Positions 1 to 64,000 of a DNA stretch of 64,000 nucleotides are shown one piece after another (position 1 is the stretch's first letter; each line of letters begins with the position of its first letter). Source of the stretch: Candidatus Roseilinea mizusawaensis. GTDB lineage: Bacteria; Chloroflexota; Anaerolineae; J036; Brachytrichaceae. The stretch is taken from the NCBI GenBank assembly GCA_016841965.1, contig JAEANN010000016.1, positions 39,305 to 103,304 on the forward strand, read 5' to 3'. The position numbers and the translations under genes were made by a program. A model generated the notes under the pieces. It ran no database searches and was not told the origin of the DNA. It was given only the letters and a program-made list of their open reading frames with translations.

Positions 1-608
1 CAATCGACCGGCGCTTGAACCAGGTCATGACGGCCCTGTTGGGACGTGAGCCGTATATGGTGCAGACGATGATCTATTTCAAACCGCCCCATGCGCGCGG
101 CCAGGACTTGCACCAGGATCAGTACTACTTGCGCGCGCAGCCCGGCACCTGTCTGGCAGCATGGATGGCCCTGGATCGTTGTGATGAGGCCAACGGTTGC
201 CTGCGCGTCGTGCCCGGCAGCCAAAACTGGCCGCTGCTCTGTACAGTGAAAGCTGACACGACCAAAAGCTTCACCGATGTGACCGTGCCAATTCCAGAAG
301 GCACTGAAGTTGTCCCCGTTATCATGGATCCGGGCGATGTGTTGTTCTTCAACGGGCAGGTCGTTCATGGTAGTCTGCCAAACATAACTGATGATCGTTT
401 CCGCCGCGCGCTGATTGGCCATTACATTTACGGCGACGCCCGGCAAGTGGCGCACTTCTATCATCCTGTTGTGCGCATGGATGGCACAACGCTCGATCTG
501 GAGGATAGCCCGGGCGGCGGCGCATGCGGCGTGTGGGTGGAACAAGACGGCACGCCGGTGATCGAGATGAGCGGCGAACAGGGCCGGCCTCTGAAAGTCA
601 GCGAATAG
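1..608 (+). CDS. Phytanoyl-CoA dioxygenase (PhyH) family Fe(II)/2-oxoglutarate oxygenase, 5'-truncated by window edge
   Basis: Reading frame is open to nt 3. Contains an HxD motif (DLHQDQ), a distal His (VVHGS) and FRRA, as in PhyH-type dioxygenases. About 70 N-terminal residues are missing. Confidence 0.7.
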   Translation, partial: IDRRLNQVMTALLGREPYMVQTMIYFKPPHARGQDLHQDQYYLRAQPGTCLAAWMALDRCDEANGCLRVVPGSQNWPLLCTVKADTTKSFTDVTVPIPEGTEVVPVIMDPGDVLFFNGQVVHGSLPNITDDRFRRALIGHYIYGDARQVAHFYHPVVRMDGTTLDLEDSPGGGACGVWVEQDGTPVIEMSGEQGRPLKVSE

Positions 609-631
609 GCCGGGCCGGGTTGTTAAGTTCG

Positions 632-683
632 GTCAGGTTCGCAAGGTCGAGAGGCGCGGGCGAAGCGGCCTTGCGAACCTGAC
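632..683. terminator. 15-bp perfect inverted repeat (GTCAGGTTCGCAAGG / CCTTGCGAACCTGAC) with 22-nt loop between convergent genes
   Basis: Arms at 632-646 and 669-683. Lies between the PhyH stop (608) and the BNR gene stop (700). No clear U-tract, so it may be a REP-like or bidirectional terminator hairpin. Confidence 0.45.
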
Positions 684-699
684 AGATGCAAAATTGCCT

Positions 700-1584
700 T
701 CAGCCCTCGTATTTCCACAGGCCCTCTTCCTGAGTGCCCACCAGAATGGCGCCGTCGTCGAGCGGCGCAATCGAGACGATGCCGGGGGGTGTTTTGCCCT
801 CGGTGCGCGTCCAGGTTACGCCGGCATCGCGCGATACGGCGACCACCGTGGGGGTGGCGACAGCCAACAGCGACCCATCGGCTGAGGCGCCCAGCGCGCT
901 GATCTGGCCGGAGCGGAAGGCTGACCGCTTGTGCCAGGTATCGCCAAAGTCCTTTGAGTAGAACAGGCCGGCTGTCTCGCTGGCAGCTACCAGCGTGTTC
1001 TGACTGAAGCACAGGCCGGACAAGGGAGCGGCCTCCTCGCCGATCGTCAGTTCGCGCCATGCGCGCCCCCCATTGGTGCTGCGGAAGATTCCCGTGCCGG
1101 TGCCGGCGATGACAGTCTCGTCTTGAGTGAAGTGATGCGATACGGCCAGTGTCAGCACTTCCAGGTCGAGCAATCCAAAGTTCCATGTGTGCCAGGATTG
1201 GCCGTGATTGGTCGTGACCAGCACGCCGTCTTCAAGTGTGGCCGCAAATCCGGTGCCATCTTCGGCAAAATCTGGCGACAGGGCGATTTGAGATATATGT
1301 GAACGTTGCGGCATGCTGGGGGTGAACCACGTTTCGCCCCTATCGGTCGAGCGTGCCAGCCCGTCGGCTGCACCAACAATGACATAGGGCTGAGCCGGAA
1401 AACTGGGAGATGCCGCAACTGCGGTGATTGCTGCAGGACGAAGCGACTCGGACAGGATTGCGCACGATTCGCCAACAGACCATACACCTTGCTCGCTGCC
1501 GATCAACCAGCCGGCTGCGCCGGCCGGCGTAATGCAGAAGATCGAGGAAGGGCCTTCAATGCGTTGCCATTTGTGCTTTGCCAT
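700..1584 (-). CDS. BNR/Asp-box repeat beta-propeller protein (sialidase/Ycf48-like fold)
   Basis: Five Asp-box-like motifs: STDRGETW, TTNHGQSW, STNGGRAW, SKDFGDTW, SRDAGVTW. Start set at ATG 1584; TTG 1593 is the alternative. Confidence 0.7.
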   Translation of the reverse strand: MAKHKWQRIEGPSSIFCITPAGAAGWLIGSEQGVWSVGESCAILSESLRPAAITAVAASPSFPAQPYVIVGAADGLARSTDRGETWFTPSMPQRSHISQIALSPDFAEDGTGFAATLEDGVLVTTNHGQSWHTWNFGLLDLEVLTLAVSHHFTQDETVIAGTGTGIFRSTNGGRAWRELTIGEEAAPLSGLCFSQNTLVAASETAGLFYSKDFGDTWHKRSAFRSGQISALGASADGSLLAVATPTVVAVSRDAGVTWTRTEGKTPPGIVSIAPLDDGAILVGTQEEGLWKYEG

Positions 1585-1592
1585 ATAGGTCA

Positions 1593-1598
1593 ATTATC
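1593..1598 (-). promoter_or_regulatory. -10-like GATAAT 8 nt upstream of ATG 1584 (possible leaderless start)
   Basis: Minus strand reads GATAAT-tgacctat-ATG. Confidence 0.35.
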
Positions 1599-1758
1599 CA
1601 CACCCTGCCGGTTTCACCAATCGACACAGCCGACTATTCTCCTATCTAGGACAGGCCAAATGTCACCTGACAGACATCAGAAACCCACTAACATCCCCAC
1701 CGGCAGTCATCATCGGGTGTTTGTGCTGCCAATTCGCGTATCCGAGGTGTATTGATCT

Positions 1759-1911
1759 ATGGAAGAGCGTCAGCAGATTGAATCATCCACTGAGCCGCCA
1801 GAGTCGTACAAGCCCCAAGCTATCTTGATATTTCTTGCAATCATGCTGGTAGGCTACATCCTGTATTGGGCCTACGTTTGGGTGATCACTGTTCAACGGG
1901 CAGGAGGGTAA
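1759..1911 (+). CDS. 50-aa single-TM protein, candidate ba3 oxidase subunit IIa (CbaD-like); below the ORF-track size cutoff
   Basis: ATG 1759 is preceded by GAGG 9 nt upstream. Protein: MEERQQIESSTEPPESYKPQAILIFLAIMLVGYILYWAYVWVITVQRAGG. Stop at 1909-1911, 4 nt before the cbaB ATG. The cbaB RBS (GGAGGG) lies inside its 3' end. Confidence 0.5.
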   Translation: MEERQQIESSTEPPESYKPQAILIFLAIMLVGYILYWAYVWVITVQRAGG

Positions 1912-1915
1912 ACAC

Positions 1916-2401
1916 ATGCACATTGATCGCTACGAGCGCTATTGGCTGATGGCAGTAGTAGCCACACTGGGCGCGTTCTTCGCCGCGCTGGTTGCAACAC
2001 TGGTAGTCTTCGGTGTCTCACTGCCCAGTCCGGCCGGGCGGGTGAATCCACAGAACCTGGCAGCCAGCGAGTTTGCCGAGCCAAGTGTGCGTAATATCGG
2101 CGGCAATCGTTACGAGGCGCATATCGTGGCCAAGATGTGGCAATTCGACGCCGGCCCAGAAGCTGGCAGCCCACCCACTATCCGTGTGCCGGCCGGCAGC
2201 GAAGTCACTTTCTATGTGACCAGCAAAGACATCTTGCATGGCTTCCAGATTCAATTCCACACTGTTAATATGGAAGTCGTTCCCGGTCAAGTCTCGCAGG
2301 CCACCGTCAAGTTTGGCCGGCCCGGCGTGTACGAGATTGTTTGCAATCAGTATTGCGGCGCCGGCCACGCCGTGATGTATGGTCAAGTGATCGTGCAGTA
2401 G
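1916..2401 (+). CDS. cbaB: Cytochrome c oxidase subunit II, ba3/B-type (one TM plus CuA cupredoxin domain)
   Basis: CuA ligand motif HGFQI...CNQYCGAGHAVM. Short 161-aa form with a single N-terminal TM helix. Confidence 0.9.
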   Translation: MHIDRYERYWLMAVVATLGAFFAALVATLVVFGVSLPSPAGRVNPQNLAASEFAEPSVRNIGGNRYEAHIVAKMWQFDAGPEAGSPPTIRVPAGSEVTFYVTSKDILHGFQIQFHTVNMEVVPGQVSQATVKFGRPGVYEIVCNQYCGAGHAVMYGQVIVQ

Positions 2402-2433
2402 CTCTGCAGTGTCTGAGCGTCTGAAGGAGATCT

Positions 2434-4143
2434 ATGCAAGCCACTCAAGTTCAACCTGTCCTTACGCGGGTAAGCTTTCCTGCCCTCGACATGTTGAGAA
2501 GCGAGCGCAATCTGGTAGGTGTTCACATTGCATCAGCGTTGATTGCGCTCACGGTCGGCATTTTCATGGGGCCGTTCCAGTCTTTCCATCGCGCGCCGGC
2601 CTTTGTGAATACTTTCCTTGGACAAATACCCGTCTTTTCTTACTACTATCAGGCTGTGACGGTGCACGGGGTGATGCTGGCGCTGTTCTTCACCACCTTG
2701 TTCATCGTGGGTTTCAGCTACTATGTCGTGCAGCGTTCGCTCCAACGCCAGATCAAGGGCATTCAATTGGCATGGGTGGCCTATGCGCTGATGCTGATCG
2801 GTCTGGCCATGCTGGTGTTTACGCTGGCGAATGATGTGCAGCGTTCAGCGGTGTTGTACACGTTCTACCCCCCGATGATCGCGCCGGCCATTTTCTACAT
2901 TGGCTTGGTGTTGCTGGTGGTTGGATCGTGGATTGCGGCGTTCCTAGTGTTCTGGACGTACAACGCCTGGCGCAAAGAGCATCCCGGCGAGCGTGTGCCG
3001 CTGGCTGTGTTTGCCATTATTGTGAATTATCTGATGTGGTTCATCTCCTCGTTGGGTGTGGCCATCGAGGTGTTGTTCATGCTGTTGCCGGCGTCGCTCG
3101 GTTGGATTCAGACAACTGATCCGCAGATGGCGCGTGTGCTGTTCTGGTTTTTTGGCCATCCGCTGGTTTACTTTTGGCTGATCCCGGCCTATGTGTCCTG
3201 GTACACGATGCTGCCCAAACAGGCTGGCGGACGTTTGTTTAGTGATCCGCTCGCGCGCATGGCTTTTATCATGTTGCTGTTGTTCTCGATCCCGGTCGGT
3301 GTGCATCACCTGTACGCAGACCCTGGCGTAAGCCAAGTCGCCAAGTTTGTCCACGCTTTCTTGACCTTCACCGTGACGGTGCCCAGCTTCATGACGGCGT
3401 TCAATATTGGCGCTTCTTTGGAGATCGCCAGCCGCAACAATGGCGGGCGCGGTTTTTGGGGATTCATTTTCAAGCAGCGCTGGAACGATCCGGTTGTGGC
3501 GTCGCAACTGGTGGGCATGCTGTTGTTTCTGGCCGGCGGCGTCACCGGCTTGATGCAAGCCTCCGCGCAGATCAACATCACCGTGCATAACACCTCGTGG
3601 GTGCCCGGCCACTTCCACACCACCCTGGGTGGCGCGGTGACGATGACGTTCTTCGGTATCCTGTACTGGCTGTTGCCGCTTTTGCGCGGCAGGGCATTGT
3701 TCAGCAAAAAGGTCGCGCTGGGCCAGGCGTTCACCTGGCTGGTCGGCATGGTTATCTTTGGTTTCACTATGGGCGAGGCCGGCTTGAACGGTGCGCCGCG
3801 CCGAGCTGACTTGGCAAACTCGCCTTACATGACGCCCGAAGCCGGCCTGTGGCTAAACGGCGCGGCGATTGGCGGCATAATTCTGTTCGTCAGCGTGGTC
3901 TTGTTGTTCATTAACCTCATCGGCACGTTGTTCTTCTCCACCAAACCGGTCGAGGGCGAAGCGCCGATTCAAACAAAAGTCGAAGTCGCGTCGCCGGCGA
4001 TCTTTGAGCGCTGGCGTCTGTGGATTGCAATTGTGGTGGTCTTGTGCGTGATCGCCTGGGGGCCGGTGTTCGTAGAGGCCCTTGACTTCACCAACGGCTT
4101 CACTGCGATTCCGTACACGACTAGCGGCGCCCCCTTGCGTTAG
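2434..4143 (+). CDS. cbaA: Cytochrome c oxidase subunit I, ba3/B-type
   Basis: Contains FFGHPLVYFWLIPAY, PVGVHHLY and HNTSWVPGHFH. Near-colinear with Thermus ba3 CbaA as I remember it. GGAG RBS before the ATG. Confidence 0.93.
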   Translation: MQATQVQPVLTRVSFPALDMLRSERNLVGVHIASALIALTVGIFMGPFQSFHRAPAFVNTFLGQIPVFSYYYQAVTVHGVMLALFFTTLFIVGFSYYVVQRSLQRQIKGIQLAWVAYALMLIGLAMLVFTLANDVQRSAVLYTFYPPMIAPAIFYIGLVLLVVGSWIAAFLVFWTYNAWRKEHPGERVPLAVFAIIVNYLMWFISSLGVAIEVLFMLLPASLGWIQTTDPQMARVLFWFFGHPLVYFWLIPAYVSWYTMLPKQAGGRLFSDPLARMAFIMLLLFSIPVGVHHLYADPGVSQVAKFVHAFLTFTVTVPSFMTAFNIGASLEIASRNNGGRGFWGFIFKQRWNDPVVASQLVGMLLFLAGGVTGLMQASAQINITVHNTSWVPGHFHTTLGGAVTMTFFGILYWLLPLLRGRALFSKKVALGQAFTWLVGMVIFGFTMGEAGLNGAPRRADLANSPYMTPEAGLWLNGAAIGGIILFVSVVLLFINLIGTLFFSTKPVEGEAPIQTKVEVASPAIFERWRLWIAIVVVLCVIAWGPVFVEALDFTNGFTAIPYTTSGAPLR

Positions 4144-4165
4144 CTACGACCGGAGATTGTGAGCT

Positions 4166-4459
4166 GTGTCTTCTGTCCACACTTCCTCGTCTTCGGCTGC
4201 GCCCCCCGTAACGGGGCGCAGCCTGAGCTGGCTGATCGCCGGCGTTGCCTTGCTCAGTTTTGGCGGCATGTTGCTCGTGATGGCAGTTGCCTTCGCCCGT
4301 GATCTCAGAGCGCTCCAGGATGCGCCTGGGCTGCTGTGGTCGGCTTTGTGCGGCGCGCCGACACAAAGTGAACTTGCCTTGCCGTTGCTGCTGGTTGTTG
4401 GGACAACGAGCTGTGTGGTGGGTGCAGCAGCGCTCGTGATCGCCCGGTTGCGCCGCTAG
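4166..4459 (+). CDS. Hypothetical 2-TM membrane protein
   Basis: GTG start with GGAG upstream. Two hydrophobic helices and coding-like codon usage. No recognisable family. Confidence 0.4.
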   Translation: MSSVHTSSSSAAPPVTGRSLSWLIAGVALLSFGGMLLVMAVAFARDLRALQDAPGLLWSALCGAPTQSELALPLLLVVGTTSCVVGAAALVIARLRR

Positions 4460-4474
4460 CCGCCGAATTAGCTG

Positions 4475-5011
4475 ATGCTCATATCTGCTGAATCTTCTGG
4501 CTGCACGGGTCATGCCGGCGCGATGAAACGAGTGTCCCTGTTGTTGTTCACTTCGCTCCGCATGACCCGCTGGCAAGGGGCCGCTGGCGCGTTCATCTTG
4601 CTGCTTCATGCGGCGCTGTTTGCATTTGGGCCGCCGTCGGCCATCTTTCTGGCCAACCACGAGCACGTTGTGGTCGGCGTCGTGACAGCAGACCAGTGGC
4701 GCGCGCATGTGGAGGCCCACCTGCGTCAGGCCGGCAGTCACTATCTGTCCCTCGGCGCGTCCCATGCGCCGCTACAGGCCGATCAGCCGCGTATCACATC
4801 GTTGCCGGGCTGCGGCTATGACGCGCTGAGCGTATCGGTGCGCGCCCTGGCGGGGCTGTTGCTCGTCATCCCACATAGCTGCGCGCTTCTCATTTGGGTC
4901 GGCTTGATCGACGTTCTGTCTGTTCTGGATCGATCGCCTGATCTGGCTTTAAGACCGCCTCCTCCCAAGTTGCTTTGCTCTGATCCAAGTGTAAGGCGCG
5001 GTTTTGTGTGA
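4475..5011 (+). CDS. Hypothetical membrane protein (start uncertain; ATG 4523 alternative)
   Basis: ORF only. Hydrophobic segments plus His/Cys residues (NHEH, PGCGY, PHSC). No RBS seen. Confidence 0.3.
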   Translation: MLISAESSGCTGHAGAMKRVSLLLFTSLRMTRWQGAAGAFILLLHAALFAFGPPSAIFLANHEHVVVGVVTADQWRAHVEAHLRQAGSHYLSLGASHAPLQADQPRITSLPGCGYDALSVSVRALAGLLLVIPHSCALLIWVGLIDVLSVLDRSPDLALRPPPPKLLCSDPSVRRGFV

Positions 5012-5126
5012 CAGGCGCGCTCCTGCTGCGTGTGGGCGCCGGCAGATCGCGCGCTGTCGTGCTTCAAGGTATTCGATCTTTTGAGAAGTCAAGTGAATTG
5101 TTTTGAGGTTTTGAGGAGGCTTTGAA

Positions 5127-5657
5127 ATGAAGATGCGAGTTGTAAGTGTTGCGGCCGTCGCAGCGTTGGTTCTGGCAGGATGTCGCGTAGTAACGCCCGC
5201 TGCACCTGCTTCCGGTTCTGAGTCTGCAACCGGCATTCGTATTGTGGATGCCTGGGTGCGCCCCACTGCCATGAAGACCATGAGTGACCACAGCCACGGG
5301 GAGAGCAAATCGGGTGGCATGGCGATGGATGGGCCGGTTAGCGCAGCTTATATGGTCATCGAGAACACTGGCGGCTCCGACAAGCTGATCAGCGCCAGCA
5401 CAGATGTGTCCGAGGTCACCGAGATCCACGAAACGAAAGACATGGGCAACGGTATGATGGGTATGCAGCCGGTGCAGGGTGGGCTAGACATCCCCGCCAA
5501 TGGCAGCGTCACGCTCAAGCCCGGCGGCTATCACATCATGCTGATGAAGCTCAAGCAGGATCTGACGCCCGGCCAGATGGTCAAACTCACGCTCACCTTC
5601 CAGTCGGGCCAAGTGATCACACTCGATGTGCCGGTGAAAGAACCGCCGATGCAGTAA
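5127..5657 (+). CDS. Periplasmic copper chaperone PCu(A)C (DUF461)
   Basis: Lipoprotein-like signal (LAGC). Motifs YMVIENTG, EIHET..M..MMGM and GGYHIMLM (H/M Cu(I) ligands). GAGGAGG RBS. Confidence 0.85.
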   Translation: MKMRVVSVAAVAALVLAGCRVVTPAAPASGSESATGIRIVDAWVRPTAMKTMSDHSHGESKSGGMAMDGPVSAAYMVIENTGGSDKLISASTDVSEVTEIHETKDMGNGMMGMQPVQGGLDIPANGSVTLKPGGYHIMLMKLKQDLTPGQMVKLTLTFQSGQVITLDVPVKEPPMQ

Positions 5658-5671
5658 GCGCATGGCCCTGT

Positions 5672-5708
5672 GGCGCGCCCGGCGCGAACCTGATGAGCCG
5701 GGCGCGCC
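5672..5708. other. 12-bp perfect inverted repeat hairpin (GGCGCGCCCGGC / GCCGGGCGCGCC) between PCuAC and SCO1
   Basis: Arms at 5672-5683 and 5697-5708 with a 13-nt loop. No U-tract. Confidence 0.5.
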
Positions 5709-5748
5709 GTATCCGGCATAGTCGTGCTTGTTGCACGAAGGAGGGAAC

Positions 5749-6375
5749 ATGAAAAAGCTTGTGATCTTCGCGGCGTTAGCCGTCATGCTTTGGCCGTCGG
5801 TGACAGGGTGCGCCCAAATCGAGGCTCTGGTCGGCCCACCTACGCCCACGCCGGTGCCGCGCGGCATTCTGGTCGATCCGCCCCAAACCATGCCGGATTT
5901 CACCCTCACCGATCACAATGGCCGGCCCACGCGCCTGAGCGACCTGACCGCCGATGGCAAAGCCGTGATGATTTTCTTCGGCTATACCCATTGTCCCGAT
6001 GTTTGCCCGTTAAGCATGGCCGATTTCAAGGCTTATAAGAAAGCGCTTGGCGAGACGGCGAACAAGGTGCGTTTTGTCATGGTGAGCGTGGATGGCGAGC
6101 GCGACACCCCTGAAACCATGAAGCGCTATGTAGCCGCCTTTGACCCCGAGTTCGTTGGCCTGACCGGCCCAGAGAATGAAGTGCGCCAGATCGGCCTGCG
6201 CTATGGTGTCCATTTCCAGAAAGAGAAGCCGCAGGGAACTCAGGCGGCATATCTGGTCACGCACACCGCTTATAGCTATCTGATCGACGCCTCGCTGCGC
6301 TGGCGTATGGTTTTCCCGTTTCGGGCCGGCGCCGAGCTGGTCGCCGAGGACATTAAACGCATTTTGGGTGAGTAG
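5749..6375 (+). CDS. SCO1/SenC copper chaperone (thioredoxin fold)
   Basis: YTHCPDVCP (CxxxC) motif and signal/lipoprotein N-terminus (VTGC). AGGAGGG RBS before ATG 5749. Confidence 0.9.
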   Translation: MKKLVIFAALAVMLWPSVTGCAQIEALVGPPTPTPVPRGILVDPPQTMPDFTLTDHNGRPTRLSDLTADGKAVMIFFGYTHCPDVCPLSMADFKAYKKALGETANKVRFVMVSVDGERDTPETMKRYVAAFDPEFVGLTGPENEVRQIGLRYGVHFQKEKPQGTQAAYLVTHTAYSYLIDASLRWRMVFPFRAGAELVAEDIKRILGE

Positions 6376-6440
6376 CAGCCCGCGAGATGCGAGGCGCAAC
6401 AAGGCTGGCGCGCCGGCGTCAGAAGACGTGGCGTCTGGCG

Positions 6441-7649
6441 TTATTTTGTGGCCGGCCCGCTGGCCTTCTCCGGCGCGCCGGCTATCACCCAGCGCTCGAT
6501 CATCTCGATCAATTCCGGCTTGAGCGGCTTGCTGGGCGGCATCGGCCCGCCGGCTTCGATTTCTTCTCGCCGCAGCATGCGAATGAGGTTGGACTGCAAG
6601 TTGCCGGGGACGATGTTCGGCTTGTGGTCGCCGCTGTTCATTACTTCGTCGTAAGTGCGCATCAGATAGTTGTTGTTTTCTTTGCCTGGCCGGTGGCATG
6701 AAACACAATACCGTTTGACGACCGGCTCGATGTGGGTCGCATAGTCGGGTGTCTCGCCGGGTTTCAAGACGGGCAGGGTCGAGGCCTGCTCGGCTGCTTT
6801 GGGCATTTCGGCTCGGTCGTCCCAGGTATAGCGCATGAAAGCGACGATGGACTCGATATCGCCGGGAGAGAGTTCGCCGCTATAGGCCCTGCCAAAGGGC
6901 GGCATGCCAAGCGTTTGCTGTCCCAGTTCGATGACGGCGTACAGCGTCTCGTCGGAGCGCGTGTACATCTCGTCCTGACTGTTGATGGGTTTGAGCGTTA
7001 CGCCTTCGAGGCCTTGCACGCCTTGAATCTTGCCGCCTTCGCCATCGGCGCCGTGGCATTCGACACAATGCACGGCATACAGGTCTTGGCCGGCCACAAT
7101 CTGTTCGGCCAGCGTGCCGGCCACAGTCGCTTCGGCCTGTGGGGGCGTGGTCACCACAGCGCGAATGGTCAGCGCGACCATGCCGATCACAATGGCGCTC
7201 ATCAGGCCGGCGGCGAATCTGCGATTCTTCCAGTGCCGTTTCGGATTGCGGTCAATGAACGGCAGGAGGAATAGCAGCGCCACAGCCAATCCCGGCAACA
7301 CAGCCGTGCCGACCCATTCCAGGCTGCCGGGGAAAAACTTCAGCAATTCGAACAAAAACAGGAAGTACCACTCCGGCCGCGGGATATAGCTGGTGTCGCT
7401 GGGGTCAGCCTTCGGTTCGGGCGCCACGCCGATAAATGTGGCCAGCCCAATCAGCAACAGAAACAGGGCGAACGAGATCAGCACGTCCTTGTAAATCGTG
7501 TCAGGGAAGAATTTCTCGCCGTGCAGTTTGGCGAGCCGATACTTCTCTTGGTATTCGCGCTTCTCTTCTTCGTTCATGGCGGTGGTTCCAGGACTGCGCT
7601 TGCGCGTGACGTTTATCTGCAGCGTCTGATCTGTCTCAAGCTCACTCAT
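6441..7649 (-). CDS. qcrC: Complex III subunit: cytochrome b C-terminal half/subunit IV-like domain fused to a di-haem c-type cytochrome
   Basis: PEWYFLFLFELLKFFPG motif plus 3 TM helices. Two haem-c sites, CVECH and CVSCH. Overlaps qcrB by 8 nt. Confidence 0.85.
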   Translation of the reverse strand: MSELETDQTLQINVTRKRSPGTTAMNEEEKREYQEKYRLAKLHGEKFFPDTIYKDVLISFALFLLLIGLATFIGVAPEPKADPSDTSYIPRPEWYFLFLFELLKFFPGSLEWVGTAVLPGLAVALLFLLPFIDRNPKRHWKNRRFAAGLMSAIVIGMVALTIRAVVTTPPQAEATVAGTLAEQIVAGQDLYAVHCVECHGADGEGGKIQGVQGLEGVTLKPINSQDEMYTRSDETLYAVIELGQQTLGMPPFGRAYSGELSPGDIESIVAFMRYTWDDRAEMPKAAEQASTLPVLKPGETPDYATHIEPVVKRYCVSCHRPGKENNNYLMRTYDEVMNSGDHKPNIVPGNLQSNLIRMLRREEIEAGGPMPPSKPLKPELIEMIERWVIAGAPEKASGPATK

Positions 7650-8301
7650 GATCCTTTGGCACTGCCGAGATGCCGTTGCGAATCACGAGGTACAGATGAA
7701 TGCCGATGACGGTAAGAATGACGAGCGGCAGCATCCACACATGCGCGGCGAAAAAGCGGGTCAATGTTACGGCGCTGAGATCTGTCCCGCCGCGTAGCGC
7801 GCGCAGGATGAAGTCACCGATGCCCGGCACAGTGCCGGCGATGGACGTGCCCACCGTGGTTGCCCAGTAGGCTTTCTGGTTCCATGGCAGCAGATAGCCG
7901 GTGAAGCCCATGCCCAGTGTCGCCAGCAGCAGCACAACGCCTGTGACCCAGGTAATCTCGCGCGGATACTTATACGCGCCATAGAAGAAGACGCGCAACA
8001 TGTGCAGAAAGACGACCAACACCATCAGACTCGCTGCCCAGTGGTGAATGCCGCGAATCAGCCAGCCAAACTGTACGCCGGTCATGATGTACTGCACGCT
8101 GTCGTAGGCGTGGTCGGGCGATGGCACGTAGTACACCGATAGCAGGATGCCCGTGACGACCTGAACGCTGAACAGAAACAGGCTGGCGCTGCCCAGCGTG
8201 AACCACCAATTGACTTTGGGAATCTTACGGTCGAAAACGGTCTTGTACACGCCGACGATGCCGGTGCGTTCATCCAGCCGGCTAATCCATTTCGATGCCA
8301 T
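7642..8301 (-). CDS. qcrB: Cytochrome b6-type (N-terminal half) subunit of the bc/b6c complex
   Basis: 219 aa with 4 TM helices. Conserved His pairs (IRGIHHWAAS, FFAAHVWMLP). Confidence 0.9.
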   Translation of the reverse strand: MASKWISRLDERTGIVGVYKTVFDRKIPKVNWWFTLGSASLFLFSVQVVTGILLSVYYVPSPDHAYDSVQYIMTGVQFGWLIRGIHHWAASLMVLVVFLHMLRVFFYGAYKYPREITWVTGVVLLLATLGMGFTGYLLPWNQKAYWATTVGTSIAGTVPGIGDFILRALRGGTDLSAVTLTRFFAAHVWMLPLVILTVIGIHLYLVIRNGISAVPKDHE

Positions 8302-8304
8302 GCG

Positions 8305-8793
8305 CTATGCCTCCACAACTCGAATCAGGAGCGTCCCGTCTTCAATCTTGGTTTCGTAGGTGTCCAGCGGTTTGGGCGGTGGGCCGTGCAACACTTCGCC
8401 CTGCGCGCCGAACTTTGCGTCGTGGCAGGGACAGGTGAAAGCGTTTTGATCGGCTTGCCAGGTGACCTGGCAACTCAGATGTGTGCAACGACTGGACAAC
8501 ACCTTGACGCCGGCCTCGTCGCGCAGCACATAGACGGTGTAGCTGCGGGTGGACTTGTCCCAGCCGTTGACCCTGGAACGGGTGAAGCTGAAGGGTGTTG
8601 GCACAGCCACAGGAAATGAATCCAGCTTTCCCAGCGGCACCCAGGCATCCGTGCCTCCGGCTTCGAGCGCCGGCGAGGCCAGGTAGCCCAATGCCGGCAC
8701 GCCAACCACGGTGCCCATGACAGCGCCGACAGCAGCCGCTGTGGCTGTCACGAACTTGCGCCGACTCGCGTTGACCGCGTCAGATTCAGACAT
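8305..8793 (-). CDS. qcrA: Rieske [2Fe-2S] subunit with Tat signal
   Basis: SRRKFV twin-arginine signal. Cluster boxes CTHLSC and CPCHDAKF. GGAGA RBS. Confidence 0.9.
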   Translation of the reverse strand: MSESDAVNASRRKFVTATAAAVGAVMGTVVGVPALGYLASPALEAGGTDAWVPLGKLDSFPVAVPTPFSFTRSRVNGWDKSTRSYTVYVLRDEAGVKVLSSRCTHLSCQVTWQADQNAFTCPCHDAKFGAQGEVLHGPPPKPLDTYETKIEDGTLLIRVVEA

Positions 8794-8998
8794 GCGCGTC
8801 TCCTGTGTTCTGTTTGGATGCGTCGAGACCGGCCAGGGTTACGGCCGCAATGCGCGCATTCTATGAAGTCGGGCCAAACTCGAATAGAGACATTTGACGC
8901 GCCGGCAACAGGATAAATGTCACTTTCCGGCCGGCCGTTCATCCAAATAATCAGCCGCACAGATCGCACATGTGACACCGAACAGGAGTTTTCGGGCG

Positions 8999-9382
8999 AT
9001 GCAAAATCTCAAGGTTATTGCGCAGGGGGCGCGCTATCGCGGCGGCAATCCAATGTGGTCATGGTTGTTGCACCGTGTCACCGGCGTGGGCATGGTGCTC
9101 TTTGTCGTGGCGCATATCACAGCATCCTTTCTCACCCAGCGTTTCGGCAGCGGAGCGGGCATGGCAATCAATGCTGTCTATGAGTCACCGGCTTTTCAGC
9201 TCGTGATGTACTTCTGTGTGATCTACCATGCCTTGAATGGTCTGCGCGTCATCATTCTGGATATCCGGCCCTCGTTGATGCGCTTTCAGCGCGAGACGCT
9301 CTGGCTTCAGTGGTTGACTTTCGTTCCGATCTACGCGCTTGCCGTCTTGTTGATCCTCTTGCGCGCGGCGTCGGGCGAGTGA
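8999..9382 (+). CDS. Succinate dehydrogenase cytochrome b subunit paralog (SdhC-like), orphan copy
   Basis: RYRGGNPMWSWLLHRVTGVGMVLFVVAHI and YHALNGLR parallel the operon SdhC (YRGREGHWLWLLHRVSGLGVLLF.., FHAVNGTR). ATG 8999 has a GGAG RBS; GTG 8972 is the alternative start. Confidence 0.7.
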   Translation: MQNLKVIAQGARYRGGNPMWSWLLHRVTGVGMVLFVVAHITASFLTQRFGSGAGMAINAVYESPAFQLVMYFCVIYHALNGLRVIILDIRPSLMRFQRETLWLQWLTFVPIYALAVLLILLRAASGE

Positions 9383-9401
9383 TCGACGCGGGAGGAAACT
9401 C

Positions 9402-9824
9402 ATGCAACCCGTTCACTCCAGACGACCCCGTGTCACCCTCGACATGGTGATGTGGGTATTCACGCGTGTGTCTGGCGCAGCCATTGTTGTGATCGCCCTG
9501 ATCGGCTTCTTCGGTGCCATGCTCATGGGCGCGCGCACCCAGATGGATCTGCCCACCCTGATGCGCTGGACATTCTTCCCCAACCCGAACCACGTTGTTA
9601 ACAGCAACATTCCCGATGTGGCAATTGGTTGGAGCGGCCCGTTCTGGCAGACCCTGCAAATCCTGATCGTCCTCTTTGGCGCCACGCATGGCCTGAACGG
9701 TCTGCGCGCTGTGCTCGAAGATCATTTTCGCGGCCCGCGCATTCTGCCGGCTATTCGCGCCGTCTTGTTTGTTGTGTGGTTGCTGGTCATGGCGATTGCA
9801 GTCGCCGTTGTCCTGGCGGATTGA
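9402..9824 (+). CDS. Succinate dehydrogenase membrane anchor paralog (SdhD-like), orphan copy
   Basis: 3 TM helices. THGLNGLR motif is shared with the operon SdhD (LHGLNGLR). Sits 19 nt after the SdhC-like gene. Confidence 0.55.
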   Translation: MQPVHSRRPRVTLDMVMWVFTRVSGAAIVVIALIGFFGAMLMGARTQMDLPTLMRWTFFPNPNHVVNSNIPDVAIGWSGPFWQTLQILIVLFGATHGLNGLRAVLEDHFRGPRILPAIRAVLFVVWLLVMAIAVAVVLAD

Positions 9825-9882
9825 CAGGCGCCTCCTGCTGGCCGGCGTGGGCCGGCCTTGCGCAACGCCCTGAAAAATGTTT

Positions 9883-9940
9883 CCCCGCGCGAGCGGGCCG
9901 TCCAGAATCCCCAAAAATCTGGAGGATCGCCTGCGCGGGG
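9883..9940. terminator. Nested inverted repeats (CCCCGCGC...GCGCGGGG, inner TCCAGA...TCTGGA) between convergent genes
   Basis: Outer arms at 9883-9890 and 9933-9940; inner arms at 9901-9906 and 9918-9923. Confidence 0.4.
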
Positions 9941-9998
9941 AATGTGCGTTGATCGAGCAGTGTGATCGGCCTGGCGCCGCAGCGTCGCGCGCAGTCAC

Positions 9999-10709
9999 CT
10001 ATCTGACCTTGCCGGTTGCGATAGCCTGCTTGACTTCGCCGATGGCTTTGGTCACTTCGATCCCGCGTGGACATGCCTCGGTGCAATTGAACACCGTGCG
10101 GCAGCGCCAGACCCCGTTCGAGTCGCCCAGCACCTCCAGCCGTTCGGCAGCGCCTTGATCGCGCGAGTCGAAGATGAACCGGTGGGCTTGCACGATAGCA
10201 GCCGGCCCGACGTACTCGCCGCGCGCCCAGAACGACGGGCAACTGGTGGTGCATGCGGCGCACAGGATGCATTTGGTGGTGTCGTCGAAGCGCGCCCGGT
10301 CTTCCGGCGATTGCAACCGCTCGCGCGGGCCAGGATCAGTGTCGTTGACCAGATATGGCATGATCGACCGGTAGTGCGCGAAGAACGGCTCCATATCCAC
10401 GATTAGGTCTTTGATCACGCGCAGGCCCAGCAGCGGCTCAATGGTGATCTGGCCATTCTGGATTTCGTCGCGGATCAGCCGGTGGCAGGCCAGCCGGTTG
10501 CGACCGTTGATGCGCATGGCGTCGCTGCCGCACACGCCGTGCGCGCAACTGCGCCGCAGCGCCAGCGTGCCATCGATGTTCCACTTCACTTCGTGAATCG
10601 CGTCGAGCACGCGGTCGGTCGGCTCGACTTCGACATCGTACTCGCCCCACCAGGGCTTTTTATCCTTCTCAGGATTGAAGCGCTTAATTTTCAAATGAAC
10701 TTTGATCAT
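9999..10709 (-). CDS. sdhB: Succinate dehydrogenase iron-sulfur subunit
   Basis: CAHGVCGSD (2Fe-2S), CILCAACTTSCP (4Fe-4S) and CRTVFNCTEACP (3Fe-4S). Start trimmed to MIKVHLKIKRF (ATG 10709). Confidence 0.93.
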   Translation of the reverse strand: MIKVHLKIKRFNPEKDKKPWWGEYDVEVEPTDRVLDAIHEVKWNIDGTLALRRSCAHGVCGSDAMRINGRNRLACHRLIRDEIQNGQITIEPLLGLRVIKDLIVDMEPFFAHYRSIMPYLVNDTDPGPRERLQSPEDRARFDDTTKCILCAACTTSCPSFWARGEYVGPAAIVQAHRFIFDSRDQGAAERLEVLGDSNGVWRCRTVFNCTEACPRGIEVTKAIGEVKQAIATGKVR

Positions 10710-10738
10710 GTTTTCCCTGTTTATGATTCGCCGTAGAA

Positions 10739-11623
10739 CTACAACCCAAATGCGCGCATGGCGCGCCCGATGACTTCCGGCGGGATAAGCGCCGGCGTCT
10801 TCGCAATCAACTGGTTGATCGCGCCGGGTATGCACACCACCCCGCGGCCCAGCGCGCGCAACGAACACGACACCACTGCTTCTGATGTCATCCACAGAAA
10901 CGCTGGCGTCTGTGGCAGGTGCTTGCCGCCTGTTCGGAAATTCTCGCTTGCATGGAAGCCGGTGCGTGTGAATCCCGGACACAGCGCCTGCACGGTCACG
11001 CCTCGCCCGGCCAGTTCTATGCTCAGCGTCTCGCTGAATGTGACCAGGAAGCGCTTGGTGGCGCAGTAGGTGGCATTGCCCGGCAAGGCAAAGAAAGCTG
11101 CCGTGGACGACACGTTGATGATCGCGCCCTGTTTGCGCGCGATCATGCCCGGCAACGCGCTGTGCGTCAGTCGCGCCGGCGCCTCGGTGTGCAGACGGAT
11201 CATGTCAGTCTGGCTGTGTTCAGATACCGCGGTGAATGTTCCTACGGTGCCGAAGCCGGCATTGTTCACCAGCAGCGTCAGGCGGTCCAGTTCGCCAAGC
11301 CGTTGCGCTACGCGCGCGATGTCTGTGTCGTGGGCAAGGTTTGCCGGCAGCACTTCGACCTGGACGCCGTGTCGCCGGCTTAAATCGTCGGCAAGGCGCT
11401 CAAGCTGTTCGCGCCGGCGCGCGATGAGCAACAGATGATAGCGATCGGCGGCTAGGCGGCGGGCAAACGCCTCGCCGATGCCCGAAGACGCGCCGGTGAT
11501 CGCAGCCCACAGCGCGCCATCGCCGGGGCGATATGTCCCGCCGGCGCGGCTGTGATGCACCCACAGGGCTGCTCCCACCAGCGCCCCGGCGCCGATTGCC
11601 CATTTGTGCGTTTGCCCGCGCAT
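10739..11623 (-). CDS. Short-chain dehydrogenase/reductase (SDR) with N-terminal hydrophobic anchor, embedded between sdhA and sdhB
   Basis: ITGASSGIGEA (TGxxxGxG), NNAG and YCATK (YxxxK). Start trimmed to ATG 11623, 10 nt after the sdhA stop. Confidence 0.85.
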   Translation of the reverse strand: MRGQTHKWAIGAGALVGAALWVHHSRAGGTYRPGDGALWAAITGASSGIGEAFARRLAADRYHLLLIARRREQLERLADDLSRRHGVQVEVLPANLAHDTDIARVAQRLGELDRLTLLVNNAGFGTVGTFTAVSEHSQTDMIRLHTEAPARLTHSALPGMIARKQGAIINVSSTAAFFALPGNATYCATKRFLVTFSETLSIELAGRGVTVQALCPGFTRTGFHASENFRTGGKHLPQTPAFLWMTSEAVVSCSLRALGRGVVCIPGAINQLIAKTPALIPPEVIGRAMRAFGL

Positions 11624-11633
11624 CTCGCCGCGC

Positions 11634-13406
<1,773 letters not shown>

Positions 13407-13438
13407 TCTGACTGACAGTCCTTTCTGAGTTACAAAAT

Positions 13439-13903
13439 CTAGCGCGTGATAGCGGCTGTTGCGCCGCTGGCATTGACGCCCACGATCAGCGCGATGACCC
13501 CCATTGTTGTTACCGCCAAGATGAGCACAGCGGCGGCGGCCATGAAGGCGTTGTACACGGTTTTGTTCTTCAAATAGTCATAGGCAACCTGCCGCAGCCC
13601 GTTCAGGCCATGCAGCATGGCCAGCAGCACCATCACGCCGTAGTACAGACGCCAGAACAATTGCGAGATGGTGATCGATTCGCCGGCCAGCCCCCAGCGC
13701 ACGATTGTGTCTTCGCTGGTGAGCCTGTGCGTGCCCACGATGATGTGTTGAAATCCAAAATGGCTAAGCGCCAAGAACAGCAATGCCAGCCCGCTAAAGC
13801 GCATGAACAGCCACATGGCGCGCTCGAATCGATTGCGCCCCTGTGGAATCGGGCGGACGGTGCGTCGGGCGGCGGGAGATGCAGATGCGTTCAGCGTGGT
13901 CAT
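13439..13903 (-). CDS. sdhD: Succinate dehydrogenase hydrophobic membrane anchor subunit
   Basis: 3 TM helices, LHGLNGLR motif, operon position, AGGAGG RBS. Confidence 0.7.
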
Positions 13904-13915
13904 ATCAGCCTCCTG

Positions 13916-13951
13916 CTAGTGGCCGGCCTAGTGGCTGGCCTAGTGGCCGGC
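13916..13951. repeat. 3 tandem copies of a 12-mer (CTAGTGGCCGGC / CTAGTGGCTGGC / CTAGTGGCCGGC), each carrying a stop codon on the coding (minus) strand
   Basis: Copies at 13916-27, 13928-39 and 13940-51. The third copy encodes the sdhC C-terminus plus stop (..AGH*). Copies 1 and 2 fill the sdhC-sdhD spacer. Confidence 0.85.
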
Positions 13952-14353
13952 CGCCGGCCCGAAAAACGCGTTGATGGATCCCAGCGCCATGATGATGATC
14001 GTCGGCGCGGCGAGGAGCACCACGATGATGATCGCCAGGCGCGTCGCCAGTTGCTGCTTTTGCCACAGTTCCGGTTTCAATTCCAGAATGGCGATGCGCG
14101 TACCGTTGACGGCGTGAAAGATTAGCCCAAACGCCAATGCCAGTTCGCCGATGGAAAACAGGGGGGTCTTGTACATCTCCAGCAACCGGTCGTGTATTTC
14201 GATTGAGATGAAGGCTGAGGACATGCCGGCCACGTGCAGAATGAGGAAGAGCAGCACACCTAATCCACTGACCCGATGCAACAACCACAACCAATGCCCC
14301 TCGCGCCCGCGGTAACTCAGGCTGGCGCGAACTGTCGAAATCAACGCGCTCAT
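13940..14353 (-). CDS. sdhC: Succinate dehydrogenase cytochrome b subunit
   Basis: YRGREGHWLWLLHRVSGLGVLLFLILHV and FHAVNGTR. GGAGG RBS. Confidence 0.8.
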   Translation of the reverse strand: MSALISTVRASLSYRGREGHWLWLLHRVSGLGVLLFLILHVAGMSSAFISIEIHDRLLEMYKTPLFSIGELALAFGLIFHAVNGTRIAILELKPELWQKQQLATRLAIIIVVLLAAPTIIIMALGSINAFFGPAAGH

Positions 14354-14533
14354 ACACTATGCCTCCACAAACCATAAAACTTACTGACCAACGCAGGTGT
14401 TACAACACTATCCTGCTTGCCGGTCGTGCAAAGCTTCACAAGTATAAAACGATTTATCCCTGGCTTTGCCGGTTGTTGGCGTGCGCTGGGTGCGTGTCAA
14501 TCGCCCACGCCTAGTTGTTCCTGTGCAATCAGC

Positions 14534-16849
14534 TTATTGCGCGGTGAAAGATCCCAGCAAGACGTGATCGATTGCCACTTGCCACGCTGGGCCGGCCTGC
14601 TCTGCCGCACCCGCGATGACCGGCAGGCGTTGGCCTGTCATGGCGTCGTAGAAACCCAGTGCGATGCGATAGACGCCGGGCGCAAGGTCCTGCGGCAACT
14701 GAAAGATATGCTGATCTGCGAACTGCGTTTCGGCCTGCCAGCGGGTTGTGGGGAACTGTCCGTCGAGCGGTTGTTTGTCGTGCTGCGCGCTGATCTCGCC
14801 GGCCTCGTTAATCAACTGCGCGAAAATCGTCAGATCGCGATCGGTCTGCCCCAGGGTGATCCATTCCAGCGTCAGCGTGAGTGATCCGCCGGGGGTGAGT
14901 GTGTCGCTGGAAGTCTTGAAATGGCTCAGCGCCGCCAGAGCGCCGAAGCGGGCGATTGCAGTCCGAGCAGATGGCGTTGCGTGCTCGCGCGGCAAGAGCG
15001 TTGTGCCATCGTACAGCGGCGCTCCTGGCCGGCCCGCTGCGTCCACGCTTTGCTGGATGTCTCCAGAGCCGGCGTTGTACAACTCGAACTGCGCGCGCAG
15101 CACGGTGGGCGCAGTCGCTGTGACCGGCACATGCAGCTCTACCTCGTCGAGGAAAATGTCGCCGGGCCGCCACAGCATACTCGGCCACAGGCCCTTGCCG
15201 GTGAAGGTGTCGAAGCGGTTCAACAGCGCCGTGTCACGGCCATAGAGTTTGACAGCCAGCGAATAGTTGTCGCGCTCGGCGCGCAGCGCGCGCATGGCGA
15301 CCGTCACGCGCACGCGGTCGCCTGGCCGCGCGTACTGTGGCTGCATGGAATACCCCAATACTTCGGCCAGATTGCCCATGCGCTGGTGGACGGGAATCAG
15401 GCCGGCCGGCATCTCGCTGATCAGTGGCGGCTCGTAGGCCGGCCAGATATAGCGAAACGGCGCAACCGCCGCGACCACCAGCAACGGGACGATGACGATC
15501 AACGCTGTGACAGAGACGCCCGCTGGCAGCGGCGACCGTCTCATGCGCATCAACTGCGTTGTCAGCGCGCCGATCTGTGTCACCCCAATCCCCATCAAGG
15601 TGGACACAGCAGCAATGCCGGGGAAGATCAGCCGGCCATGTGAAGCCGGCGTCATCATCGTCCAGCGCAACACGCTCACCAGCAACAGCGCCACGTGCAG
15701 CGCCAGCAACCCGATGCCCAGCACGCGCAGATGCTGCGCAGCGTTGCCCGGCTGCCATGCTTGCCGCAGTGTGCGCGCCAGCCCAATCAGCAGGCCGATG
15801 CCGCTTGCGATGAGCAAGATGTCGAACCCGATGTACACGATATCGTCGGCCGGTGCGGCGAACTGCCCGAACATGGCGATGTACGACATTTTGAAGCCCT
15901 GCCATTCTGACAGCGCCTCGGCCAGGCTGATGGCGCGCGGCGTCATCATCTGCGCCATGATCGATGTGCCGGTGAAGTCGCCGTACAGTTGCAGATTGCG
16001 CCAGTACCACCAGCCGGCAATCAGCGCCCACAGCCCCAGCACGCCCATACCCTGCGCAATCATCGCTACGGCGCGTCGTCCAAACAATGTGTGCACCGGC
16101 TGGATGAGTGCGCGCCCCACGATCGCCGCTGCCGCGACCGGCAACAGCAACAGCCCGCTCACTTTGGACAGGCTGGCCAGCCCGATCAAAATGCCGATGA
16201 CGGCAACGCGCGCCGGCGAGAAACCATTCTCATTTGTGTCCGCCGTCACAGCGCGCAGGATGACATGCAGCGACAGCGTGGCCAGCGCGATCACCAGCCC
16301 GTCATTTCCCAGTGCTGTCATCACCTGCAACAGCATGGGGTTGAAAGCGGTCAGCCCCATCGCCAGCAGGGCTACCCCTTCGTTGCGTGTGACAGCCCAG
16401 GCGATCGGATATACAAACCAGATGGTTAACAGGCCGGGGATGATGCCCAGCAGCCGCAGTGCGACCGTCGCCAGGGTGGTCTTCTCGTAGTTGAAGGCGC
16501 GCTTTTGCGGTGTGATGAGCAACAGGTTTTTGTTGCTGGGCGCGTAGGGGCTGAACGATGGCGACTGATTAGGCTGTTGTTGAATCCAGAAGTCGCTCAG
16601 GTCAAACCGGCTCATCACGGCAGCCGCGATCCAGTAGTACAAGGGCGGCTGGCTGCCCTCGCGCTGCAAAGGCGATTCGGGCCGGCCGGGAACCTGTACC
16701 GGCAACTCGCCACCATTCGCAAGATGCCACGCAAACCAGGCGTGACTCTCTTCATCGTTTTTCTCGAAGATGGGTGTGGCGAACGAGTAGATGATGCCGA
16801 GCGCGCTGAAGACGACGGCAATAAGCAAACGTGCAAAGCGTGAATTCAC
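14534..16849 (-). CDS. GT-C fold (GT39/ArnT/PMT-like) membrane glycosyltransferase with about 250-aa soluble C-terminal domain
   Basis: Many TM helices in the N-terminal ~500 aa. Early loop acidic motif EKNDEESH and QPPLYY. Paralog of the next gene. GTG start. Confidence 0.65.
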   Translation of the reverse strand: MNSRFARLLIAVVFSALGIIYSFATPIFEKNDEESHAWFAWHLANGGELPVQVPGRPESPLQREGSQPPLYYWIAAAVMSRFDLSDFWIQQQPNQSPSFSPYAPSNKNLLLITPQKRAFNYEKTTLATVALRLLGIIPGLLTIWFVYPIAWAVTRNEGVALLAMGLTAFNPMLLQVMTALGNDGLVIALATLSLHVILRAVTADTNENGFSPARVAVIGILIGLASLSKVSGLLLLPVAAAAIVGRALIQPVHTLFGRRAVAMIAQGMGVLGLWALIAGWWYWRNLQLYGDFTGTSIMAQMMTPRAISLAEALSEWQGFKMSYIAMFGQFAAPADDIVYIGFDILLIASGIGLLIGLARTLRQAWQPGNAAQHLRVLGIGLLALHVALLLVSVLRWTMMTPASHGRLIFPGIAAVSTLMGIGVTQIGALTTQLMRMRRSPLPAGVSVTALIVIVPLLVVAAVAPFRYIWPAYEPPLISEMPAGLIPVHQRMGNLAEVLGYSMQPQYARPGDRVRVTVAMRALRAERDNYSLAVKLYGRDTALLNRFDTFTGKGLWPSMLWRPGDIFLDEVELHVPVTATAPTVLRAQFELYNAGSGDIQQSVDAAGRPGAPLYDGTTLLPREHATPSARTAIARFGALAALSHFKTSSDTLTPGGSLTLTLEWITLGQTDRDLTIFAQLINEAGEISAQHDKQPLDGQFPTTRWQAETQFADQHIFQLPQDLAPGVYRIALGFYDAMTGQRLPVIAGAAEQAGPAWQVAIDHVLLGSFTAQ

Positions 16850-16855
16850 GGCGCT

Positions 16856-16861
16856 ATTCTA
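16856..16861 (-). promoter_or_regulatory. -10 TAGAAT 6 nt upstream of GTG 16849 (leaderless-type start)
   Basis: Minus strand reads TAGAAT-agcgcc-GTG, inside the 27-nt gap after the upstream paralog. Confidence 0.45.
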
Positions 16862-16876
16862 TCCACTAGCTCGCGG

Positions 16877-19186
16877 TCAGCGCACAGTGATATTGCCCAG
16901 GGGAATCGTGTCATCTGGCCGGCCTGTGGAGAAGCGCGCGAAGTCTCCGGCTGTGTAGAAGCCGGTGACGGCGCTCAACGTGCCGCTGAATGTGGCCGGC
17001 ACGTTGAGCGTGAAAGATTCGCGCGCGCATTCGCCGCGTTGCCACAGGTCGGTTGGATATCCGCCTCTCAGCGGCGGATGATCATCCTGCGCAATCAGTT
17101 GTCCGGCTTCGTTTAGCAGATGCACGAAAGCGATGCCCTCTGGATTGCCGGCCTGCCAGGTCTCGTAGGTCAGATCGATGCGCAGCGTGTCGCCGGGCGC
17201 GGCTCTGGTTGGCATCTCTGCGCGCACCAGCGCGATGCCGGCCAACATCCCCAGCGGCGGTTGTTGTGTCACCGGCACGTTGACCGCCGGCGCTTCGATG
17301 CGAAACCGCCCGATGATCGGCGAGACAACCCGGCCCGCGTTGTCATACGCGGTGAGTGCGCGCGTCAGGCTGATGCTTGCGCCGTGGCCGGCCAGCGCAT
17401 ACTCAAACAGCGCGACGCTCACCCGGCCCATGGCCGGCAGGCTTGGACAGGGGCGTTCCAACAGCACCAATCGTTCGTCCTGAAAGGTGTCACCGGCGTT
17501 CCAGTTGTGGGTGGGAAAGTTGCCGCCGGCCGGATGCGCATTGGTTGTGCCCAGCACTTCGGCGTCGCGCCCCAGCACGCTGACGCCAACAGCCAGCGTG
17601 TCGCTTGTCGGCCTCAATGCGCGCCAGGTTAATCTCACACGCACATACTGACGCATCCCCTCGCGGTCTGACCGATACACTACGTCTGCGTCTACTGCCA
17701 GCACTTCTGCCAGATCGCCCAGCCGCAACAGCGCCGGCTGCTCAGAGGCAGATGTCTGCCTGATCGGTGGCGGCGCATAGGCCGGCGCAATCACGATGAA
17801 CGGCGCGGCCAGCGCCCATGCGCCGGTGACTGAACACAGCGCAAGGGTCAGGCGCCTGGCGGCGCGCGATGATGCTGGATCGGGCCGGGGTGAAACGTGC
17901 CGCTCGATCCAAGCGCTCAGGCGCTCGACCCAGTATCCGACGCCAAAGCCCAATATCCCGGCATACGCGGTCAGCGCCGGCATCAGGTAGCGGCCGGGCA
18001 GCAGGTCGGGGTTCTGATAAAAGATGGCGCGGTAGCCCGGCAGCACCGGCATGGCCAGCCCCAGCCCCAGCAGGAGCAGGAGGCCGCGCCGTGTCTGCGC
18101 GCCGCTGTGACGCGCGCCGGCCAGGCAGCCGGCCGCTCCCGCCACACACAAAGCCAGAATCGCACTATAAGCCAGGTCGGGCATCTGCACGTTGCCCCAT
18201 CCGAACTTGCCCCAGAACGTGCGGAATGCGTTGACAAACATCTGCGGCAGCCAGCCATCACGCACCGACACCCGCAGTCCTTCGCCGATCAGGGCGGTGG
18301 GGGCCTGGGTGATGGGTTCGGCGGGGTCGCGGTTGACGATGATCTGCCCATAGTTCAGATAGTTGCTGGCGTACCACGGCGCAGCCAGAACGATCAGCGG
18401 AACGGCGACGAGCAGCCCGTTGCGTGCCACTTGTCCCCACGTCCAGCCCTGTCGCCAGGCGAGGTAGAGCAGCGCCAGCGCCGTGAATGGCACGAAGATC
18501 AGGGCGCTGTTCTTTGACAACAGGCTCAATCCCAACACCGCGCCGAGGGCGGTCATGTGTTGGGGCCGGCCTGTCGGCGTTGTTGCGCCGATGATGATGA
18601 GCAGGTAGGCCAGCGCAGCGCCCATCAGGCTTACCATGATGTCGTTATTCACCATGCCGGCCATGAACAGCACCTGTGGGTTAAATGCGGCCAGGGCGGT
18701 GCTGAGCAATACGGCTGCGGGCCGGCCGGCGAATAGCGCGCGCGCCGAGCGCGCAATCAGCCAGATCATCAACCCGCTGAGCGCTACCGACACCAGGCGC
18801 GCCATGTGCAGCGCCAGGATTGTCCCCTGCCACGGAAATGCTTCGCCGCGCTCGCGCAACAGCAGCCGCGCGCCCTGCCGGTTGGTCCCGTCGAAAGCGA
18901 AGATGTTGAGTTGCGGGGTCAGGTTGTCTGAGCGATCCACCCAGAAGGTCAGCGCAGCAACGGTTGTGTAATACAAGGGCGGCTGATGCGATTGATCGAG
19001 GAAGACCTTGCTTTCGGCCATTGCGTTGGGCAGGCTGCGTTGCAGGACGAGATGATTGACATAGGCGAAATGGCCGGTCTCGTCGTGCGCCTCCCAGGGC
19101 GGCACAATAATGCTGAACAGAGCGGCCAGCGCGATGTGTGCAGCAAGGATGATGCGCTGGTAGCGCGCCAGGTGAGAATCGCTCAT
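16877..19186 (-). CDS. GT-C fold (GT39/ArnT/PMT-like) membrane glycosyltransferase, paralog
   Basis: Same architecture as 14534-16849 (WEAHDETGH, QPPLYY, multi-TM region, C-terminal soluble domain). Confidence 0.65.
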   Translation of the reverse strand: MSDSHLARYQRIILAAHIALAALFSIIVPPWEAHDETGHFAYVNHLVLQRSLPNAMAESKVFLDQSHQPPLYYTTVAALTFWVDRSDNLTPQLNIFAFDGTNRQGARLLLRERGEAFPWQGTILALHMARLVSVALSGLMIWLIARSARALFAGRPAAVLLSTALAAFNPQVLFMAGMVNNDIMVSLMGAALAYLLIIIGATTPTGRPQHMTALGAVLGLSLLSKNSALIFVPFTALALLYLAWRQGWTWGQVARNGLLVAVPLIVLAAPWYASNYLNYGQIIVNRDPAEPITQAPTALIGEGLRVSVRDGWLPQMFVNAFRTFWGKFGWGNVQMPDLAYSAILALCVAGAAGCLAGARHSGAQTRRGLLLLLGLGLAMPVLPGYRAIFYQNPDLLPGRYLMPALTAYAGILGFGVGYWVERLSAWIERHVSPRPDPASSRAARRLTLALCSVTGAWALAAPFIVIAPAYAPPPIRQTSASEQPALLRLGDLAEVLAVDADVVYRSDREGMRQYVRVRLTWRALRPTSDTLAVGVSVLGRDAEVLGTTNAHPAGGNFPTHNWNAGDTFQDERLVLLERPCPSLPAMGRVSVALFEYALAGHGASISLTRALTAYDNAGRVVSPIIGRFRIEAPAVNVPVTQQPPLGMLAGIALVRAEMPTRAAPGDTLRIDLTYETWQAGNPEGIAFVHLLNEAGQLIAQDDHPPLRGGYPTDLWQRGECARESFTLNVPATFSGTLSAVTGFYTAGDFARFSTGRPDDTIPLGNITVR

Positions 19187-19196
19187 GCTGCGGGGG

Positions 19197-19202
19197 ATTG
19201 TA
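19197..19202 (-). promoter_or_regulatory. -10 TACAAT 10 nt upstream of ATG 19186
   Basis: Minus strand reads TACAAT-cccccgcagc-ATG. Confidence 0.4.
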
Positions 19203-19225
19203 CTGTCAGGCCGGCGCGCGCTTGC

Positions 19226-20089
19226 TCATGAAGTGGCGATGGGGCGCGCAGGGTCGGTGATCCACTCGCTCCACGAGCCGGCATACAGGCGCGCTTCGCC
19301 GAGGCCGGCCACCTGCATGGCCAGGATGGTCTGCGCGGCCGAGACGCCGGAGCCGCAGTACACGGCAACTTTGTCTGCCGGCGTGTCGCCCAGCAACGCC
19401 TGGTAGTAGGCGCGCAGCTCTGCCGGCGAGCGCATCAAGCCCTGCGCGTTCAGGGTGTCGGCATAGGGCGCAGAGAGCGCGCCGGGGATATGGCCGGCCA
19501 CAGGATCGATTGTCTCTTCGCGCCCGTGAAAGCGCGGCGCGGCGCGCGCATCGAGCACGCGGCAGGATGGGTCAACGCGCATGGCCTCGATCTGTTCGGC
19601 GCTGACTACGCGCTCCGGACGGGGGTGGGCGACGAAAGGGGCAGCCGGCCGGCTTTCCATGCCGGCGCGGGTGGGGTGGCGCCCGGCCAGCCATGCCTGC
19701 CAGCCGCCATCCAGCACAGCAGCGGCGTCGTGCCCCAGCCAGCGCAACATCCACCACAGCCGGGCCGCGCCCAACGCCCCGCCCATGTCGTCATAGGCCA
19801 CCACGTTCAGGCCGGCGTGAATGCCCAGCCGGCCAAAGGTCTGCGCGGCAGTGTGCGGGTCGGGCAGCGGATGCCGTCCGGTGCTCCCCGCCACAATCGG
19901 GCCGGATAGGTCATCGTTCAGGTGCGCATACACCGCGCCGGGGATATGCCCCTGCGCGTAGCGCGCGCGGCCGGCGGATGGATCGGCCAGCGAGAAACGG
20001 CAATCGACCACCAGCCAGGTGTCGTCGTCAAGATGCTGCGCCAATTCATCGCATGAGATCAGCGGCTTGAGAGAGACGTTCTGCATCAT
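19226..20089 (-). CDS. sseA: Two-domain rhodanese (thiosulfate/3-mercaptopyruvate sulfurtransferase)
   Basis: Two rhodanese domains and the active-site loop CGSGVSA. Start trimmed to ATG 20089 (MMQNVSLKPL). Confidence 0.85.
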   Translation of the reverse strand: MMQNVSLKPLISCDELAQHLDDDTWLVVDCRFSLADPSAGRARYAQGHIPGAVYAHLNDDLSGPIVAGSTGRHPLPDPHTAAQTFGRLGIHAGLNVVAYDDMGGALGAARLWWMLRWLGHDAAAVLDGGWQAWLAGRHPTRAGMESRPAAPFVAHPRPERVVSAEQIEAMRVDPSCRVLDARAAPRFHGREETIDPVAGHIPGALSAPYADTLNAQGLMRSPAELRAYYQALLGDTPADKVAVYCGSGVSAAQTILAMQVAGLGEARLYAGSWSEWITDPARPIATS

Positions 20090-20096
20090 GCAGAGG

Positions 20097-20102
20097 ATTG
20101 TA
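20097..20102 (-). promoter_or_regulatory. -10 TACAAT exactly 7 nt upstream of the sseA ATG (leaderless-type)
   Basis: Minus strand reads TACAAT-cctctgc-ATG. Confidence 0.6.
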
Positions 20103-20121
20103 GAGCCAGAAGGCCGGCCAG

Positions 20122-20127
20122 TACAAT
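20122..20127 (+). promoter_or_regulatory. -10 TACAAT exactly 7 nt upstream of the pyrF ATG (leaderless-type)
   Basis: Plus strand reads TACAAT-agcagcc-ATG (20135). Confidence 0.6.
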
Positions 20128-20134
20128 AGCAGCC

Positions 20135-20968
20135 ATGACATTCCTCGAAAAACTCGCGCACGCTCAACAGACCAATCGCTCTTTTCTGTGCGTCGGGCTG
20201 GATATCGTGGTTGCCAACACGCCCCTGCCGCTGCAACTGGAAGACGAGCCAATGCTGCCCTTTGCACGCGCGATCATCGAGGCCACGCAAGACCTGGTGT
20301 GCGCCTACAAGCCCAACCTGGGCTTCTATCTGGCCGAAGGTGCGGCCGGCATGGTGGCGCTGGAGCGCATCGTGCGGCTGATTCCCCCGCACATCCCGAT
20401 CATTCTGGACGGCAAGTTCGGCGACATTGGCAACACCGCCGAAGCGTATGCGCGCGGCGCGTTCGAGCAGTTTCGCGCCGATGCGGTGACGCTCGCGCCC
20501 TACATGGGCAGCGATTCGGTAGCCCCATTTTTAAGGTATGCCGATCGGGGAGTGTTTGTTCTGGCGCGCACCAGCAACCCGAACGCCGGCGAATTTCAGA
20601 ATCTTAAAACCGTTTCATCGCAGGAGGAGCGATTGTTGTATGAAGCGGTAGCGCTGGCAGCCAGCCGATGGCACGCGCAGGGGCCGGCTGCTTGCGGGCT
20701 GGTGGTCGGCGCGACGGCGCCGGCCGAGTTGCAGCGCATCCGCCACATCGCGCCCGATCTGCCGTTTCTCATTCCCGGCGTCGGCGCGCAGGGCGGCGAT
20801 CTGGAAGCGGCCATCCGCTATGGCCAGACGCGCGACGGGCTGGGGCCGGTGATCAACGTCTCGCGCGCGGTGCTGTACGCCTCGCGCACGATGACATTTG
20901 CCGAGGACGCGCGCAGGGCTGCCCAGGCGCTGGTTGATACAATGCGATCCATCGGCCCCATACGCTGA
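20135..20968 (+). CDS. pyrF: Orotidine 5'-phosphate decarboxylase (type 2)
   Basis: FLCVGLD and ILDGKFGDIGNT motifs; 277 aa. Confidence 0.9.
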   Translation: MTFLEKLAHAQQTNRSFLCVGLDIVVANTPLPLQLEDEPMLPFARAIIEATQDLVCAYKPNLGFYLAEGAAGMVALERIVRLIPPHIPIILDGKFGDIGNTAEAYARGAFEQFRADAVTLAPYMGSDSVAPFLRYADRGVFVLARTSNPNAGEFQNLKTVSSQEERLLYEAVALAASRWHAQGPAACGLVVGATAPAELQRIRHIAPDLPFLIPGVGAQGGDLEAAIRYGQTRDGLGPVINVSRAVLYASRTMTFAEDARRAAQALVDTMRSIGPIR

Positions 20969-20995
20969 CTCATACCCTGGCTAATGGAGAATCTC

Positions 20996-21601
20996 ATGAG
21001 CGACTCGGCGCTTCAGCTTGCCACTGCGCTGTTTGATATTGGCTGTGTTCAGTTTGGACAGTTCAAACTGAAGTCCGGCCTGCTTTCTCCCATCTACATT
21101 GATCTGCGCCTGTTGGTCGCTCATCCGGCTGTGCTGCGACAGGTGGCGCGCGCGATGGCCGGCCTGATCGATGCGCGCCAGATCATGTTCGACCGGCTGG
21201 CTGCCATCCCCTATGCCGGCCTGCCGATTGGCGTGGCCGTTGCGCTGGAAACCGGCCGACCGCTGATCTATCCGCGCAAGGAGGCCAAAGACTATGGCAC
21301 GGCGAAGCTGATCGAGGGCGAGCACAAGCCGGGCGAGACAGCGCTGTTGGTGGATGACCTGATTACCAAAGGCACATCGAAGTTCGAGGCGCTGGCGCCG
21401 TTGCTCGAGGCTGGGTTGCTGGTGCACGATGTGCTGGTGCTGATCGACCGCGAGCAGGGCGGCGCGGCGGAGCTGGCTGCGCGCGGTGTTCGGCTGCATC
21501 CCGTGTTGACGTTGTCCGTCATGCTGGCCGATCTGGTGAACGCCGGCCGGCTGAGCACAGCCCAGTGTGACGCGGTGCTGGCATGGACGCGCGCCAACTG
21601 A
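20996..21601 (+). CDS. pyrE: Orotate phosphoribosyltransferase
   Basis: PRPP loop LLVDDLITKGTS. GGAGA RBS 5 nt before ATG 20996; ATG 20984 is the alternative. Confidence 0.9.
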   Translation: MSDSALQLATALFDIGCVQFGQFKLKSGLLSPIYIDLRLLVAHPAVLRQVARAMAGLIDARQIMFDRLAAIPYAGLPIGVAVALETGRPLIYPRKEAKDYGTAKLIEGEHKPGETALLVDDLITKGTSKFEALAPLLEAGLLVHDVLVLIDREQGGAAELAARGVRLHPVLTLSVMLADLVNAGRLSTAQCDAVLAWTRAN

Positions 21602-21687
21602 GCGCCGATCGGAACGCTTGGTCATGCTCAGCAGGGTAGCGATGCAATGAGGGTGCGCCCGCGCGCGCCTGATCGATTTTTGCCACT

Positions 21688-22695
21688 ATGTCTATTCAGC
21701 TTGATTCTCACACTGGGGTTGCCGGCGCTGTGCATGCGCAGGCCGAACGCGATACACAGGATGCGCTGTCGCTTGAAGTGACGTTGTGCGGGGTGCGCTT
21801 TCGCAATCCGATCGTGCTGGCATCGGGCATTCTCGGTCTCAGCGAGGAGATTTTCGCGCGGCTGGCCCGTTCGGGCATCGGCGGCATCACGACCAAATCG
21901 TGCAGCTTGCAGCCGCGCGTGGGCTGGCACAACCCCACCATCGTGAGCTGGGGGCATGGCCTGATCAACGCGGTTGGCCTCAGCAATCCCGGCGTAGAAG
22001 TGATGGTCGAGGAGATTCGCGCTGCCAGGCGTCATCTGCAACCGTTGGGCGTGCCGATCATCGCCAGCATCTTTGCCACCACCATCTACGATTTCGGCAC
22101 ATTGGCGCGCTATGTTAGCGAAGCCGAGCCGGACCTGATCGAAGTCAACATCTCGTGCCCAAATCTCGATGCGCAGCACGAAGAGATGTTTTCATCGAAT
22201 GCCTATGTCTCCGGCCAGGTGACGCGCGCGGTGAAGCGCAACGCGCGCTGCCCGGTGGTGGTCAAGCTGTCGCCGAATGTGGATAACATCGTGACCATTG
22301 CGCGTGAGGTTGCCAACAACGGCGCGGATGCTATCTGCGCGATCAACTCGCTGGGGCCGGGCATGGTGCTGGATATTGAGTCGGCGAAACCGGTGCTGGC
22401 GAATCGCACCGGCGGCGTAAGCGGGCCGGCCATTCGCCCCATCGCAGTGCGCTGCGTGTACGACATTTGCCGGGCCTTGCGCGGCATGGGCGTGCAGGTG
22501 ATCGGCACCGGCGGGGTGACCGACGCGCGCGATGCCATCGAGATGATCCTGGCCGGGGCCACCTGTGTTGGCGTGGGCAGCGCCGTGCACGCGCGCGGGC
22601 TGGGCGTGTTTGCCGAGATGACAGCCGGCATTGCAGACTATATGCGCCGGCACGGCTATCGCAGCCTCGATGAATTCCGGGGCCGGGCATTGTAG
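21688..22695 (+). CDS. pyrD: Dihydroorotate dehydrogenase, class 1 (catalytic Cys)
   Basis: GGITTKS, NISCPN and GTGGV motifs. No pyrK-like partner is adjacent. Confidence 0.88.
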   Translation: MSIQLDSHTGVAGAVHAQAERDTQDALSLEVTLCGVRFRNPIVLASGILGLSEEIFARLARSGIGGITTKSCSLQPRVGWHNPTIVSWGHGLINAVGLSNPGVEVMVEEIRAARRHLQPLGVPIIASIFATTIYDFGTLARYVSEAEPDLIEVNISCPNLDAQHEEMFSSNAYVSGQVTRAVKRNARCPVVVKLSPNVDNIVTIAREVANNGADAICAINSLGPGMVLDIESAKPVLANRTGGVSGPAIRPIAVRCVYDICRALRGMGVQVIGTGGVTDARDAIEMILAGATCVGVGSAVHARGLGVFAEMTAGIADYMRRHGYRSLDEFRGRAL

Positions 22696-22916
22696 AAATG
22701 CCGCCTGCCTCTGTGTGCTTCCTGCTTCCTGCTATCTCCAGGCGAATGGGGTGCCTCTGACCTCGTGTTGCGTAAATCTGCTCTTTTTCAAAGCGCTTAG
22801 TCATTGAATTGTGATCGCGAGTTGTTGTTGAATGAGCAGGACGGAATTAACACCTTGATCTACTTTCCTGAACCGCAATGTCGATGCACTGTCTCACGTA
22901 CGCCCAGGAGGATGTT

Positions 22917-25900
22917 ATGAAGCGGCAATCTGTACAACAATATGTGGGTCGACTGGGGCTGGCTCTGCTGTTGGCCGTAACCCTCTTGGCCCACCGCGCT
23001 GATCTGTCGCTGGCGAGGCCCCGCGCTCAACAGCCGGCAGCAGATGCGCTGCCCCCCGGCGCTCAAGAGACGCTGGCGCACTCTTCGACTGGGCCTGAGA
23101 GGAATGACGCGACGCCGCAGGCGATGTTCCCAATGCCGTCAACAGCGCCGGCCCAACCACGCGCGATCCAGTTGCGCGCGCGCACGTTCACGCCGGCCCC
23201 GCTGCAACCGGCTGACCGCCCGGCTCTGCGGCGTCTGGCCCGGCCTGGCGCGGAGCGAGTCCATGTGTTGCTTCAGCTCGACTACATTCCGCGCGAAGCT
23301 GCCAAAGCCGAGCTGGCCGGGCGCGGCATTCGCCTGCTGGCCTATGTGCCCGACTATGCCTGGATTGCGTCGGTGCCGGGCACGCAGCCCGAAGTAGCGT
23401 TGGACGCCCCCGGCCTGCTGTGGATGGGCGAACTGATGGTGGATGACAAGCTGGCCCCGCCTATTCGCGCCGGCGAGTGGGCCGCGTATAACCTGGCCCC
23501 CGATAGCATGGCGGCGGTGTATGTGGTGATGCACGCCGATGAGTCGCTGGAAACCGGCCGCGCGCTGGTGGCCTCATTGGGCGGCAAGGTAGTCAATGAA
23601 GTCATCGGCATTCGCACGCTGGTGGTGGAGATGCCGGCTGCTCAGATCCGCGCCCTGGCTGCCCACGACGCTGTGCAGTGGATCGAGCCGGCCGAGCCAC
23701 CACTTGGGGAAGCGAATGACGACATACGCGCCCGCATCGCCGTCAGCGAGGTTCAGGCTGCGCCCTACAACTTGAACGGTACAAACGTGGACATTTTGAT
23801 CTACGACGGCGGCGTGGTGACCCACACGCCATCGACCCATGCCGATTTCACGGGCCGCTTGACGATTGGCGCCGGCGAGACCAGCGGCGTGAGTGATCAC
23901 GCCACACACGTGGCCGGCACCGCCGCCGGCAGCGGCGCACTCAGCGCCGGCGCGGGTGGGGCGCCGCTTGAATGGCGCGGCATGGCGCCCTCGGCCCGCA
24001 TCATTTCGTATGCCTATAACCCCAACGGCACAGGAATGCTTTTCTACAATGACCCCGGCGATATCGAGAACAACTGGGCGGCCGCGCAGAACTCCTATGG
24101 CGCAGATATTGGCTCGGCCAGCTTGAGCAGCAACATTTACGCCAATTACCCGCTCAGTTGCACGCTGATGGGCAACTATGGCGTGTCATCGGCGTTGCTC
24201 GATCAGATCATTCGCGGTGGCAACAGTGTGGTGGGCATCGGCGATAAGTACATTGCCACCTGGGCTGCCGGCAATGAACGCGGCAGCCCAACTTCCTGCG
24301 GAACCTATGGCACCACCTCGCCGCCCTCGGCTGCTAAGAATCCCATTCATGTCGGCGCTTCGGACAAAAGTGATGCCATGAGCACATTCAGCTCGTGGGG
24401 GCCAACCGACGATGGCCGCGTCAAGCCAACCCTCGTGGCGACCGGCGTCGGCATTCGCTCGACGATCCCGAATCGCTACACCAACAACATCACTCGCGAT
24501 TGCGATGGCTCTGGCGACGATTACTGCTACCCCTATGACACCATGTCGGGCACGTCAATGGCGACGCCGGCGGTGGCCGGCAGCATTGCTCTGATGTTGC
24601 AGCACTATCGCGCCGCGTATGGAGTGGGCGGCAACTTCTGGCCGTCTACTGCGAAAGCAATTCTCATTCACACCGCCACCGATCGCGGCAACCTGGGGCC
24701 GGATTATCAGTGGGGCTATGGGCTGGTGAATATTCGCCGGGCGGTCGATCTGATCACTGCACGCGGGTTTTATCAGCGCAGCTTGAGTCAGGGCGACATC
24801 GACTATTACATTTTTGCTGTGCCCACCGGCACACTCACCGCAACCGTGACGATTGCCTGGGATGACATCGAAGCCACGTTCAATGCCACCCCGACGTTGA
24901 TCAACAACCTTGATCTGGAACTGGTGTCGCCGAGCGGCGTGATCACGCGGCCTTGGGTGCTCAACCCGTTGAACCCGTCTGCTCCGGCCACGCGCGGCGT
25001 AGACAACCGCAACAACCAGGAGCAGGTGCAGGTGTTCAATCCAGAGCCGGGTACGTGGATTGCGCGCGTGCGCGGCACGACGGTGCCGCTGGGTGCGCAG
25101 GACTATTCGCTGGCCTGCGATGGTTGCCGCCTGTTGGATGTCGGCGTCTGTCAAAGCACTGCGGTTGGCGGGTTGCCGCCGTTTGGGTCGCTTGCGACGC
25201 AGGCCTTTGCTCCGGCGGGGGCAACGTTTGCTCCATCTGTTGAAGCTGTTGAAGCTGTTGAAGATGGCGCTGCAGTCGTTGGCCAGATGTGGACGGATGA
25301 CGCCGGCCCAGAGTTGCTGACAGTCGGCGAGCAGTGGCAGCGCAGCTTGGAAATCAAGCCTGCGCCGGACACACAGGCCGAGCGTGCGCAGCAGGACGCG
25401 CTGAGTCAGGCGCTGCGCGCTTTTGAGCAAGCGCGTGAAGCCGGCCCGCACGCGTTGATTGCATTTGCCCAAACCGCCTCGCCTGACGTGCAGGCCATGA
25501 TTGCAGGAGAAGTGGAACTGACCCGCGCCCGCTTGACCGGCGCAGCGCTGGAAACGTCGGCCATGACGCCGGCCGGCGCGCAGCAGGTCAACCGTGTGGG
25601 TGTGAACGGCCCTTGCGCGTATCCCACGATTCAAGATGCGATCAATGCCGCGCCGAATGGCGCGACTGTGCGCGTGCCCGGCCAGTTCTTTGCCGAGAAT
25701 CTGGTCATCAGCGGCGGCAAAGTGATCACCATCGAAGGGGGGTACGATGCGGCCTGCGCCGCGCTGCTGCCCGCAGCGCGGGCGCGCGTGGATGCTGTCA
25801 ACGCGGCCAGCACGGTGGATGTGTACGGCCTTGGCACACGGGTTGTGCTGCGCAATCTGGTGATCGGGTGGGGAACTGGTTTCGGGGCTGGCGTCGATGT

Positions 25901-28505
25901 GTACTCCAACGGGCAGGCCACGCTGGACAATGTGCGTGTCGTCAATAACAACGGCTCTTCTGGCGGCGGCGTGTTTGTCAGCAGCTCGGCGGTCGTCACG
26001 CTGACCAACGGTACGCAAATTGAACGCAACACCGCCGGCGGTAATGGCGGCGGGGCGACTGTGTATGGCGTGCTGCGCGGCTATGCCACCACCACCGATC
26101 TGACCACCAACTGCGCTGCCGGTGATGGCGGCAATGCCTTTGTCTCTGGCGGCACGCTCTTTTTTGACAACGCCGACAACTACGTCGGCCTGGCGGCCGG
26201 CGCGGCCGGCCGTGGTGGCGGCATCTATGCGACTGACGCGGTGATCACGCTCACCAATTCCTCTTTTCTGGGCGAGACTGGCCCGTGCTGCAACCGCGCT
26301 GTGGATGGCGCCGGCCTGTTTGCCAGCAACAGCGCCATCTGGTTGCTGGGGAACGCAACAACGGTGCTGGCGAATCGCGCGACCGGCAATGGCGGCGGCA
26401 TCTATCTGACCAACGGCAGCCGGCTGGTTGCAACCGGCGCATCTGTGGGGTACGCAGCGCTTCCGAGTGCGGGCAACTGGTCTAGTGGCGATGGCGGCGG
26501 GATGTATGTCATCAGCAGCACTGTCAGCGGCACACTGAGAATCTATAACAATCGGGCGACCTCTGGGGGTGGCATCTATGCGAACAATGCCGTGATTGGG
26601 CTTGCCAACACCGAGGTGGGCGGCGCCGGCGACAACCAGCCCAATCAGGCGGGCTTTAATGGGGCCGGCCTATACTTGTCCGGCCTGACTACCGCCACAT
26701 TGGACAGCTCGCTGATTAGCAGCAACACGCTGACCAACACCTTGACCGGATACGGCGGCGGCATCTACTTGCGCAGCAGTGTGTTGACGATGACAAACAG
26801 CCGCATCGAGCGCCATGTGGCGCCTTCTGCTTCGGATGGGCGCGGGGCAGGGCTGTATGTGTTTGATGCGCAGGTCACCCTGAGTAACACGCTGGTGCAG
26901 AGCAACACCGCCGGCGCAGTGGGCGGCGGGGCGCGCCTGTGGGGGCAAAGCCGGCTCGATATCTTGGGCGGATCGGCTTTCCTGAACAATCGCGCGTTGA
27001 ACGCCGAAGGGGGCGGGATTGCCGCCAGCGGCGTGACCACCATCACTGTGTCGAACGCGGCCTTGCGCAACAACACTGCCAGCACCTCTGGCGGGGCAAT
27101 CAGTATTTCCAATGGCCGACTGAGCGCGAGTGGCGAATGGGACATTCGATTCAATCAGGCCGGCCAGAACGGCGGCGCTGTGTATGCCGAGCCATCGGCC
27201 CAACTGCATTTCGACGCGAGCGGCCCCGGAGACAGTTATCTGGCGGTCAATAGCGCTGCCAACGACGGCGGCGCCCTCTATACCAGTGGTTTCAAGACGG
27301 TGCAGTTGTATGCGACCCACGGCGCGTCGCTTAACTTGAACACCAATCTGGCGGCCCGCAACGGCGGCGCGCTGTATGGCGACGGTGGAACATTCTTCGA
27401 TGTGTATGGCCGGCTACAAGCTTCGTCGAATCAAGCCGGCGGCAACGGGGGATTCGCCTACTTGCAGAATGGCGCGCGTATCTGGCTGGATGACTTTGTG
27501 AACGACCGACCGCAGATTGGGGTGAATCAGGCAGACAACGGCGGGGCGATCTATGCGCTGAATGGACAAGTGCAATGCGACGGCGCAGATTTTGGGGATG
27601 CGTCGTATGGCAACCGGGCCGTGTCGGGCAGCGGAGGCGCGCTGTATGTCAGCGCCACGCTGGTGCTGGCCGATAACTGTGTCTTTCGCAACAACTGGGC
27701 CGAAGCCGGCGATGGCGGGGCCATTGCTGCGTATGCCGGCTCGACGGTGACGCTGGACACGGATTACGCCGTGGTGTTGCTGGCGCAGGCAGTCTCGGCG
27801 CGCGACGAGACGCTGGCAGCCGGCCAAGCCCAGGCCGGGCCGGCCGTCTCCCTGGCCCCGCAAGCCACTGGCTGTAATCCGTTGGCAGGGCCTTGCGCCG
27901 CGTTGTATGCCAATCGGGCCATCAGCAGCACCGGCGCTAACGGCAACGGCGGGGCTATTTACGTGGATGACAGTGTGCTGACCGCTCACAATCAACTTTT
28001 GCGACTCAATCAAGCAGCGCGGGGCGGCGCAATCTATCAGCAAGGCGGCGCAGCGCGAAGCTGGCTGAGCAATACGCTGGTCTATAGCAACACCAGCCTG
28101 CTCGCGTTTGGTGCGGGGATTCGCAATGCCGGCGGCGCGATGACGTTGACGCATGTGACGGCGGCCCACAATGTGGGTGGAGCAGGGTATTCGCCGGGCA
28201 GCGCCCAAAGCTACGTCTACAACACGATTATCTGGGGCAACACCTTTCCTGCCTCAGGCGCGTTGACTCAGGCGGTGTGTAACATTGACCAGGGGGGCGT
28301 AGCAGGGTCGAGCGTTAATCCGTTGTTTGTGTCGCCGGGGAGTGGAGAGAATTATCGGCTGCGCGCCGGCTCGCCGGCGCGAGACGCTTGCGCCGTGCGG
28401 CTGGCGCGAGACATCGACAACTGGCCCCGCCCGATCGGCCCGCAGGCCGATATGGGCGTGTACGAGATGCCGAGATGGGTGTTTGCGCCGATTGTGTTGC
28501 GCTGA
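22917..28505 (+). CDS. Giant secreted protein: subtilisin-like S8 peptidase (with pro-domains and a P/PPC-like domain) fused to a >1000-aa parallel beta-helix / Pmp-like repeat region
   Basis: AGGAGG RBS and signal-like N-terminus. Catalytic triad D (VDILIYDGG), H (HATHVAGTAAG), S (SGTSMATPAVAG). IAWDD...NNLDLELVSPSG. Dozens of repeats with an N.A..GGG(I/A)Y core. C-terminal ...NPLFVSPGSGENYRLRAGSPARDA...DMGVYE. Confidence 0.85.
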   Translation: MKRQSVQQYVGRLGLALLLAVTLLAHRADLSLARPRAQQPAADALPPGAQETLAHSSTGPERNDATPQAMFPMPSTAPAQPRAIQLRARTFTPAPLQPADRPALRRLARPGAERVHVLLQLDYIPREAAKAELAGRGIRLLAYVPDYAWIASVPGTQPEVALDAPGLLWMGELMVDDKLAPPIRAGEWAAYNLAPDSMAAVYVVMHADESLETGRALVASLGGKVVNEVIGIRTLVVEMPAAQIRALAAHDAVQWIEPAEPPLGEANDDIRARIAVSEVQAAPYNLNGTNVDILIYDGGVVTHTPSTHADFTGRLTIGAGETSGVSDHATHVAGTAAGSGALSAGAGGAPLEWRGMAPSARIISYAYNPNGTGMLFYNDPGDIENNWAAAQNSYGADIGSASLSSNIYANYPLSCTLMGNYGVSSALLDQIIRGGNSVVGIGDKYIATWAAGNERGSPTSCGTYGTTSPPSAAKNPIHVGASDKSDAMSTFSSWGPTDDGRVKPTLVATGVGIRSTIPNRYTNNITRDCDGSGDDYCYPYDTMSGTSMATPAVAGSIALMLQHYRAAYGVGGNFWPSTAKAILIHTATDRGNLGPDYQWGYGLVNIRRAVDLITARGFYQRSLSQGDIDYYIFAVPTGTLTATVTIAWDDIEATFNATPTLINNLDLELVSPSGVITRPWVLNPLNPSAPATRGVDNRNNQEQVQVFNPEPGTWIARVRGTTVPLGAQDYSLACDGCRLLDVGVCQSTAVGGLPPFGSLATQAFAPAGATFAPSVEAVEAVEDGAAVVGQMWTDDAGPELLTVGEQWQRSLEIKPAPDTQAERAQQDALSQALRAFEQAREAGPHALIAFAQTASPDVQAMIAGEVELTRARLTGAALETSAMTPAGAQQVNRVGVNGPCAYPTIQDAINAAPNGATVRVPGQFFAENLVISGGKVITIEGGYDAACAALLPAARARVDAVNAASTVDVYGLGTRVVLRNLVIGWGTGFGAGVDVYSNGQATLDNVRVVNNNGSSGGGVFVSSSAVVTLTNGTQIERNTAGGNGGGATVYGVLRGYATTTDLTTNCAAGDGGNAFVSGGTLFFDNADNYVGLAAGAAGRGGGIYATDAVITLTNSSFLGETGPCCNRAVDGAGLFASNSAIWLLGNATTVLANRATGNGGGIYLTNGSRLVATGASVGYAALPSAGNWSSGDGGGMYVISSTVSGTLRIYNNRATSGGGIYANNAVIGLANTEVGGAGDNQPNQAGFNGAGLYLSGLTTATLDSSLISSNTLTNTLTGYGGGIYLRSSVLTMTNSRIERHVAPSASDGRGAGLYVFDAQVTLSNTLVQSNTAGAVGGGARLWGQSRLDILGGSAFLNNRALNAEGGGIAASGVTTITVSNAALRNNTASTSGGAISISNGRLSASGEWDIRFNQAGQNGGAVYAEPSAQLHFDASGPGDSYLAVNSAANDGGALYTSGFKTVQLYATHGASLNLNTNLAARNGGALYGDGGTFFDVYGRLQASSNQAGGNGGFAYLQNGARIWLDDFVNDRPQIGVNQADNGGAIYALNGQVQCDGADFGDASYGNRAVSGSGGALYVSATLVLADNCVFRNNWAEAGDGGAIAAYAGSTVTLDTDYAVVLLAQAVSARDETLAAGQAQAGPAVSLAPQATGCNPLAGPCAALYANRAISSTGANGNGGAIYVDDSVLTAHNQLLRLNQAARGGAIYQQGGAARSWLSNTLVYSNTSLLAFGAGIRNAGGAMTLTHVTAAHNVGGAGYSPGSAQSYVYNTIIWGNTFPASGALTQAVCNIDQGGVAGSSVNPLFVSPGSGENYRLRAGSPARDACAVRLARDIDNWPRPIGPQADMGVYEMPRWVFAPIVLR

Positions 28506-28558
28506 GGATGCGGATCGCCTGAAGGCAAGCCCGGCGGCTTGAGCTGCGTGCTGCGCCT

Positions 28559-28586
28559 TTGTGCGTTGCCGGCTTTGCACTATAAT
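28559..28586 (+). promoter_or_regulatory. Sigma70-like promoter TTGTGC-N16-TATAAT; the -10 box ends 7 nt before ATG 28594
   Basis: -35 at 28559-28564 and -10 at 28581-28586. Same -10/N7/ATG geometry as uvrB, pyrF and sseA. Confidence 0.55.
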
Positions 28587-28593
28587 GCGCGCC

Positions 28594-28677
28594 ATGATTG
28601 CGGCAGTTGCACTTCGCTCGCGTCGTTCGCGCCGGCTGGACAGTGTGTCCGGTCAGGGCGCGTCTCCGCGTGCGTGA
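28594..28677 (+). CDS. Candidate 27-codon leader peptide MIAAVALRSRRSRRLDSVSGQGASPRA (5 Arg in 7 consecutive codons)
   Basis: ATG 28594. Arg codons CGC, CGT, CGT, CGC, CGG lie at 28615-28635. Stop TGA at 28675-77. A terminator follows. Confidence 0.4.
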   Translation: MIAAVALRSRRSRRLDSVSGQGASPRA

Positions 28678-28708
28678 GCAACGCCCACGGCGTCGTTTGA
28701 ATCTGAAC

Positions 28709-28750
28709 CGCCCCCGACACACTGCGCGTGTTGGGGGCGATTTTTGTTGT
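28709..28750 (+). terminator. Intrinsic terminator in the argC 5' leader (attenuator terminator)
   Basis: 12-bp stem CGCCCCCGACAC / GTGTTGGGGGCG (one G-U pair), 7-nt loop, then ATTTTTGTTGT. Ends 68 nt before the argC ATG. Confidence 0.7.
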
Positions 28751-28817
28751 CGATGTCGCATTGCGAATTGCTGCATGTCACAGACAACCCCACAAGGTAA
28801 CCAGACGGAAACACAAG

Positions 28818-29864
28818 ATGATTAAGATCGGAATCTACGGAGCGACTGGATATACCGGCGTCGAACTGGCGCGTATCCTCAGCCGGCACTCCAAGGCGAC
28901 GATCGGTTTTGCCGCGTCCGAGACCTACGCCGGCCAGCGTTTGTCCGACGCCCTGCCGTGCCCGTTCGACATCCCATTAGTGAAAACCGAAGACGCCCCG
29001 CTCGCCGATGTGGATGTGGTCTTCTCCTGTTTGCCACACGGTCCTTCGGCTGAACTGTGCCATCACGCCCTGACGCTCGGCAAGCGGGTGATCGACCTGT
29101 CGGCAGACTTCCGCCTGCGCGACCCCGCGGCCTATGCGCGCGCCTATCAGCATGCGCATCCACATCCCGATCTGCTGGCCCAGGCCGTGTATGGCTTGCC
29201 AGAGGTCTACCGCGCACTCATTCCCGATGCTGATCTGATTGCAAATCCCGGCTGTTACCCCACCAGCGTCATTCTGGGCGCGCTGCCGGTGCTGGAACTG
29301 GGTGCGCTAGAGGGGAATCTGATCATCGCCGACAGCAAATCGGGCGTCAGCGGCGCCGGGCGCAAGCCAACCCTGACCACGCACTTTGTTGAGGTCAATG
29401 AGAGCCTGGCCCCGTATAACATCGGCCGCGTACATCGCCATGTGCCAGAAATGGAGCAGGAGTTGAACGCACTGGTCAGGAATCAGCCGCCGGCTATGAG
29501 CGGTCAGATCGCGGTGTTGTTCACGCCGCATTTGCTGCCCATCTCGCGCGGCATGTTAAGCGCGCTCTACCTGCGCCTGACGCCCGAAGGCGCGCAGGCC
29601 GACTGGCACGCCATTTACACGCGCCGGTTTGATGGCGAGCCGTTTGTGCGGGTGTTGCCCAAAGGGCAAATTGCCACGATCGCGCACGCCAATCACACCA
29701 ACTATGCGGTCCTCTCGGTCGGGCCGGTGGTGGGCATCGAGCAGGGCAGCCCCACGCTGTTGGTAGTGTCGTGCATCGATAATTTGCTGAAAGGCGCGTC
29801 GGGCCAGGCGGTTCAGAATATGAATCTGATGTTTGGGTTCGACGAACGCGAAGGGTTGCTGTAA
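28818..29864 (+). CDS. argC: N-acetyl-gamma-glutamyl-phosphate reductase
   Basis: IGIYGATGYTG NAD(P) loop and catalytic Cys in NPGCYPTS. Start trimmed to MIKIGIYG (ATG 28818). Confidence 0.92.
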   Translation: MIKIGIYGATGYTGVELARILSRHSKATIGFAASETYAGQRLSDALPCPFDIPLVKTEDAPLADVDVVFSCLPHGPSAELCHHALTLGKRVIDLSADFRLRDPAAYARAYQHAHPHPDLLAQAVYGLPEVYRALIPDADLIANPGCYPTSVILGALPVLELGALEGNLIIADSKSGVSGAGRKPTLTTHFVEVNESLAPYNIGRVHRHVPEMEQELNALVRNQPPAMSGQIAVLFTPHLLPISRGMLSALYLRLTPEGAQADWHAIYTRRFDGEPFVRVLPKGQIATIAHANHTNYAVLSVGPVVGIEQGSPTLLVVSCIDNLLKGASGQAVQNMNLMFGFDEREGLL

Positions 29865-29920
29865 AGATTTTGGATTTGGGATTGTAGGGCAAGCCGCCGG
29901 TTTGCCCCGCGTTCAAGAGA

Positions 29921-31180
29921 TTGAAGACGATGCAGAGCTTGAGCATCATGCCGGCAGAGTCGGCGGCGCAGGTGATGGAAGCGCGTGGGCTGTTTGTAGA
30001 GTATGCGCAGTCGCTGGGCTTCAGCCTGTGTTTTCAGGGTTTCGATGAGGAGCTGGCCGGCCTGCCCGGCAAGTATGCCGCGCCGAAAGGCCGGCTGTTG
30101 CTCGCGCGCGTGGAGGGGCAACTGGCCGGCTGTGTGGCGCTGCAACCGATCGACTCGCGGGCCTGCGAAATGAAACGGCTCTACGTGCGGCCCGAATACC
30201 GAGGCCGGGGCATCGGGCGCGCGCTGGCGCAGGCGATTGTCGAGGCCGGCCGTCAGATCGGCTATCGCACTATGCAACTCGACACGCTGACATCTATGCC
30301 GGAGGCGATGGCGCTGTATCGCTCGATGGGCTTTGTGGAGCGCGCGCCCTATCGCTTCAATCCTCTCGCAGGCGCGGTGTACATGGCGTTGCCGCTGGCG
30401 CAAGTCGAGGTGTACAAGGTCAGTGGCAGCGAGCTGGACGACCCGGCCTTCAGCCGGCGTTTTGCCGGTTGCATTGCCGGGGCGGCGCGGGCCGGCGTGA
30501 AACCAATTGTCGTGCATGGCGGAGGCAAAGAATTGACAGCCCTGCTCGGCGCGCTGCAAATCGAGTCGCGCTTTGTGAATGGCCTGCGCGTGACCGACGC
30601 CAGAGCGCGCGATGCGGCGCTCATGGTGCTGGCCGGCCTGGCCAACAAGCGGCTGGTTGCTGCATTGCTGGCCGAAGGCGTGGATGCTATCGGTGTGTGC
30701 GGCGTCGATCGTGGGCTGGTGCGTGTGTGTGCGCTCGACCCCGAATTGCAATATGTGGGCAAGCCCACCGCCGTGCGCGCCGAGGCGTTGGACGAGTGGT
30801 TGTGTCAGAAAATTGTGCCGGTCATCGCCCCCATGTCGTTGGGCGACGATGGCGAGATTTACAATGTCAACGCCGACCACGTAGCGGCGGTTGTCGCTTC
30901 GGCCATCGAGGCCGACCGGCTGACGTTTGTGACAAATGTGCCGGCGGTGCTCGATGCCAACAAACTGCCGATTGCCAATCTTTCTGCAGAGCAGGCCGGG
31001 GCGTTGATCGAAGCCGGCGTCATCTCCGGCGGGATGATTCCAAAAGTGCGCTCGGCCCTAGAAACGCTGGGCAATGGCGTCGGCCGGGTGCGCATCACCG
31101 ATCTGGATGGCATTGTCACCGGGGCCGGCACGACGTTTAACCTACACCCTGAACGCGCACTATCCGGCGCTCAGAACTGA
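29921..31180 (+). CDS. argB: Fusion protein: N-terminal GNAT acetyltransferase (~155 aa) plus C-terminal acetylglutamate kinase (amino acid kinase fold)
   Basis: GNAT core: RLYVRPEYRGRGIGRALAQAIVEAGR. Kinase part: VYKVSGSEL..PIVVHGGGKELT..FVNGLRVTD..YNVNADHVAA..GGMIPKV. One uninterrupted frame. Start is TTG 29921 or ATG 29930. Confidence 0.8.
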   Translation: MKTMQSLSIMPAESAAQVMEARGLFVEYAQSLGFSLCFQGFDEELAGLPGKYAAPKGRLLLARVEGQLAGCVALQPIDSRACEMKRLYVRPEYRGRGIGRALAQAIVEAGRQIGYRTMQLDTLTSMPEAMALYRSMGFVERAPYRFNPLAGAVYMALPLAQVEVYKVSGSELDDPAFSRRFAGCIAGAARAGVKPIVVHGGGKELTALLGALQIESRFVNGLRVTDARARDAALMVLAGLANKRLVAALLAEGVDAIGVCGVDRGLVRVCALDPELQYVGKPTAVRAEALDEWLCQKIVPVIAPMSLGDDGEIYNVNADHVAAVVASAIEADRLTFVTNVPAVLDANKLPIANLSAEQAGALIEAGVISGGMIPKVRSALETLGNGVGRVRITDLDGIVTGAGTTFNLHPERALSGAQN

Positions 31181-31188
31181 ACTGTTAA

Positions 31189-32628
<1,440 letters not shown>

Positions 32629-32632
32629 CGCA

Positions 32633-34507
32633 TTGGACATCGACGTTCGACCCGCCGGCCCAGATGATGTGTCGTCTATTGTGTTGCTGGTGGCTGCCAA
32701 TGCCCGCAAGGGTGGCCTGTTGCCGCGCAGCGAGACCAACATTCGCGCCACGCTCAAAAACTTTGTGGTCGCCGTGGCCTCTGGTGAGGGGCCGCTGGCA
32801 AATGACGATGGCAAGCCGGTTGTTGTTGGTTGCGGTTCGCTGGCGCCGATGAACTCCACACTGGTCGAGTTGCGTTCGCTGGCAGTAGATGAACGCGTGC
32901 GCGGGGCCGGCGTGGGCCAGCGTATCGTTTCTTCTCTGATCGACCTGGCGCGCCAGCGCAAGTTTGGCACTTTATTTGCGCTGACGCGCGCCACGCGCTT
33001 TTTCGAGAAATGCGGGTTTACTCTGGCGCCAAAGGAGTTTTTTCCAGAGAAGGTCTGGCGCGATTGTGTGGCTTGTCCCATGCTGTCCAACTGCGATGAA
33101 GTGGCGATGGTGTTGCCGCTGTCGTCGGAAGACACCGTGGCGCATCAAGGTCTGGCCGGCGCGCGCGCGCCAGACCCGGCCCGCGAGAAGACAATCCCCT
33201 TGCAGGTCGTCAGCAAGATGCGCACGGCGCAGGAGAGCGTTGCAATCAACACACACGAACTGGTCAATCGAGTTGTGCTGGCTTACAGCGGCGGCCTCGA
33301 CACAGCTTGTGCTGTGCCCTGGCTGCGCGAGACCTACGGCTGTGAAGTGATCTGCTTTGTGGCCGATGTGGGGCAGGGCGGCGATTTCGAGGCCATCAAG
33401 CAGCGCGCGATTGCATCCGGCGCAGCCGACTGCATCGTCGAAGACCTGCGCGAAGAGTTCGCCAATGAATACCTGTTTCCGCTCATTCAAAGCGGCGCAA
33501 TCTACGAAGGCAAGTATCTGCTGGGTGCAAGCATTGTGCGCCCGCTCATTGCCAAGCACCAGGTCGATTGGGCGGCCCGGCTTGGCGCCGATGCAGTCGC
33601 GCACGCAGCCACCGGCAAAGGCAACGATCAGGTGCGCTTTGAGCTAAGTTACATGGCGCTTAATCCTCGCCTGAAGGTGATTGCGCCCTGGCGTGAATGG
33701 CACATACGCGGGCGCGAAGATGCGATTGCCTATGCGCGCGCACACAATGTCCCTATTAGCCAGTCTTTAGAACGCATTTATTCCGGTGACCACAGCCTGT
33801 GGCACAAGAGCGCCGAAGGTGGCAGCCTCGAAGACCCTTGGCGTGAGCCGGATCCCGGACTGTACGGCATGACCGTCGCCCCTGAACAAGCGCCCGACGA
33901 GCCGGAATACGTGGAAATTGAGTTTGTATGCGGCTTGCCCAAGAAAGTGAACGGCAAGAGTATGGGCGGCGCCGAGCTGATCGAGACGTTAAATCAGATC
34001 GGCGCGCGGCATGGAGTAGGTCGGGTGGACTTGGTGGAGAACCGGTTGATCGGCATTAAATCCCGCGGAGTGTATGAGACGCCGGGCGGCACGATCCTGC
34101 GCGCGGCGCATCAAGGACTGGAAGAATTGACGCTCGATCGTGAGACGTTGCACTTCAAACAGATGGTCGCCCTGCGGTACGCTGAACTGATCTACAACGG
34201 CCAGTGGTTCACACCCTTGCGCGATGCGATTCAGGCATTTGTAATGGTCACACAGCGCGATGTGACCGGCACAGCCCGCGTGAAGCTATTTAAGGGCAAC
34301 GCAGTGCTGGTGGGAAGAAAGGCAGCTTACTCGCTCTATCGGGAAGATCTGGCAACTTTCCTGCGCGATGACGTGTATAACCACCATGATGCGGAGGGAT
34401 TTATTCGGCTGTACGGTTTGCCGTTGCGGGTCAAAGCGCAGGTTGATCTCAATCGCGCCGCGCGTGTGGCGCCGCTGGATATGCCGGCCGGAGAAGGGCG
34501 AGATTGA
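32633..34507 (+). CDS. argG: Fusion protein: N-terminal short NAGS-like GNAT domain (~165 aa) plus linker plus canonical (type 1) argininosuccinate synthase
   Basis: GNAT part: ELRSLAVDERVRGAGVGQRIV...FFEKCGF...PEKVWRDCVACPMLSNCDEVAM. ArgG part: [52 protein letters not shown] start 8 nt after a GGAGGG RBS. Confidence 0.85.
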   Translation: MDIDVRPAGPDDVSSIVLLVAANARKGGLLPRSETNIRATLKNFVVAVASGEGPLANDDGKPVVVGCGSLAPMNSTLVELRSLAVDERVRGAGVGQRIVSSLIDLARQRKFGTLFALTRATRFFEKCGFTLAPKEFFPEKVWRDCVACPMLSNCDEVAMVLPLSSEDTVAHQGLAGARAPDPAREKTIPLQVVSKMRTAQESVAINTHELVNRVVLAYSGGLDTACAVPWLRETYGCEVICFVADVGQGGDFEAIKQRAIASGAADCIVEDLREEFANEYLFPLIQSGAIYEGKYLLGASIVRPLIAKHQVDWAARLGADAVAHAATGKGNDQVRFELSYMALNPRLKVIAPWREWHIRGREDAIAYARAHNVPISQSLERIYSGDHSLWHKSAEGGSLEDPWREPDPGLYGMTVAPEQAPDEPEYVEIEFVCGLPKKVNGKSMGGAELIETLNQIGARHGVGRVDLVENRLIGIKSRGVYETPGGTILRAAHQGLEELTLDRETLHFKQMVALRYAELIYNGQWFTPLRDAIQAFVMVTQRDVTGTARVKLFKGNAVLVGRKAAYSLYREDLATFLRDDVYNHHDAEGFIRLYGLPLRVKAQVDLNRAARVAPLDMPAGEGRD

Positions 34508-34534
34508 GGTGAGGCCGGCCCGGCCTATGCCAGC

Positions 34535-36703
34535 TTAGCGCCGGCCTCTCTGGCTGCCGCTGCGTCCCCGGCGACTCGGTCGTGGATAGGGCTGCTCTGG
34601 CGAGACGGAGGAGGTTGCCGTGGCTGCCGGCGCCAGTTCATCTTCGGCAATCGGCTCTCCCATGCGGCGCACTTTTTCCCATTCCGGCGTTTTGTCGTCG
34701 ATGTCGTTGAGCATCTGGCGCAACTCGAAAATCTGATCGCGCAGCATGGCCGCTTTCTCAAACTCCAGTTCTTTTGCAGCCGCTTTCATCTGCTTCTCCA
34801 GGTCGCTCAGCAGCCGGTGTGCTTCGTGCCTGGGCAGATCGCGCAGCGAGAGTTGCTTGCTGTCGCCGGAATTGCCCGCGCCATAGCCGGCTTTCGGCTC
34901 GGCTAGTACACGCACCCGGTCGGTCAGGTCGCGGATGGCCTTATAGATCTGCTGCGGCTCGATGCCGTGCGCTTGGTTGTAGGCAATCTGCTTGGTGCGC
35001 CGCCGGTTGGTCTCGTCGATTGCTTTTTGCATCGAGTCGGTGATGTGATCGGCGTACATGATGACCTTGCCGTGCACACTGCGGGCAGCGCGGCCGATCG
35101 TTTGGATGAGGGACGTGGTGCTGCGCAAGAACCCCTCTTTGTCGGCGTCGAGGATGGCAACCAGCGACACTTCCGGCAGGTCCAGACCTTCGCGCAGCAG
35201 GTTGATGCCCACTACGACATCGTATTGACCCAGCCGCAGGTCGCGCAGGATCTCCACACGTTCAACCGTCTGCACTTCGCTGTGCAGGTACTGTACCTTA
35301 ATGCCCAGCTCGAGTAGGTAATCGGTCAGGTCTTCGGCCATGCGCTTGGTGAGCGTGGTGACCAGCGCGCGCTCGCCGCGCCCCACGCGCTCGCGGATTT
35401 GAGTAATCAGATCATCGACCTGGCCCTGCACAGGGCGAACTTCGACTTCGGGATCGACGATGCCGGTAGGACGGATGATTTGTTCGGCGATCACCTGGCT
35501 GTGTTGCAATTCATAAGGACCTGGGGTGGCGCTCACAAATATGGCCTGGCGGAAGCGTTGCTCGAACTCGTCGAAGCGCAAGGGGCGGTTGTCGAGGGCG
35601 CTGGGCAGGCGGAATCCGTAATCGACCAGCACTTGCTTGCGGGCGCGATCGCCGTTGTACATGCCGTTCAGTTGCGGGATGGTCATGTGGCTCTCGTCGA
35701 TGACAAGCACAAAGTCGTCGGGGAAATAGTCGAGCAGCGAAAAGGGGGGGGTGCCAGGCGGCCGGCCATCCAGTGGGCGCGAGTAGTTCTCGATGCCGCT
35801 GGTATACCCTACCTCGCGCAGCATTTCCAGGTCATAGCGCACACGCTGTTCAATCCGCTGGGCTTCGAGTAGTTTGTCGTTATCCTTGAAGAACTTGATG
35901 CGCGCTTCCAGTTCTGCTTCGATGGACTCGATGGCAGCCTTCAACTTTTCCTGTGGCGTGATGAAGTGTTTGGCCGGGTAGATCTCAACTTCGCCTAGCT
36001 CACGAAGCACTTCGCCGGTGAGGGTGTCGATTTCCGTCAGGCGCTCCACTTCGTCGCCGAAGAACTCGATGCGATAGGCGGTGTCGGTGTAAGCCGGCTG
36101 CACTTCCAGAGTGTCGCCGCGCACACGGAACTTGCCGCGTGAGAGAGACTGATCGTTGCGCTCGTACAGAATGGCGACCAGCATGCGCAGCACAATTTCG
36201 CGCCGGCGTACCTCGCCTTTGCGCAACTTGACGACGAACCGACCATAGTCCTCCGGGTTGCCGATGCCGTAGATGCACGACACCGAGGCGACGATGATGA
36301 CATCGCGCCGGCTCATCAGCGCGCTCGTAGCGGCCAGACGCAGCCGGTCTAGTTCGTCGTTGATCGAGGCGTCTTTCTCAATGAAAAGGTCATAGCGCGG
36401 GACGTAGGCTTCTGGCTGATAGTAGTCGTAGTACGAGACGAAATATTCAACTGCATTATTAGGAAAGAAATCTTTGAACTCCGCGTACAACTGCGCGGCC
36501 AGCGTCTTGTTGTGCGCAATGATCAGCGCCGGGCGTTGCACACGCTCGATCACCTTGGCGATGGTGTAGGTTTTGCCGGTGCCGGTAGCGCCAAGCAGCG
36601 TGGTGTAGCGATTGCCGGCGTTCAAGCTGTCGACAATCGTGTTGATCGCCTCCGGCTGATCGCCGGTGGGTTCAAAGGGCGAGTGAACGGCAAACTCTGG
36701 CAT
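34535..36703 (-). CDS. uvrB: Excinuclease ABC subunit B
   Basis: GATGTGKT Walker A, IDESH box, helicase C motifs and a C-terminal UVR domain ([18 protein letters not shown]). Confidence 0.95.
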
Positions 36704-36710
36704 GGGGGGG

Positions 36711-36716
36711 ATTATA
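36711..36716 (-). promoter_or_regulatory. -10 TATAAT exactly 7 nt upstream of the uvrB ATG (leaderless-type)
   Basis: Minus strand reads TATAAT-ccccccc-ATG. Confidence 0.6.
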
Positions 36717-36729
36717 GAACAGACGTTCA
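36716..36729. promoter_or_regulatory. Candidate LexA (Cheo-type) SOS box AGAAC-AGAC-GTTCA abutting the uvrB -10
   Basis: Contains GAAC-N4-GTTC, and the N4 (AGAC) fits RNRY of CGAACRNRYGTTCG. Overlaps the promoter spacer of uvrB, a classical SOS gene. Confidence 0.45.
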
Positions 36730-37074
36730 GAGCAGCTTGATGACAAGCGCTTGCGCCTGGCGCGCCCAGACGCCCAGACAGGCGACTTTACATCAATTTT
36801 GCCAACTGTGCTAAAATGCCTCTACGGCAAGGGAAGCCGGATGAGTTCAGTCCAAGGTGATGACTGCGTTCCCAATGCATCGAGCAACGTGTCGCCCTCT
36901 TTGGGCATCCGGGAGAGTATCCGTTGAAATCAGCAGCGCACTGGTGCGCCGCTGATCGCTGCATGTGTGGAACCTCGTTTTCACCCCCCACTTTCAGGAG
37001 GAGATGATCGATCGGCCGCAGAACATCTTTCACATCGCGTTCAGCATAACTTGATTGAGATTCCTGTTCGTACA

Positions 37075-37104
37075 TTTACATGTTCGGTTTGTGTGCTCTA
37101 AGCT
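37075..37104 (+). promoter_or_regulatory. Candidate proximal promoter of the RRM gene: TTTACA-N18-TAAGCT
   Basis: -35 at 37075-80 and -10 at 37099-37104. Would give a ~30-nt leader with GGAGA 10 nt before the ATG. Confidence 0.35.
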
Positions 37105-37140
37105 GAGCAATCGCATTAGTTTACGGAGATAGATAGAATC

Positions 37141-37491
37141 ATGCCAAGCAGGCTGTATGTTGGCAACTTGTCGTACACAACGACAGATGAATCATTGCGC
37201 GCGTTCTTTGCTACTGTTGGCCATGTCAAGGAGACCGAGGTTGTGATGGACCGCCAGATGGGTCGTTCCAAAGGCTTCGGGTTCGTTGAGATGATGACCG
37301 ATGAAGATGCACAGAGAGCAAAGGACATGCTGGACGGGAAGATGCTGGATTCGCGTCCATTGCGGATCGACTTTGCCAAGCCCAAGGAGACTCGCCCACG
37401 TGCTGGCGCCGGCATGAGTGCTGTGCCTTCAATGGGTGGGGATCGTCCGCGCCGCTTCAATCGTGGTAGCCGCGACGACTTCCGCGACTGA
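37141..37491 (+). CDS. RRM-type RNA-binding protein with Gly/Arg-rich tail
   Basis: RNP-2 LYVGNL and RNP-1 KGFGFVEM; 116 aa. Confidence 0.9.
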   Translation: MPSRLYVGNLSYTTTDESLRAFFATVGHVKETEVVMDRQMGRSKGFGFVEMMTDEDAQRAKDMLDGKMLDSRPLRIDFAKPKETRPRAGAGMSAVPSMGGDRPRRFNRGSRDDFRD

Positions 37492-37545
37492 AACAAACCT
37501 GTTCTAAGACAAACGCACAGGCCTTCCTGGCCTAATCAAGTGAAT

Positions 37546-37569
37546 CGCCCCGCACCTGCGGGGCGATTT
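37546..37569. terminator. Intrinsic terminator hairpin CGCCCCGC-ACCT-GCGGGGCG followed by ATTTA
   Basis: 8-bp GC stem between the convergent RRM gene and response regulator gene. Confidence 0.7.
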
Positions 37570-37600
37570 ACCTTGTCAAGCGCACAAACGAAGGGTGAGA

Positions 37601-38284
37601 TCATTCCTCACGCAGTACGTATCCCACGCCTCGTACGGTGTGAATAAGCCGAGACTCTCCGTTGGCCTCTGTTTTCTGGCGCAGGTAGCGAATGTACACT
37701 TCAAGCACGTTGCTCTCGCCCCCAAAGTCGTAGCCCCAGACCCGATCTAGAATTTGCTCTCGGGTGAGCACTTGGCGCGGGTTGCGCATCAGATACTCCA
37801 GAAGGTCGTATTCCTTGGCTGTCAGCTCAAAAGTCCGCTCGGCGCGCTTGGCCAGACGGGTGCCCGTGTCCAGAACCAGGTCGGAATAGCGCAAGATTTC
37901 AGGTTTGGAACTGGGCGCAGCGCGCCGGAGCAGCGCATGTACTCGCGCGAGCAATTCGGGGAAAGCAAATGGCTTGACCAGATAATCATCGGCGCCTGCC
38001 TCCAGGCCCATGACGCGATCTGGCACCGAATCCTTGGCTGTCAGCATCAGAATGGGCGTGTTGCCGGCCGAGCGAAGCCGCCGGCAGACCTCGAGTCCGT
38101 CCAGTCCCGGCATCATCCAATCGAGGATGACCAGATCGGGTGGGTTGTCGCGCGCAGCCGCTAATCCCCCAGCGCCATCTGCCGCGACGGTCACTTTGTA
38201 GTTCTCATAGGCCAGACCTCGGCGCAGTAAGTCGCGTATTGCGGGATCGTCTTCGATCACCAGAATATGTTCCATCGTAGACAT
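37601..38284 (-). CDS. OmpR/PhoB-family response regulator (no cognate kinase in the window)
   Basis: Receiver domain ([25 protein letters not shown]) plus winged-helix domain ([12 protein letters not shown]..., RGVGYVL). Start trimmed to ATG 38284 with a GGGAGA RBS. Confidence 0.9.
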
Positions 38285-38378
38285 GTCGGTCTCCCTTAAC
38301 CTTGCGGGGTAGTGGGCCTGGGTTTGATTGCATTCTGTCGCCCGCTCTATCCCAACATCTGCCCTATTATCGGATATG

Positions 38379-39062
38379 TCACCCTTCGAGGTTGCCGGCG
38401 CCGAACGCAATCTGCACAGCGCTGATGGGCTTGACGAATCTGAGCATATAAGCAAGCCCATTGCCCGCTTGGCCGGTGAGCTTAAAGCCGGCTTCCTCTA
38501 GCCACTTGCGCATTGTTGCCGGCCGAGCATATACGGAGGCGAATATATCTTCGCCGGCGACCAGCACGCCGCCGGGTTTGAGCACCCGCCGCGCCTCGGT
38601 AAGCGCTGCCTTGCGCCGGTTGACCTCTGGCAGCACGGAAATCATCATCACGTAGTCTACGCAGTTGGCCGGGAGCGGGATGCGATGGAGCGGCGCAAGA
38701 AGCGGCACGACGTTTGAAGCGTGCTGAGACTCGACCCGGCGCGCGACCGTATTAATCATGTTGGCTTGCATGTCCAGCGCGTATACGCGGCCGTTCGGGC
38801 CGACCCGCGTGGCGGCTTCCAGCGCGTGGGCGCCGGTTCCGCACCCGGCATCCAAAAGATGCGCGTTGCGATGAACGCCGACGAAATCCACCGTGCGAAC
38901 AGGATCGCGATATATCCGCCGGAATGGGTTGTCCAGCAGCAGAAACGATAGCTGTGGCGGCGTCGGCACGTGGGCAGCTTGCAAAGCCAATCGCATACCC
39001 AAATGAGCGCCGATCAGCGCCCCCAGGCCGAAAACGAATGACTGAGTGGTCCGTCTAAACAT
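38379..39062 (-). CDS. Class I SAM-dependent methyltransferase with N-terminal TM helix
   Basis: Motif [12 protein letters not shown] and LKPGGVLV. Start is ATG 39062; in-frame GTG 39068 is the alternative. Confidence 0.8.
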
Positions 39063-39068
39063 GAACAC

Positions 39069-39074
39069 ATTCTA
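39069..39074 (-). promoter_or_regulatory. -10 TAGAAT 6 nt upstream of ATG 39062 (leaderless-type)
   Basis: Minus strand reads TAGAAT-gtgttc-ATG. Confidence 0.5.
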
Positions 39075-39106
39075 ACTAAACCGTGCTCTGGCATTTAGCA
39101 GCACAA

Positions 39107-39136
39107 CCGGGCCTGCCCTCGCGAGAGCAGGCCCGG
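39107..39136 (-). terminator. 10-bp GC hairpin CCGGGCCTGC / GCAGGCCCGG after the TPR gene
   Basis: Arms at 39107-16 and 39127-36. On the minus strand it is followed by TTGTGCTGC. Confidence 0.55.
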
Positions 39137-39163
39137 CTGTTAATGCTGCAGTCTGCCGATGGT

Positions 39164-40861
39164 TCAGCGCCCGCTCGAAGAGATGGACTCACACTGGATC
39201 TGGTAGTCGCGGGCGAGCAAGGCGTAATTCAGCTTGTTGTCCTCGCACCGGGTGTTCTCCGCAGCAATCTGATATTGCGCTGCGGCTGCACAATAGTCAT
39301 TGATCTGATTCTGCACCAACGCAGTCTTGGCAGCGATTAGTGACTTTGTCTCAGTGTCTGGGGCCAGTTTGGCGGCAGATATCAGATTGAACAGGGCGGC
39401 CTCGTAGTTCTCGCGCGCCAGGTGGATGTTACCCATCATGGCGTATGCATACGCAGCCAGCGAAGGAGCCGAGGGGCTGCGTATCTTGCCGGCGCGATAC
39501 TCGTCCAGGAGTTCGCTGATAATGGCCTCGGCTTTATTCAACAGTGCTAGGCTCTCCGCTTGATCATCGGTGAACTCGCGCCGGATGATGTATGCCTGCG
39601 CCTGACCGTAGCGAACCTTATTGTCCAGGATCGTTGCCGAGGGCTTGACACCGGCCGATTGCGCGCTGGCGAAGAACGCTTCAGCCATATCCAGATAGCG
39701 ATGGGCGGCTTGCGCGTCTGCTCCCGACTCATAGAAGGCGCGCAGATTCATCACGTTGCCGAGCCCGAGGTATGCCAGGGCTGCTTGCGGCTCGAAGGTC
39801 AGGGCGGCTTGATAGTGGCTTGTGGCCTGTTCAAGCAGGTCACTGTTCAAGCCATCGCCACAACTGCCTGTCGCGGCTTGCAGGCTTGCGTTGCCGGCAA
39901 ACAGATGGGCCATGGCCATGATCTTGTTGTCTGCTGGCGGGTTCAGCCAAGTGATCTGACTGAAGGTTGCTCTGGCATCGAGGTAGCCAGCATAGGTCTG
40001 TCGACTAAGATAAGCAAGTCCCTGTATTAGCAGGGCCAGGGATGTGGCCCGACTGGTTAACTCGCGCCGGATAGTGGTGCTGGCAACTGTGTCGTTGGGC
40101 TGCAAAATACTACTGGAAAATGCGCCAAGGTCATAGGTGCCTTGATATTCTGGTGCGTCTTGCAGGTAAGTTGGCGCAATGTCGAACTGGGTAATCACGC
40201 TCACTTGCGATTTGTTGCAGAACACGGTCGCGTACAGGGCAATATCTGCCCCCCGGCTTCTGATGAGCTGCTTGGCCTGAGCTGTGTAGGCAGCGTCGGT
40301 GGTTCCGGCCTGGATACCGGTTTGGCTGGGCGACCATACTTTGATGTTCGATGCCGCGCTTTCTCCTGGCTGATTGCCTTCGAGTTGTTTCCGAATGGAT
40401 GCGGTCAGTTCTACAGGTAATTCGGCGGCGAGCGTGCGGCAGGCGGGGTCCTCTGGCGCGGCTGCGCGGAAGGGCAGCACCACCATATCCAGAGCATAGG
40501 GGCTGCCGGCGCTGAATTGTGGCTCGGCAGCGGAGGATTGGTTAAGGCTTGTGATGACTGCAAGCGAGCCCGCGATCACTGCAATGGCAAACACCACCAG
40601 CACCGGGATGACTACCGCAGGCGCCTGCAAGTAAATGTTCCTTGCAGCCACCAGGATGCTATGGTTGGCCGAATGACCGACTACCAGATTCACATCTCCA
40701 CCACCGCTTTCACTGCCTTCGTTGGCTGGTTTGCGCCGGTTGCTCATCCATCCAAATTTCGGAAAGCTTGCCTCCAGCCGCCTCCACCAGCGCGACAGTT
40801 GGTTTTTCGGCTTCGGCTTTTTGCGCCGCGCTCGGCGCTGAAGCGTATGCGGCTCTGTCAT
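39164..40861 (-). CDS. Membrane-anchored TPR-repeat protein with TolB-N-like periplasmic module
   Basis: Basic N-terminus and one TM helix. MVVLPFRAAAPEDP...LAAELPVELT segment, then multiple TPR-like A/L/Y-rich repeats. GC looks lower than its neighbours. Confidence 0.65.
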   Translation of the reverse strand: MTEPHTLQRRARRKKPKPKNQLSRWWRRLEASFPKFGWMSNRRKPANEGSESGGGDVNLVVGHSANHSILVAARNIYLQAPAVVIPVLVVFAIAVIAGSLAVITSLNQSSAAEPQFSAGSPYALDMVVLPFRAAAPEDPACRTLAAELPVELTASIRKQLEGNQPGESAASNIKVWSPSQTGIQAGTTDAAYTAQAKQLIRSRGADIALYATVFCNKSQVSVITQFDIAPTYLQDAPEYQGTYDLGAFSSSILQPNDTVASTTIRRELTSRATSLALLIQGLAYLSRQTYAGYLDARATFSQITWLNPPADNKIMAMAHLFAGNASLQAATGSCGDGLNSDLLEQATSHYQAALTFEPQAALAYLGLGNVMNLRAFYESGADAQAAHRYLDMAEAFFASAQSAGVKPSATILDNKVRYGQAQAYIIRREFTDDQAESLALLNKAEAIISELLDEYRAGKIRSPSAPSLAAYAYAMMGNIHLARENYEAALFNLISAAKLAPDTETKSLIAAKTALVQNQINDYCAAAAQYQIAAENTRCEDNKLNYALLARDYQIQCESISSSGR

Positions 40862-40914
40862 GTTAAATTACCTTAAATTGATGTAAAAAGCTAAACACGA
40901 ATTCTTAAATCCAG

Positions 40915-40943
40915 ATTCTAAGTGGTTTCTAATAATTTTGCAA
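40915..40943 (-). promoter_or_regulatory. Near-consensus promoter TTGCAA-N17-TAGAAT in an AT-rich tract
   Basis: -35 at 40943-40938 and -10 at 40920-40915 (minus strand). About 47-nt leader to ATG 40861. Confidence 0.55.
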
Positions 40944-40964
40944 GTGGAATCTATGTAATATCTC

Positions 40965-40990
40965 GGCGGCAGAACTTTTGTTCTGTCGCC
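40965..40990 (-). terminator. 11-bp hairpin GGCGGCAGAAC-TTTT-GTTCTGTCGCC downstream of cdsA
   Basis: Arms at 40965-75 and 40980-90 with one G-U pair. Lies 41 nt after the cdsA stop. Confidence 0.5.
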
Positions 40991-41030
40991 GGTGGCCGGC
41001 TTGGCGTGCCGTATTCAGAATCCCGTCGGC

Positions 41031-41885
41031 TTACGGGTTTAGCGCGGGATAAACGAGGGTGGCGTAGTAGAACGTGATGGCGCCGGTCCAGAGGAGCGAA
41101 TCAATGCGATCGAAGACGCCGCCATGTCCGGGGATCAAATGCCCCGAGTCTTTGACTTTGGCCTGACGCTTGAACATGGACTCGGCCAGATCGCCGAAAG
41201 GGCCTAGCAAGCCAATTAGCAGGCCGGTTGCCAATAAATGCAAAACGCCCATCGGCGCAAACACCCCTAACAGGATGCCGGCGGCGATGGCAGACACAAT
41301 ACCCCCCATGTAGCCTTCCCAGGTTTTTTTGGGACTGAGGTGGGGGGCAAAGCGATGCTGGCCGAATAGCTTGCCCACCGCATATGCGCCAGTGTCTGCC
41401 GTCCATGTAAGTAGGACAGCCGATAACAGCCACCAGCCATCTGTCAACTGGCGAAGTGCTGCCAGATGCCCACCCATCCAGCCCAGGTATGCGCCGCCGG
41501 CCACGGCAATTGCCCAGTCAGCAACGGGCTTGCCGTCCTGATGTCGCATTTGCCACGACAGAGACAGCAGGATCACCAAGGTCAACAGCGGGGCAATTGG
41601 AAGGCTGGGTAGGCTGACGGCTGCAAATGACAGAATTGTGATTGTGAGTGCGATGCCGAGTGACGGGTTAAACCCGCTCACCCGCATCATGATCACCATC
41701 TCGCGTGTGGCCAGACATATGGCCGCCAGCACCAGGGCGAAAAACCAGTACCCGCCCACAATGCCCACTGCAATTGCCGGCGCGGCGAACAGGATGGCGC
41801 CGATGACGCGCATCCATAGCGAGTCACGAGCGGGCGAGGATTCCACGTGCTGCAACGATACGCCCGTGTTGGCAGAACGCAACAC
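41031..41885 (-). CDS. cdsA: Phosphatidate cytidylyltransferase
   Basis: SMFKRQAKVKDSGHLIPGHGGVFDRIDS signature; multi-TM. GTG start is uncertain. Confidence 0.88.
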   Translation of the reverse strand: MLRSANTGVSLQHVESSPARDSLWMRVIGAILFAAPAIAVGIVGGYWFFALVLAAICLATREMVIMMRVSGFNPSLGIALTITILSFAAVSLPSLPIAPLLTLVILLSLSWQMRHQDGKPVADWAIAVAGGAYLGWMGGHLAALRQLTDGWWLLSAVLLTWTADTGAYAVGKLFGQHRFAPHLSPKKTWEGYMGGIVSAIAAGILLGVFAPMGVLHLLATGLLIGLLGPFGDLAESMFKRQAKVKDSGHLIPGHGGVFDRIDSLLWTGAITFYYATLVYPALNP

Positions 41886-41900
41886 GACGCGCAGTTCTAC

Positions 41901-42722
41901 TTATGATGAGCCGACCCCCCCGAAGCGTCGCTCGCGGCGCGCATAGTGATCGATAGCTTTCTTGAGCTCGTTTTCGTCGAAATCGGGCCAGTACGTGTCG
42001 GTGACGTAATACTCGGAGTAAGCGCTCTGCCAGATTAAGAAGTTGCTGGTGCGGTACTCGCCGCTGGTGCGTATGATCAGATCTGGGTCTGGCAGGCCGC
42101 ATGTGTACAGGTAGCGCCCGATCGTCTGCTCGTCGATGTACTCTGGGTGCAACCCTTCGGCCAACATTGCTTTAACAGCATCGACGATTTCTGCGCGCCC
42201 GCCATAGTTGAGCGCAATGTTCACAATCAGGCGATCGTTGTGCCGGGTGCGTTCTACGGCGGTCTGAATTTTGTGTTGGAGTGTGGGCGGGATGCGGTCG
42301 AGGCGACCGATATGCCGAATCTGAACCCCGTTCTTGTCTAGCTCTGACAGTTCCCGGTCAATGACAATCTCAAGCAGCCTCATCAGGCTGTTGACTTCGT
42401 CCACCGGTCTGTTCCAGTTCTCGGTCGAGAAAGCGTATAGGGTAAGGATTTTGATGTTGTTGCGGACGCACGCTTCCAGGATGCGGCGCAGGTTGTCGGT
42501 GCCGGCTCTGTGACCGGCAACTCGCGGCAGATTCCGCTTGCGGGCCCAGCGTCCGTTGCCATCCATAATAATGGCGACGTGATGTGGCGTGTGGGCATTA
42601 GCTGCTGCAACCGGTGCCGATGACGCTGTTGACACACGGTTTCGCGTTGCCAGATTGTCGAGCGTCGCAAGTGGAATAGCCATATGTTTTGTCATCATCC
42701 TGTCACGGCCGTGCGGAGTCAT
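41901..42722 (-). CDS. uppS: Undecaprenyl-diphosphate synthase (cis-isoprenyl transferase)
   Basis: [20 protein letters not shown] and [20 protein letters not shown]. Start uncertain (42722, 42698 or 42683). Confidence 0.9.
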
Positions 42723-42747
42723 GTCTGACTGTGCACGGCCATGACGC

Positions 42748-43314
42748 TTACATTTCCAGGATCTCGTTCTCCTTGCGCTTCCCGGCCTCATCAGCTTTGA
42801 CCATGAACTTGTGAACTAGGTTCTCGATCTCTTTCTGCGCGCGCTTATGCTCATCCTCAGAGATCGTGCCATCATCCTCAAGTTTCTTCAGATGTTCTAT
42901 GGCTTTGCGGCGATGCATGCGCAGGCCGGCTTTAGCTTCTTCCACACGCCGGCTCACCAGTTTTGCCAATTCTTTCCGGCGTTCCTGGGTCAACGGCGGA
43001 ATGTTCAACCGCAGCACCTTCCCATCGTTCTGAGGGGTCAACTTCAGTTCAGATGCCAGGATTGCTTTTTCGATTGCCTTCAACGTGGTTGGATCATAAG
43101 GGCGTATCATGATTACCTGCGCTTCAGGCACAGACACAGAGGCCAGTTGTTGCAATGACACGGGCGAGCCGTGATACTCTACCATAACACGATCCAGCAG
43201 ATGGGTGGATGCCCGACCGGTGCGGATAGATTGGAAGTCGACTTCCATCGCATCGATCGATCTCTGCATTGCCTTCTCGCAATCGGAATGCACTTGTTTT
43301 ATTGAGTCAACCAC
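42748..43314 (-). CDS. frr: Ribosome recycling factor
   Basis: [10 protein letters not shown]...[23 protein letters not shown]-type sequence. GTG 43314 lies 6 nt after a GGGAGGG RBS. Confidence 0.92.
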
Positions 43315-43431
43315 TGGATACCCTCCCAGATCGTAGACTTGCTTACCTGCCTGCTTCCGCAGACAGGCTGTCAAATTCTATCATGGTAGTTTTGGACACT
43401 CGCTTATGAAAGACTGAGCGCCTGATCATCA

Positions 43432-44815
<1,384 letters not shown>

Positions 44816-44822
44816 GATGCTC

Positions 44823-45668
44823 TCAAAATTCATCCTCATCGGCTGTGCCGGGATCAAACGAGCGCAATACGGTTTCTTCTTCGATCTTCAGGTCGCCGGC
44901 CCGGATCTTGGACAGTGTTTCCTCACCGATCTGCCGTGCGCCCACATCCTGGCCTTCGGCGATCTCGGTTGTGTCGTTGCCTTTGCGCAATTCCAGCCCT
45001 TCGAGCGCCGCATTCGCCATGGCCTCGACGATCAGCTTAATCGCGCGGATGGCATCGTCGTTGGACGGAATCACATAGTCCACGCCATCTGGGTCACAGT
45101 TCGTGTCGACCATGGCAATAACCGGGATGTCCAGTTTATTCGCTTCCCGAATGGCATTTGCTTCCCGGCTGACATCGACGATGAACAGTGCATCGGGCAG
45201 ACGCCGCAGGGTCTTCATGCCACCCAGGCGATGGTTCAGTCTGGCGATTTCCCGGTCGCGCAGGAGCGCCTCTTTTTTGGTGAACCGCTCGAATTCACCG
45301 CGCTCTTTCATGGCTTCCAGTTCGGCTAGCCGATCCAGCCGCGATTTGATCGTTCGCCAGTTGGTGAGTGTGCCGCCCAGGAATCGCTCGATGACATAGG
45401 GCTGGCCGGCGCGTGTGGCCTGCGTCATGATTGGCTCCTGCGCCTGGCGTTTGGTGCCGATAAACAGCACCACCCCACCGCCGGCCACCAGATCGCGGAT
45501 CATGGCATAGGCGTTGTCAATGGCTACGATGGTCTGTTGCAAGTCGATGATGTGAACGCCGTTTCGCTCGGTGAAGATATACGGCTTCATCTTGGGGTTC
45601 CATCGCTTGGTGCGATGGCCGAAGTGCACGCCTGTTTCGAGGAGCGCCTTCATCGGAACTACGGGCAT
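44823..45668 (-). CDS. rpsB: 30S ribosomal protein S2 with acidic C-terminal extension
   Basis: [17 protein letters not shown] and [15 protein letters not shown] before ATG 45668. Confidence 0.95.
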
Positions 45669-45911
45669 ATTCTGTTTCTCCTTTTTGCGGACAGATTTTT
45701 TGGCTGTCCCCACTGCGTCCGTCTTCTGAGCGTCAGATCACACTTGTTGTGTGACAGGCCTGCCGTCATCCGGGCGCATGCGAGATGTAAATTTCGGCCC
45801 AAAGGCCGGCGAGATTCTACCACACCGACTCGCGCACTTCGGATGTGATGACTGAAACATCTGACATCAGGCGCTTGCGCAGTGCGTGGCGTATGCCGCC
45901 CGTCTCTGTGT

Positions 45912-45917
45912 TAGAGT
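45912..45917 (+). promoter_or_regulatory. -10-like TAGAGT 6 nt upstream of ATG 45924 (leaderless-type)
   Basis: Plus strand reads TAGAGT-tgccgc-ATG. Confidence 0.4.
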
Positions 45918-45923
45918 TGCCGC

Positions 45924-46847
45924 ATGTTCAACTCGATTGCAGATGTGACGTCTGGGTTGTTGGGGCAGCAGTACATCGCCTCGGACGAGATCGCCACCGT
46001 GGTCTATCTGGCTGAAAAAATGGGCAAGCCGATTTTGGCCGAGGGGCCGGCCGGCGTGGGTAAGACCGAGTTATCGAAGGCATGGGCCGGCGCGACCGGC
46101 CGCGAACTCATCCGCCTGCAATGCTATGAAGGGTTGGATGAGTCCAAGGCGCTCTATGAGTGGGAGTATGCCAAGCAGATGCTCTATACGCAGTTGTTGC
46201 GTGATAAGCTGAGTCAGATCGTCGGCGAGGCTCAGACGCTCGGCCAGGCCGCTGATCGGCTGGCCGGCGAAGAGAATGTCTTCTTCTCCATGCGCTTCTT
46301 GCTCCCGCGCCCACTCTTGCGCGCCATCATGAGCGACAAACCGGTCGTCCTCTTGATCGACGAAATTGACCGCGCCGACGCCGAGTTCGAGGCTTTCCTG
46401 CTCGAAATTCTGAGCGACTTTCAGGTCAGTGTGCCCGAGCTGGGCACGCTCAAAGCGCGCACCCAGCCCATGGTAGTCCTGACCAGCAACAACACCCGCG
46501 AGCTGAGCGAGGCGCTCAAGCGGCGCGCCCTCTACCTGTTCATCGACTACCCCTCGCTCGAATCAGAGCTGAATATTGTTCGCATGCGTGTGCCCGACTT
46601 GTCGCCCAGTGTGGCCAAACAGTGTGTGGAAATCGTGCAGCGCCTACGCGGCCTTGACCTCAAGAAGTCGCCCAGTGTGGCCGAGACAGTGGATTGGGCC
46701 AAAGCCCTGGTTGCTATCAACGCCCGACATCTCGACGACAAGACGCTCAACGACACGTTGACTGTGATTTTGAAGCACGAATCGGACATTCAACGCGCGC
46801 GGCGGGTCCTCAGCGCCGGCAAGGCCCGCGATGTGGGAGTGCGTTAG
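45924..46847 (+). CDS. MoxR-class AAA+ ATPase (AAA_5, CoxD-like)
   Basis: Walker A GPAGVGKT and Walker B VLLIDEIDRAD; about 300 aa. Confidence 0.85.
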   Translation: MFNSIADVTSGLLGQQYIASDEIATVVYLAEKMGKPILAEGPAGVGKTELSKAWAGATGRELIRLQCYEGLDESKALYEWEYAKQMLYTQLLRDKLSQIVGEAQTLGQAADRLAGEENVFFSMRFLLPRPLLRAIMSDKPVVLLIDEIDRADAEFEAFLLEILSDFQVSVPELGTLKARTQPMVVLTSNNTRELSEALKRRALYLFIDYPSLESELNIVRMRVPDLSPSVAKQCVEIVQRLRGLDLKKSPSVAETVDWAKALVAINARHLDDKTLNDTLTVILKHESDIQRARRVLSAGKARDVGVR

Positions 46848-46927
46848 TCGACCGTCGTCAGATACCAGATACGCGCGCGTAATTTGCGCGCACCGGGCTG
46901 CTTGGGGCTTGTGCGGGAGTGATCGAT

Positions 46928-48319
46928 ATGGATGAACGGGTTGTGGAGTTTGTGTCGGCGTTGCGTTCAAATGGTGTGCGCGTGTCGCTGGCCGAGTCGG
47001 TGGATTCGCTCAAAGCTGTCGAGGTGATCGGCGTCCTTGACCGTGACCGGTTCAAGAACGCGCTCAAGGCGACGCTGATCAAGGAGCCGGCTGATGTGCC
47101 GGTCTTTGAGCAGATTTTCCCTCTCTACTTTGGCAGCGGTGGGCCAGAGATGCAGCAACCACAAGGCCTCACCAAAGAACAACAGGAAATGCTGGAGCGC
47201 GCGCTAGACGAATTGCGTCAGCAAATCCAGGAGCTGATGCGCATGTTGGCCCAGGGTCAGCGTCTGTCGGACGAGCAACTGCGCGAGGCGGCCCGCAAAT
47301 CCGGCGTTACCCGGCAGATGCGCGGCATGAACCAGCAAGTCCGCGAGTGGCTCACCGAACGCATGTTACGCCAGCTTGGCCTGACACCTGAACAACTGCG
47401 CGACGCCCTCGAATCCTTGATGAAGCAGCTCAAAATGCAGGGCATGGATCGCGAGGGCCGCCAGGAAGTGAGCGAAACCATTCAGCAGAACGCCGATGCC
47501 ATGCGCGAGCAAGTATCGCGCTTTGTCGGCCAAAACATGCTCAACCAGCCCAGCGACAACCCGCGCCGCCGTCGCATCGACGAGCTGATGAATCGCCCGC
47601 TGTCGTCGCTTAGCGACGCCGAGGCGGAAGAGCTGCGCAACCATGTGCGCCGGCTGGTCGCCCAACTGCGCGCTCGGGCGGCCCTACGCATGCGTCGGGC
47701 AAACCAGGGCAATCTGGACGCCAAATCTACCATCCGGCACAATCAGCGCTATGGCGGCGTTCCTATCGAAATCAAACTGCGCCGGCATCATCTCAAACCC
47801 AAGCTCACCGTCATTGTCGATGTGTCTACGTCTATGCGTCCGGTTGCCGAGTTCCTGCTTCAAATGGTCTACGAGATGCAGGATCAGGTCAGCAAGGCGC
47901 GCTCGTTTGCTTTCATCGATGACATTCACGACATCAGCCAGCCTTTCAATGAGCATCGGCCCGAAGATGCCGTGCCCCTGGTGCTGCATAGCATTCCCCC
48001 CGGCCATTACAACACCGACCTGGGCAACAGTCTGGTGACTTTCAGCAGGGAATTTCTCGACACAGTCGATCGCCGCACCACGCTGATCTTTGTGGGAGAT
48101 GGACGCAACAATTACAACGATCCGCGCGCCGATCTGGTGCAGATGCTGAAAATGCGCGCCCGGCGTGTTGTCTGGATGAATCCCGAACCGCCGTATATGT
48201 GGGGCCAGGGCGACAGCGATATGCTGGCGTATGCGCCGCTATGTGATGCGGTGCACCAGGTCGCCACGCTTCAGCAGTTGGCCGATGCCATCGACGACCT
48301 TTTCCAGCATCGGGTCTGA
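46928..48319 (+). CDS. VWA-domain protein (CoxE-like) with central Gln/Arg/Glu-rich coiled region
   Basis: C-terminal VWA domain with MIDAS-like VIVDVSTSM. GGGAG RBS before ATG 46928. Confidence 0.8.
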   Translation: MDERVVEFVSALRSNGVRVSLAESVDSLKAVEVIGVLDRDRFKNALKATLIKEPADVPVFEQIFPLYFGSGGPEMQQPQGLTKEQQEMLERALDELRQQIQELMRMLAQGQRLSDEQLREAARKSGVTRQMRGMNQQVREWLTERMLRQLGLTPEQLRDALESLMKQLKMQGMDREGRQEVSETIQQNADAMREQVSRFVGQNMLNQPSDNPRRRRIDELMNRPLSSLSDAEAEELRNHVRRLVAQLRARAALRMRRANQGNLDAKSTIRHNQRYGGVPIEIKLRRHHLKPKLTVIVDVSTSMRPVAEFLLQMVYEMQDQVSKARSFAFIDDIHDISQPFNEHRPEDAVPLVLHSIPPGHYNTDLGNSLVTFSREFLDTVDRRTTLIFVGDGRNNYNDPRADLVQMLKMRARRVVWMNPEPPYMWGQGDSDMLAYAPLCDAVHQVATLQQLADAIDDLFQHRV

Positions 48320-48325
48320 GCCGCA

Positions 48326-48856
48326 ATGCTGCGCCAAAGCACCAATCACGCGCCAGAGGGCGGCGCACATACTCAAATTGTGGCAGCCCAAACCGGGTTG
48401 ATGGTCGGCCCGCTGATTGGGCTGGCGCTGCTGGCGCAACAGCTTTCGCTCAGCGTGGAGCAGTGGTGCGCCGGCCTGCTGCTTGCAGGTGTAGGGTTGT
48501 GCTATGCCGGCGTGGTCGCAGGGCGTCGATCCGCCGGGGCCGGCCGGCTTCAGGCTGGCCAGGCCGGGGCGATTGCCGGCTTGCTGGCCGGCCTGATTGC
48601 CGCTTTGCCGGTCACTGCGCTGCTGTTGCTGTTGGCGCTCAACGGTCAGGCGGCGCTGTATATCGGGCAAGCTCTCGATCAACTCGAAGCAAGCGGCATC
48701 TTGAACGCCTTACACAGCGCCGGCTGGAGCAGCCCTGCGCTGGCGCGCCTCGGCGTTGTTGTTCAATTGCTTTGCTATGGTGCTGGGTTGCCCGTGGCCG
48801 GTTTGTTGATCGGAGCTGCAGCCGCCCCGCTGGCTTTGCGCACCGCGCGCGCCTGA
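48326..48856 (+). CDS. Hypothetical Ala/Gly/Leu-rich polytopic membrane protein
   Basis: ORF begins 7 nt after the VWA stop. About 4 hydrophobic helices. No recognisable family. Confidence 0.45.
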   Translation: MLRQSTNHAPEGGAHTQIVAAQTGLMVGPLIGLALLAQQLSLSVEQWCAGLLLAGVGLCYAGVVAGRRSAGAGRLQAGQAGAIAGLLAGLIAALPVTALLLLLALNGQAALYIGQALDQLEASGILNALHSAGWSSPALARLGVVVQLLCYGAGLPVAGLLIGAAAAPLALRTARA

Positions 48857-48891
48857 TCGGCGTTGCCTGTTCCCTCAAAGATTGCCTTGGG

Positions 48892-49668
48892 CTATTGTCT
48901 GTATAGTCCAGCCGGATCGAGTTCCTGGCGGATGCAGCGCAGCTCTGCATCGGTGGGCGGCGCGGTAACGGTTAGCGTTTGCGCCAGCTTGACTGGCCAT
49001 CCGATGTTGTCGAGCACATCTTCAAGCGCGACGCCCGGATGCAACGAAAACAGGCGCATCTCACGATCGGGCGTGTTGAAGTCGAACAGCGCCTTGTCCG
49101 TAATCACCAGGCGTGGTCCGCCCCCTGGCATACTCAGGCGTTCTCGCGCGTCGCCGCCGGCCAGAAAGCCGGGGCTGGTGACAAAATCGAGCTGCTGCAC
49201 AAAAGCGCGCCGGCTGAGTCGCATGATGTAGAACAACTTTTGGGCGTGAATGGCGATCTCGCACGCGCCCCCGCTGCCCGGCAGGCGCACCTTCGGCTTT
49301 GCATAGGCCGATATGACTGTGGTGTTCAGGTTGCCAAATCGGTCAATCTGCGCCCCGCCTAGAAAGCCAACCTCCACCCGCCCCCCTTGCAGATAAAAGC
49401 TGAACAGGTCGGCTTGCGACATGGCCGAGAGCGAGCCACTGACCAGCGCGGGGTCGCCGATCGAAAGCGGCAGTCGGGTGGGGCGCGCGCCATACACGCC
49501 GGCTTCGTAGATCAGCTCCAGGTGTGGCGCAACGGTGCGCTGCGCCAGGTTGCAGGCGATGTTGGGCAGCCCGACGCCCACGAACACCGTGCGCGCGCCG
49601 GCCAGCGCCCGCGCGGCGGCAACGATCATCATTTCGGATGCAGCAAACGGAACGGGCTGCGTGTTCAT
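48892..49668 (-). CDS. Family I CoA-transferase subunit B (glutaconate/3-oxoacid CoA-transferase-like)
   Basis: Start ATG 49668 overlaps the subunit A stop (ATGA). MMIVAAARAL..VFVGVGLPN.. beta-subunit pattern. Confidence 0.8.
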   Translation of the reverse strand: MNTQPVPFAASEMMIVAAARALAGARTVFVGVGLPNIACNLAQRTVAPHLELIYEAGVYGARPTRLPLSIGDPALVSGSLSAMSQADLFSFYLQGGRVEVGFLGGAQIDRFGNLNTTVISAYAKPKVRLPGSGGACEIAIHAQKLFYIMRLSRRAFVQQLDFVTSPGFLAGGDARERLSMPGGGPRLVITDKALFDFNTPDREMRLFSLHPGVALEDVLDNIGWPVKLAQTLTVTAPPTDAELRCIRQELDPAGLYRQ

Positions 49669-50594
49669 CGGTAATCCCCATAGTTCACCGGCTGCGACCA
49701 GGCGTCGCCCGGCTTCAACCGCTGGCGTGTTGCTGCGCCGAGCTTCTGCACGTATTCTGCCCGATCCTTCACGCCATATACCCATTCATCCAGCCAGCCC
49801 GCTGTGCGTTCTGCATCACGCGAGATGTCATCCCATTCCAGGTAGAACGCGTTGTCGCGGTCGTAGTAGCCCTGCGCGTATGAGGGATGCGCGCCAAATG
49901 GTTCATGCACAACGGCATCGACGATCAGGCCGGGAATGATGGTGCGGTTGGGGTCGGCGCGGATGACTGCCTCCTCCACGATTTCTTCGACGACCACGAT
50001 CACTTTGTGCGCGGCGAAGGCAACTTCTTTCTGCGCGCCGAGCAGACCCCAGAGCTGGGTGTTGCCGGCTGCGTCGGCGCGCTGCGCGTGCAGGATGGCC
50101 ACATCGGGATTCAGCGGCGGCACGACGGCTACAGTCTCGCCGTCGTAGGGGCTTTGGACAAACTGGATACGCGAGTTGGCCGCCGGCATGTCCGAGCCGG
50201 CGTAACTGCGCAATGGGTAAAACGGCAGATGGGCGGCCCCGGCGATGTACCGCCCGATCATGCCGAAGTGCGAATATTCCTCGATCTCCAACGGCGCCGG
50301 GATGCCTTGTTCGATTGCCCGCCGGATGCAGTTGAGTGAGCCCACGCCGGGATTGCCCAAGTAGCTGAACACCAGCCTGCGCGCCACGCCGGCCGCCACC
50401 ATCTGGTCATAGATCACATCGGGCGTCATGCGAATCAGCGTCAGGTCGTGCTTGCGCTGGCGGATGATCTCGTGGCCGGCGGCGAAACAGATGAATGCGG
50501 TGAAGCCCTCAATGGCGACGGAATGGCCGTCGTGCACATACCGTTCGATGGCCTCACGCATGGACAACAGTTTTGTGTTCATCGGGGCAATCAC
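49665..50594 (-). CDS. Family I CoA-transferase subunit A
   Basis: LSMREAIERYVHDGHSVAIEGF.. alpha-subunit pattern. GTG 50594 or ATG 50582. Confidence 0.8.
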   Translation of the reverse strand: MIAPMNTKLLSMREAIERYVHDGHSVAIEGFTAFICFAAGHEIIRQRKHDLTLIRMTPDVIYDQMVAAGVARRLVFSYLGNPGVGSLNCIRRAIEQGIPAPLEIEEYSHFGMIGRYIAGAAHLPFYPLRSYAGSDMPAANSRIQFVQSPYDGETVAVVPPLNPDVAILHAQRADAAGNTQLWGLLGAQKEVAFAAHKVIVVVEEIVEEAVIRADPNRTIIPGLIVDAVVHEPFGAHPSYAQGYYDRDNAFYLEWDDISRDAERTAGWLDEWVYGVKDRAEYVQKLGAATRQRLKPGDAWSQPVNYGDYR

Positions 50595-50637
50595 GCTGTG
50601 AGCGATGCCGGGTCAATCCACTCACTCCAATGACGAA

Positions 50638-52284
50638 CTAACCACTCCGCGTCTGGCTTTGCTCGCGCAAGTACTGCTGCACATAGTACAGCCCGCCGCC
50701 GCCGCGCGAGGTGCTGCCGCTGCCCTTCCATCCCCCGAACGGTTGCACTCCCGGCCATGCGCCCGTCGTTGCCCCTTTCTCGCGGTTGACGTACACCACG
50801 CCGGCCTCGATGTGATCGAGGAAGTACTGCACTTCTTTGCGGTCGCGGCTGTAGAAGCCGGCAGTCAGGCCGTAGATGCTGTCGTTGGCCTCGCCCAAGA
50901 CCTCTTCCAGATCGCTGTATTCGCCGATCACCACAAAGGGCAAAAACAGTTCTTCCTTGAACAGGCGGTGCTCGCGCGGCAGCCCATCCACGATGGTGGG
51001 AGCGCAATAGAATCCTTTGGCAAGGTCGCCTTCGATCAGCGGGTAACCGCCGGCCACAATTTCACCGCCATCCCGTGTGGCCAGCGCCACGCAGTCCTGG
51101 AACTTCTGATAGGCTGCCTGGTTGATGACCGGCCCGGTGAACACGCCGGCCTGGGTTGGGTCGCCCACTTTCAGTGTCTCTGTCTTCTGCTTCAACAGCG
51201 CGACGAACTGCTCTTTGATCTCTCGGTGCGCATACACGCGCGATGCAGCGCTGCATTTTTGCCCGCTCAGCCCGAACGCCGAGCGCGCCACGCCTTCCAC
51301 CGCCTTGCCCAGGTCGGCTTTGTTGCTGACGATAACGGGGTTTTTGCCGCCCATCTCGGCGACGCATGGGCGTGGATAACGAATGCTGAAGCGTTTAAGA
51401 ATGTTAAAACCCACGTCGAACGAGCCGGTGAAGGTCATGCCGCCGACATCGGGATGTGAGACCAGCTCTTCGCCCACCGTGCGGCCCGGCCCGGTGACGA
51501 AATTGACCACGCCCGCCGGCAGCCCGGCGTCGAGAAAGCATTGGGCCAGGTGCCACGTGCTGATGGGCGTATCGCTGGCCGGCTTCAGCACCACCGTGTT
51601 GCCGGCCACCAGTGCGGCCCCCATCGGCCCGCCACTGAGGGCCACCGGAAAGTTGAACGGCGAAATCACCACCCATACGCCATAGGGCTTCATCACGCTG
51701 CGCGTTTGCGCGTTTCCTTCTGGCTGCATGGCGTGGATGAAGCCATCGTTGGCTTCCATCTGGTCGCAGTAATAGTCGATTAGGTCGGCGGTTTCCTTCA
51801 CGTCGCCCAACGCCTCGGCCCGGCTCTTGCCCACATCCAGGCTTAACCAAGCCGACAGCTCGAACAGCCGCTTGTTGATCAGCGCGGCGACTTTGCGCAA
51901 CATCGCCACACGTCGCCGCCACGGCAGCCCGCTCCAGGCCGGGAAAGCGGCTCTTGCGGCAGCAATCGCATCCTGTGCGTCCTGCGCCGAACCCACCTGT
52001 GCGTAACCGAGCACCACGTCTGTGTTAATCGGTGTGCGTTTGGGCGCCTCCTCAATCGCGACGCGATGTTCGCCGTTGATGAGCATCGGATACGAGCGCC
52101 CCAGTTGGGCGCTGACGGCGGCATAGGCGCGGTCGTATTGCTTCAGCGCGCGCGGGTCGGTCAGCGCAGTGCTGAGATTGGCATAGGTAATGACAAGGGC
52201 CGATTTTGGTTTTGCCGCCGGCTTGCGCGTTGGTTTGCGCGCCGGCTTGCCGAGAGCTTTGGCTGTTCGTGTTCTGGTAGCCAT
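50638..52284 (-). CDS. Aldehyde dehydrogenase family, 1-pyrroline-5-carboxylate / semialdehyde dehydrogenase-like, with Lys/Pro/Arg-rich N-terminal tail
   Basis: EMGGKNP (catalytic Glu) and GQKCSAASR (catalytic Cys). GAGGAGG RBS 6 nt before ATG 52284 (MATRTRTAKALGKPARKPTRKPAAKPK...). Confidence 0.85.
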   Translation of the reverse strand: MATRTRTAKALGKPARKPTRKPAAKPKSALVITYANLSTALTDPRALKQYDRAYAAVSAQLGRSYPMLINGEHRVAIEEAPKRTPINTDVVLGYAQVGSAQDAQDAIAAARAAFPAWSGLPWRRRVAMLRKVAALINKRLFELSAWLSLDVGKSRAEALGDVKETADLIDYYCDQMEANDGFIHAMQPEGNAQTRSVMKPYGVWVVISPFNFPVALSGGPMGAALVAGNTVVLKPASDTPISTWHLAQCFLDAGLPAGVVNFVTGPGRTVGEELVSHPDVGGMTFTGSFDVGFNILKRFSIRYPRPCVAEMGGKNPVIVSNKADLGKAVEGVARSAFGLSGQKCSAASRVYAHREIKEQFVALLKQKTETLKVGDPTQAGVFTGPVINQAAYQKFQDCVALATRDGGEIVAGGYPLIEGDLAKGFYCAPTIVDGLPREHRLFKEELFLPFVVIGEYSDLEEVLGEANDSIYGLTAGFYSRDRKEVQYFLDHIEAGVVYVNREKGATTGAWPGVQPFGGWKGSGSTSRGGGGLYYVQQYLREQSQTRSG

Positions 52285-52314
52285 TCTTATCCTCCTCACA
52301 CGTGCAACGCTGCA

Positions 52315-53700
52315 CTAGGGCAGCAACTCATCGATCACCGATAATCCCCACTCCAGATCAGAGTGTTCGATCACGAGCGGTGGACACACAAACATCAGGT
52401 TGCCGCGCACGGCCAGACTGACCCCGCGCTGCAATGCTGCGCGGGCCAGCGTTTTCAACCAGGGCAATGGTTGCGGAAAAGTATCTTCGGTCATCTCGAC
52501 GCAGGCGAACAAACCCAGCCCGCGCACGTCGCCGATGCAGGCATGCCGGCGTTGCATGGCGCGCAATCGCTCGAACATCCACCTGCCGAGCTGGGTCGCG
52601 CGGGCGATCAGTCCTTCAGCGTCGTAGGCTTCTATCGCTGCCAGCCCGGCTGCGCACGCCAGCGGATGTCCGCTGTAGGTCAAACCGGTCTCCAGCGTGC
52701 GCGCATCAAAACAGGCTGCGACGCGCTCTGTCACGCAAATGGCGCCCAGCGGGATATGCGCGCCGGTCAATCCTTTGGCCAGGGTGAACAGGTCGGGGCA
52801 GGGCAGGGCGCCGGCCTGAGTTGTGTGCTGAGCCTGCCAGGCAAACCACGCCCCGCAGCGGCCAAATCCGCTCATCACTTCGTCTGCGATCAGCAGGATG
52901 CCATATCGGTCGCAGATCTCGCGCAGGCGGGGCCAGTAGTCTGGCGGCGCGGCGATGCCGTTCGTGCCGGCGGCCGGCTCTGCGATCAGCGCAGCCACGC
53001 TGTCCGGCCCTTCCTGCCGGATCACGGCTTCGACGTGATCGGCGCAGCGCAGACCGCAGTCGGGGTAGCGCAAGCCGAATGGGCAGCGATAGCAATAAGG
53101 GGGCAGTACGCGCGCCACATCACGCAGGCCGTCTGTCATGCCGCGGCTGCGCGCATCTCCGCTGACGCTCAGGGCGCCGTGTGTTGCGCCGTGATAGGAA
53201 CGGTAACGCGAGATGATCTTGCGCCGGCCGGTGACCCAGCGCGCGATCTTGATGGCATGCTCGGTGGCCTCTGCGCCGTCGCAGGTGAAGAACACGCGCC
53301 CGTAGATCGGAGTTTGGAGTTTGGATTTTGGATTTTGGATTGCGCCTTCTGGATTGTGTATTCTGCGCTCTGTGTTGTGTTCTCTGTCTTCTGCGTTCTG
53401 GATTCTGGATTCTGGATTCTGATTTGCCAGGGCGACGATGCGCTGCGCCAGTTCGGCGCGCGGCTGCGCGCCCCAGGCGTTCGAGATGTAGCACAGCCGG
53501 CCGGCCTGTTCCTGAATGGCCCGCACCACAGCCGGGTGCTGGTGGCCCAGGTTGCAGCATTCGGCCTGGCTGCTCAAGTCAAGATAGCGCCGGCCTTGCT
53601 TGTCCCAGAACCACGCGCCGGCGCCGCCAACAATCGTTGCGGCGTTCCAGTCCGCTTGTTTGGTCCAGGTGTGCAGGACGAATTGCTTTTCATCAACCAT
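52315..53700 (-). CDS. Class III PLP aminotransferase (omega-amino acid:pyruvate-type) carrying a ~39-aa low-complexity insertion
   Basis: DGAEATEHAIK, IADEVMSGFGRCG and TLAKGLTG (PLP Lys). Insertion is NQNPESRIQNAEDREHNTERRIHNPEGAIQNPKSKLQTP. Confidence 0.85.
   Translation of the reverse strand: MVDEKQFVLHTWTKQADWNAATIVGGAGAWFWDKQGRRYLDLSSQAECCNLGHQHPAVVRAIQEQAGRLCYISNAWGAQPRAELAQRIVALANQNPESRIQNAEDREHNTERRIHNPEGAIQNPKSKLQTPIYGRVFFTCDGAEATEHAIKIARWVTGRRKIISRYRSYHGATHGALSVSGDARSRGMTDGLRDVARVLPPYCYRCPFGLRYPDCGLRCADHVEAVIRQEGPDSVAALIAEPAAGTNGIAAPPDYWPRLREICDRYGILLIADEVMSGFGRCGAWFAWQAQHTTQAGALPCPDLFTLAKGLTGAHIPLGAICVTERVAACFDARTLETGLTYSGHPLACAAGLAAIEAYDAEGLIARATQLGRWMFERLRAMQRRHACIGDVRGLGLFACVEMTEDTFPQPLPWLKTLARAALQRGVSLAVRGNLMFVCPPLVIEHSDLEWGLSVIDELLP
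53309..53422. repeat. Microsatellite block inside the aminotransferase CDS: GGA(G/T)TTT x ~5 (53309-53342), TTCTG-rich middle, (A/G)TTCTG(G/A) x4 (53395-53422)
   Basis: Read directly from the sequence. The block is T/G-rich on the plus strand in an otherwise GC-rich gene and stays in-frame (117 nt). Confidence 0.9.
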
Positions 53701-53706
53701 GGTGGG

Positions 53707-53734
53707 TAGTCAGTAGCCAGTAGTCAGTAGTCAG
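53707..53734. repeat. 7-mer tandem repeat TAGTCAG/TAGCCAG x4 immediately upstream of the aminotransferase ATG (53700)
   Basis: Copies at 53707-13, 53714-20, 53721-27 and 53728-34. Confidence 0.9.
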
Positions 53735-53769
53735 ATACTCTGCGCCTGCTGGTGATGGGCGTTGCCGCA

Positions 53770-55110
53770 TCATGCTCGCTCCTCGGCCTCGCGCACGGCG
53801 TCCTCGAAGATGGCAAGGGCTTCATCGGCCAGGGTGGTGGGGATGTTCAATGGCGGGGCGAAGCGCACTACGCTCGCGCCGCAGCCCAGCAGCAACAGCC
53901 CGCGCTCGAATGCGCCGCGCAAGACGGCTTCCATCAAATCATGGGCCGGCTCGCGTGTCGCTTTGTCTTTCACCAGTTCAACGCCGATCATCAGCCCCAG
54001 CCCGCGCACATGGCCGATGCACGGATGGCGCTCTTGCATGTGACGCAGTTTGCTCAGCATGTGCTCGCCCACTTTGCGCGCGTTGTCCATGTAACCTGTT
54101 TCAATCAGGCGCATGGTTTCGAGGGCGGCGGCGCAGGCGAGCGGGTTCCCGCCATAGGTGTTGCCATGCGCGCCCGGCTTCCAGGTCATCAGGTGTTCGC
54201 GCGCGATCATGGCTCCGAAAGGCACGCCAGAGGCAATGCCTTTGGCGCTGCACACGATGTCTGGCTCGATGTGCGAATGCTCGACGGCCCACCATTTGCC
54301 GCTGCGACCCATGCCGCTTTGCACTTCATCGACGATCAACACAATGCCGTGCCGGTCGCATAGATCGCGCAGGCGGGGCAGGAAGTTGGGCGCCGGCACA
54401 ACGTAGCCACCCTCGCCCAGCACCGGCTCCACCAGCACAGCGGCTACCTCATCGGCCGGCACGTCGTATTTGAACACCACACGCTCGATGTAATCGACGC
54501 AGGCGTCGCCATAGTCGCGCACCGCGTCGGTGTCGTCGTGGGCGCTGAAATCCAGACAAGGCCGGTAGGGGTCAGCGTAAGGAACCTTGACCACGCCGTT
54601 CAACAACGGTCCAAAGCCGCGATGCTGAATCGGCTTGCTGCCGGTCAGGCTGACCGATCCATACGTGCGCCCGTGAAAGCCACCGTAGAAGCCGATCAAA
54701 TAAGGCCGGCCGGTGTAATAGCGAGCCAGTTTCAACGCGGCTTCGATTGCCTCTGTGCCCGAGTTGGTCAGAAACGTCCGGCTGTTTTCCGCAAAGGGGG
54801 CAATGTCGTTCAGCTTTTCCGCTACCCGCACCATGCCTTCGTGGTAATAGTCCGACGAGATGTGAATGAATTTCTCGGCCTGCTGCTGGATGGCGCGCAC
54901 GATATCGGGGTGTGAGTGGCCGGTGGCGCATACGGCGATGCCGGCGGCGCAATCGATGTAGCGGAATCCATCCACATCCCAGACTTCGCTGCCGCGCCCA
55001 TGAGACATGACAAACGGATAGTCGCGGGGATATGAGGGCGAAATGACCTTTGCATCACGCGCCAGCAGGGCGCGCGCCTTTGGCCCTGGCACGGGGTTTT
55101 TGTGCAGCAT
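53770..55110 (-). CDS. Class III PLP aminotransferase (4-aminobutyrate / acetylornithine aminotransferase family)
   Basis: TNSGTEAIEAALK, VDEVQSGMGRSGKWWA and CSAKGIASG. GGAGAG RBS before ATG 55110. The upstream ORF extension is rejected. Confidence 0.88.
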   Translation of the reverse strand: MLHKNPVPGPKARALLARDAKVISPSYPRDYPFVMSHGRGSEVWDVDGFRYIDCAAGIAVCATGHSHPDIVRAIQQQAEKFIHISSDYYHEGMVRVAEKLNDIAPFAENSRTFLTNSGTEAIEAALKLARYYTGRPYLIGFYGGFHGRTYGSVSLTGSKPIQHRGFGPLLNGVVKVPYADPYRPCLDFSAHDDTDAVRDYGDACVDYIERVVFKYDVPADEVAAVLVEPVLGEGGYVVPAPNFLPRLRDLCDRHGIVLIVDEVQSGMGRSGKWWAVEHSHIEPDIVCSAKGIASGVPFGAMIAREHLMTWKPGAHGNTYGGNPLACAAALETMRLIETGYMDNARKVGEHMLSKLRHMQERHPCIGHVRGLGLMIGVELVKDKATREPAHDLMEAVLRGAFERGLLLLGCGASVVRFAPPLNIPTTLADEALAIFEDAVREAEERA

Positions 55111-55145
55111 CTTGGCTCTCCTTACTGACCGCGCCGCCGGTGGAA

Positions 55146-55202
55146 GTTGTCTTGAGTTGTCTTCGTTGTCTTCTCTTCGTTGTCTTCTCTTCGTTGTCTT
55201 CA
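55146..55202. repeat. Five copies of GTTGTCTT, the last three within a 14-mer tandem (CTTCGTTGTCTTCT x3, 55161-55202), 36-92 nt upstream of the aminotransferase start
   Basis: Octamer copies at 55146, 55156, 55165, 55179 and 55193. Confidence 0.9.
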
Positions 55203-55347
55203 ATGGAGCGCCGCCTGGACAAAAGTATAGGCCAGAGCGGGCTGGTGTGGGTTTGGTCGAGCAGGGGCGCGCCGTGTCAGACTGCGCCTTGAACTGCCGC
55301 GACACAGCGTGTCCGGCCCGCCTTCGGGCCGCTTCTTGCGCGCGCGC

Positions 55348-58074
55348 TCATAACCCAAGCAGTCCCACGGAGCGCAAGAGGGCCTTCAGCGTGATGTCCA
55401 GTGCGTCAAGGCTGAAGCTGAATGCCAGCAATGCGACAACGGCGATTGCCGCCGATAGCAGCATAATGACGACGGCGATCAGCCAGCTCCATCGGCCGTG
55501 ATAGAGGATGATCTGGCTGAGCGCAATCCAGTGTGACAGCAGTCTCAGCGCCAGCACGCCGGCGCCGAGGATTGTTCCCACCTGCGGGATGAGGATGACC
55601 GGTGTGAATACCAGCGGCATGGACGCAAAGGCAAGCACGCGCATGAGCACCGTCAACTCTCCCGGCAGGCGCAGAATGCGGCAGGCTGCCTGCGTGGTGG
55701 CTACGTTGATCAGCCATGCCACCATACTCGAACTGATGCCTGCGACGATATTGATATCGGGGACGTTGGGTTGGGCTTGCAGCACTACCAGCGTGGCCCC
55801 TGCAATCAACGAAGTGATCACAGCCAGCAACAGCGCCGGCCCGGTGGCGTAGGGATCGCCGGCCACATCGCGATAGACTCGCTGATTGAGCAGCAGCGCG
55901 TTCACCGCCTGCTGAGTCCACAGCCGCCAGTTGCGCAAGCCATGCACCAACACCGGCCACGTCCATGATCGGTTCTCTTCGGCTGTTGGCAGCTTGGGTT
56001 TGAGCGGGTCGCCGGGCAGCCCGCGTCGCGCGTCGAGCAGCGCAAAGATGTCTGTGGCGTTCGAGGTCGGCGGCACAACCATGTCGGCCGGGTGCAGGAT
56101 GAAGGCGTCGGTCTGTGGGCCGCCTAATCCACCGTGACTGCCGACCAGCTCCTCGAAAGCGGCAACCTGGCCATCGGGATACAGGCTGCTGTTGATGATC
56201 AGGTCTCCGGCGTTGGGGAACTCGGCCATGCGTAGCAGTTGCGCAGCCCGCAGGTCGGGATCGCCGTAGGGGATCAAGGGGTCTATGCCGGTGACAGCGC
56301 CCGTGACCAGGTTGCGTGCGCCCGACTTGCTTAGGGCGATCGGTGTCTCCTCGTCGTCCCAGACGACGACGAATCCGACTCCCGGATGGCTGACCAGTGC
56401 GTCGATCAGGCCAGGGTGCTCGCCTTCAAAGTCGCTAAGCTTCACCCGGCCCGCGCTCAGGTTGAGATAGACATGCGCCATGTTGCCGCCGGCGCACACC
56501 ACCACGCGCGGTCGCGTTGTGGTGGGAGTTGCCGGCTCTGCTGCATCGGGGGATGCAGATACCCGTCGTTCCAAGGCGCGCCCGGTGCGACCCAGCGCGG
56601 CATTGCGCACTCTGTCGCGTCGGCGTTTGTCAGGCCTTTGCAAGTTGGCGTTGCGCAATTCGGCGGCAAGCGCGGCCACGAAATATTGGCCGGTGTCGCT
56701 GCCGGTCGGCGCGCTGGTTGGCGCATGGATCAGGCTTTCGATGAGCTGCGCCAGTGTGATCCCGTATCGTTGGCGGAAGGTCGCGCCCACCGATTGGCCG
56801 TGGTCAGACAGAATGAACAGGTCATACGGCCGGCCGGCTTTGTGCTGGATCACGTCGCGCACGCGGCCAATGCTGCGGTCGAGCGCGCGCAAGGTGTTCA
56901 GCGCATCGGGTGAATCTGGGCCGGCGTGATGCGCCACCTCGTCATAGCCCACGTAGGTGGTGTAGATGGCCGGCACGCCGCGAATGATGTCGAGGATCAC
57001 CATGTACGTGCCCAGTTCGCGCAGAAATACGTTGGTCACCGCGCGCAGGATGGGATAGGCTTTGCGCAATCGGTTGATGCGCGGCTGCACATTCAATACC
57101 CGTTGCCGGGCGGCCTCGAATACTTCCACCACCAGATCCCACAGTGTCAGCAGCACACTGCGTGTAAAGATGTATGGATTCAGCCAGAACAGATATAGAT
57201 CCTCGTTTCGGCGGCGTGTGATGTCTTCGTTTGTGTCACGCAGCATGCTCATGGTCAACAGGCTCTTGGCTGCGTCGCCGGCCATCAGGTTGTTGATGCT
57301 CGACCCGCCGCGCAACAATCCGTTGCCGTTGGCGTAGCGGGCGTTTAACTCGGCGGCGTCGCTGAACCGGTTCGACACCAGCATGCGCCCGGTGGACTTT
57401 TCGTACCAGCGGAAGGCGGGGATGTCGTAGTTGTCGCCGTACATGATGCCGGCCTGACACGACGAAGTCTGCGAGGGCAGCCCGCAGTCGAAGTGAGACA
57501 GATGGTGCGTGCCGTCGCGCAGCATTTGGCGCACCGTCGGCATGATGCCCCTGTCGATTGCACCCTGCATCCGCGCGTGACTCAGGCCGTCAATTTCCAG
57601 GATGACAATACCCCGTCCCGGCTCGACAGCCGCCGGCAGGCTCATGCGCCGGCTCAACCATTGCACCATGCCGTCAAAGAATGAATAGTCGTCGTCGATG
57701 CTGGTCAGGCTGCTCAACACTGTGTTGGTGGCCGAGAGCGCCAGCGCCCCCAGCAGCGCCGAGCCGGCGTCTTGGATCTGAAATGTCGGCAATAGCCACG
57801 CCGTAATGCTCAGCGTCAGCGCGTTAACCAACAGTGTGGTCAGGCCGAACGTCAAGACGTTGAGCGGCAGTGTAACCAGCAGCAGGAGCGGCCGCACCAG
57901 CGCGTTGACGATTGCCAGCGTCAGCGCAACCGACATGGCGATGATCAGGTGCGGCGTCTCTGGCGTATCGATGACCACGATGCCCGGCACCATGTAGCTG
58001 GCCAGTAACAACGATATGCCCTCGATGAACCAGACGGCGATGAAGCGGACGACAATGTTGCGAACCTGTCTCAT
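55348..58074 (-). CDS. Multidomain membrane protein: DUF360/holin-family-4-like N-terminus, alkaline-phosphatase-superfamily (type I phosphodiesterase/nucleotide pyrophosphatase-like) domain, Yip1-like C-terminal membrane domain
   Basis: N-terminus: ASYMVPGIVV...VNALVRPLLLLVTLPLNVLTFGL. Middle: ILEIDGLS...GYDEVAHH...ILSDHGQ (metal/nucleophile-like motifs). C-terminus: 5 TM helices. Confidence 0.7.
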   Translation of the reverse strand: MRQVRNIVVRFIAVWFIEGISLLLASYMVPGIVVIDTPETPHLIIAMSVALTLAIVNALVRPLLLLVTLPLNVLTFGLTTLLVNALTLSITAWLLPTFQIQDAGSALLGALALSATNTVLSSLTSIDDDYSFFDGMVQWLSRRMSLPAAVEPGRGIVILEIDGLSHARMQGAIDRGIMPTVRQMLRDGTHHLSHFDCGLPSQTSSCQAGIMYGDNYDIPAFRWYEKSTGRMLVSNRFSDAAELNARYANGNGLLRGGSSINNLMAGDAAKSLLTMSMLRDTNEDITRRRNEDLYLFWLNPYIFTRSVLLTLWDLVVEVFEAARQRVLNVQPRINRLRKAYPILRAVTNVFLRELGTYMVILDIIRGVPAIYTTYVGYDEVAHHAGPDSPDALNTLRALDRSIGRVRDVIQHKAGRPYDLFILSDHGQSVGATFRQRYGITLAQLIESLIHAPTSAPTGSDTGQYFVAALAAELRNANLQRPDKRRRDRVRNAALGRTGRALERRVSASPDAAEPATPTTTRPRVVVCAGGNMAHVYLNLSAGRVKLSDFEGEHPGLIDALVSHPGVGFVVVWDDEETPIALSKSGARNLVTGAVTGIDPLIPYGDPDLRAAQLLRMAEFPNAGDLIINSSLYPDGQVAAFEELVGSHGGLGGPQTDAFILHPADMVVPPTSNATDIFALLDARRGLPGDPLKPKLPTAEENRSWTWPVLVHGLRNWRLWTQQAVNALLLNQRVYRDVAGDPYATGPALLLAVITSLIAGATLVVLQAQPNVPDINIVAGISSSMVAWLINVATTQAACRILRLPGELTVLMRVLAFASMPLVFTPVILIPQVGTILGAGVLALRLLSHWIALSQIILYHGRWSWLIAVVIMLLSAAIAVVALLAFSFSLDALDITLKALLRSVGLLGL

Positions 58075-58128
58075 GTCGATCTGCGCGCGGTTTACGATCG
58101 CTCGTTCCTGAGCTTGGCCGGCCCGGCG

Positions 58129-58776
58129 CTACATGGCCAGCGCCCGCGCCAGGCAGGTCAGCATGACTGATCCAGCCTCCTCGGCGGTTGCCCCGAACGC
58201 GATCACGCCATCTTCGTGTCCCCCCATGCAAAAGATATGCTGCGCGGCCACGTCCGTCTCTGCAAACAGCCGGGCCACTTCTGCCGCCATCTCTGGCGTG
58301 CCATAGGGCACGTCCGCGTGGGTGGTGGGAATGTTAAGCTGATGGGCGCGCTGCCAGATGTCGGGCGAATGGGCGTGCATGACGAAACGTGCGCTACTAT
58401 CCAGCGCGTACACACTGCCGTGGGTCAATGATTCGGCGGAAGGTTTGATGGGGCCTTCGGCCACAACAAGGTTGAGTTCGGGCCGGCACTCGGTCACAAT
58501 GGCGTAGTGCTCGGCGCCGAGATGCGGCAGTCCGCCGGTCTGGGTGCCGGTGATGATGAAGCGGCGCAACGGCGGCGGCGCGTCGAATGGCGCGATGCGC
58601 TGGCTGATGTTGCCAAAGCCGTAGCCTTCGTAGCGGGTCGGGTCTTGGCCGATGAGCTGGAGCAGAAACAGGATTCTGCGCCATGCGTTCAGTGCGCGGT
58701 GCGCGCAAAGGTCAACCGGCGAGGCCGGCGTGAAACGCAGTTGAAACTTCAGCGTGCCTTCTTGTGGATGCGCCAT
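58129..58776 (-). CDS. Class II aldolase/adducin-family protein
   Basis: About 215 aa after trimming to ATG 58776. Contains THGSVYA and MHAHSP motifs. Confidence 0.65.
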   Translation of the reverse strand: MAHPQEGTLKFQLRFTPASPVDLCAHRALNAWRRILFLLQLIGQDPTRYEGYGFGNISQRIAPFDAPPPLRRFIITGTQTGGLPHLGAEHYAIVTECRPELNLVVAEGPIKPSAESLTHGSVYALDSSARFVMHAHSPDIWQRAHQLNIPTTHADVPYGTPEMAAEVARLFAETDVAAQHIFCMGGHEDGVIAFGATAEEAGSVMLTCLARALAM

Positions 58777-59041
58777 GTCACGATTGGTTGGGCAAGTCTG
58801 GATTTTGACTGCGGGATTGTAGCCGAGCGCGCAGGTTGCGCCTGGCGTTGTCGTCCAGGAACCGTCTGGGAAGTGTCTGGCAACTGTCTGGCTCGGCCCG
58901 ATCAACATCACGCACAGCGGGTTGACAGTATAAACGCGCCCACCTCGCTGAAGCGCCCTGGGCTTTCTCAGACAACACTCACACAGGGTTCACCATGTGA
59001 AACCATATTAAATCCTACAACATTCACCAAAAGGAAAGAAA

Positions 59042-59974
59042 ATGCGACAAGAATTTGGCGGATTTGGAGGAGGCGGTCAGTCGGTTTCGGGCCGTGGCAC
59101 GACCCTGCTGGTGGCGATCGGTGTGGGTCTTTTGATTGTCGCGTTGCTGCTGCTCAATTCGTACACTGTTATCGAAGCCGGCACGCGCGGGGTGCTGAAA
59201 AACTTTGGCCAGATCGTCGGTGTACTGGGTGAGGGCTTGCACTTTCGCGCCCCGTTTATCTCTAATGTGACCATTGTGGATGTCAAGACACAGCGTTATG
59301 AGTCGAACGCCTCGGCAGCCTCGCGCGACTTGCAGATTGTGTCTACCCAGGTGGTCTTGAACTATCGCCCCGATCCCAACACGGTCGATACGCTGGTGCG
59401 TGAGATTGGGCCGGAATACGAACGCCGTGTGGTTGACCCGGCAGTTCAGGAAGCGCTTAAGGCAGCCACTGCCCAGTTCACTGCTGAAGAACTGATCACC
59501 AAGCGCCCGCAGGTGTCGGCGGCTATCCAAGACGTGCTCGAGGCCCGTCTGTCGGTGCGCGGCATTCTGGTCGAGAGCGTCGCCATCACCGACTTTAACT
59601 TCAGCGAAGAGTTCACCCGCGCTATCGAAGCCAAGCAGGTAGCCGAGCAAGACGCTTTGCGCGCGCAGAACGAATTGCGTCGCGCACAAATCGAAGCGCA
59701 ACAGCAGGTGGCTCGCGCCGAGGCCGAAGCAAAAGCGCGCCTCGAAGTGGCCCGCGCCGAAGCAGAAGCCTTGCGCTTGCAACGCGAGGTGATTTCGCCG
59801 GCTTTGCTGCAACTGCGCTTCATTGAGCGCTGGGACGGCATCCTGCCGCGCGTCATGGCCGGCGGCGAAAACGGCGGCGGCGTCTTCCCCATGTTCATGA
59901 TCCCGGCCGATGATTTAGCTGCGCCAACTTCAACGACGCCTCGGTCGGCGCCGACTCCGACGCCCGTGCCATAG
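59042..59974 (+). CDS. SPFH/band-7 (prohibitin-like) membrane protein with C-terminal coiled coil
   Basis: N-terminal TM helix, SPFH core (IEAGTRGVLKNFG...) and an AEAEAKARLEVARAEAEA coiled region. AGGAAAG RBS. Confidence 0.85.
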   Translation: MRQEFGGFGGGGQSVSGRGTTLLVAIGVGLLIVALLLLNSYTVIEAGTRGVLKNFGQIVGVLGEGLHFRAPFISNVTIVDVKTQRYESNASAASRDLQIVSTQVVLNYRPDPNTVDTLVREIGPEYERRVVDPAVQEALKAATAQFTAEELITKRPQVSAAIQDVLEARLSVRGILVESVAITDFNFSEEFTRAIEAKQVAEQDALRAQNELRRAQIEAQQQVARAEAEAKARLEVARAEAEALRLQREVISPALLQLRFIERWDGILPRVMAGGENGGGVFPMFMIPADDLAAPTSTTPRSAPTPTPVP

Positions 59975-60023
59975 CGATTCGGTCACAATCTGTCGGTCAC
60001 AATCCGAATGTCACCTGACACAA

Positions 60024-60051
60024 ACAGGCCCCGCACATATGCGGGGCCTGT
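60024..60051. terminator. Bidirectional terminator hairpin ACAGGCCCCGC-ACATAT-GCGGGGCCTGT
   Basis: 11-bp stem between the convergent SPFH and ABC genes, followed by TCTTGCTTCC. Confidence 0.65.
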
Positions 60052-60107
60052 TCTTGCTTCCACCCCCGCGCAGCGCGCCGGCCAGATGTAATGCGTTTGT
60101 GATGCGT

Positions 60108-62108
60108 TCAGCCATGTGATCCACTCTGACCTTGATCTGCTCCCGCCGGCCGGCGCCCCTTCTCCAGTCCACGAAACTGCGTCTCGTATAGCCGGGCATA
60201 CAGTCCGCCGGCGCTGACCAGGGCGTGATGATTGCCCTGCTCGACCACTATGCCATTCTCGATCACCAGGATCACATCAGCGGCCAGAATGGTGGACAGG
60301 CGATGCGCGATCACGATGCTGGTGCGTCCAACGAACAGTTTGTCCAGCGCCTGCTGGATCAGCGCTTCGCTTTCCGAGTCCAGCGAGGATGTGGCTTCAT
60401 CCAGCACCAGCACGCTGGGATTCTTGAGAATGATGCGCGCCAGCGCGATGCGCTGTTTCTCGCCGCCCGACAGCCGGTAGCCGCGCTCGCCCACTATTGT
60501 GTCGTACCCCTGAGGCAGTGCGGCGATCACATGATGAATGTTGGCGGCCCGGCAGGCTTCGATCAAATCGGACTCGCTTGCATCTGCCCTGGCGTACAGC
60601 AAGTTGGCCCGCACGGTGTCGTGGAACAGGTAGGTTTCTTGCGTCACCAGGCCGATGTGTTGGGCCAGCGTGGTTTGCGTCAGATCGCGCAAGTCGTGCC
60701 CGTCGAGCAAAATGCGCCCCTGTTGTGGTTCGTACAGGCGCGGCAGCAGGTAAGAGATGGTAGTCTTGCCCGCGCCGCTCGGCCCCACTAGCGCCACCAG
60801 TTGGCCCGGCTCGACGGTGAATGACACGTCATGCAGCGCCCAGCGCCGGCTCGGTCGAATGGCGACGGACGCCTCGGCTCCGTTGTCGCGCCGCGTAGCC
60901 ATGACCGGCGGGCTGCCGAAGCGCACATCGCCCGCCGCAGGGTGATGCGTCTCATGCGTCTCGGTCTCTGTCGCTGCGCCGGCCGGCTCTTCGCCGGCCA
61001 GATACGAGAACGACACATGCTCGAATGCCACCGCGCCCTGCACACGTTCCAGGTGGATGGCGTTCGGCGCGTCCTGAATCTCCACCGGCAAATCCAGGTA
61101 CTCGAACACGCGCTCGAAGCTGACCAGCGACTGGGCCAGCTCTACCTGGATGTTCGACAACCCCACCAACGGCTGATACAGCCGCGCCAGATAACTGATG
61201 AAGGCCACGATCGTGCCCACGCTCAACGCGCCGGTGATGACCAGATACCCGCCGGCCCAGAACAGCACAGCGCTGCCGATCGAACTGACCAGGCCGATGA
61301 CGACGAAAAACCAGCGCCCCACGATTGCTCTTTTCACGCCGATGTCTCGCACGCCGGCTGCGTTGTGTTTAAACTGCTCGCGCTCGTGCGCCTGCCGGCC
61401 AAACACCTTCACCAGCAACGCCCCCGACACATTTAGCGTTTCGTTCAACTGGCCATTCATGCGGCTGTTCAGTTCCATGCCCTGCCGGGAGATGTCGCGC
61501 AAGATGTGCGCTGCGCGCCGCGCCGGCAGATACAGCCCCGGCAGCACAATCAGCGCCGCCAGCGTCAGCCGCCACTCGATGCTGAGCATGACCACCAGCG
61601 TAGACGCAAGCGTGACGAGATTGGTGAAGACCGACACCAGCGTGCCGGTCACGGCGCTTTGCGCGCCCACCACGTCGTTGGTAAAGCGCGACATCAACTC
61701 GCCGGTTTTGGAGCGGGTGAAGAAGCGCAGTGACATGCGTTGGAGATGATCGAACATCTGGCAGCGCAGATCGTAGATGATCCCCTCGCCGGCTTTGGCG
61801 CTCAACCAGCGTTGCAGCGTGCCCAGCAGTGCGCTGATCAGTGGCACGGCGATCATGCCGATCGCCAGCAGGCTCAGCCGGCCCACATCGCGGTCGGGCA
61901 GGGCATGGTCGATCAGGTCGCGCGCAAACAGCGGCGGAGCCAGCTCGATGACCGATGTGACCACAATCACCAGCGTCATCATGCCGACCATCCCGGCATA
62001 GGGGCGCGCATAGCCCAACACGCGGCGTAGGGTCTGCCGGTCGATTTTTGGCGCGCCGGCCGGTCGCTCCTGCATCATGCCCCACCAGGGGCCGCCGTGC
62101 ATCATCAC
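60108..62108 (-). CDS. ABC exporter, fused permease and ATPase (MsbA/ABCB-like) with a ~50-aa insertion at the start of the NBD
   Basis: 6 TM helices. Walker A GPSGAGKTT, signature LSGGEKQR, Walker B LVLDEATS. The start overlaps the mutS stop (GTGA). Confidence 0.88.
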   Translation of the reverse strand: MMMHGGPWWGMMQERPAGAPKIDRQTLRRVLGYARPYAGMVGMMTLVIVVTSVIELAPPLFARDLIDHALPDRDVGRLSLLAIGMIAVPLISALLGTLQRWLSAKAGEGIIYDLRCQMFDHLQRMSLRFFTRSKTGELMSRFTNDVVGAQSAVTGTLVSVFTNLVTLASTLVVMLSIEWRLTLAALIVLPGLYLPARRAAHILRDISRQGMELNSRMNGQLNETLNVSGALLVKVFGRQAHEREQFKHNAAGVRDIGVKRAIVGRWFFVVIGLVSSIGSAVLFWAGGYLVITGALSVGTIVAFISYLARLYQPLVGLSNIQVELAQSLVSFERVFEYLDLPVEIQDAPNAIHLERVQGAVAFEHVSFSYLAGEEPAGAATETETHETHHPAAGDVRFGSPPVMATRRDNGAEASVAIRPSRRWALHDVSFTVEPGQLVALVGPSGAGKTTISYLLPRLYEPQQGRILLDGHDLRDLTQTTLAQHIGLVTQETYLFHDTVRANLLYARADASESDLIEACRAANIHHVIAALPQGYDTIVGERGYRLSGGEKQRIALARIILKNPSVLVLDEATSSLDSESEALIQQALDKLFVGRTSIVIAHRLSTILAADVILVIENGIVVEQGNHHALVSAGGLYARLYETQFRGLEKGRRPAGADQGQSGSHG

Positions 62109-64000
62109 GATTTAGCCTCCTCTGTGTTTGCGCGGCGCCGAGGGCCTGTCAGCAACTTCTTCAGTTCGTACAGCGTCGTCAGCGCTTCCAGCGGACTCAT
62201 GCTGTCGGGGTCGATTTGCTTCAAGCGTGTCAAGGCCGGCGCCTCGCTGATGAACAAAGGCAACTGCTCCACCGGCTTGAACGCATCTGCTTTTGTTTGC
62301 AGTGTCCCGTCTTGCAACTGGCGCAAGATGTCTTGCGCGCGATGCACCACCGCCGGCGGCAGGCCGGCCAGTTGCGCCACGTGAATGCCATAGGAGCGGT
62401 CGGCCCCGCCGGGGATCACCTTATGCAGAAAGACAACCTGTCCCCCTTCTTCGCTCACGGCCACGTTGTAGTTGCGCACATGCGGCAGCTTGTCGGCCAG
62501 TTGGATCAACTCGTGGTAATGCGTGGCGAACAGCGTGATTGCGCGCCGCTCCGGGTGGTTGTGCAGAAACTCGATCACGCTCCAGGCGATGGCCAGCCCA
62601 TCGTAGGTGCTGGTGCCGCGCCCGATCTCGTCCAGAATCACCAGGCTGCGTGGCGTGCAGTGATGCAGGATGTTGGCCGTTTCCACCATCTCGACCATGA
62701 AGGTGCTCTGGCCGGCGGTCAGTTCGTCTTGTGCGCCGATGCGCGTGAAGATGCGATCGACCAGGCACAGGTTGGCCGATTGCGCCGGCACATAGCTGCC
62801 AATCTGCGCCAGCAGCGCAATCAGCGCCACCTGCCGCATATAACTCGACTTGCCGCTCATGTTTGGGCCGGTGATGATCAGGATGCGCGCCTCGTGGTCG
62901 ATGCAGGTGTCGTTAGGCGTGTAGGGCGTCTCCTTCAGCAGTTGCTCGATCACCGGGTGGCGGCCGGCGACGATCTCCATGCGCCCGTCGTCGTTGAAGG
63001 CCGGCCGGCAGTAGTTGTTGCGCGCCGCCACCTCTGCCAGCGCGGCCGCCACATCCAGCCGCGCCACGGCGCGCGCCGCCGTCATCAGCGCAGTGGCGTG
63101 CTGGCCGGCAATGGCTGCGTTGATCTCGCGCAACAGCCTGGCTTCGATCTCCGCCACGCGCTCGCCGGCGTTCAACACCAGCGCCTCGCGCTCTTTCAGT
63201 TCCGGCGTGATGTAGCGCTCGGCGTTGGTCAACGTCTGCTTGCGGATATAGTCGGCGGGAATGGCCGACGTGTTGGCGTGGGTGACCTCGATGTAGTAGC
63301 CAAACACCTTGTTGAAGCCGACCTTCAGCGATTTGATGCCGGTGCGCTCGCGTTCGACCCGCTCCAGGCCGGCGATCCATGTTTTGGCCTCGCGCGCCGA
63401 GGCATGCACGCCGTCCAACTCGGCGCAGTAGCCGGGTCGGATGAAACCGTCGTCGTCCGGCTCGTCCTTGATTGCCTTTTCGATGATGTCAATCACTTGC
63501 GTCAGCGATGTCGTGGGCAGCGCTTCATCAGCGCCCAGCGCGCCGGCCCCCAGTGCACTCGCGGCCAGCGCCTGGCGGGCAGCCGCTTTCAGACTGAGCA
63601 GGTCTTTGGGGGTGGCGATGCCCGTGATGGCGCGGCTGGTCAGACGCTCCAGATCGGGCATGTGCTTCAACGCATCGCGCGTCTGGGCGCGCAACAGCGC
63701 GTCGGCGTAGAGCCGATCGATGCGTTGCAAGCGTTCTTCGATGCCGGCGCGGTCGAGCAGGGGCTGCGACACCCACGCGCGCAACAACCGGGCGCCCATC
63801 GGCGTGAGGGTGTGATCCAGCACGCCGAGCAGCGAGCCTTGCTTGTTGCGGCTGCGCAGCCCTTCGGTCAGTTCGAGGTTGCGCCGTGTGACGGCATCCA
63901 GCCCCATGAAGCCGGCGGTCTCGTAGGCGCGCAGCGCGCTGAACTGCGCCAGCGCCGCCGGCTGTGTCTCGCGCAGATAGGCGATGATTGCGCCGGACGC
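62105..64000 (-). CDS. mutS: DNA mismatch repair protein MutS, C-terminal ~630 aa (gene continues beyond the window end)
   Basis: GPNMSGKSS Walker A, STFMVEM and LDEIGRGTSTYDG. The frame is open through nt 64000. Confidence 0.93.
   Translation of the reverse strand, partial: ASGAIIAYLRETQPAALAQFSALRAYETAGFMGLDAVTRRNLELTEGLRSRNKQGSLLGVLDHTLTPMGARLLRAWVSQPLLDRAGIEERLQRIDRLYADALLRAQTRDALKHMPDLERLTSRAITGIATPKDLLSLKAAARQALAASALGAGALGADEALPTTSLTQVIDIIEKAIKDEPDDDGFIRPGYCAELDGVHASAREAKTWIAGLERVERERTGIKSLKVGFNKVFGYYIEVTHANTSAIPADYIRKQTLTNAERYITPELKEREALVLNAGERVAEIEARLLREINAAIAGQHATALMTAARAVARLDVAAALAEVAARNNYCRPAFNDDGRMEIVAGRHPVIEQLLKETPYTPNDTCIDHEARILIITGPNMSGKSSYMRQVALIALLAQIGSYVPAQSANLCLVDRIFTRIGAQDELTAGQSTFMVEMVETANILHHCTPRSLVILDEIGRGTSTYDGLAIAWSVIEFLHNHPERRAITLFATHYHELIQLADKLPHVRNYNVAVSEEGGQVVFLHKVIPGGADRSYGIHVAQLAGLPPAVVHRAQDILRQLQDGTLQTKADAFKPVEQLPLFISEAPALTRLKQIDPDSMSPLEALTTLYELKKLLTGPRRRANTEEAKS

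Follow-up and report, generated by a model that had tools for sequence, protein, structure and literature searches.

A conserved, often leaderless short reading frame with clustered arginine codons as a candidate transcription attenuator upstream of argC in Chloroflexota

Can arginine biosynthesis be controlled by translation of a leader peptide? The question is raised by the sequence upstream of argC in a 64,000-nucleotide stretch of Candidatus Roseilinea mizusawaensis DNA (hereafter the window), from a Chloroflexota genome related to Thermoflexales. Class I leader-peptide attenuators are exemplified by trpL, hisL, pheL, leuL, thrL and ilvL/ivbL of E. coli and Salmonella, and the accepted list of amino acids subject to attenuation comprises Trp, His, Phe, Leu, Thr and Ile/Val, with Cys in mycobacteria. 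To our knowledge, arginine is not among the established cases. Its biosynthesis is taught as a classic example of repressor (ArgR) control, and arg genes are usually controlled through repression by ArgR/AhrC or through T-box leaders that carry an Arg specifier. A literature search, in which subscription journals were thinly covered and earlier computational predictions may have escaped, returned no description of a leader peptide for arginine biosynthesis.

In the window, the gap between the stop of the upstream gene (28505), which encodes an S8 peptidase, and the argC ATG (28818) is 312 nt long. The argC gene (28818-29864; TIGR01850, E = 1e-105) is the first of an operon with the order argC, GNAT-argB, argG and GNAT-argG, which runs to 34507; argC and all the leader features described below are on the + strand. 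A perfect TATAAT -10 hexamer is located at 28581-28586 and is invariant in 10/10 of the closest leaders. The first-pass annotation had combined this hexamer with TTGTGC (28559-28564), 16 nt upstream, to propose a promoter. The -10 half of this proposal stands; however, the candidate -35 element is weak and was not called by a promoter scan, as it matches TTGACA at 3/6 positions only. A perfect TTGACA with equal spacing is present in more distant relatives. Exactly 7 nt past the -10 box, as had been noted, ATG 28594 opens a predicted ORF of 27 codons followed by UGA (28594-28677), which would encode MIAAVALRSRRSRRLDSVSGQGASPRA. This distance implies a leaderless mRNA, with transcription probably starting at A28594. 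Among the 29 argC leaders compared below, the start codon lies 7-11 nt downstream of the -10 box in 16. Five of seven consecutive codons of the ORF (codons 8, 10, 11, 13 and 14, CGC CGU CGU CGC CGG; 28615-28635), the proposed sensing site, specify Arg, in agreement with the initial reading. The 5' leader of this biosynthetic operon would thus begin with a short ORF, predicted from the sequence, and bears a cluster of codons for the operon's own amino acid, five Arg codons in seven ahead of argC-argB-argG.

Could such a run be fortuitous? One explanation is chance or an unrelated function: an Arg-rich frame as is typical of GC-rich DNA, together with the ordinary terminator of the upstream gene. 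The first-pass annotation had cautioned that Arg-rich frames arise easily in such DNA, and the caution was well placed: the six frames of the 64-kb window contain 107 clusters, free of stop codons, in which 5 or more of 7 codons specify Arg, and together with the poor -35 element they speak for this explanation. The run of the window leader surpasses that of 99.3% of dinucleotide shuffles of the leader (P = 0.007). Given the 107 clusters, the Arg run alone is weak evidence, and its significance rests on conservation rather than on the single locus.

We therefore turned to the 29 argC leaders of non-Dehalococcoidia Chloroflexota, which fall into 20 lineage groups and precede argC genes of 46-93% identity. 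All 29 are built alike: each has a promoter, a hairpin, and a short Arg-cluster ORF that is followed after 20-66 nt by an intrinsic terminator, the 5' arm of which is complementary to the segment that a ribosome stalled on the Arg codons would expose. The comparison of orthologous leaders, which the first-pass annotation had suggested, thus bore out its expectation for the short ORF and the Arg run: start codon, Arg cluster and stop-free frame are kept in 29/29 leaders from the 20 groups. The position of the stop codon relative to the hairpins, by contrast, is not conserved outside the closest group, and details of the trpL-like layout therefore differ between lineages. Across the 10 closest leaders there is no variation in the Arg codons, in GUGUGUC and GACACAC or in the terminator, whereas N-terminal residues, loops and spacers drift; the CGC..CGUCGU columns do not vary in the alignment of these leaders (alignment A2). 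The sole feature common to all lineages is the Arg codons themselves, which are mixed (CGU, CGC, CGG, AGG, AGA and CGA) and flanked by unconserved residues. Their number is only 2-3 in some members (L002, L004, L006 and L174). The plan also holds in leaders of 43-50% GC, one of which (L008) encodes RRRRRR. In Caldilineaceae the leader ORF ends ahead of the hairpin, and a single fixed geometry does not fit all members. A CYRGAC-loop-GUCYGG hairpin followed by a UUUGC motif was also observed; its stems are fixed and its loops vary, and it is kept in the RNA even past the end of the ORF (L007, L009 and L010).

When Arg enrichment was compared with dinucleotide shuffles in 19 groups, the Fisher combined p was 2e-12; Arg makes up 20% of leader residues vs 7.4% in the window genes. 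An automated search for the pattern Arg cluster, then terminator, then argC retrieved 16/19 Chloroflexota loci vs 8/132 loci from other phyla (Fisher 4e-13), and 5 of these 8 correspond to the C-terminus of rpsI. Arg-rich short ORFs preceding argC in beta- and alphaproteobacteria (e.g., 'ARPVRFAMASPVR' or '...ARRRKQFSKR') were likewise discarded as leaders: they are rpsI coding sequence, in or out of frame, with the rpsI terminator. In the Chloroflexota, the gene upstream of the leader varies between genomes (pyrD, an ABC permease gene, selA or a divergent Mrr gene); the leader stays with argC whatever the upstream gene, and it is therefore not the terminator of that gene. An origin by chance or an unrelated function is hardly credible, as the whole arrangement recurs in 20 lineage groups, low-GC leaders included, next to upstream genes that differ and are in some cases divergent, with strong combined statistics. 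These comparative data effectively refute the chance explanation.

We then examined the structures that the leader RNA can adopt. A GC-rich terminator stem of 12 bp, 9 of them GC (28709-28720/28728-28739; -23.7 kcal/mol), is followed by ATTTTTGTTGT and ends 78 nt ahead of the argC ATG, so that an intrinsic terminator lies downstream of the leader ORF and ahead of the first structural gene, precisely where the first-pass annotation had located it. Upstream of this stem, minimum free energy (MFE) folds identified region 1 (28628-28642), the 5' arm of an anti-antiterminator hairpin, which overlaps Arg codons 13-14. Region 2 (28643-28662) contains the invariant GUGUGUCCGG and can pair either with region 1, through 28646-28662, or with the 5' arm of the terminator. 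The latter arm (28709-28720), with 7 nt upstream and 4 loop bases, constitutes region 3 (28702-28724), which contains the invariant GACACAC, and region 4 (28728-28750) consists of the 3' arm (28728-28739) and the U-tract AUUUUUGUUGU (28740-28750). The 1:2 hairpin (28628-28642 with 28646-28662) has 15 bp, a 2-nt bulge and an energy of -23.7 kcal/mol; it is slightly larger than had been worked out by hand. The main helix of the antiterminator joins 28641/28643-28649 (CAGUGUGUC) to 28716-28724 (GACACACUG), further helices form between 28650-28653 and 28707-28710 and between 28654-28657 and 28702-28705, and the 2:3 duplex has an energy of -23.2 kcal/mol. An antiterminator competing for the 5' arm of the terminator had thus been correctly anticipated; however, the register paired by hand gives way to this better one. 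The 1:2, 2:3 and 3:4 helices are mutually exclusive and nearly equal in stability (-23.7, -23.2 and -23.7 kcal/mol), and the fold of the whole window leader has a z of -3.08 vs shuffles.

Constrained folding, another check that had been proposed, showed the expected switch. With the bases under a ribosome stalled at codon 10, 11 or 13 masked, the fold changed from hairpin 1:2 with a mostly unpaired region 3 to the 2:3 antiterminator, region 3 passing from free to paired. In the full-length stalled-ribosome fold the terminator is thermodynamically favoured, and the switch must therefore be kinetic, as in trp.

Are these helices maintained by selection? In the consensus of 1:2 and 3:4, 92% of cells are paired vs 34-50% when the partner is slid, 10 pairs show compensatory change vs at most 3 in the slid controls, and the covariation score was reached by 0/500 shuffles. 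The hairpin of region 1 (consensus helix 2) accounts for 5 pairs with compensatory change; the terminator helix, in which 96% of cells are paired, has 3 compensatory pairs. The compensatory changes sought on the advice of the first-pass annotation are therefore present in both hairpin 1:2 and the terminator. In the window and in close relatives, the 1:2 hairpin over Arg codons 13-14 stands out clearly and covaries.

The antiterminator was assessed by its complementarity. A first, narrower 2:3 test (the strict 5' arm against the 35 nt past the last Arg codon) gave a weak result (mean z = -0.73); these limits truncated GUGUGUC in the window group and omitted loop and flank bases that other lineages use. 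The terminator 5' arm was then compared with the 45 nt that a ribosome stalled at the middle Arg codon would leave exposed behind it: pairing was better than in shuffles in 20/20 groups (mean z = -2.0), with a combined p of 1e-11 that carries some forking-path risk, the zones having been redefined once after the weak first result. Thirteen of the 20 groups have z < -1.64, and the window has z = -1.9. The complementary 2:3 segments differ by lineage: GUGUGUC/GACACAC, GGUCUGGUG/CGCCAGACC, GGGUCCGG/CCGGACUC and GAAGUUCGG/CCGGACUUC. In MFE folds of the stalled state, 60% or more of the terminator arm is taken up by the antiterminator in 15/19 groups. In several lineages, however, such folds do not clearly show region 2 sequestered by a ribosome-covered region 1; both criteria apply in only 5/19 groups, and geometry varies between lineages.

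These features point to a ribosome-mediated class I (trpL-type) transcription attenuator. We consider it likely, from the sequences and their comparison, that the leader senses the supply of arginyl-tRNA and controls argC-argB-argG-argG. In this model, transcription would start at or beside the A of AUG 28594, and a 70S ribosome would translate the 27-codon leader behind the moving RNA polymerase. With ample charged tRNA-Arg, the ribosome would pass the five Arg codons and reach the stop codon, regions 1 and 2 would re-pair behind it, and region 3 would be left free to form the 3:4 terminator, which with its U-tract would halt RNA synthesis 70-80 nt short of argC. A shortage of charged tRNA-Arg, by contrast, would stall the ribosome with one of the Arg codons (10-14) in its A site, where it would cover or melt region 1. 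Region 2 (GUGUGUCCGG...) could then pair with the emerging region 3 (...GACACAC; about -23 kcal/mol), no terminator would form and the operon would be transcribed. The sequence elements, their conservation, the covariation of 1:2 and 3:4 and the 2:3 complementarity are observed; what we infer from them is where transcription starts, that the ORF is translated, the kinetics, and how the leader responds to arginine.

The same leader might work as an RNA bound by a protein or a small molecule, such as a riboswitch or a target of a TRAP/PyrR-like attenuation protein, with the short ORF being incidental or a folding aid. The persistence of the CYRGAC-loop-GUCYGG hairpin and UUUGC in the three leaders whose ORF has already ended would be consistent with this idea, but we found no complex conserved aptamer: what is kept across lineages is limited to short complementary segments, with a different sequence in each case. 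A start codon at the expected leaderless site, an Arg cluster and a frame that is open in 29/29 leaders would also be needless for an RNA that responds to a ligand only. Searches against Rfam returned no relevant match either for the window leader at E <= 10 or for 15 related loci at the gathering score, which again does not favour a ligand-binding RNA; we regard it as very improbable. The Rfam search also ruled out known riboswitches, a T-box and the established leader families (Trp, His, Leu, Thr and Phe). Other controls were sought in the window. No match to the ARG box TNTGAATWWWWATTCANW was found within 3 mismatches anywhere in the window, although divergent Chloroflexota ArgR operators could differ from this sequence. 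Pfam annotation of 36 of the ~47 window genes identified no ArgR and no further arg genes within the 64 kb, and a scan of the other intergenic regions of the window yielded no convincing attenuator of the leader-peptide type.

A genuine attenuator could also respond to another signal: it might sense translation-transcription coupling or ribosome availability, or its Arg-rich nascent peptide might be arrested by free arginine or another ligand, for which the fungal arginine attenuator peptide and TnaC are precedents. Runs of basic residues can by themselves slow ribosomes, and CGU, the codon that forms the invariant CGU-CGU pair, makes up only 9% of the Arg codons in window genes, a hint at something beyond simple Arg content. 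However, the mixed Arg codons and unconserved flanking residues do not fit a specific arrest peptide. Stalling under arginine excess would give feedback of the wrong sign, as the folds favour the antiterminator upon stalling and the operon would be on when arginine is plentiful. The leader also occurs specifically with arg genes. Another signal thus appears improbable, and a sensor of arginyl-tRNA supply remains our preferred reading. In such a sensor, the CGU-CGU pair might tune the response to one tRNA-Arg isoacceptor.

How does this putative sensor compare with known systems? With class I attenuators it shares a short leader ORF, a cluster of codons for the amino acid that the pathway makes, a terminator before the first structural gene, and exclusive 1:2, 2:3 and 3:4 pairings of similar stability between which a stalled ribosome is predicted to decide. 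It differs from them in that the amino acid is arginine, the host belongs to the Chloroflexota, the ORF is usually leaderless and has no Shine-Dalgarno sequence, and the leader resembles none of the Rfam leader families in sequence or by model. In contrast to the fixed trpL geometry, the stop codon lies after region 2 in the window and before the hairpin in some relatives. The purpose, feedback control of arginine biosynthesis, would be that of T-box leaders and of ArgR/AhrC, and the proposed reading of tRNA-Arg charging through a terminator/antiterminator pair recalls the T-box; sensing would, however, proceed through translation of Arg codons and involve neither direct binding of the tRNA nor a repressor that binds DNA.

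Leaderless regulatory ORFs have counterparts in Actinobacteria. The trp, ilvB and leuA leader peptides of Corynebacterium are leaderless. Operon attenuation by the mycobacterial Cys sORFs is reportedly described without a canonical terminator/antiterminator triad, whereas the argC leader has a clear intrinsic terminator. These polycysteine sORFs are leaderless short-ORF attenuators (bioRxiv 10.1101/834739). As with the actinobacterial sORFs, the regulatory ORF of argC would lie at the 5' end of the transcript and use consecutive codons for one amino acid to control a downstream biosynthetic operon; the amino acid and the phylum are different. In Salmonella speF orf34 (PMC6386406) and in S. aureus rbfL (PMC13009471), arginine supply is read by ribosomes that pause where Arg codons of an upstream ORF are consecutive or rare, and a change in downstream gene expression through Arg-codon pausing in a short upstream ORF is what we propose here. 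Unlike the argC leader, however, these two ORFs control polyamine synthesis and a biofilm regulator, respectively, rather than arginine biosynthesis, they act either via mRNA conformation and Rho or by blocking the ribosome binding site, not via an intrinsic terminator/antiterminator pair, and they have no sequence similarity to it. As its design recurs in about 20 related lineages, the window element is very probably a ribosome-mediated, often leaderless arginine attenuator, a textbook kind of control for which we found no earlier report in arginine biosynthesis.

A comparable element has evolved in an alphaproteobacterial lineage that is unrelated. We tentatively suggest, as a proposal with somewhat less than an even chance of being right, that Arg-codon leaders form a widespread and unrecognised class of attenuators, which would be the main or only transcriptional control of arg genes in Anaerolineae, Caldilineae and Thermoflexales, replacing ArgR, with at least one independent origin in Alphaproteobacteria (L148 and L177). 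If so, arginine would join the classical list of amino acids controlled by leader-peptide attenuation, and the Chloroflexota and alphaproteobacterial cases would mean that the same solution evolved more than once. A conserved attenuator of this kind would demonstrate that translation, too, can serve to sense arginine, and would be the first regulatory element of amino-acid metabolism in a large and mostly uncultured group of Chloroflexota. The argC leader would also be a further case of a regulatory ORF on a probably leaderless mRNA outside Actinobacteria. The leader family could be added to Rfam-type libraries, improving the annotation of metagenome-assembled genomes, and the element is compact, at ~160 nt, which makes it a possible arginine-responsive part.

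The 312 nt that separate the preceding gene (stop at 28505) from the argC ATG (28818) contain, on the forward strand, the promoter-like sequence, the Arg-rich ORF and the terminator that the first-pass annotation had described, each at its announced position. A perfect TATAAT -10 hexamer (28581–28586) follows TTGTGC at a distance of 16 nt; as TTGTGC shares only 3 of its 6 bases with TTGACA, no promoter was called at this site by a consensus scan of the window. The -35 element of the window is also degenerate compared to the TTGACA of more distant relatives. Exactly 7 nt downstream of the -10 box, the ATG at 28594 opens a 27-codon ORF ending at 28677, MIAAVALRSRRSRRLDSVSGQGASPRA, in which codons 8, 10, 11, 13 and 14 specify Arg (i.e., five of seven successive codons). 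Further downstream lies a GC-rich terminator stem of 12 bp (28709–28720/28728–28739; 9 GC pairs; −23.7 kcal/mol) followed by AUUUUUGUUGU, and 78 nt separate the end of this stem from argC. The whole leader folds better than its shuffled versions (z = −3.08). The annotation had cautioned that Arg-rich frames arise easily in GC-rich DNA, and rightly so: across its six frames, the 64-kb window has 107 distinct stop-free clusters in which 5 or more of 7 codons are Arg (about 1 per 600 bp). An Arg run in GC-rich DNA does not by itself count as evidence; dinucleotide shuffling of the window leader gave P = 0.007 for an Arg run of such strength inside an ORF, and the case from the window locus alone is only moderate.

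argC loci were collected from species-representative genomes, metagenomes and contigs encoding close homologues. By its best argC matches, the window belongs to Chloroflexota, near Thermoflexales and Candidatus Roseilinea. Without Dehalococcoidia, the Chloroflexota set comprised 29 non-redundant leaders in 20 lineage groups, with argC 46–93% identical to that of the window. The conservation of ORF and Arg run that the annotation had proposed to look for was found in 29 of 29 leaders, which share a common plan: a sigma-70-type promoter, a short ORF (13–35 codons) with an Arg cluster, a hairpin, and an intrinsic terminator starting 20–66 nt past the ORF stop. The element was absent from both Dehalococcoidia loci examined (L042, L070). 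Leader peptides at the collected loci include MFAAVAPRSRRSRRLDRVSGQGASPRA (L161), MQMVAFELRSRRQRSLDSVSGLGATLHG (L001), MSAVSEIRFRRPRAKDRVSGARTRAR (L164), MQRPVRDRRRRAPACVPGAIEPTRAKVA (L171), MFHFLLSLRRRRRRITEQSARLVGVGSQ (L008), MIIQPTPRLRRRPWTIGLVLEVV (L084) and MNPSNSGKIQSRRRREQ (L009). The gene located 5′ of the leader varies with the lineage (pyrD, ABC permease, selA or a divergent Mrr-like gene), and the terminator is therefore part of the arg leader and not of the preceding gene.

The Arg cluster is kept even in leaders of only 43–50% GC, in which base composition cannot be its cause. Arg is the commonest leader-peptide residue (20%, versus 7.4% in window genes), and the enrichment of Arg runs over dinucleotide shuffles, with one value per group, yielded a Fisher combined p = 2e-12 for 19 groups. 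An automated search upstream of argC for at least 3 Arg in 5 codons with a terminator 25–150 nt downstream retained 16 of 19 Chloroflexota versus 8 of 132 other-phyla loci (Fisher 4e-13). Five of these 8 matches were rejected, as they come from ribosomal protein S9, whose C-terminus is rich in Arg and followed by its own terminator. In A2, the alignment of the ten closest argC leaders, the invariant columns are TATAAT, CGC..CGUCGU (Arg codons), GUGUG.C.GG, GCCCC.GACACAC and UGU..GGGG, and the variable parts are the N-terminal codons, loops and spacers. This pattern reads as the signature of a leader peptide in which the codons, not the protein product, would count. The tandem CGU-CGU (window 28621–28626; A2 columns 31–36) is invariant in 10/10 of these leaders; CGU represents 35 of the 95 Arg codons of 19 representative leaders versus only 9% of Arg codons in window genes (CGC, 57%), a preference that could reflect the tRNA that reads CGU, the speed of decoding or a constraint on RNA structure.

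In the ribosome-free fold, 28628–28642 pairs with 28646–28662 (15 bp, 2-nt bulge, −23.7 kcal/mol), slightly more than the ∼14-bp pairing of 28628–28641 with 28647–28662 drawn by hand in the first-pass annotation. This hairpin, 1:2, overlaps Arg codons 13–14; the terminator 5′ arm is mostly unpaired, and the 12-bp terminator forms in the full transcript. Masking the nucleotides covered by a ribosome whose A site is at codon 10, 11 or 13 switches the minimum-energy fold: 28641/28643–28649 pairs with 28716–28724, 28650–28653 with 28707–28710 and 28654–28657 with 28702–28705. These helices occupy the terminator arm, and the isolated 2:3 duplex (the antiterminator) reaches −23.2 kcal/mol. The predicted alternative pairing of region 2 with the terminator 5′ arm exists in a better register, as it involves 28641/28643–28657 and 28702–28724 rather than 28645–28660 and 28709–28720. 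Three mutually exclusive helices of near-equal stability are what a trp-type attenuator would require; because the terminator is still favoured in the full-length stalled fold of the window leader, the choice between helices would have to be kinetic, as in trp.

Hairpin 1:2 and the terminator make up the A2 consensus fold, in which 92% of the cells pair, versus 34–50% after sliding the 3′ partner by 1–3 columns; compensatory changes, suggested earlier as a check, occur in 10 of 32 pairs versus at most 3 in the slid controls, and the observed covariation score was reached by 0/500 column shuffles. The 7-bp antiterminator core, GUGUGUC/GACACAC, is the same in nine of the ten A2 sequences, with a single-base difference in the other one; although conserved, it gives no covariation signal within A2.

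Across lineages, most leaders have a terminator arm that is more probably paired in the stalled state than in the free state, and the antiterminator spans at least 60% of this arm in 15 of 19 groups in stalled-state folds. A first duplex-versus-shuffle test with narrow zones was weak (mean z = −0.73). With uniform redefined zones (45 nt behind the ribosome when it stalls on the middle Arg codon versus the terminator arm, 5 nt upstream and the loop), z was negative in 20/20 groups (mean −2.0; 13 below −1.64), with a combined p = 1e-11 that calls for some caution, the zones having been redefined once, after the weak first result. The 2:3 energy is close to the terminator energy in each lineage, and the complementary segments vary from one lineage to another (GUGUGUC/GACACAC, GGUCUGGUG/CGCCAGACC, GGGUCCGG/CCGGACUC, GAAGUUCGG/CCGGACUUC and GGGGUUCGAG/CCCGAGCCCC), which would amount to a co-variation of the whole architecture. 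The conserved leaders and alternative folds support the reading of the first-pass annotation: the leader likely functions as a ribosome-mediated attenuator that responds to the supply of arginyl-tRNA. Leader geometry is not uniform among lineages: some members have two or three Arg codons only, the ORF of Caldilineaceae (L007, L009, L010) stops just 5′ of the hairpin, and regions 1 and 2 probably do not have quite the same roles in every lineage. In otherwise dissimilar leaders (L004–L007, L009, L010, L014, L002, L174, L175), UUUGC(G/A) recurs a few bases 3′ of a CYRGAC-loop-GUCYGG hairpin and, in Caldilineaceae, is able to pair with the GCAAAG that directly precedes the terminator stem; this short motif may belong to the antiterminator, or act as a signal for pausing or for something else.

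The start codon of 16 leaders is located 7–11 nt past the -10 hexamer (7 nt in the window, L161, L162, L163, L001, L170 and L004) and no Shine-Dalgarno sequence is present, which implies that their mRNAs would be leaderless or nearly so. The remaining leaders have a 5′ UTR of 18–37 nt.

The leader matches no family of Rfam 15, T-box and Trp, His, Leu, Thr and Phe leaders included. No ARG box (up to 3 mismatches) was found anywhere in the window, and neither an ArgR gene nor additional arg genes are among the 36 of its genes that were annotated. A full-text literature search, of partial coverage so that an earlier computational prediction is possible, returned no attenuator of the leader-peptide type for arginine biosynthesis. 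Among published cases, the nearest are Salmonella speF, controlled by consecutive Arg codons in orf34 (PMC6386406), S. aureus rbfL, an Arg-sensing translational uORF (PMC13009471), the leaderless polycysteine sORF attenuators of mycobacteria (bioRxiv 10.1101/834739) and the uORF motif with Cys codons upstream of cysS (PMC8632094). The proposed mechanism is classical; its novelty would lie in the sensing of arginine, in the phylum and in the association with a leaderless start.

An unrelated, analogous compact Arg leader is located upstream of argC in an alphaproteobacterial MAG lineage (L148, 2325–2437; L177, 1036–1147; same element in L178). The L148 and L177/L178 argC are 44% identical to that of the window and 87% to each other. 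Their leader peptides, MNQIATSTRRERLILR and MNTISTSTRRRRLILR, are each followed by a terminator (GCCGCGC..GCGCGGC-U8). Constrained folds follow the same 1:2/2:3/3:4 logic: region 2 pairs with the Arg codons themselves in free folds, and with the terminator arm in stalled folds. The Nitrobacteraceae relatives examined (L179, L180) have no Arg leader. These data suggest convergent evolution and a wider class overlooked until now.

The genes 3′ of the leader form an arginine operon: argC (28818–29864, forward strand; TIGR01850, E = 1e-105), a GNAT-acetylglutamate kinase fusion (29921–31180), a type-2 argG (31225–32628) between the two fusion genes, and a GNAT-argG fusion (32633–34507), with uvrB convergent with the operon end. 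In the 29921–31180 product, GNAT (residues 52–138) precedes acetylglutamate kinase (164–394), whereas classical ArgA has these domains in the opposite order; in the 32633–34507 product, a GNAT/short-NAGS-like domain (54–130) is N-terminal to a second argininosuccinate synthase (213–600). These unusual fusions are also kept in relatives L161–L173. pyrD directly adjoins the arg leader in L001, L162, L163 and L170; in the window, a gene encoding an S8 peptidase (subtilase) of 1875 aa (22878–28505) intervenes between pyrD (21688–22695) and the leader. In L163 (2240–2490), a Roseilinea contig, the 265 nt from terminator to argC are filled with 7-nt tandem repeats (TGAAACG ∼10 times, CGTCAAT ∼11 times, GTCCGTC 4 times), and a GACGGAC array is also present 5′ of the promoter (2013–2050). 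Finally, a nucleotidyltransferase/HepT-like toxin-antitoxin pair is inserted in the argB/argG gap of the arg operon in L166 (4818–5379) and L167 (4827–5664), from Roseilinea and Brachytrichaceae genomes.

Follow-up and report, generated by a model that had tools for sequence, protein, structure and literature searches.

Glutamate acetylation is the least uniform step of the arginine pathway. [quoted passage not shown] The short, single-domain enzymes (S-NAGS) are puzzling because the Km of the M. tuberculosis enzyme for glutamate is up to about 600 mM (PMC4490483, PMC1382215), and the same two papers left open whether short NAGS need a protein partner. In ArgH(A), or H-NAGS, of Moritella and other marine gammaproteobacteria (PMC1382215; NF008964), a short NAGS-type GNAT domain follows a late arginine enzyme, the lyase, in one polypeptide encoded within an arg operon. 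Linkage to arg operons is also found for free-standing S-NAGS, including the arg(A)-like genes beside argG or argH in Thermus and Deinococcus, and acetyltransferase genes beside argG were already noted in D. radiodurans (PMC1382215). The 2015 review of the NAGS family (PMC4490483) gives ArgH- and ArgC-fused NAGS, and no ArgG fusion.

The gene analysed here lies in a 64-kb window (the whole stretch of DNA under study), and its product is best read, by its sequence, as the ArgG counterpart of the ArgH(A) fusion. As in ArgH(A), a short NAGS-type GNAT domain, homologous to that of the lyase fusion, is joined to a late arginine enzyme inside an arg operon, and the same question arises as to whether the partner replaces the kinase-like domain of classical NAGS. 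In contrast to ArgH(A), the partner is ArgG, the GNAT domain is N-terminal instead of C-terminal, the hosts are Chloroflexota (Anaerolineae) instead of Gammaproteobacteria, and a Cys-x2-Cys-x5-Cys motif sets the ArgG-fusion branch apart. ArgH(A) is backed by complementation, the ArgG fusion by sequence. The NAT domain of classical NAGS is homologous to the fusion GNAT as well, and the notion of a second domain for oligomerisation and regulation carries over, although the partner in the fusion is a catalytically unrelated enzyme of the ATP pyrophosphatase type. The S-NAGS Rv2747 of M. tuberculosis (5yge/5yo2) has the same fold and is among the closest sequence relatives of the fusion GNAT, but it has a Lys at the position of R32, which is invariant in the fusion family, and does not have the Cys triad. 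Free-standing S-NAGS are separate proteins, whereas the window domain is fused and falls below the cut-off of the S-NAGS model NF005921. In Herpetosiphon aurantiacus DSM 785 and Thermoflexus spp., a split pair shows the gene order of the fusion, argC-argB-GNAT-argG(-argJ), with GNAT and ArgG1 proteins 50-53% and 60-64% identical to the window domains; here the two are separate polypeptides, and there is no second argG nearby.

No description of a GNAT-ArgG fusion was found in the literature searched, whose coverage left the 2007 MMBR arginine review outside, and the fusion proteins in public databases are labelled only 'argininosuccinate synthase'. The initial annotation knew of no ArgG counterpart of ArgH(A). 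This holds for the literature searched, but the architecture itself is common within one bacterial class. Owing to the ArgG-only labels, sometimes combined with truncation at an internal ATG, pathway reconstructions for Anaerolineae would show the argA step as absent although the organisms probably have it.

The fusion gene and its operon

The fusion gene, its parts and its upstream neighbours are positioned in the window as follows.

28728..29864, + strand: gene matching TIGR01850 (353 bits)
29921..31180, + strand: GNAT::ArgB fusion, a generic GNAT N-terminal to acetylglutamate kinase (profiles)
31225..32628, + strand: argG2, E. coli-type (type-2) argininosuccinate synthase, 467 aa (NF003779, 821 bits vs cut-off 657)
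32620..32625, + strand: Shine-Dalgarno-like GGAGGG, 7 nt ahead of the TTG start (read directly from the sequence)
32633..34507, + strand: fusion gene, 624 aa, TTG start, stop codon included (ORF listing, Pfam, NCBIfam)
32633..33127, + strand: short-NAGS-like GNAT domain, residues 1-165 (profiles, residue alignment, fold search)
33128..33262, + strand: linker, residues 166-210 (low AF2 pLDDT, elevated dN/dS, zero invariant columns)
33263..34462, + strand: type-1 ArgG domain, residues 211-610 (NF001770, phmmer, binding residues, fold)
33284-33304, + strand: P-loop YSGGLDT of the fused ArgG, residues 218-224
33782-33823, + strand: segment SGDHSLWHKSAEGG of the fused ArgG, residues 384-397

The initial annotation described one 624-aa frame composed of a GNAT domain, a linker of about 50 residues and ArgG. 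We recovered the same ORF and the same Pfam domains (GNAT, residues 54-130; Arginosuc_synth, 213-374; Arginosuc_syn_C, 383-600), and every motif quoted in that annotation is found in the protein. The TTG start lies 4 nt past the TAG stop of argG2, and the GGAGGG overlaps the end of argG2, which suggests translational coupling of the two genes. In the AF2 model, pLDDT is about 90 across most of the GNAT domain and drops below 50 for residues 174-207 of the linker. This poorly conserved, low-confidence linker has no invariant columns in the homologue alignment, varies in both length and sequence across homologues with the frame always kept, and is predicted to be flexible. Since the relative placement of GNAT and ArgG in the model is not confident (pTM 0.61), no functional interface between them is claimed.

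The short-NAGS-like domain is found inside an argC-argB-argG operon. The window protein has no exact database record, and neighbourhoods were compared through homologues. Two genes that the initial annotation had not mentioned, argG2 and GNAT::argB, both bear on the function of the fusion; as the operon holds another argG and an ArgB-fused GNAT, redundancy or a diverted role is conceivable for each half of the fusion. The argG2 product is 32% identical to the fused ArgG (ArgG1), and its gene has a dN/dS of 0.03. Translation of GNAT::ArgB probably begins some 12-15 codons after the TTG given in the ORF listing. For the TIGR01850-matching gene, which is preceded by a terminator-like hairpin (28709-28739), homologues align from residue 27-32, and its start probably lies around codon 28-32 of the ORF as listed. 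A search of the 64-kb window turned up no homologue of argJ or argH.

Conservation of the frame and the two domains

The same fusion architecture is present in more than 100 independent protein clusters (90% identity), with full-length homologues 53-88% identical. Among the 80 loci retained from GTDB species, 51 carry a fused ORF of 586-663 aa, and the carriers amount to at least 51 GTDB species of the class Anaerolineae. Such sharing of a single frame across clusters and species argues against chance read-through or an assembly artefact. In a neighbour-joining tree, the fused ArgG domains group as a single clade. Comparison of the window fusion with three close relatives gave dN/dS values of 0.085-0.087 for GNAT, 0.016-0.033 for ArgG1 and 0.36-0.48 for the linker; purifying selection acts strongly on the codons of both GNAT and ArgG.

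Judged by profile and fold searches, the fusion GNAT belongs to the NAGS branch and does not group with unrelated GNATs, in agreement with the NAGS-type assignment made initially. In the GNAT family profile search, it matched 5yge (M. tuberculosis S-NAGS, E 5e-35), 2r8v (N. gonorrhoeae NAGS, ngNAGS, E 2e-25) and 3e0k (V. parahaemolyticus NAGS C-domain, E 7e-20), and the next GNAT reached only E 8e-11. The fold search placed the same NAGS structures at the top among GNATs and in the same order. Among the curated models, the domain matches positions 464-619 of the ArgH(A) model PRK12308/NF008964 with 96-98 bits (NF008964 cut-off 657), and it stays below the cut-offs of NF005921 (Rv2747-type S-NAGS; 80-84 bits vs 180) and NF005840 (PRK07757 group; 133-137 bits vs 154). 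The scores for the classical NAGS models are also under their cut-offs (TIGR01890, 39.6 bits vs 202.85; NF003641, 50.1 vs 344), and Pfam found neither an AA_kinase domain nor a lyase domain in the fusion protein.

At the residue level, R32 and E79 of the fusion correspond to R316 (glutamate binding) and E353 (general base) of ngNAGS, and T118 corresponds to S392 (acid), with the roles as given in PMC4490483. The CoA motif R90-G-A-G93-V-G95 follows the form (R/Q)-x-x-G-x-(G/A). None of R32, E79, G93, G95 and T118 varies among 116 fusions, and in 60 free-standing relatives their conservation is 98-100%. A further invariant motif of the fusion GNAT is C145-x2-C148-x5-C154-x-E156. The alignment to ngNAGS ends before R425 and S427 of the latter, two C-terminal residues that form the second half of its glutamate site, and the corresponding stretch of the fusion holds the Cys triad, with variable positions at 150 and 152.

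The claim of a complete type-1 ArgG is likewise upheld. The fused domain passes the NCBIfam argG equivalogs NF001770 (586.9 bits vs 334) and TIGR00032 (470.8 vs 268.2), and both ArgG Pfam domains (PF00764 and PF20979) are matched full length. It is about 65% identical to T. thermophilus ArgG by alignment count over 393 aligned residues (phmmer E 9.5e-150) and adopts the ArgG fold, with a Foldseek E of 2.9e-45 and a target-normalised TM-score of 0.90 against 1kh1 (T. thermophilus ArgG). Nine residues, which we take to be those binding citrulline and aspartate (Y84, T116, N120, D121, R124, S173, S182, E258 and Y270 in T. thermophilus numbering), were checked for identity against the 1j1z sequence. 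All nine are identical in the window ArgG, and the P-loop SGGLDT is intact. Three substitutions of the window clade, S14A, G114A and N177S (T. thermophilus numbering), fall at positions otherwise invariant in the sequences compared, and none of them is a binding-site residue. The deviation initially reported for SGDHSLWHKSAEGG is real but smaller than implied: relative to T. thermophilus, N177 alone differs, being S388 in the fusion. The two serines that bind citrulline, S173 and S182 (S384 and S393 of the fusion), are kept together with D175, H180 and E184, and no known substrate-binding residue is affected.

Alternative readings

It is very improbable that the two halves are separate proteins, whether by an assembly or annotation artefact or by translation of ArgG alone from an internal ATG (M197). 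An in-frame ATG does stand at codon 197, and the public annotation of close relatives sometimes gives just an ArgG of 420-430 aa (P0023, P0049). However, P0023 corresponds to residues 196-625 of a longer ORF in its contig, which starts with GTG and encodes 625 aa; the shorter version hence reflects the choice of start codon and not a separate gene. M197 has no obvious Shine-Dalgarno site ahead of it, whereas the TTG start has GGAGGG, and a promoter and terminator scan inside the operon gave nothing above shuffled expectation, which leaves an internal promoter ahead of the ArgG part unsupported. The frame is unbroken in more than 100 independent assemblies despite linkers differing by tens of residues; as to the question of read-through versus assembly frameshift raised initially, the single frame is genuine. 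An extra internal start may still exist within the ORF. A different doubt concerns the acetyl acceptor: the GNAT domain might act on another amino acid or analogue, or on a protein lysine (for example on ArgG), with the ArgB-fused GNAT as the real NAGS. A GNAT sitting directly on NAGK would be well placed for passing N-acetylglutamate to the kinase. The ArgG-fused GNAT, moreover, scores under the curated cut-off of each of the two short-acetyltransferase equivalog models, its family seems to have no conserved counterpart of ngNAGS R425 and S427, and the NAGS proven in M. tuberculosis and N. gonorrhoeae lack the family-specific Cys triad. We nevertheless regard this alternative as improbable. 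The ArgB-fused GNAT is generic, shows no similarity specific to NAGS (among solved structures its best relative is 3lod, a putative acyl-CoA N-acyltransferase), and is absent from many S-NAGS::ArgG operons (L073, L080, L085, L094-96, L102, L104). The ArgG-fused GNAT is closest to three solved NAGS proteins or domains, keeps the equivalents of R316, E353 and S392, and is homologous to the (A) domain of ArgH(A), which complements argA (PMC1382215). Its relatives sit within the arg operons of several phyla: free-standing ones with 33-55% identity occur in arg operons of Acidobacteriota, Deinococcota, Phycisphaerae and Chloroflexota, adjoining argH, argG, argJ or argB in at least four phyla.

A low but appreciable probability goes to the reading in which the fused ArgG1 is not the cell's working synthase, ArgG2 does the job, and ArgG1 mainly serves the NAGS domain, either as a scaffold (oligomeric or allosteric) or as an enzyme whose specificity has changed. 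Apart from passing its equivalog cut-off, argG2 is constrained as strongly as ArgG1. The citrulline/aspartate core is non-canonical in 25 of the 36 GTDB fusions with an adjacent argG2 (S182N and Y270D in Roseilinea; Y84D, R124C, E258V and Y270Q in another clade), and every one of the 15 split argG1 genes that could be scored is canonical. Thermoflexus hugenholtzii JAD2 has a 663-aa fusion, and S182M, E258Q and Y270V mark the ArgG of the T. hugenholtzii type. Purifying selection persists on altered fused ArgG domains (dN/dS 0.01-0.12) with the GNAT invariants remaining at 100%, and the changes S14A, G114A and N177S are unique to the ArgG of the window clade. On the other hand, the nine known substrate-binding residues and the P-loop of the window ArgG are all unaltered, and its dN/dS is as low as in a housekeeping enzyme. 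In the sampled Promineifilaceae and Ardenticatenaceae fusions, ArgG1 is fully canonical and no argG2 was found in the 0.5-10 kb of upstream sequence examined, so being fused does not in itself conflict with full ArgG function. Decay into pseudodomains was considered for the non-canonical ArgG1 of sister clades and rejected because of their low dN/dS and because the replacement residues are conserved within clades.

Proposed function and origin

We consider it fairly probable, on the domain and residue evidence, that the fusion is a bifunctional short-NAGS/ArgG enzyme of arginine biosynthesis. [quoted passage not shown] We infer that the GNAT domain acetylates glutamate and that both activities coexist in the protein; as far as sequence can tell, this supports the initial proposal of the first and penultimate arginine steps in one polypeptide. 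Through its tether to ArgG, the short NAGS would be co-expressed with ArgG and gain an oligomeric scaffold. ArgG is tetrameric in solved structures. The scaffold role would fall to the kinase-like domain in classical NAGS, to the lyase in ArgH(A) and to ArgG in the fusion.

The fusion probably arose in an ancestor within the Anaerolineae. This ancestor would have had an S-NAGS gene immediately upstream of argG in an operon argC-argB-(S-NAGS)-argG-argJ, and loss of the intervening stop codon would have joined the two genes. The split order argC-argB-GNAT-argG1(-argJ), with GNAT directly upstream of argG, is found in Herpetosiphon and some Thermoflexus. At three loci (L131, L136 and L153), GNAT and argG1 share one frame, and the GNAT stop codon is the sole stop between them.

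Rather doubtful, in our estimate, is a further proposal that ArgG is the obligate partner of the short NAGS in vivo, through oligomerisation and perhaps allosteric sensing of metabolites late in the pathway, and that citrulline binding was lost after argG2 entered. A citrulline-binding-deficient ArgG would then have become a conserved non-catalytic or new-specificity module, and the Anaerolineae would present a series from split genes, through a fusion with canonical ArgG, to a fusion accompanied by argG2 and an altered ArgG. If this proposal is true, the series is a natural experiment on how short NAGS with very poor affinity for glutamate function. Related organisms show all three forms (split, fused, and fused with an altered ArgG), and the cultured Herpetosiphon and Thermoflexus hugenholtzii are among them, which makes the system tractable. 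The ArgG-fused short NAGS would be a second instance in which this domain is joined to an enzyme late in arginine synthesis, with a partner unlike that of the ArgH fusions, and the existence of a second fusion together with its class-wide conservation speaks for a functional connection of the first arginine steps with the last.

Several candidates that came up during the comparison were set aside. Cabys_1732/ArgA2 of Bacteroidota is a different NAGS isoform, and an 'arginine synthetase' paper mentioning Thermoflexus is unrelated to the fusion. Long frames upstream of free-standing GNATs at L047, L050, L057 and L061, considered as ArgH fusions, contain no ArgH; among the long-frame candidates, only L014 is a true ArgH::GNAT frame. 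Two independent fusions were found elsewhere, each in a single MAG: an ArgH::GNAT fusion in Phycisphaerae, and a fusion of the reverse order, ArgG-GNAT, in Binatia.

Architecture and distribution of the fused frame

The arginine operon of the window faces uvrB and runs in the order argC, GNAT::argB, argG2, S-NAGS::argG1, which Thermoflexales and Roseilinea relatives share.

28709-28739, + strand: strong terminator-like hairpin, with 9 G-C pairs in its 12-bp stem, then a T-rich tail
29921-31180, + strand: GNAT::ArgB fusion, GNAT N-terminal to ArgB, upstream of argG2
31225-32628, + strand: argG2, a second, E. coli-type argininosuccinate synthase (467 aa; NF003779, 821 bits versus 657)
32633..34507, + strand: S-NAGS::argG1 fusion ORF (624 aa, TTG start)
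33065-33100, C-terminal end of the GNAT domain: C145-x2-C148-x5-C154-x-E156 motif (alignments A1-A3)

The initial annotation described the fusion ORF as a GNAT domain, a linker and a type-1 ArgG, and this three-part anatomy was confirmed by the ORF listing, Pfam and NCBIfam matches, with Pfam placing the GNAT core at residues 54-130 and argininosuccinate synthase domains at 213-374 and 383-600. The upstream gene ends in a TAG stop 4 nt before the TTG start, and a GGAGGG site lies 7 nt ahead of that start. The single frame is real rather than an assembly frameshift, since the same architecture recurs in independent data. A search of 5.8 billion proteins identified more than 100 clusters (590-670 aa, 53-88% identity) whose named organisms were all Chloroflexota (Thermoflexales, Roseilinea, Promineofilum and 'Anaerolineae') and whose sole protein name was 'argininosuccinate synthase'. 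Furthermore, a fused-GNAT profile retrieved 253 relatives from GTDB species genomes; 51 of the best 80 are fused ORFs of 586-663 aa, one of which is encoded in a MAG classified as the cultured Thermoflexus hugenholtzii JAD2. Of the 150 top-scoring entries in a library clustered at 50% identity (1.84 billion representatives), only one spans the entire query, which suggests one compact family, and a neighbour-joining tree groups the fused ArgG domains into one clade. Comparison of the window with three close relatives gives dN/dS values of 0.085-0.087 in the GNAT domain and 0.016-0.033 in ArgG, against 0.36-0.48 in the linker.

Occasional entries of 420-430 aa named 'ArgG' were rejected as separate genes. 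They are annotation truncations: the protein P0023 equals residues 196-625 of a 625-aa ORF with a GTG start on the same contig. In public annotation of close relatives (P0023 and P0049 at NCBI; locus L007:3089-4966), the gene is begun at an internal ATG instead of the true GTG or TTG start, which costs it the entire GNAT domain.

Residues and predicted activities of the two domains

The ArgG half passes the argG equivalog cut-offs (NF001770, 586.9 bits versus 334; TIGR00032, 470.8 versus 268.2), is about 65% identical to T. thermophilus ArgG and superimposes on it with a TM-score of 0.90 (AF2 model, Foldseek). The P-loop and all nine citrulline/aspartate-binding residues are kept. The deviant ArgG segment flagged earlier is real but reduces to N177S (T. 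thermophilus numbering), and N177 is not a listed binding residue; S14A, G114A and N177S are specific to the window's own clade. By every testable feature the domain is a type-1 ArgG, and it is predicted to be catalytically active.

The GNAT half had been likened to short N-acetylglutamate synthases, and its affinity with the NAGS branch and its key residues support this. A profile built from the domain and its relatives best matches M. tuberculosis short NAGS (5yge, E 5e-35), N. gonorrhoeae NAGS (2r8v, 2e-25) and the V. parahaemolyticus NAGS C-domain (3e0k, 7e-20), with the next GNAT of any kind at 8e-11. Among GNAT hits, Foldseek returned the same order with the AF2 model of the fusion (mean pLDDT 81), in which both domains are confident and linker residues 174-207 fall below 50. 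Residue roles were assigned by alignment to N. gonorrhoeae NAGS, in which R316 binds the glutamate carboxylate, E353 is the general base and S392 the general acid (PMC4490483). Their equivalents R32, E79 and T118, together with the CoA motif R90-x-x-G93-x-G95, show no variation in 116 fusions and 98-100% conservation across 60 free-standing relatives. However, the first 163 residues reach neither curated cut-off of the short-acetyltransferase models (PRK07757, 132.9 bits, cut-off 154; the M. tuberculosis-type PRK07922, 80.3 bits, cut-off 180); against the ArgH(A) model PRK12308 they score 95.8 bits, over its C-terminal '(A)' part (model positions 464-619). Nor does the alignment contain a conserved counterpart of R425/S427, the second half of the N. 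gonorrhoeae glutamate site, and both observations weaken a simple NAGS assignment. The place of R425/S427 is occupied by the C-x2-C-x5-C-x-E motif, which is invariant in fused and free-standing forms, absent from the aligned M. tuberculosis and N. gonorrhoeae enzymes and modelled at low confidence (pLDDT about 53-75). The motif may form a metal or redox site.

The analysis shows the anatomy of the protein and how far it is conserved, the selection acting on it, its family affinity, the retained residues, the operon context and an evolutionary route from adjacent genes. We propose that the window protein is a bifunctional short-NAGS/argininosuccinate synthase. The GNAT domain would acetylate glutamate, and the two activities would coexist in one polypeptide. 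Tethering may be beneficial through co-expression from the arg operon by translational coupling and through attachment to an oligomeric partner; ArgG would then take the part that the kinase-like domain plays in classical NAGS and the lyase in ArgH(A).

Neighbouring genes and altered ArgG1 domains

Two neighbours were missed by the initial annotation. The first, argG2, lies directly upstream, 4 nt from the fusion start. With the fused ArgG it shares only 32% identity; its counterparts in operons of related Thermoflexales and Roseilinea are 72-96% identical to it. In the window clade argG2 and argG1 are equally constrained (dN/dS about 0.03). The second, GNAT::ArgB, reverses the domain order of the known bifunctional NAGS/K. 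Its GNAT is generic, with the putative acyl-CoA N-acyltransferase 3lod as best PDB match, and no NAGS-specific similarity was found in it. The GNAT + AA_kinase architecture recurs in about 85 of the 120 best homologue clusters (390-478 aa, 45-92% identity); those with an organism name are all Chloroflexota, and the sole protein name is 'acetylglutamate kinase'. In Ca. Brachythrix (L009) two tandem GNAT copies precede ArgB. The hairpin at 28709-28739 precedes the operon and marks its upstream boundary; it overlaps the listed GTG start of argC, so that argC probably begins about 27-31 codons further downstream. A small nucleotidyltransferase/HepT-like toxin-antitoxin pair, absent from the window, lies between argB and argG2 in Ca. 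Roseilinea (L003:7904-8465) and a related metagenome contig (L073:7050-7609).

Among GTDB loci, the nine-residue ArgG core is canonical in all 15 scorable split argG1 genes and in 9 of 14 fusions without an adjacent argG2, and non-canonical in 25 of 36 fusions with one. The changes are clade-specific, conserved inside each clade, and remove citrulline-binding residues (L003, L073, L080-L104): S8N/T13S/S173T/S182N/Y270D in Roseilinea, Y84D/R124C/E258V/Y270Q in another clade and S182M/E258Q/Y270V in the T. hugenholtzii type. The P-loop and aspartate-binding residues are kept. ArgB lacks a GNAT in several of these operons, where the ArgG-fused GNAT is then the only acetyltransferase of the locus. 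That altered cores accompany argG2, while purifying selection (dN/dS 0.01-0.12) persists and the GNAT invariants never change, suggests a role of the fused ArgG beyond catalysis, as scaffold, sensor or enzyme of new specificity, which becomes visible once argG2 provides the canonical activity. Since the catalytic residues of the window protein are intact, we regard this as a rival to, or extension of, the bifunctional enzyme, which remains our main reading.

Relatives, known systems and a possible route to fusion

The 2015 NAGS review covers classical NAGS, NAGS/K, S-NAGS, ArgH-fused H-NAGS, O-NAGS, C-NAGS, ArgJ and a NAGS-ArgC fusion, and includes no ArgG fusion (PMC4490483). The initial annotation was aware of no GNAT-ArgG fusion, and no description of one was found in the literature covered, which excluded the 2007 MMBR review; the fusion is widespread in Anaerolineae and already present in databases, mislabelled and uncharacterised. 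Its predicted way of working resembles that of S-NAGS and H-NAGS, although it scores below the S-NAGS model thresholds, and it differs from ArgH(A) in partner and domain orientation. Given ArgH(A), the fusion will not astonish the specialist; the series of split, fused and altered forms, with tandem argG genes, makes the long-standing question of short-NAGS function directly testable.

Acetyltransferase genes adjoin argG and argH in Deinococcus and Thermus (Xu et al. 2006, PMC1382215). Outside Chloroflexota, the closest free-standing relatives (33-44% identity) are genes for GNATs of about 150-190 aa. In Acidobacteriota they immediately follow argH within argC-argB-...-argG-argH operons, in Deinococcota they come after argG...argH, and in some Bacillota and Caldithrix they adjoin argJ. 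The closest forms within Chloroflexota (48-55% identity) occur as argC-argB-GNAT-argG1(-argJ) in Herpetosiphon, H. aurantiacus DSM 785 among them, and in several Thermoflexus genomes, and as argC-argB-GNAT in Roseiflexus; these split forms are presumably ancestral. In three Thermoflexus-like genomes GNAT and argG1 share one frame with the GNAT stop codon as the sole stop between them, and in another genome the two genes overlap by 4 nt, so fusion by loss of one stop codon would be a very short step. The reverse route, fission by stop-codon gain, is conceivable in individual lineages.

Two independent fusions point in the same direction. A 598-aa protein from a Ca. Binatia MAG (P0127, HXG05326.1) carries a NAGS-like GNAT at the C-terminus of ArgG, the reverse of the window order; this GNAT is 30% identical to that of the window and retains the LLPR motif. 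Only one 9.6-kb contig is known to carry the protein, which may therefore be an artefact of assembly or of a frameshift. The other, in an argC...argG-argH(A)-argJ cluster, takes the ArgH(A) type of fusion beyond the marine gammaproteobacteria in which it was originally described.

L014:4507-6489, Phycisphaerae MAG MP9P1.153: ArgH::GNAT frame, 661 aa, ArgH plus NAGS-like GNAT
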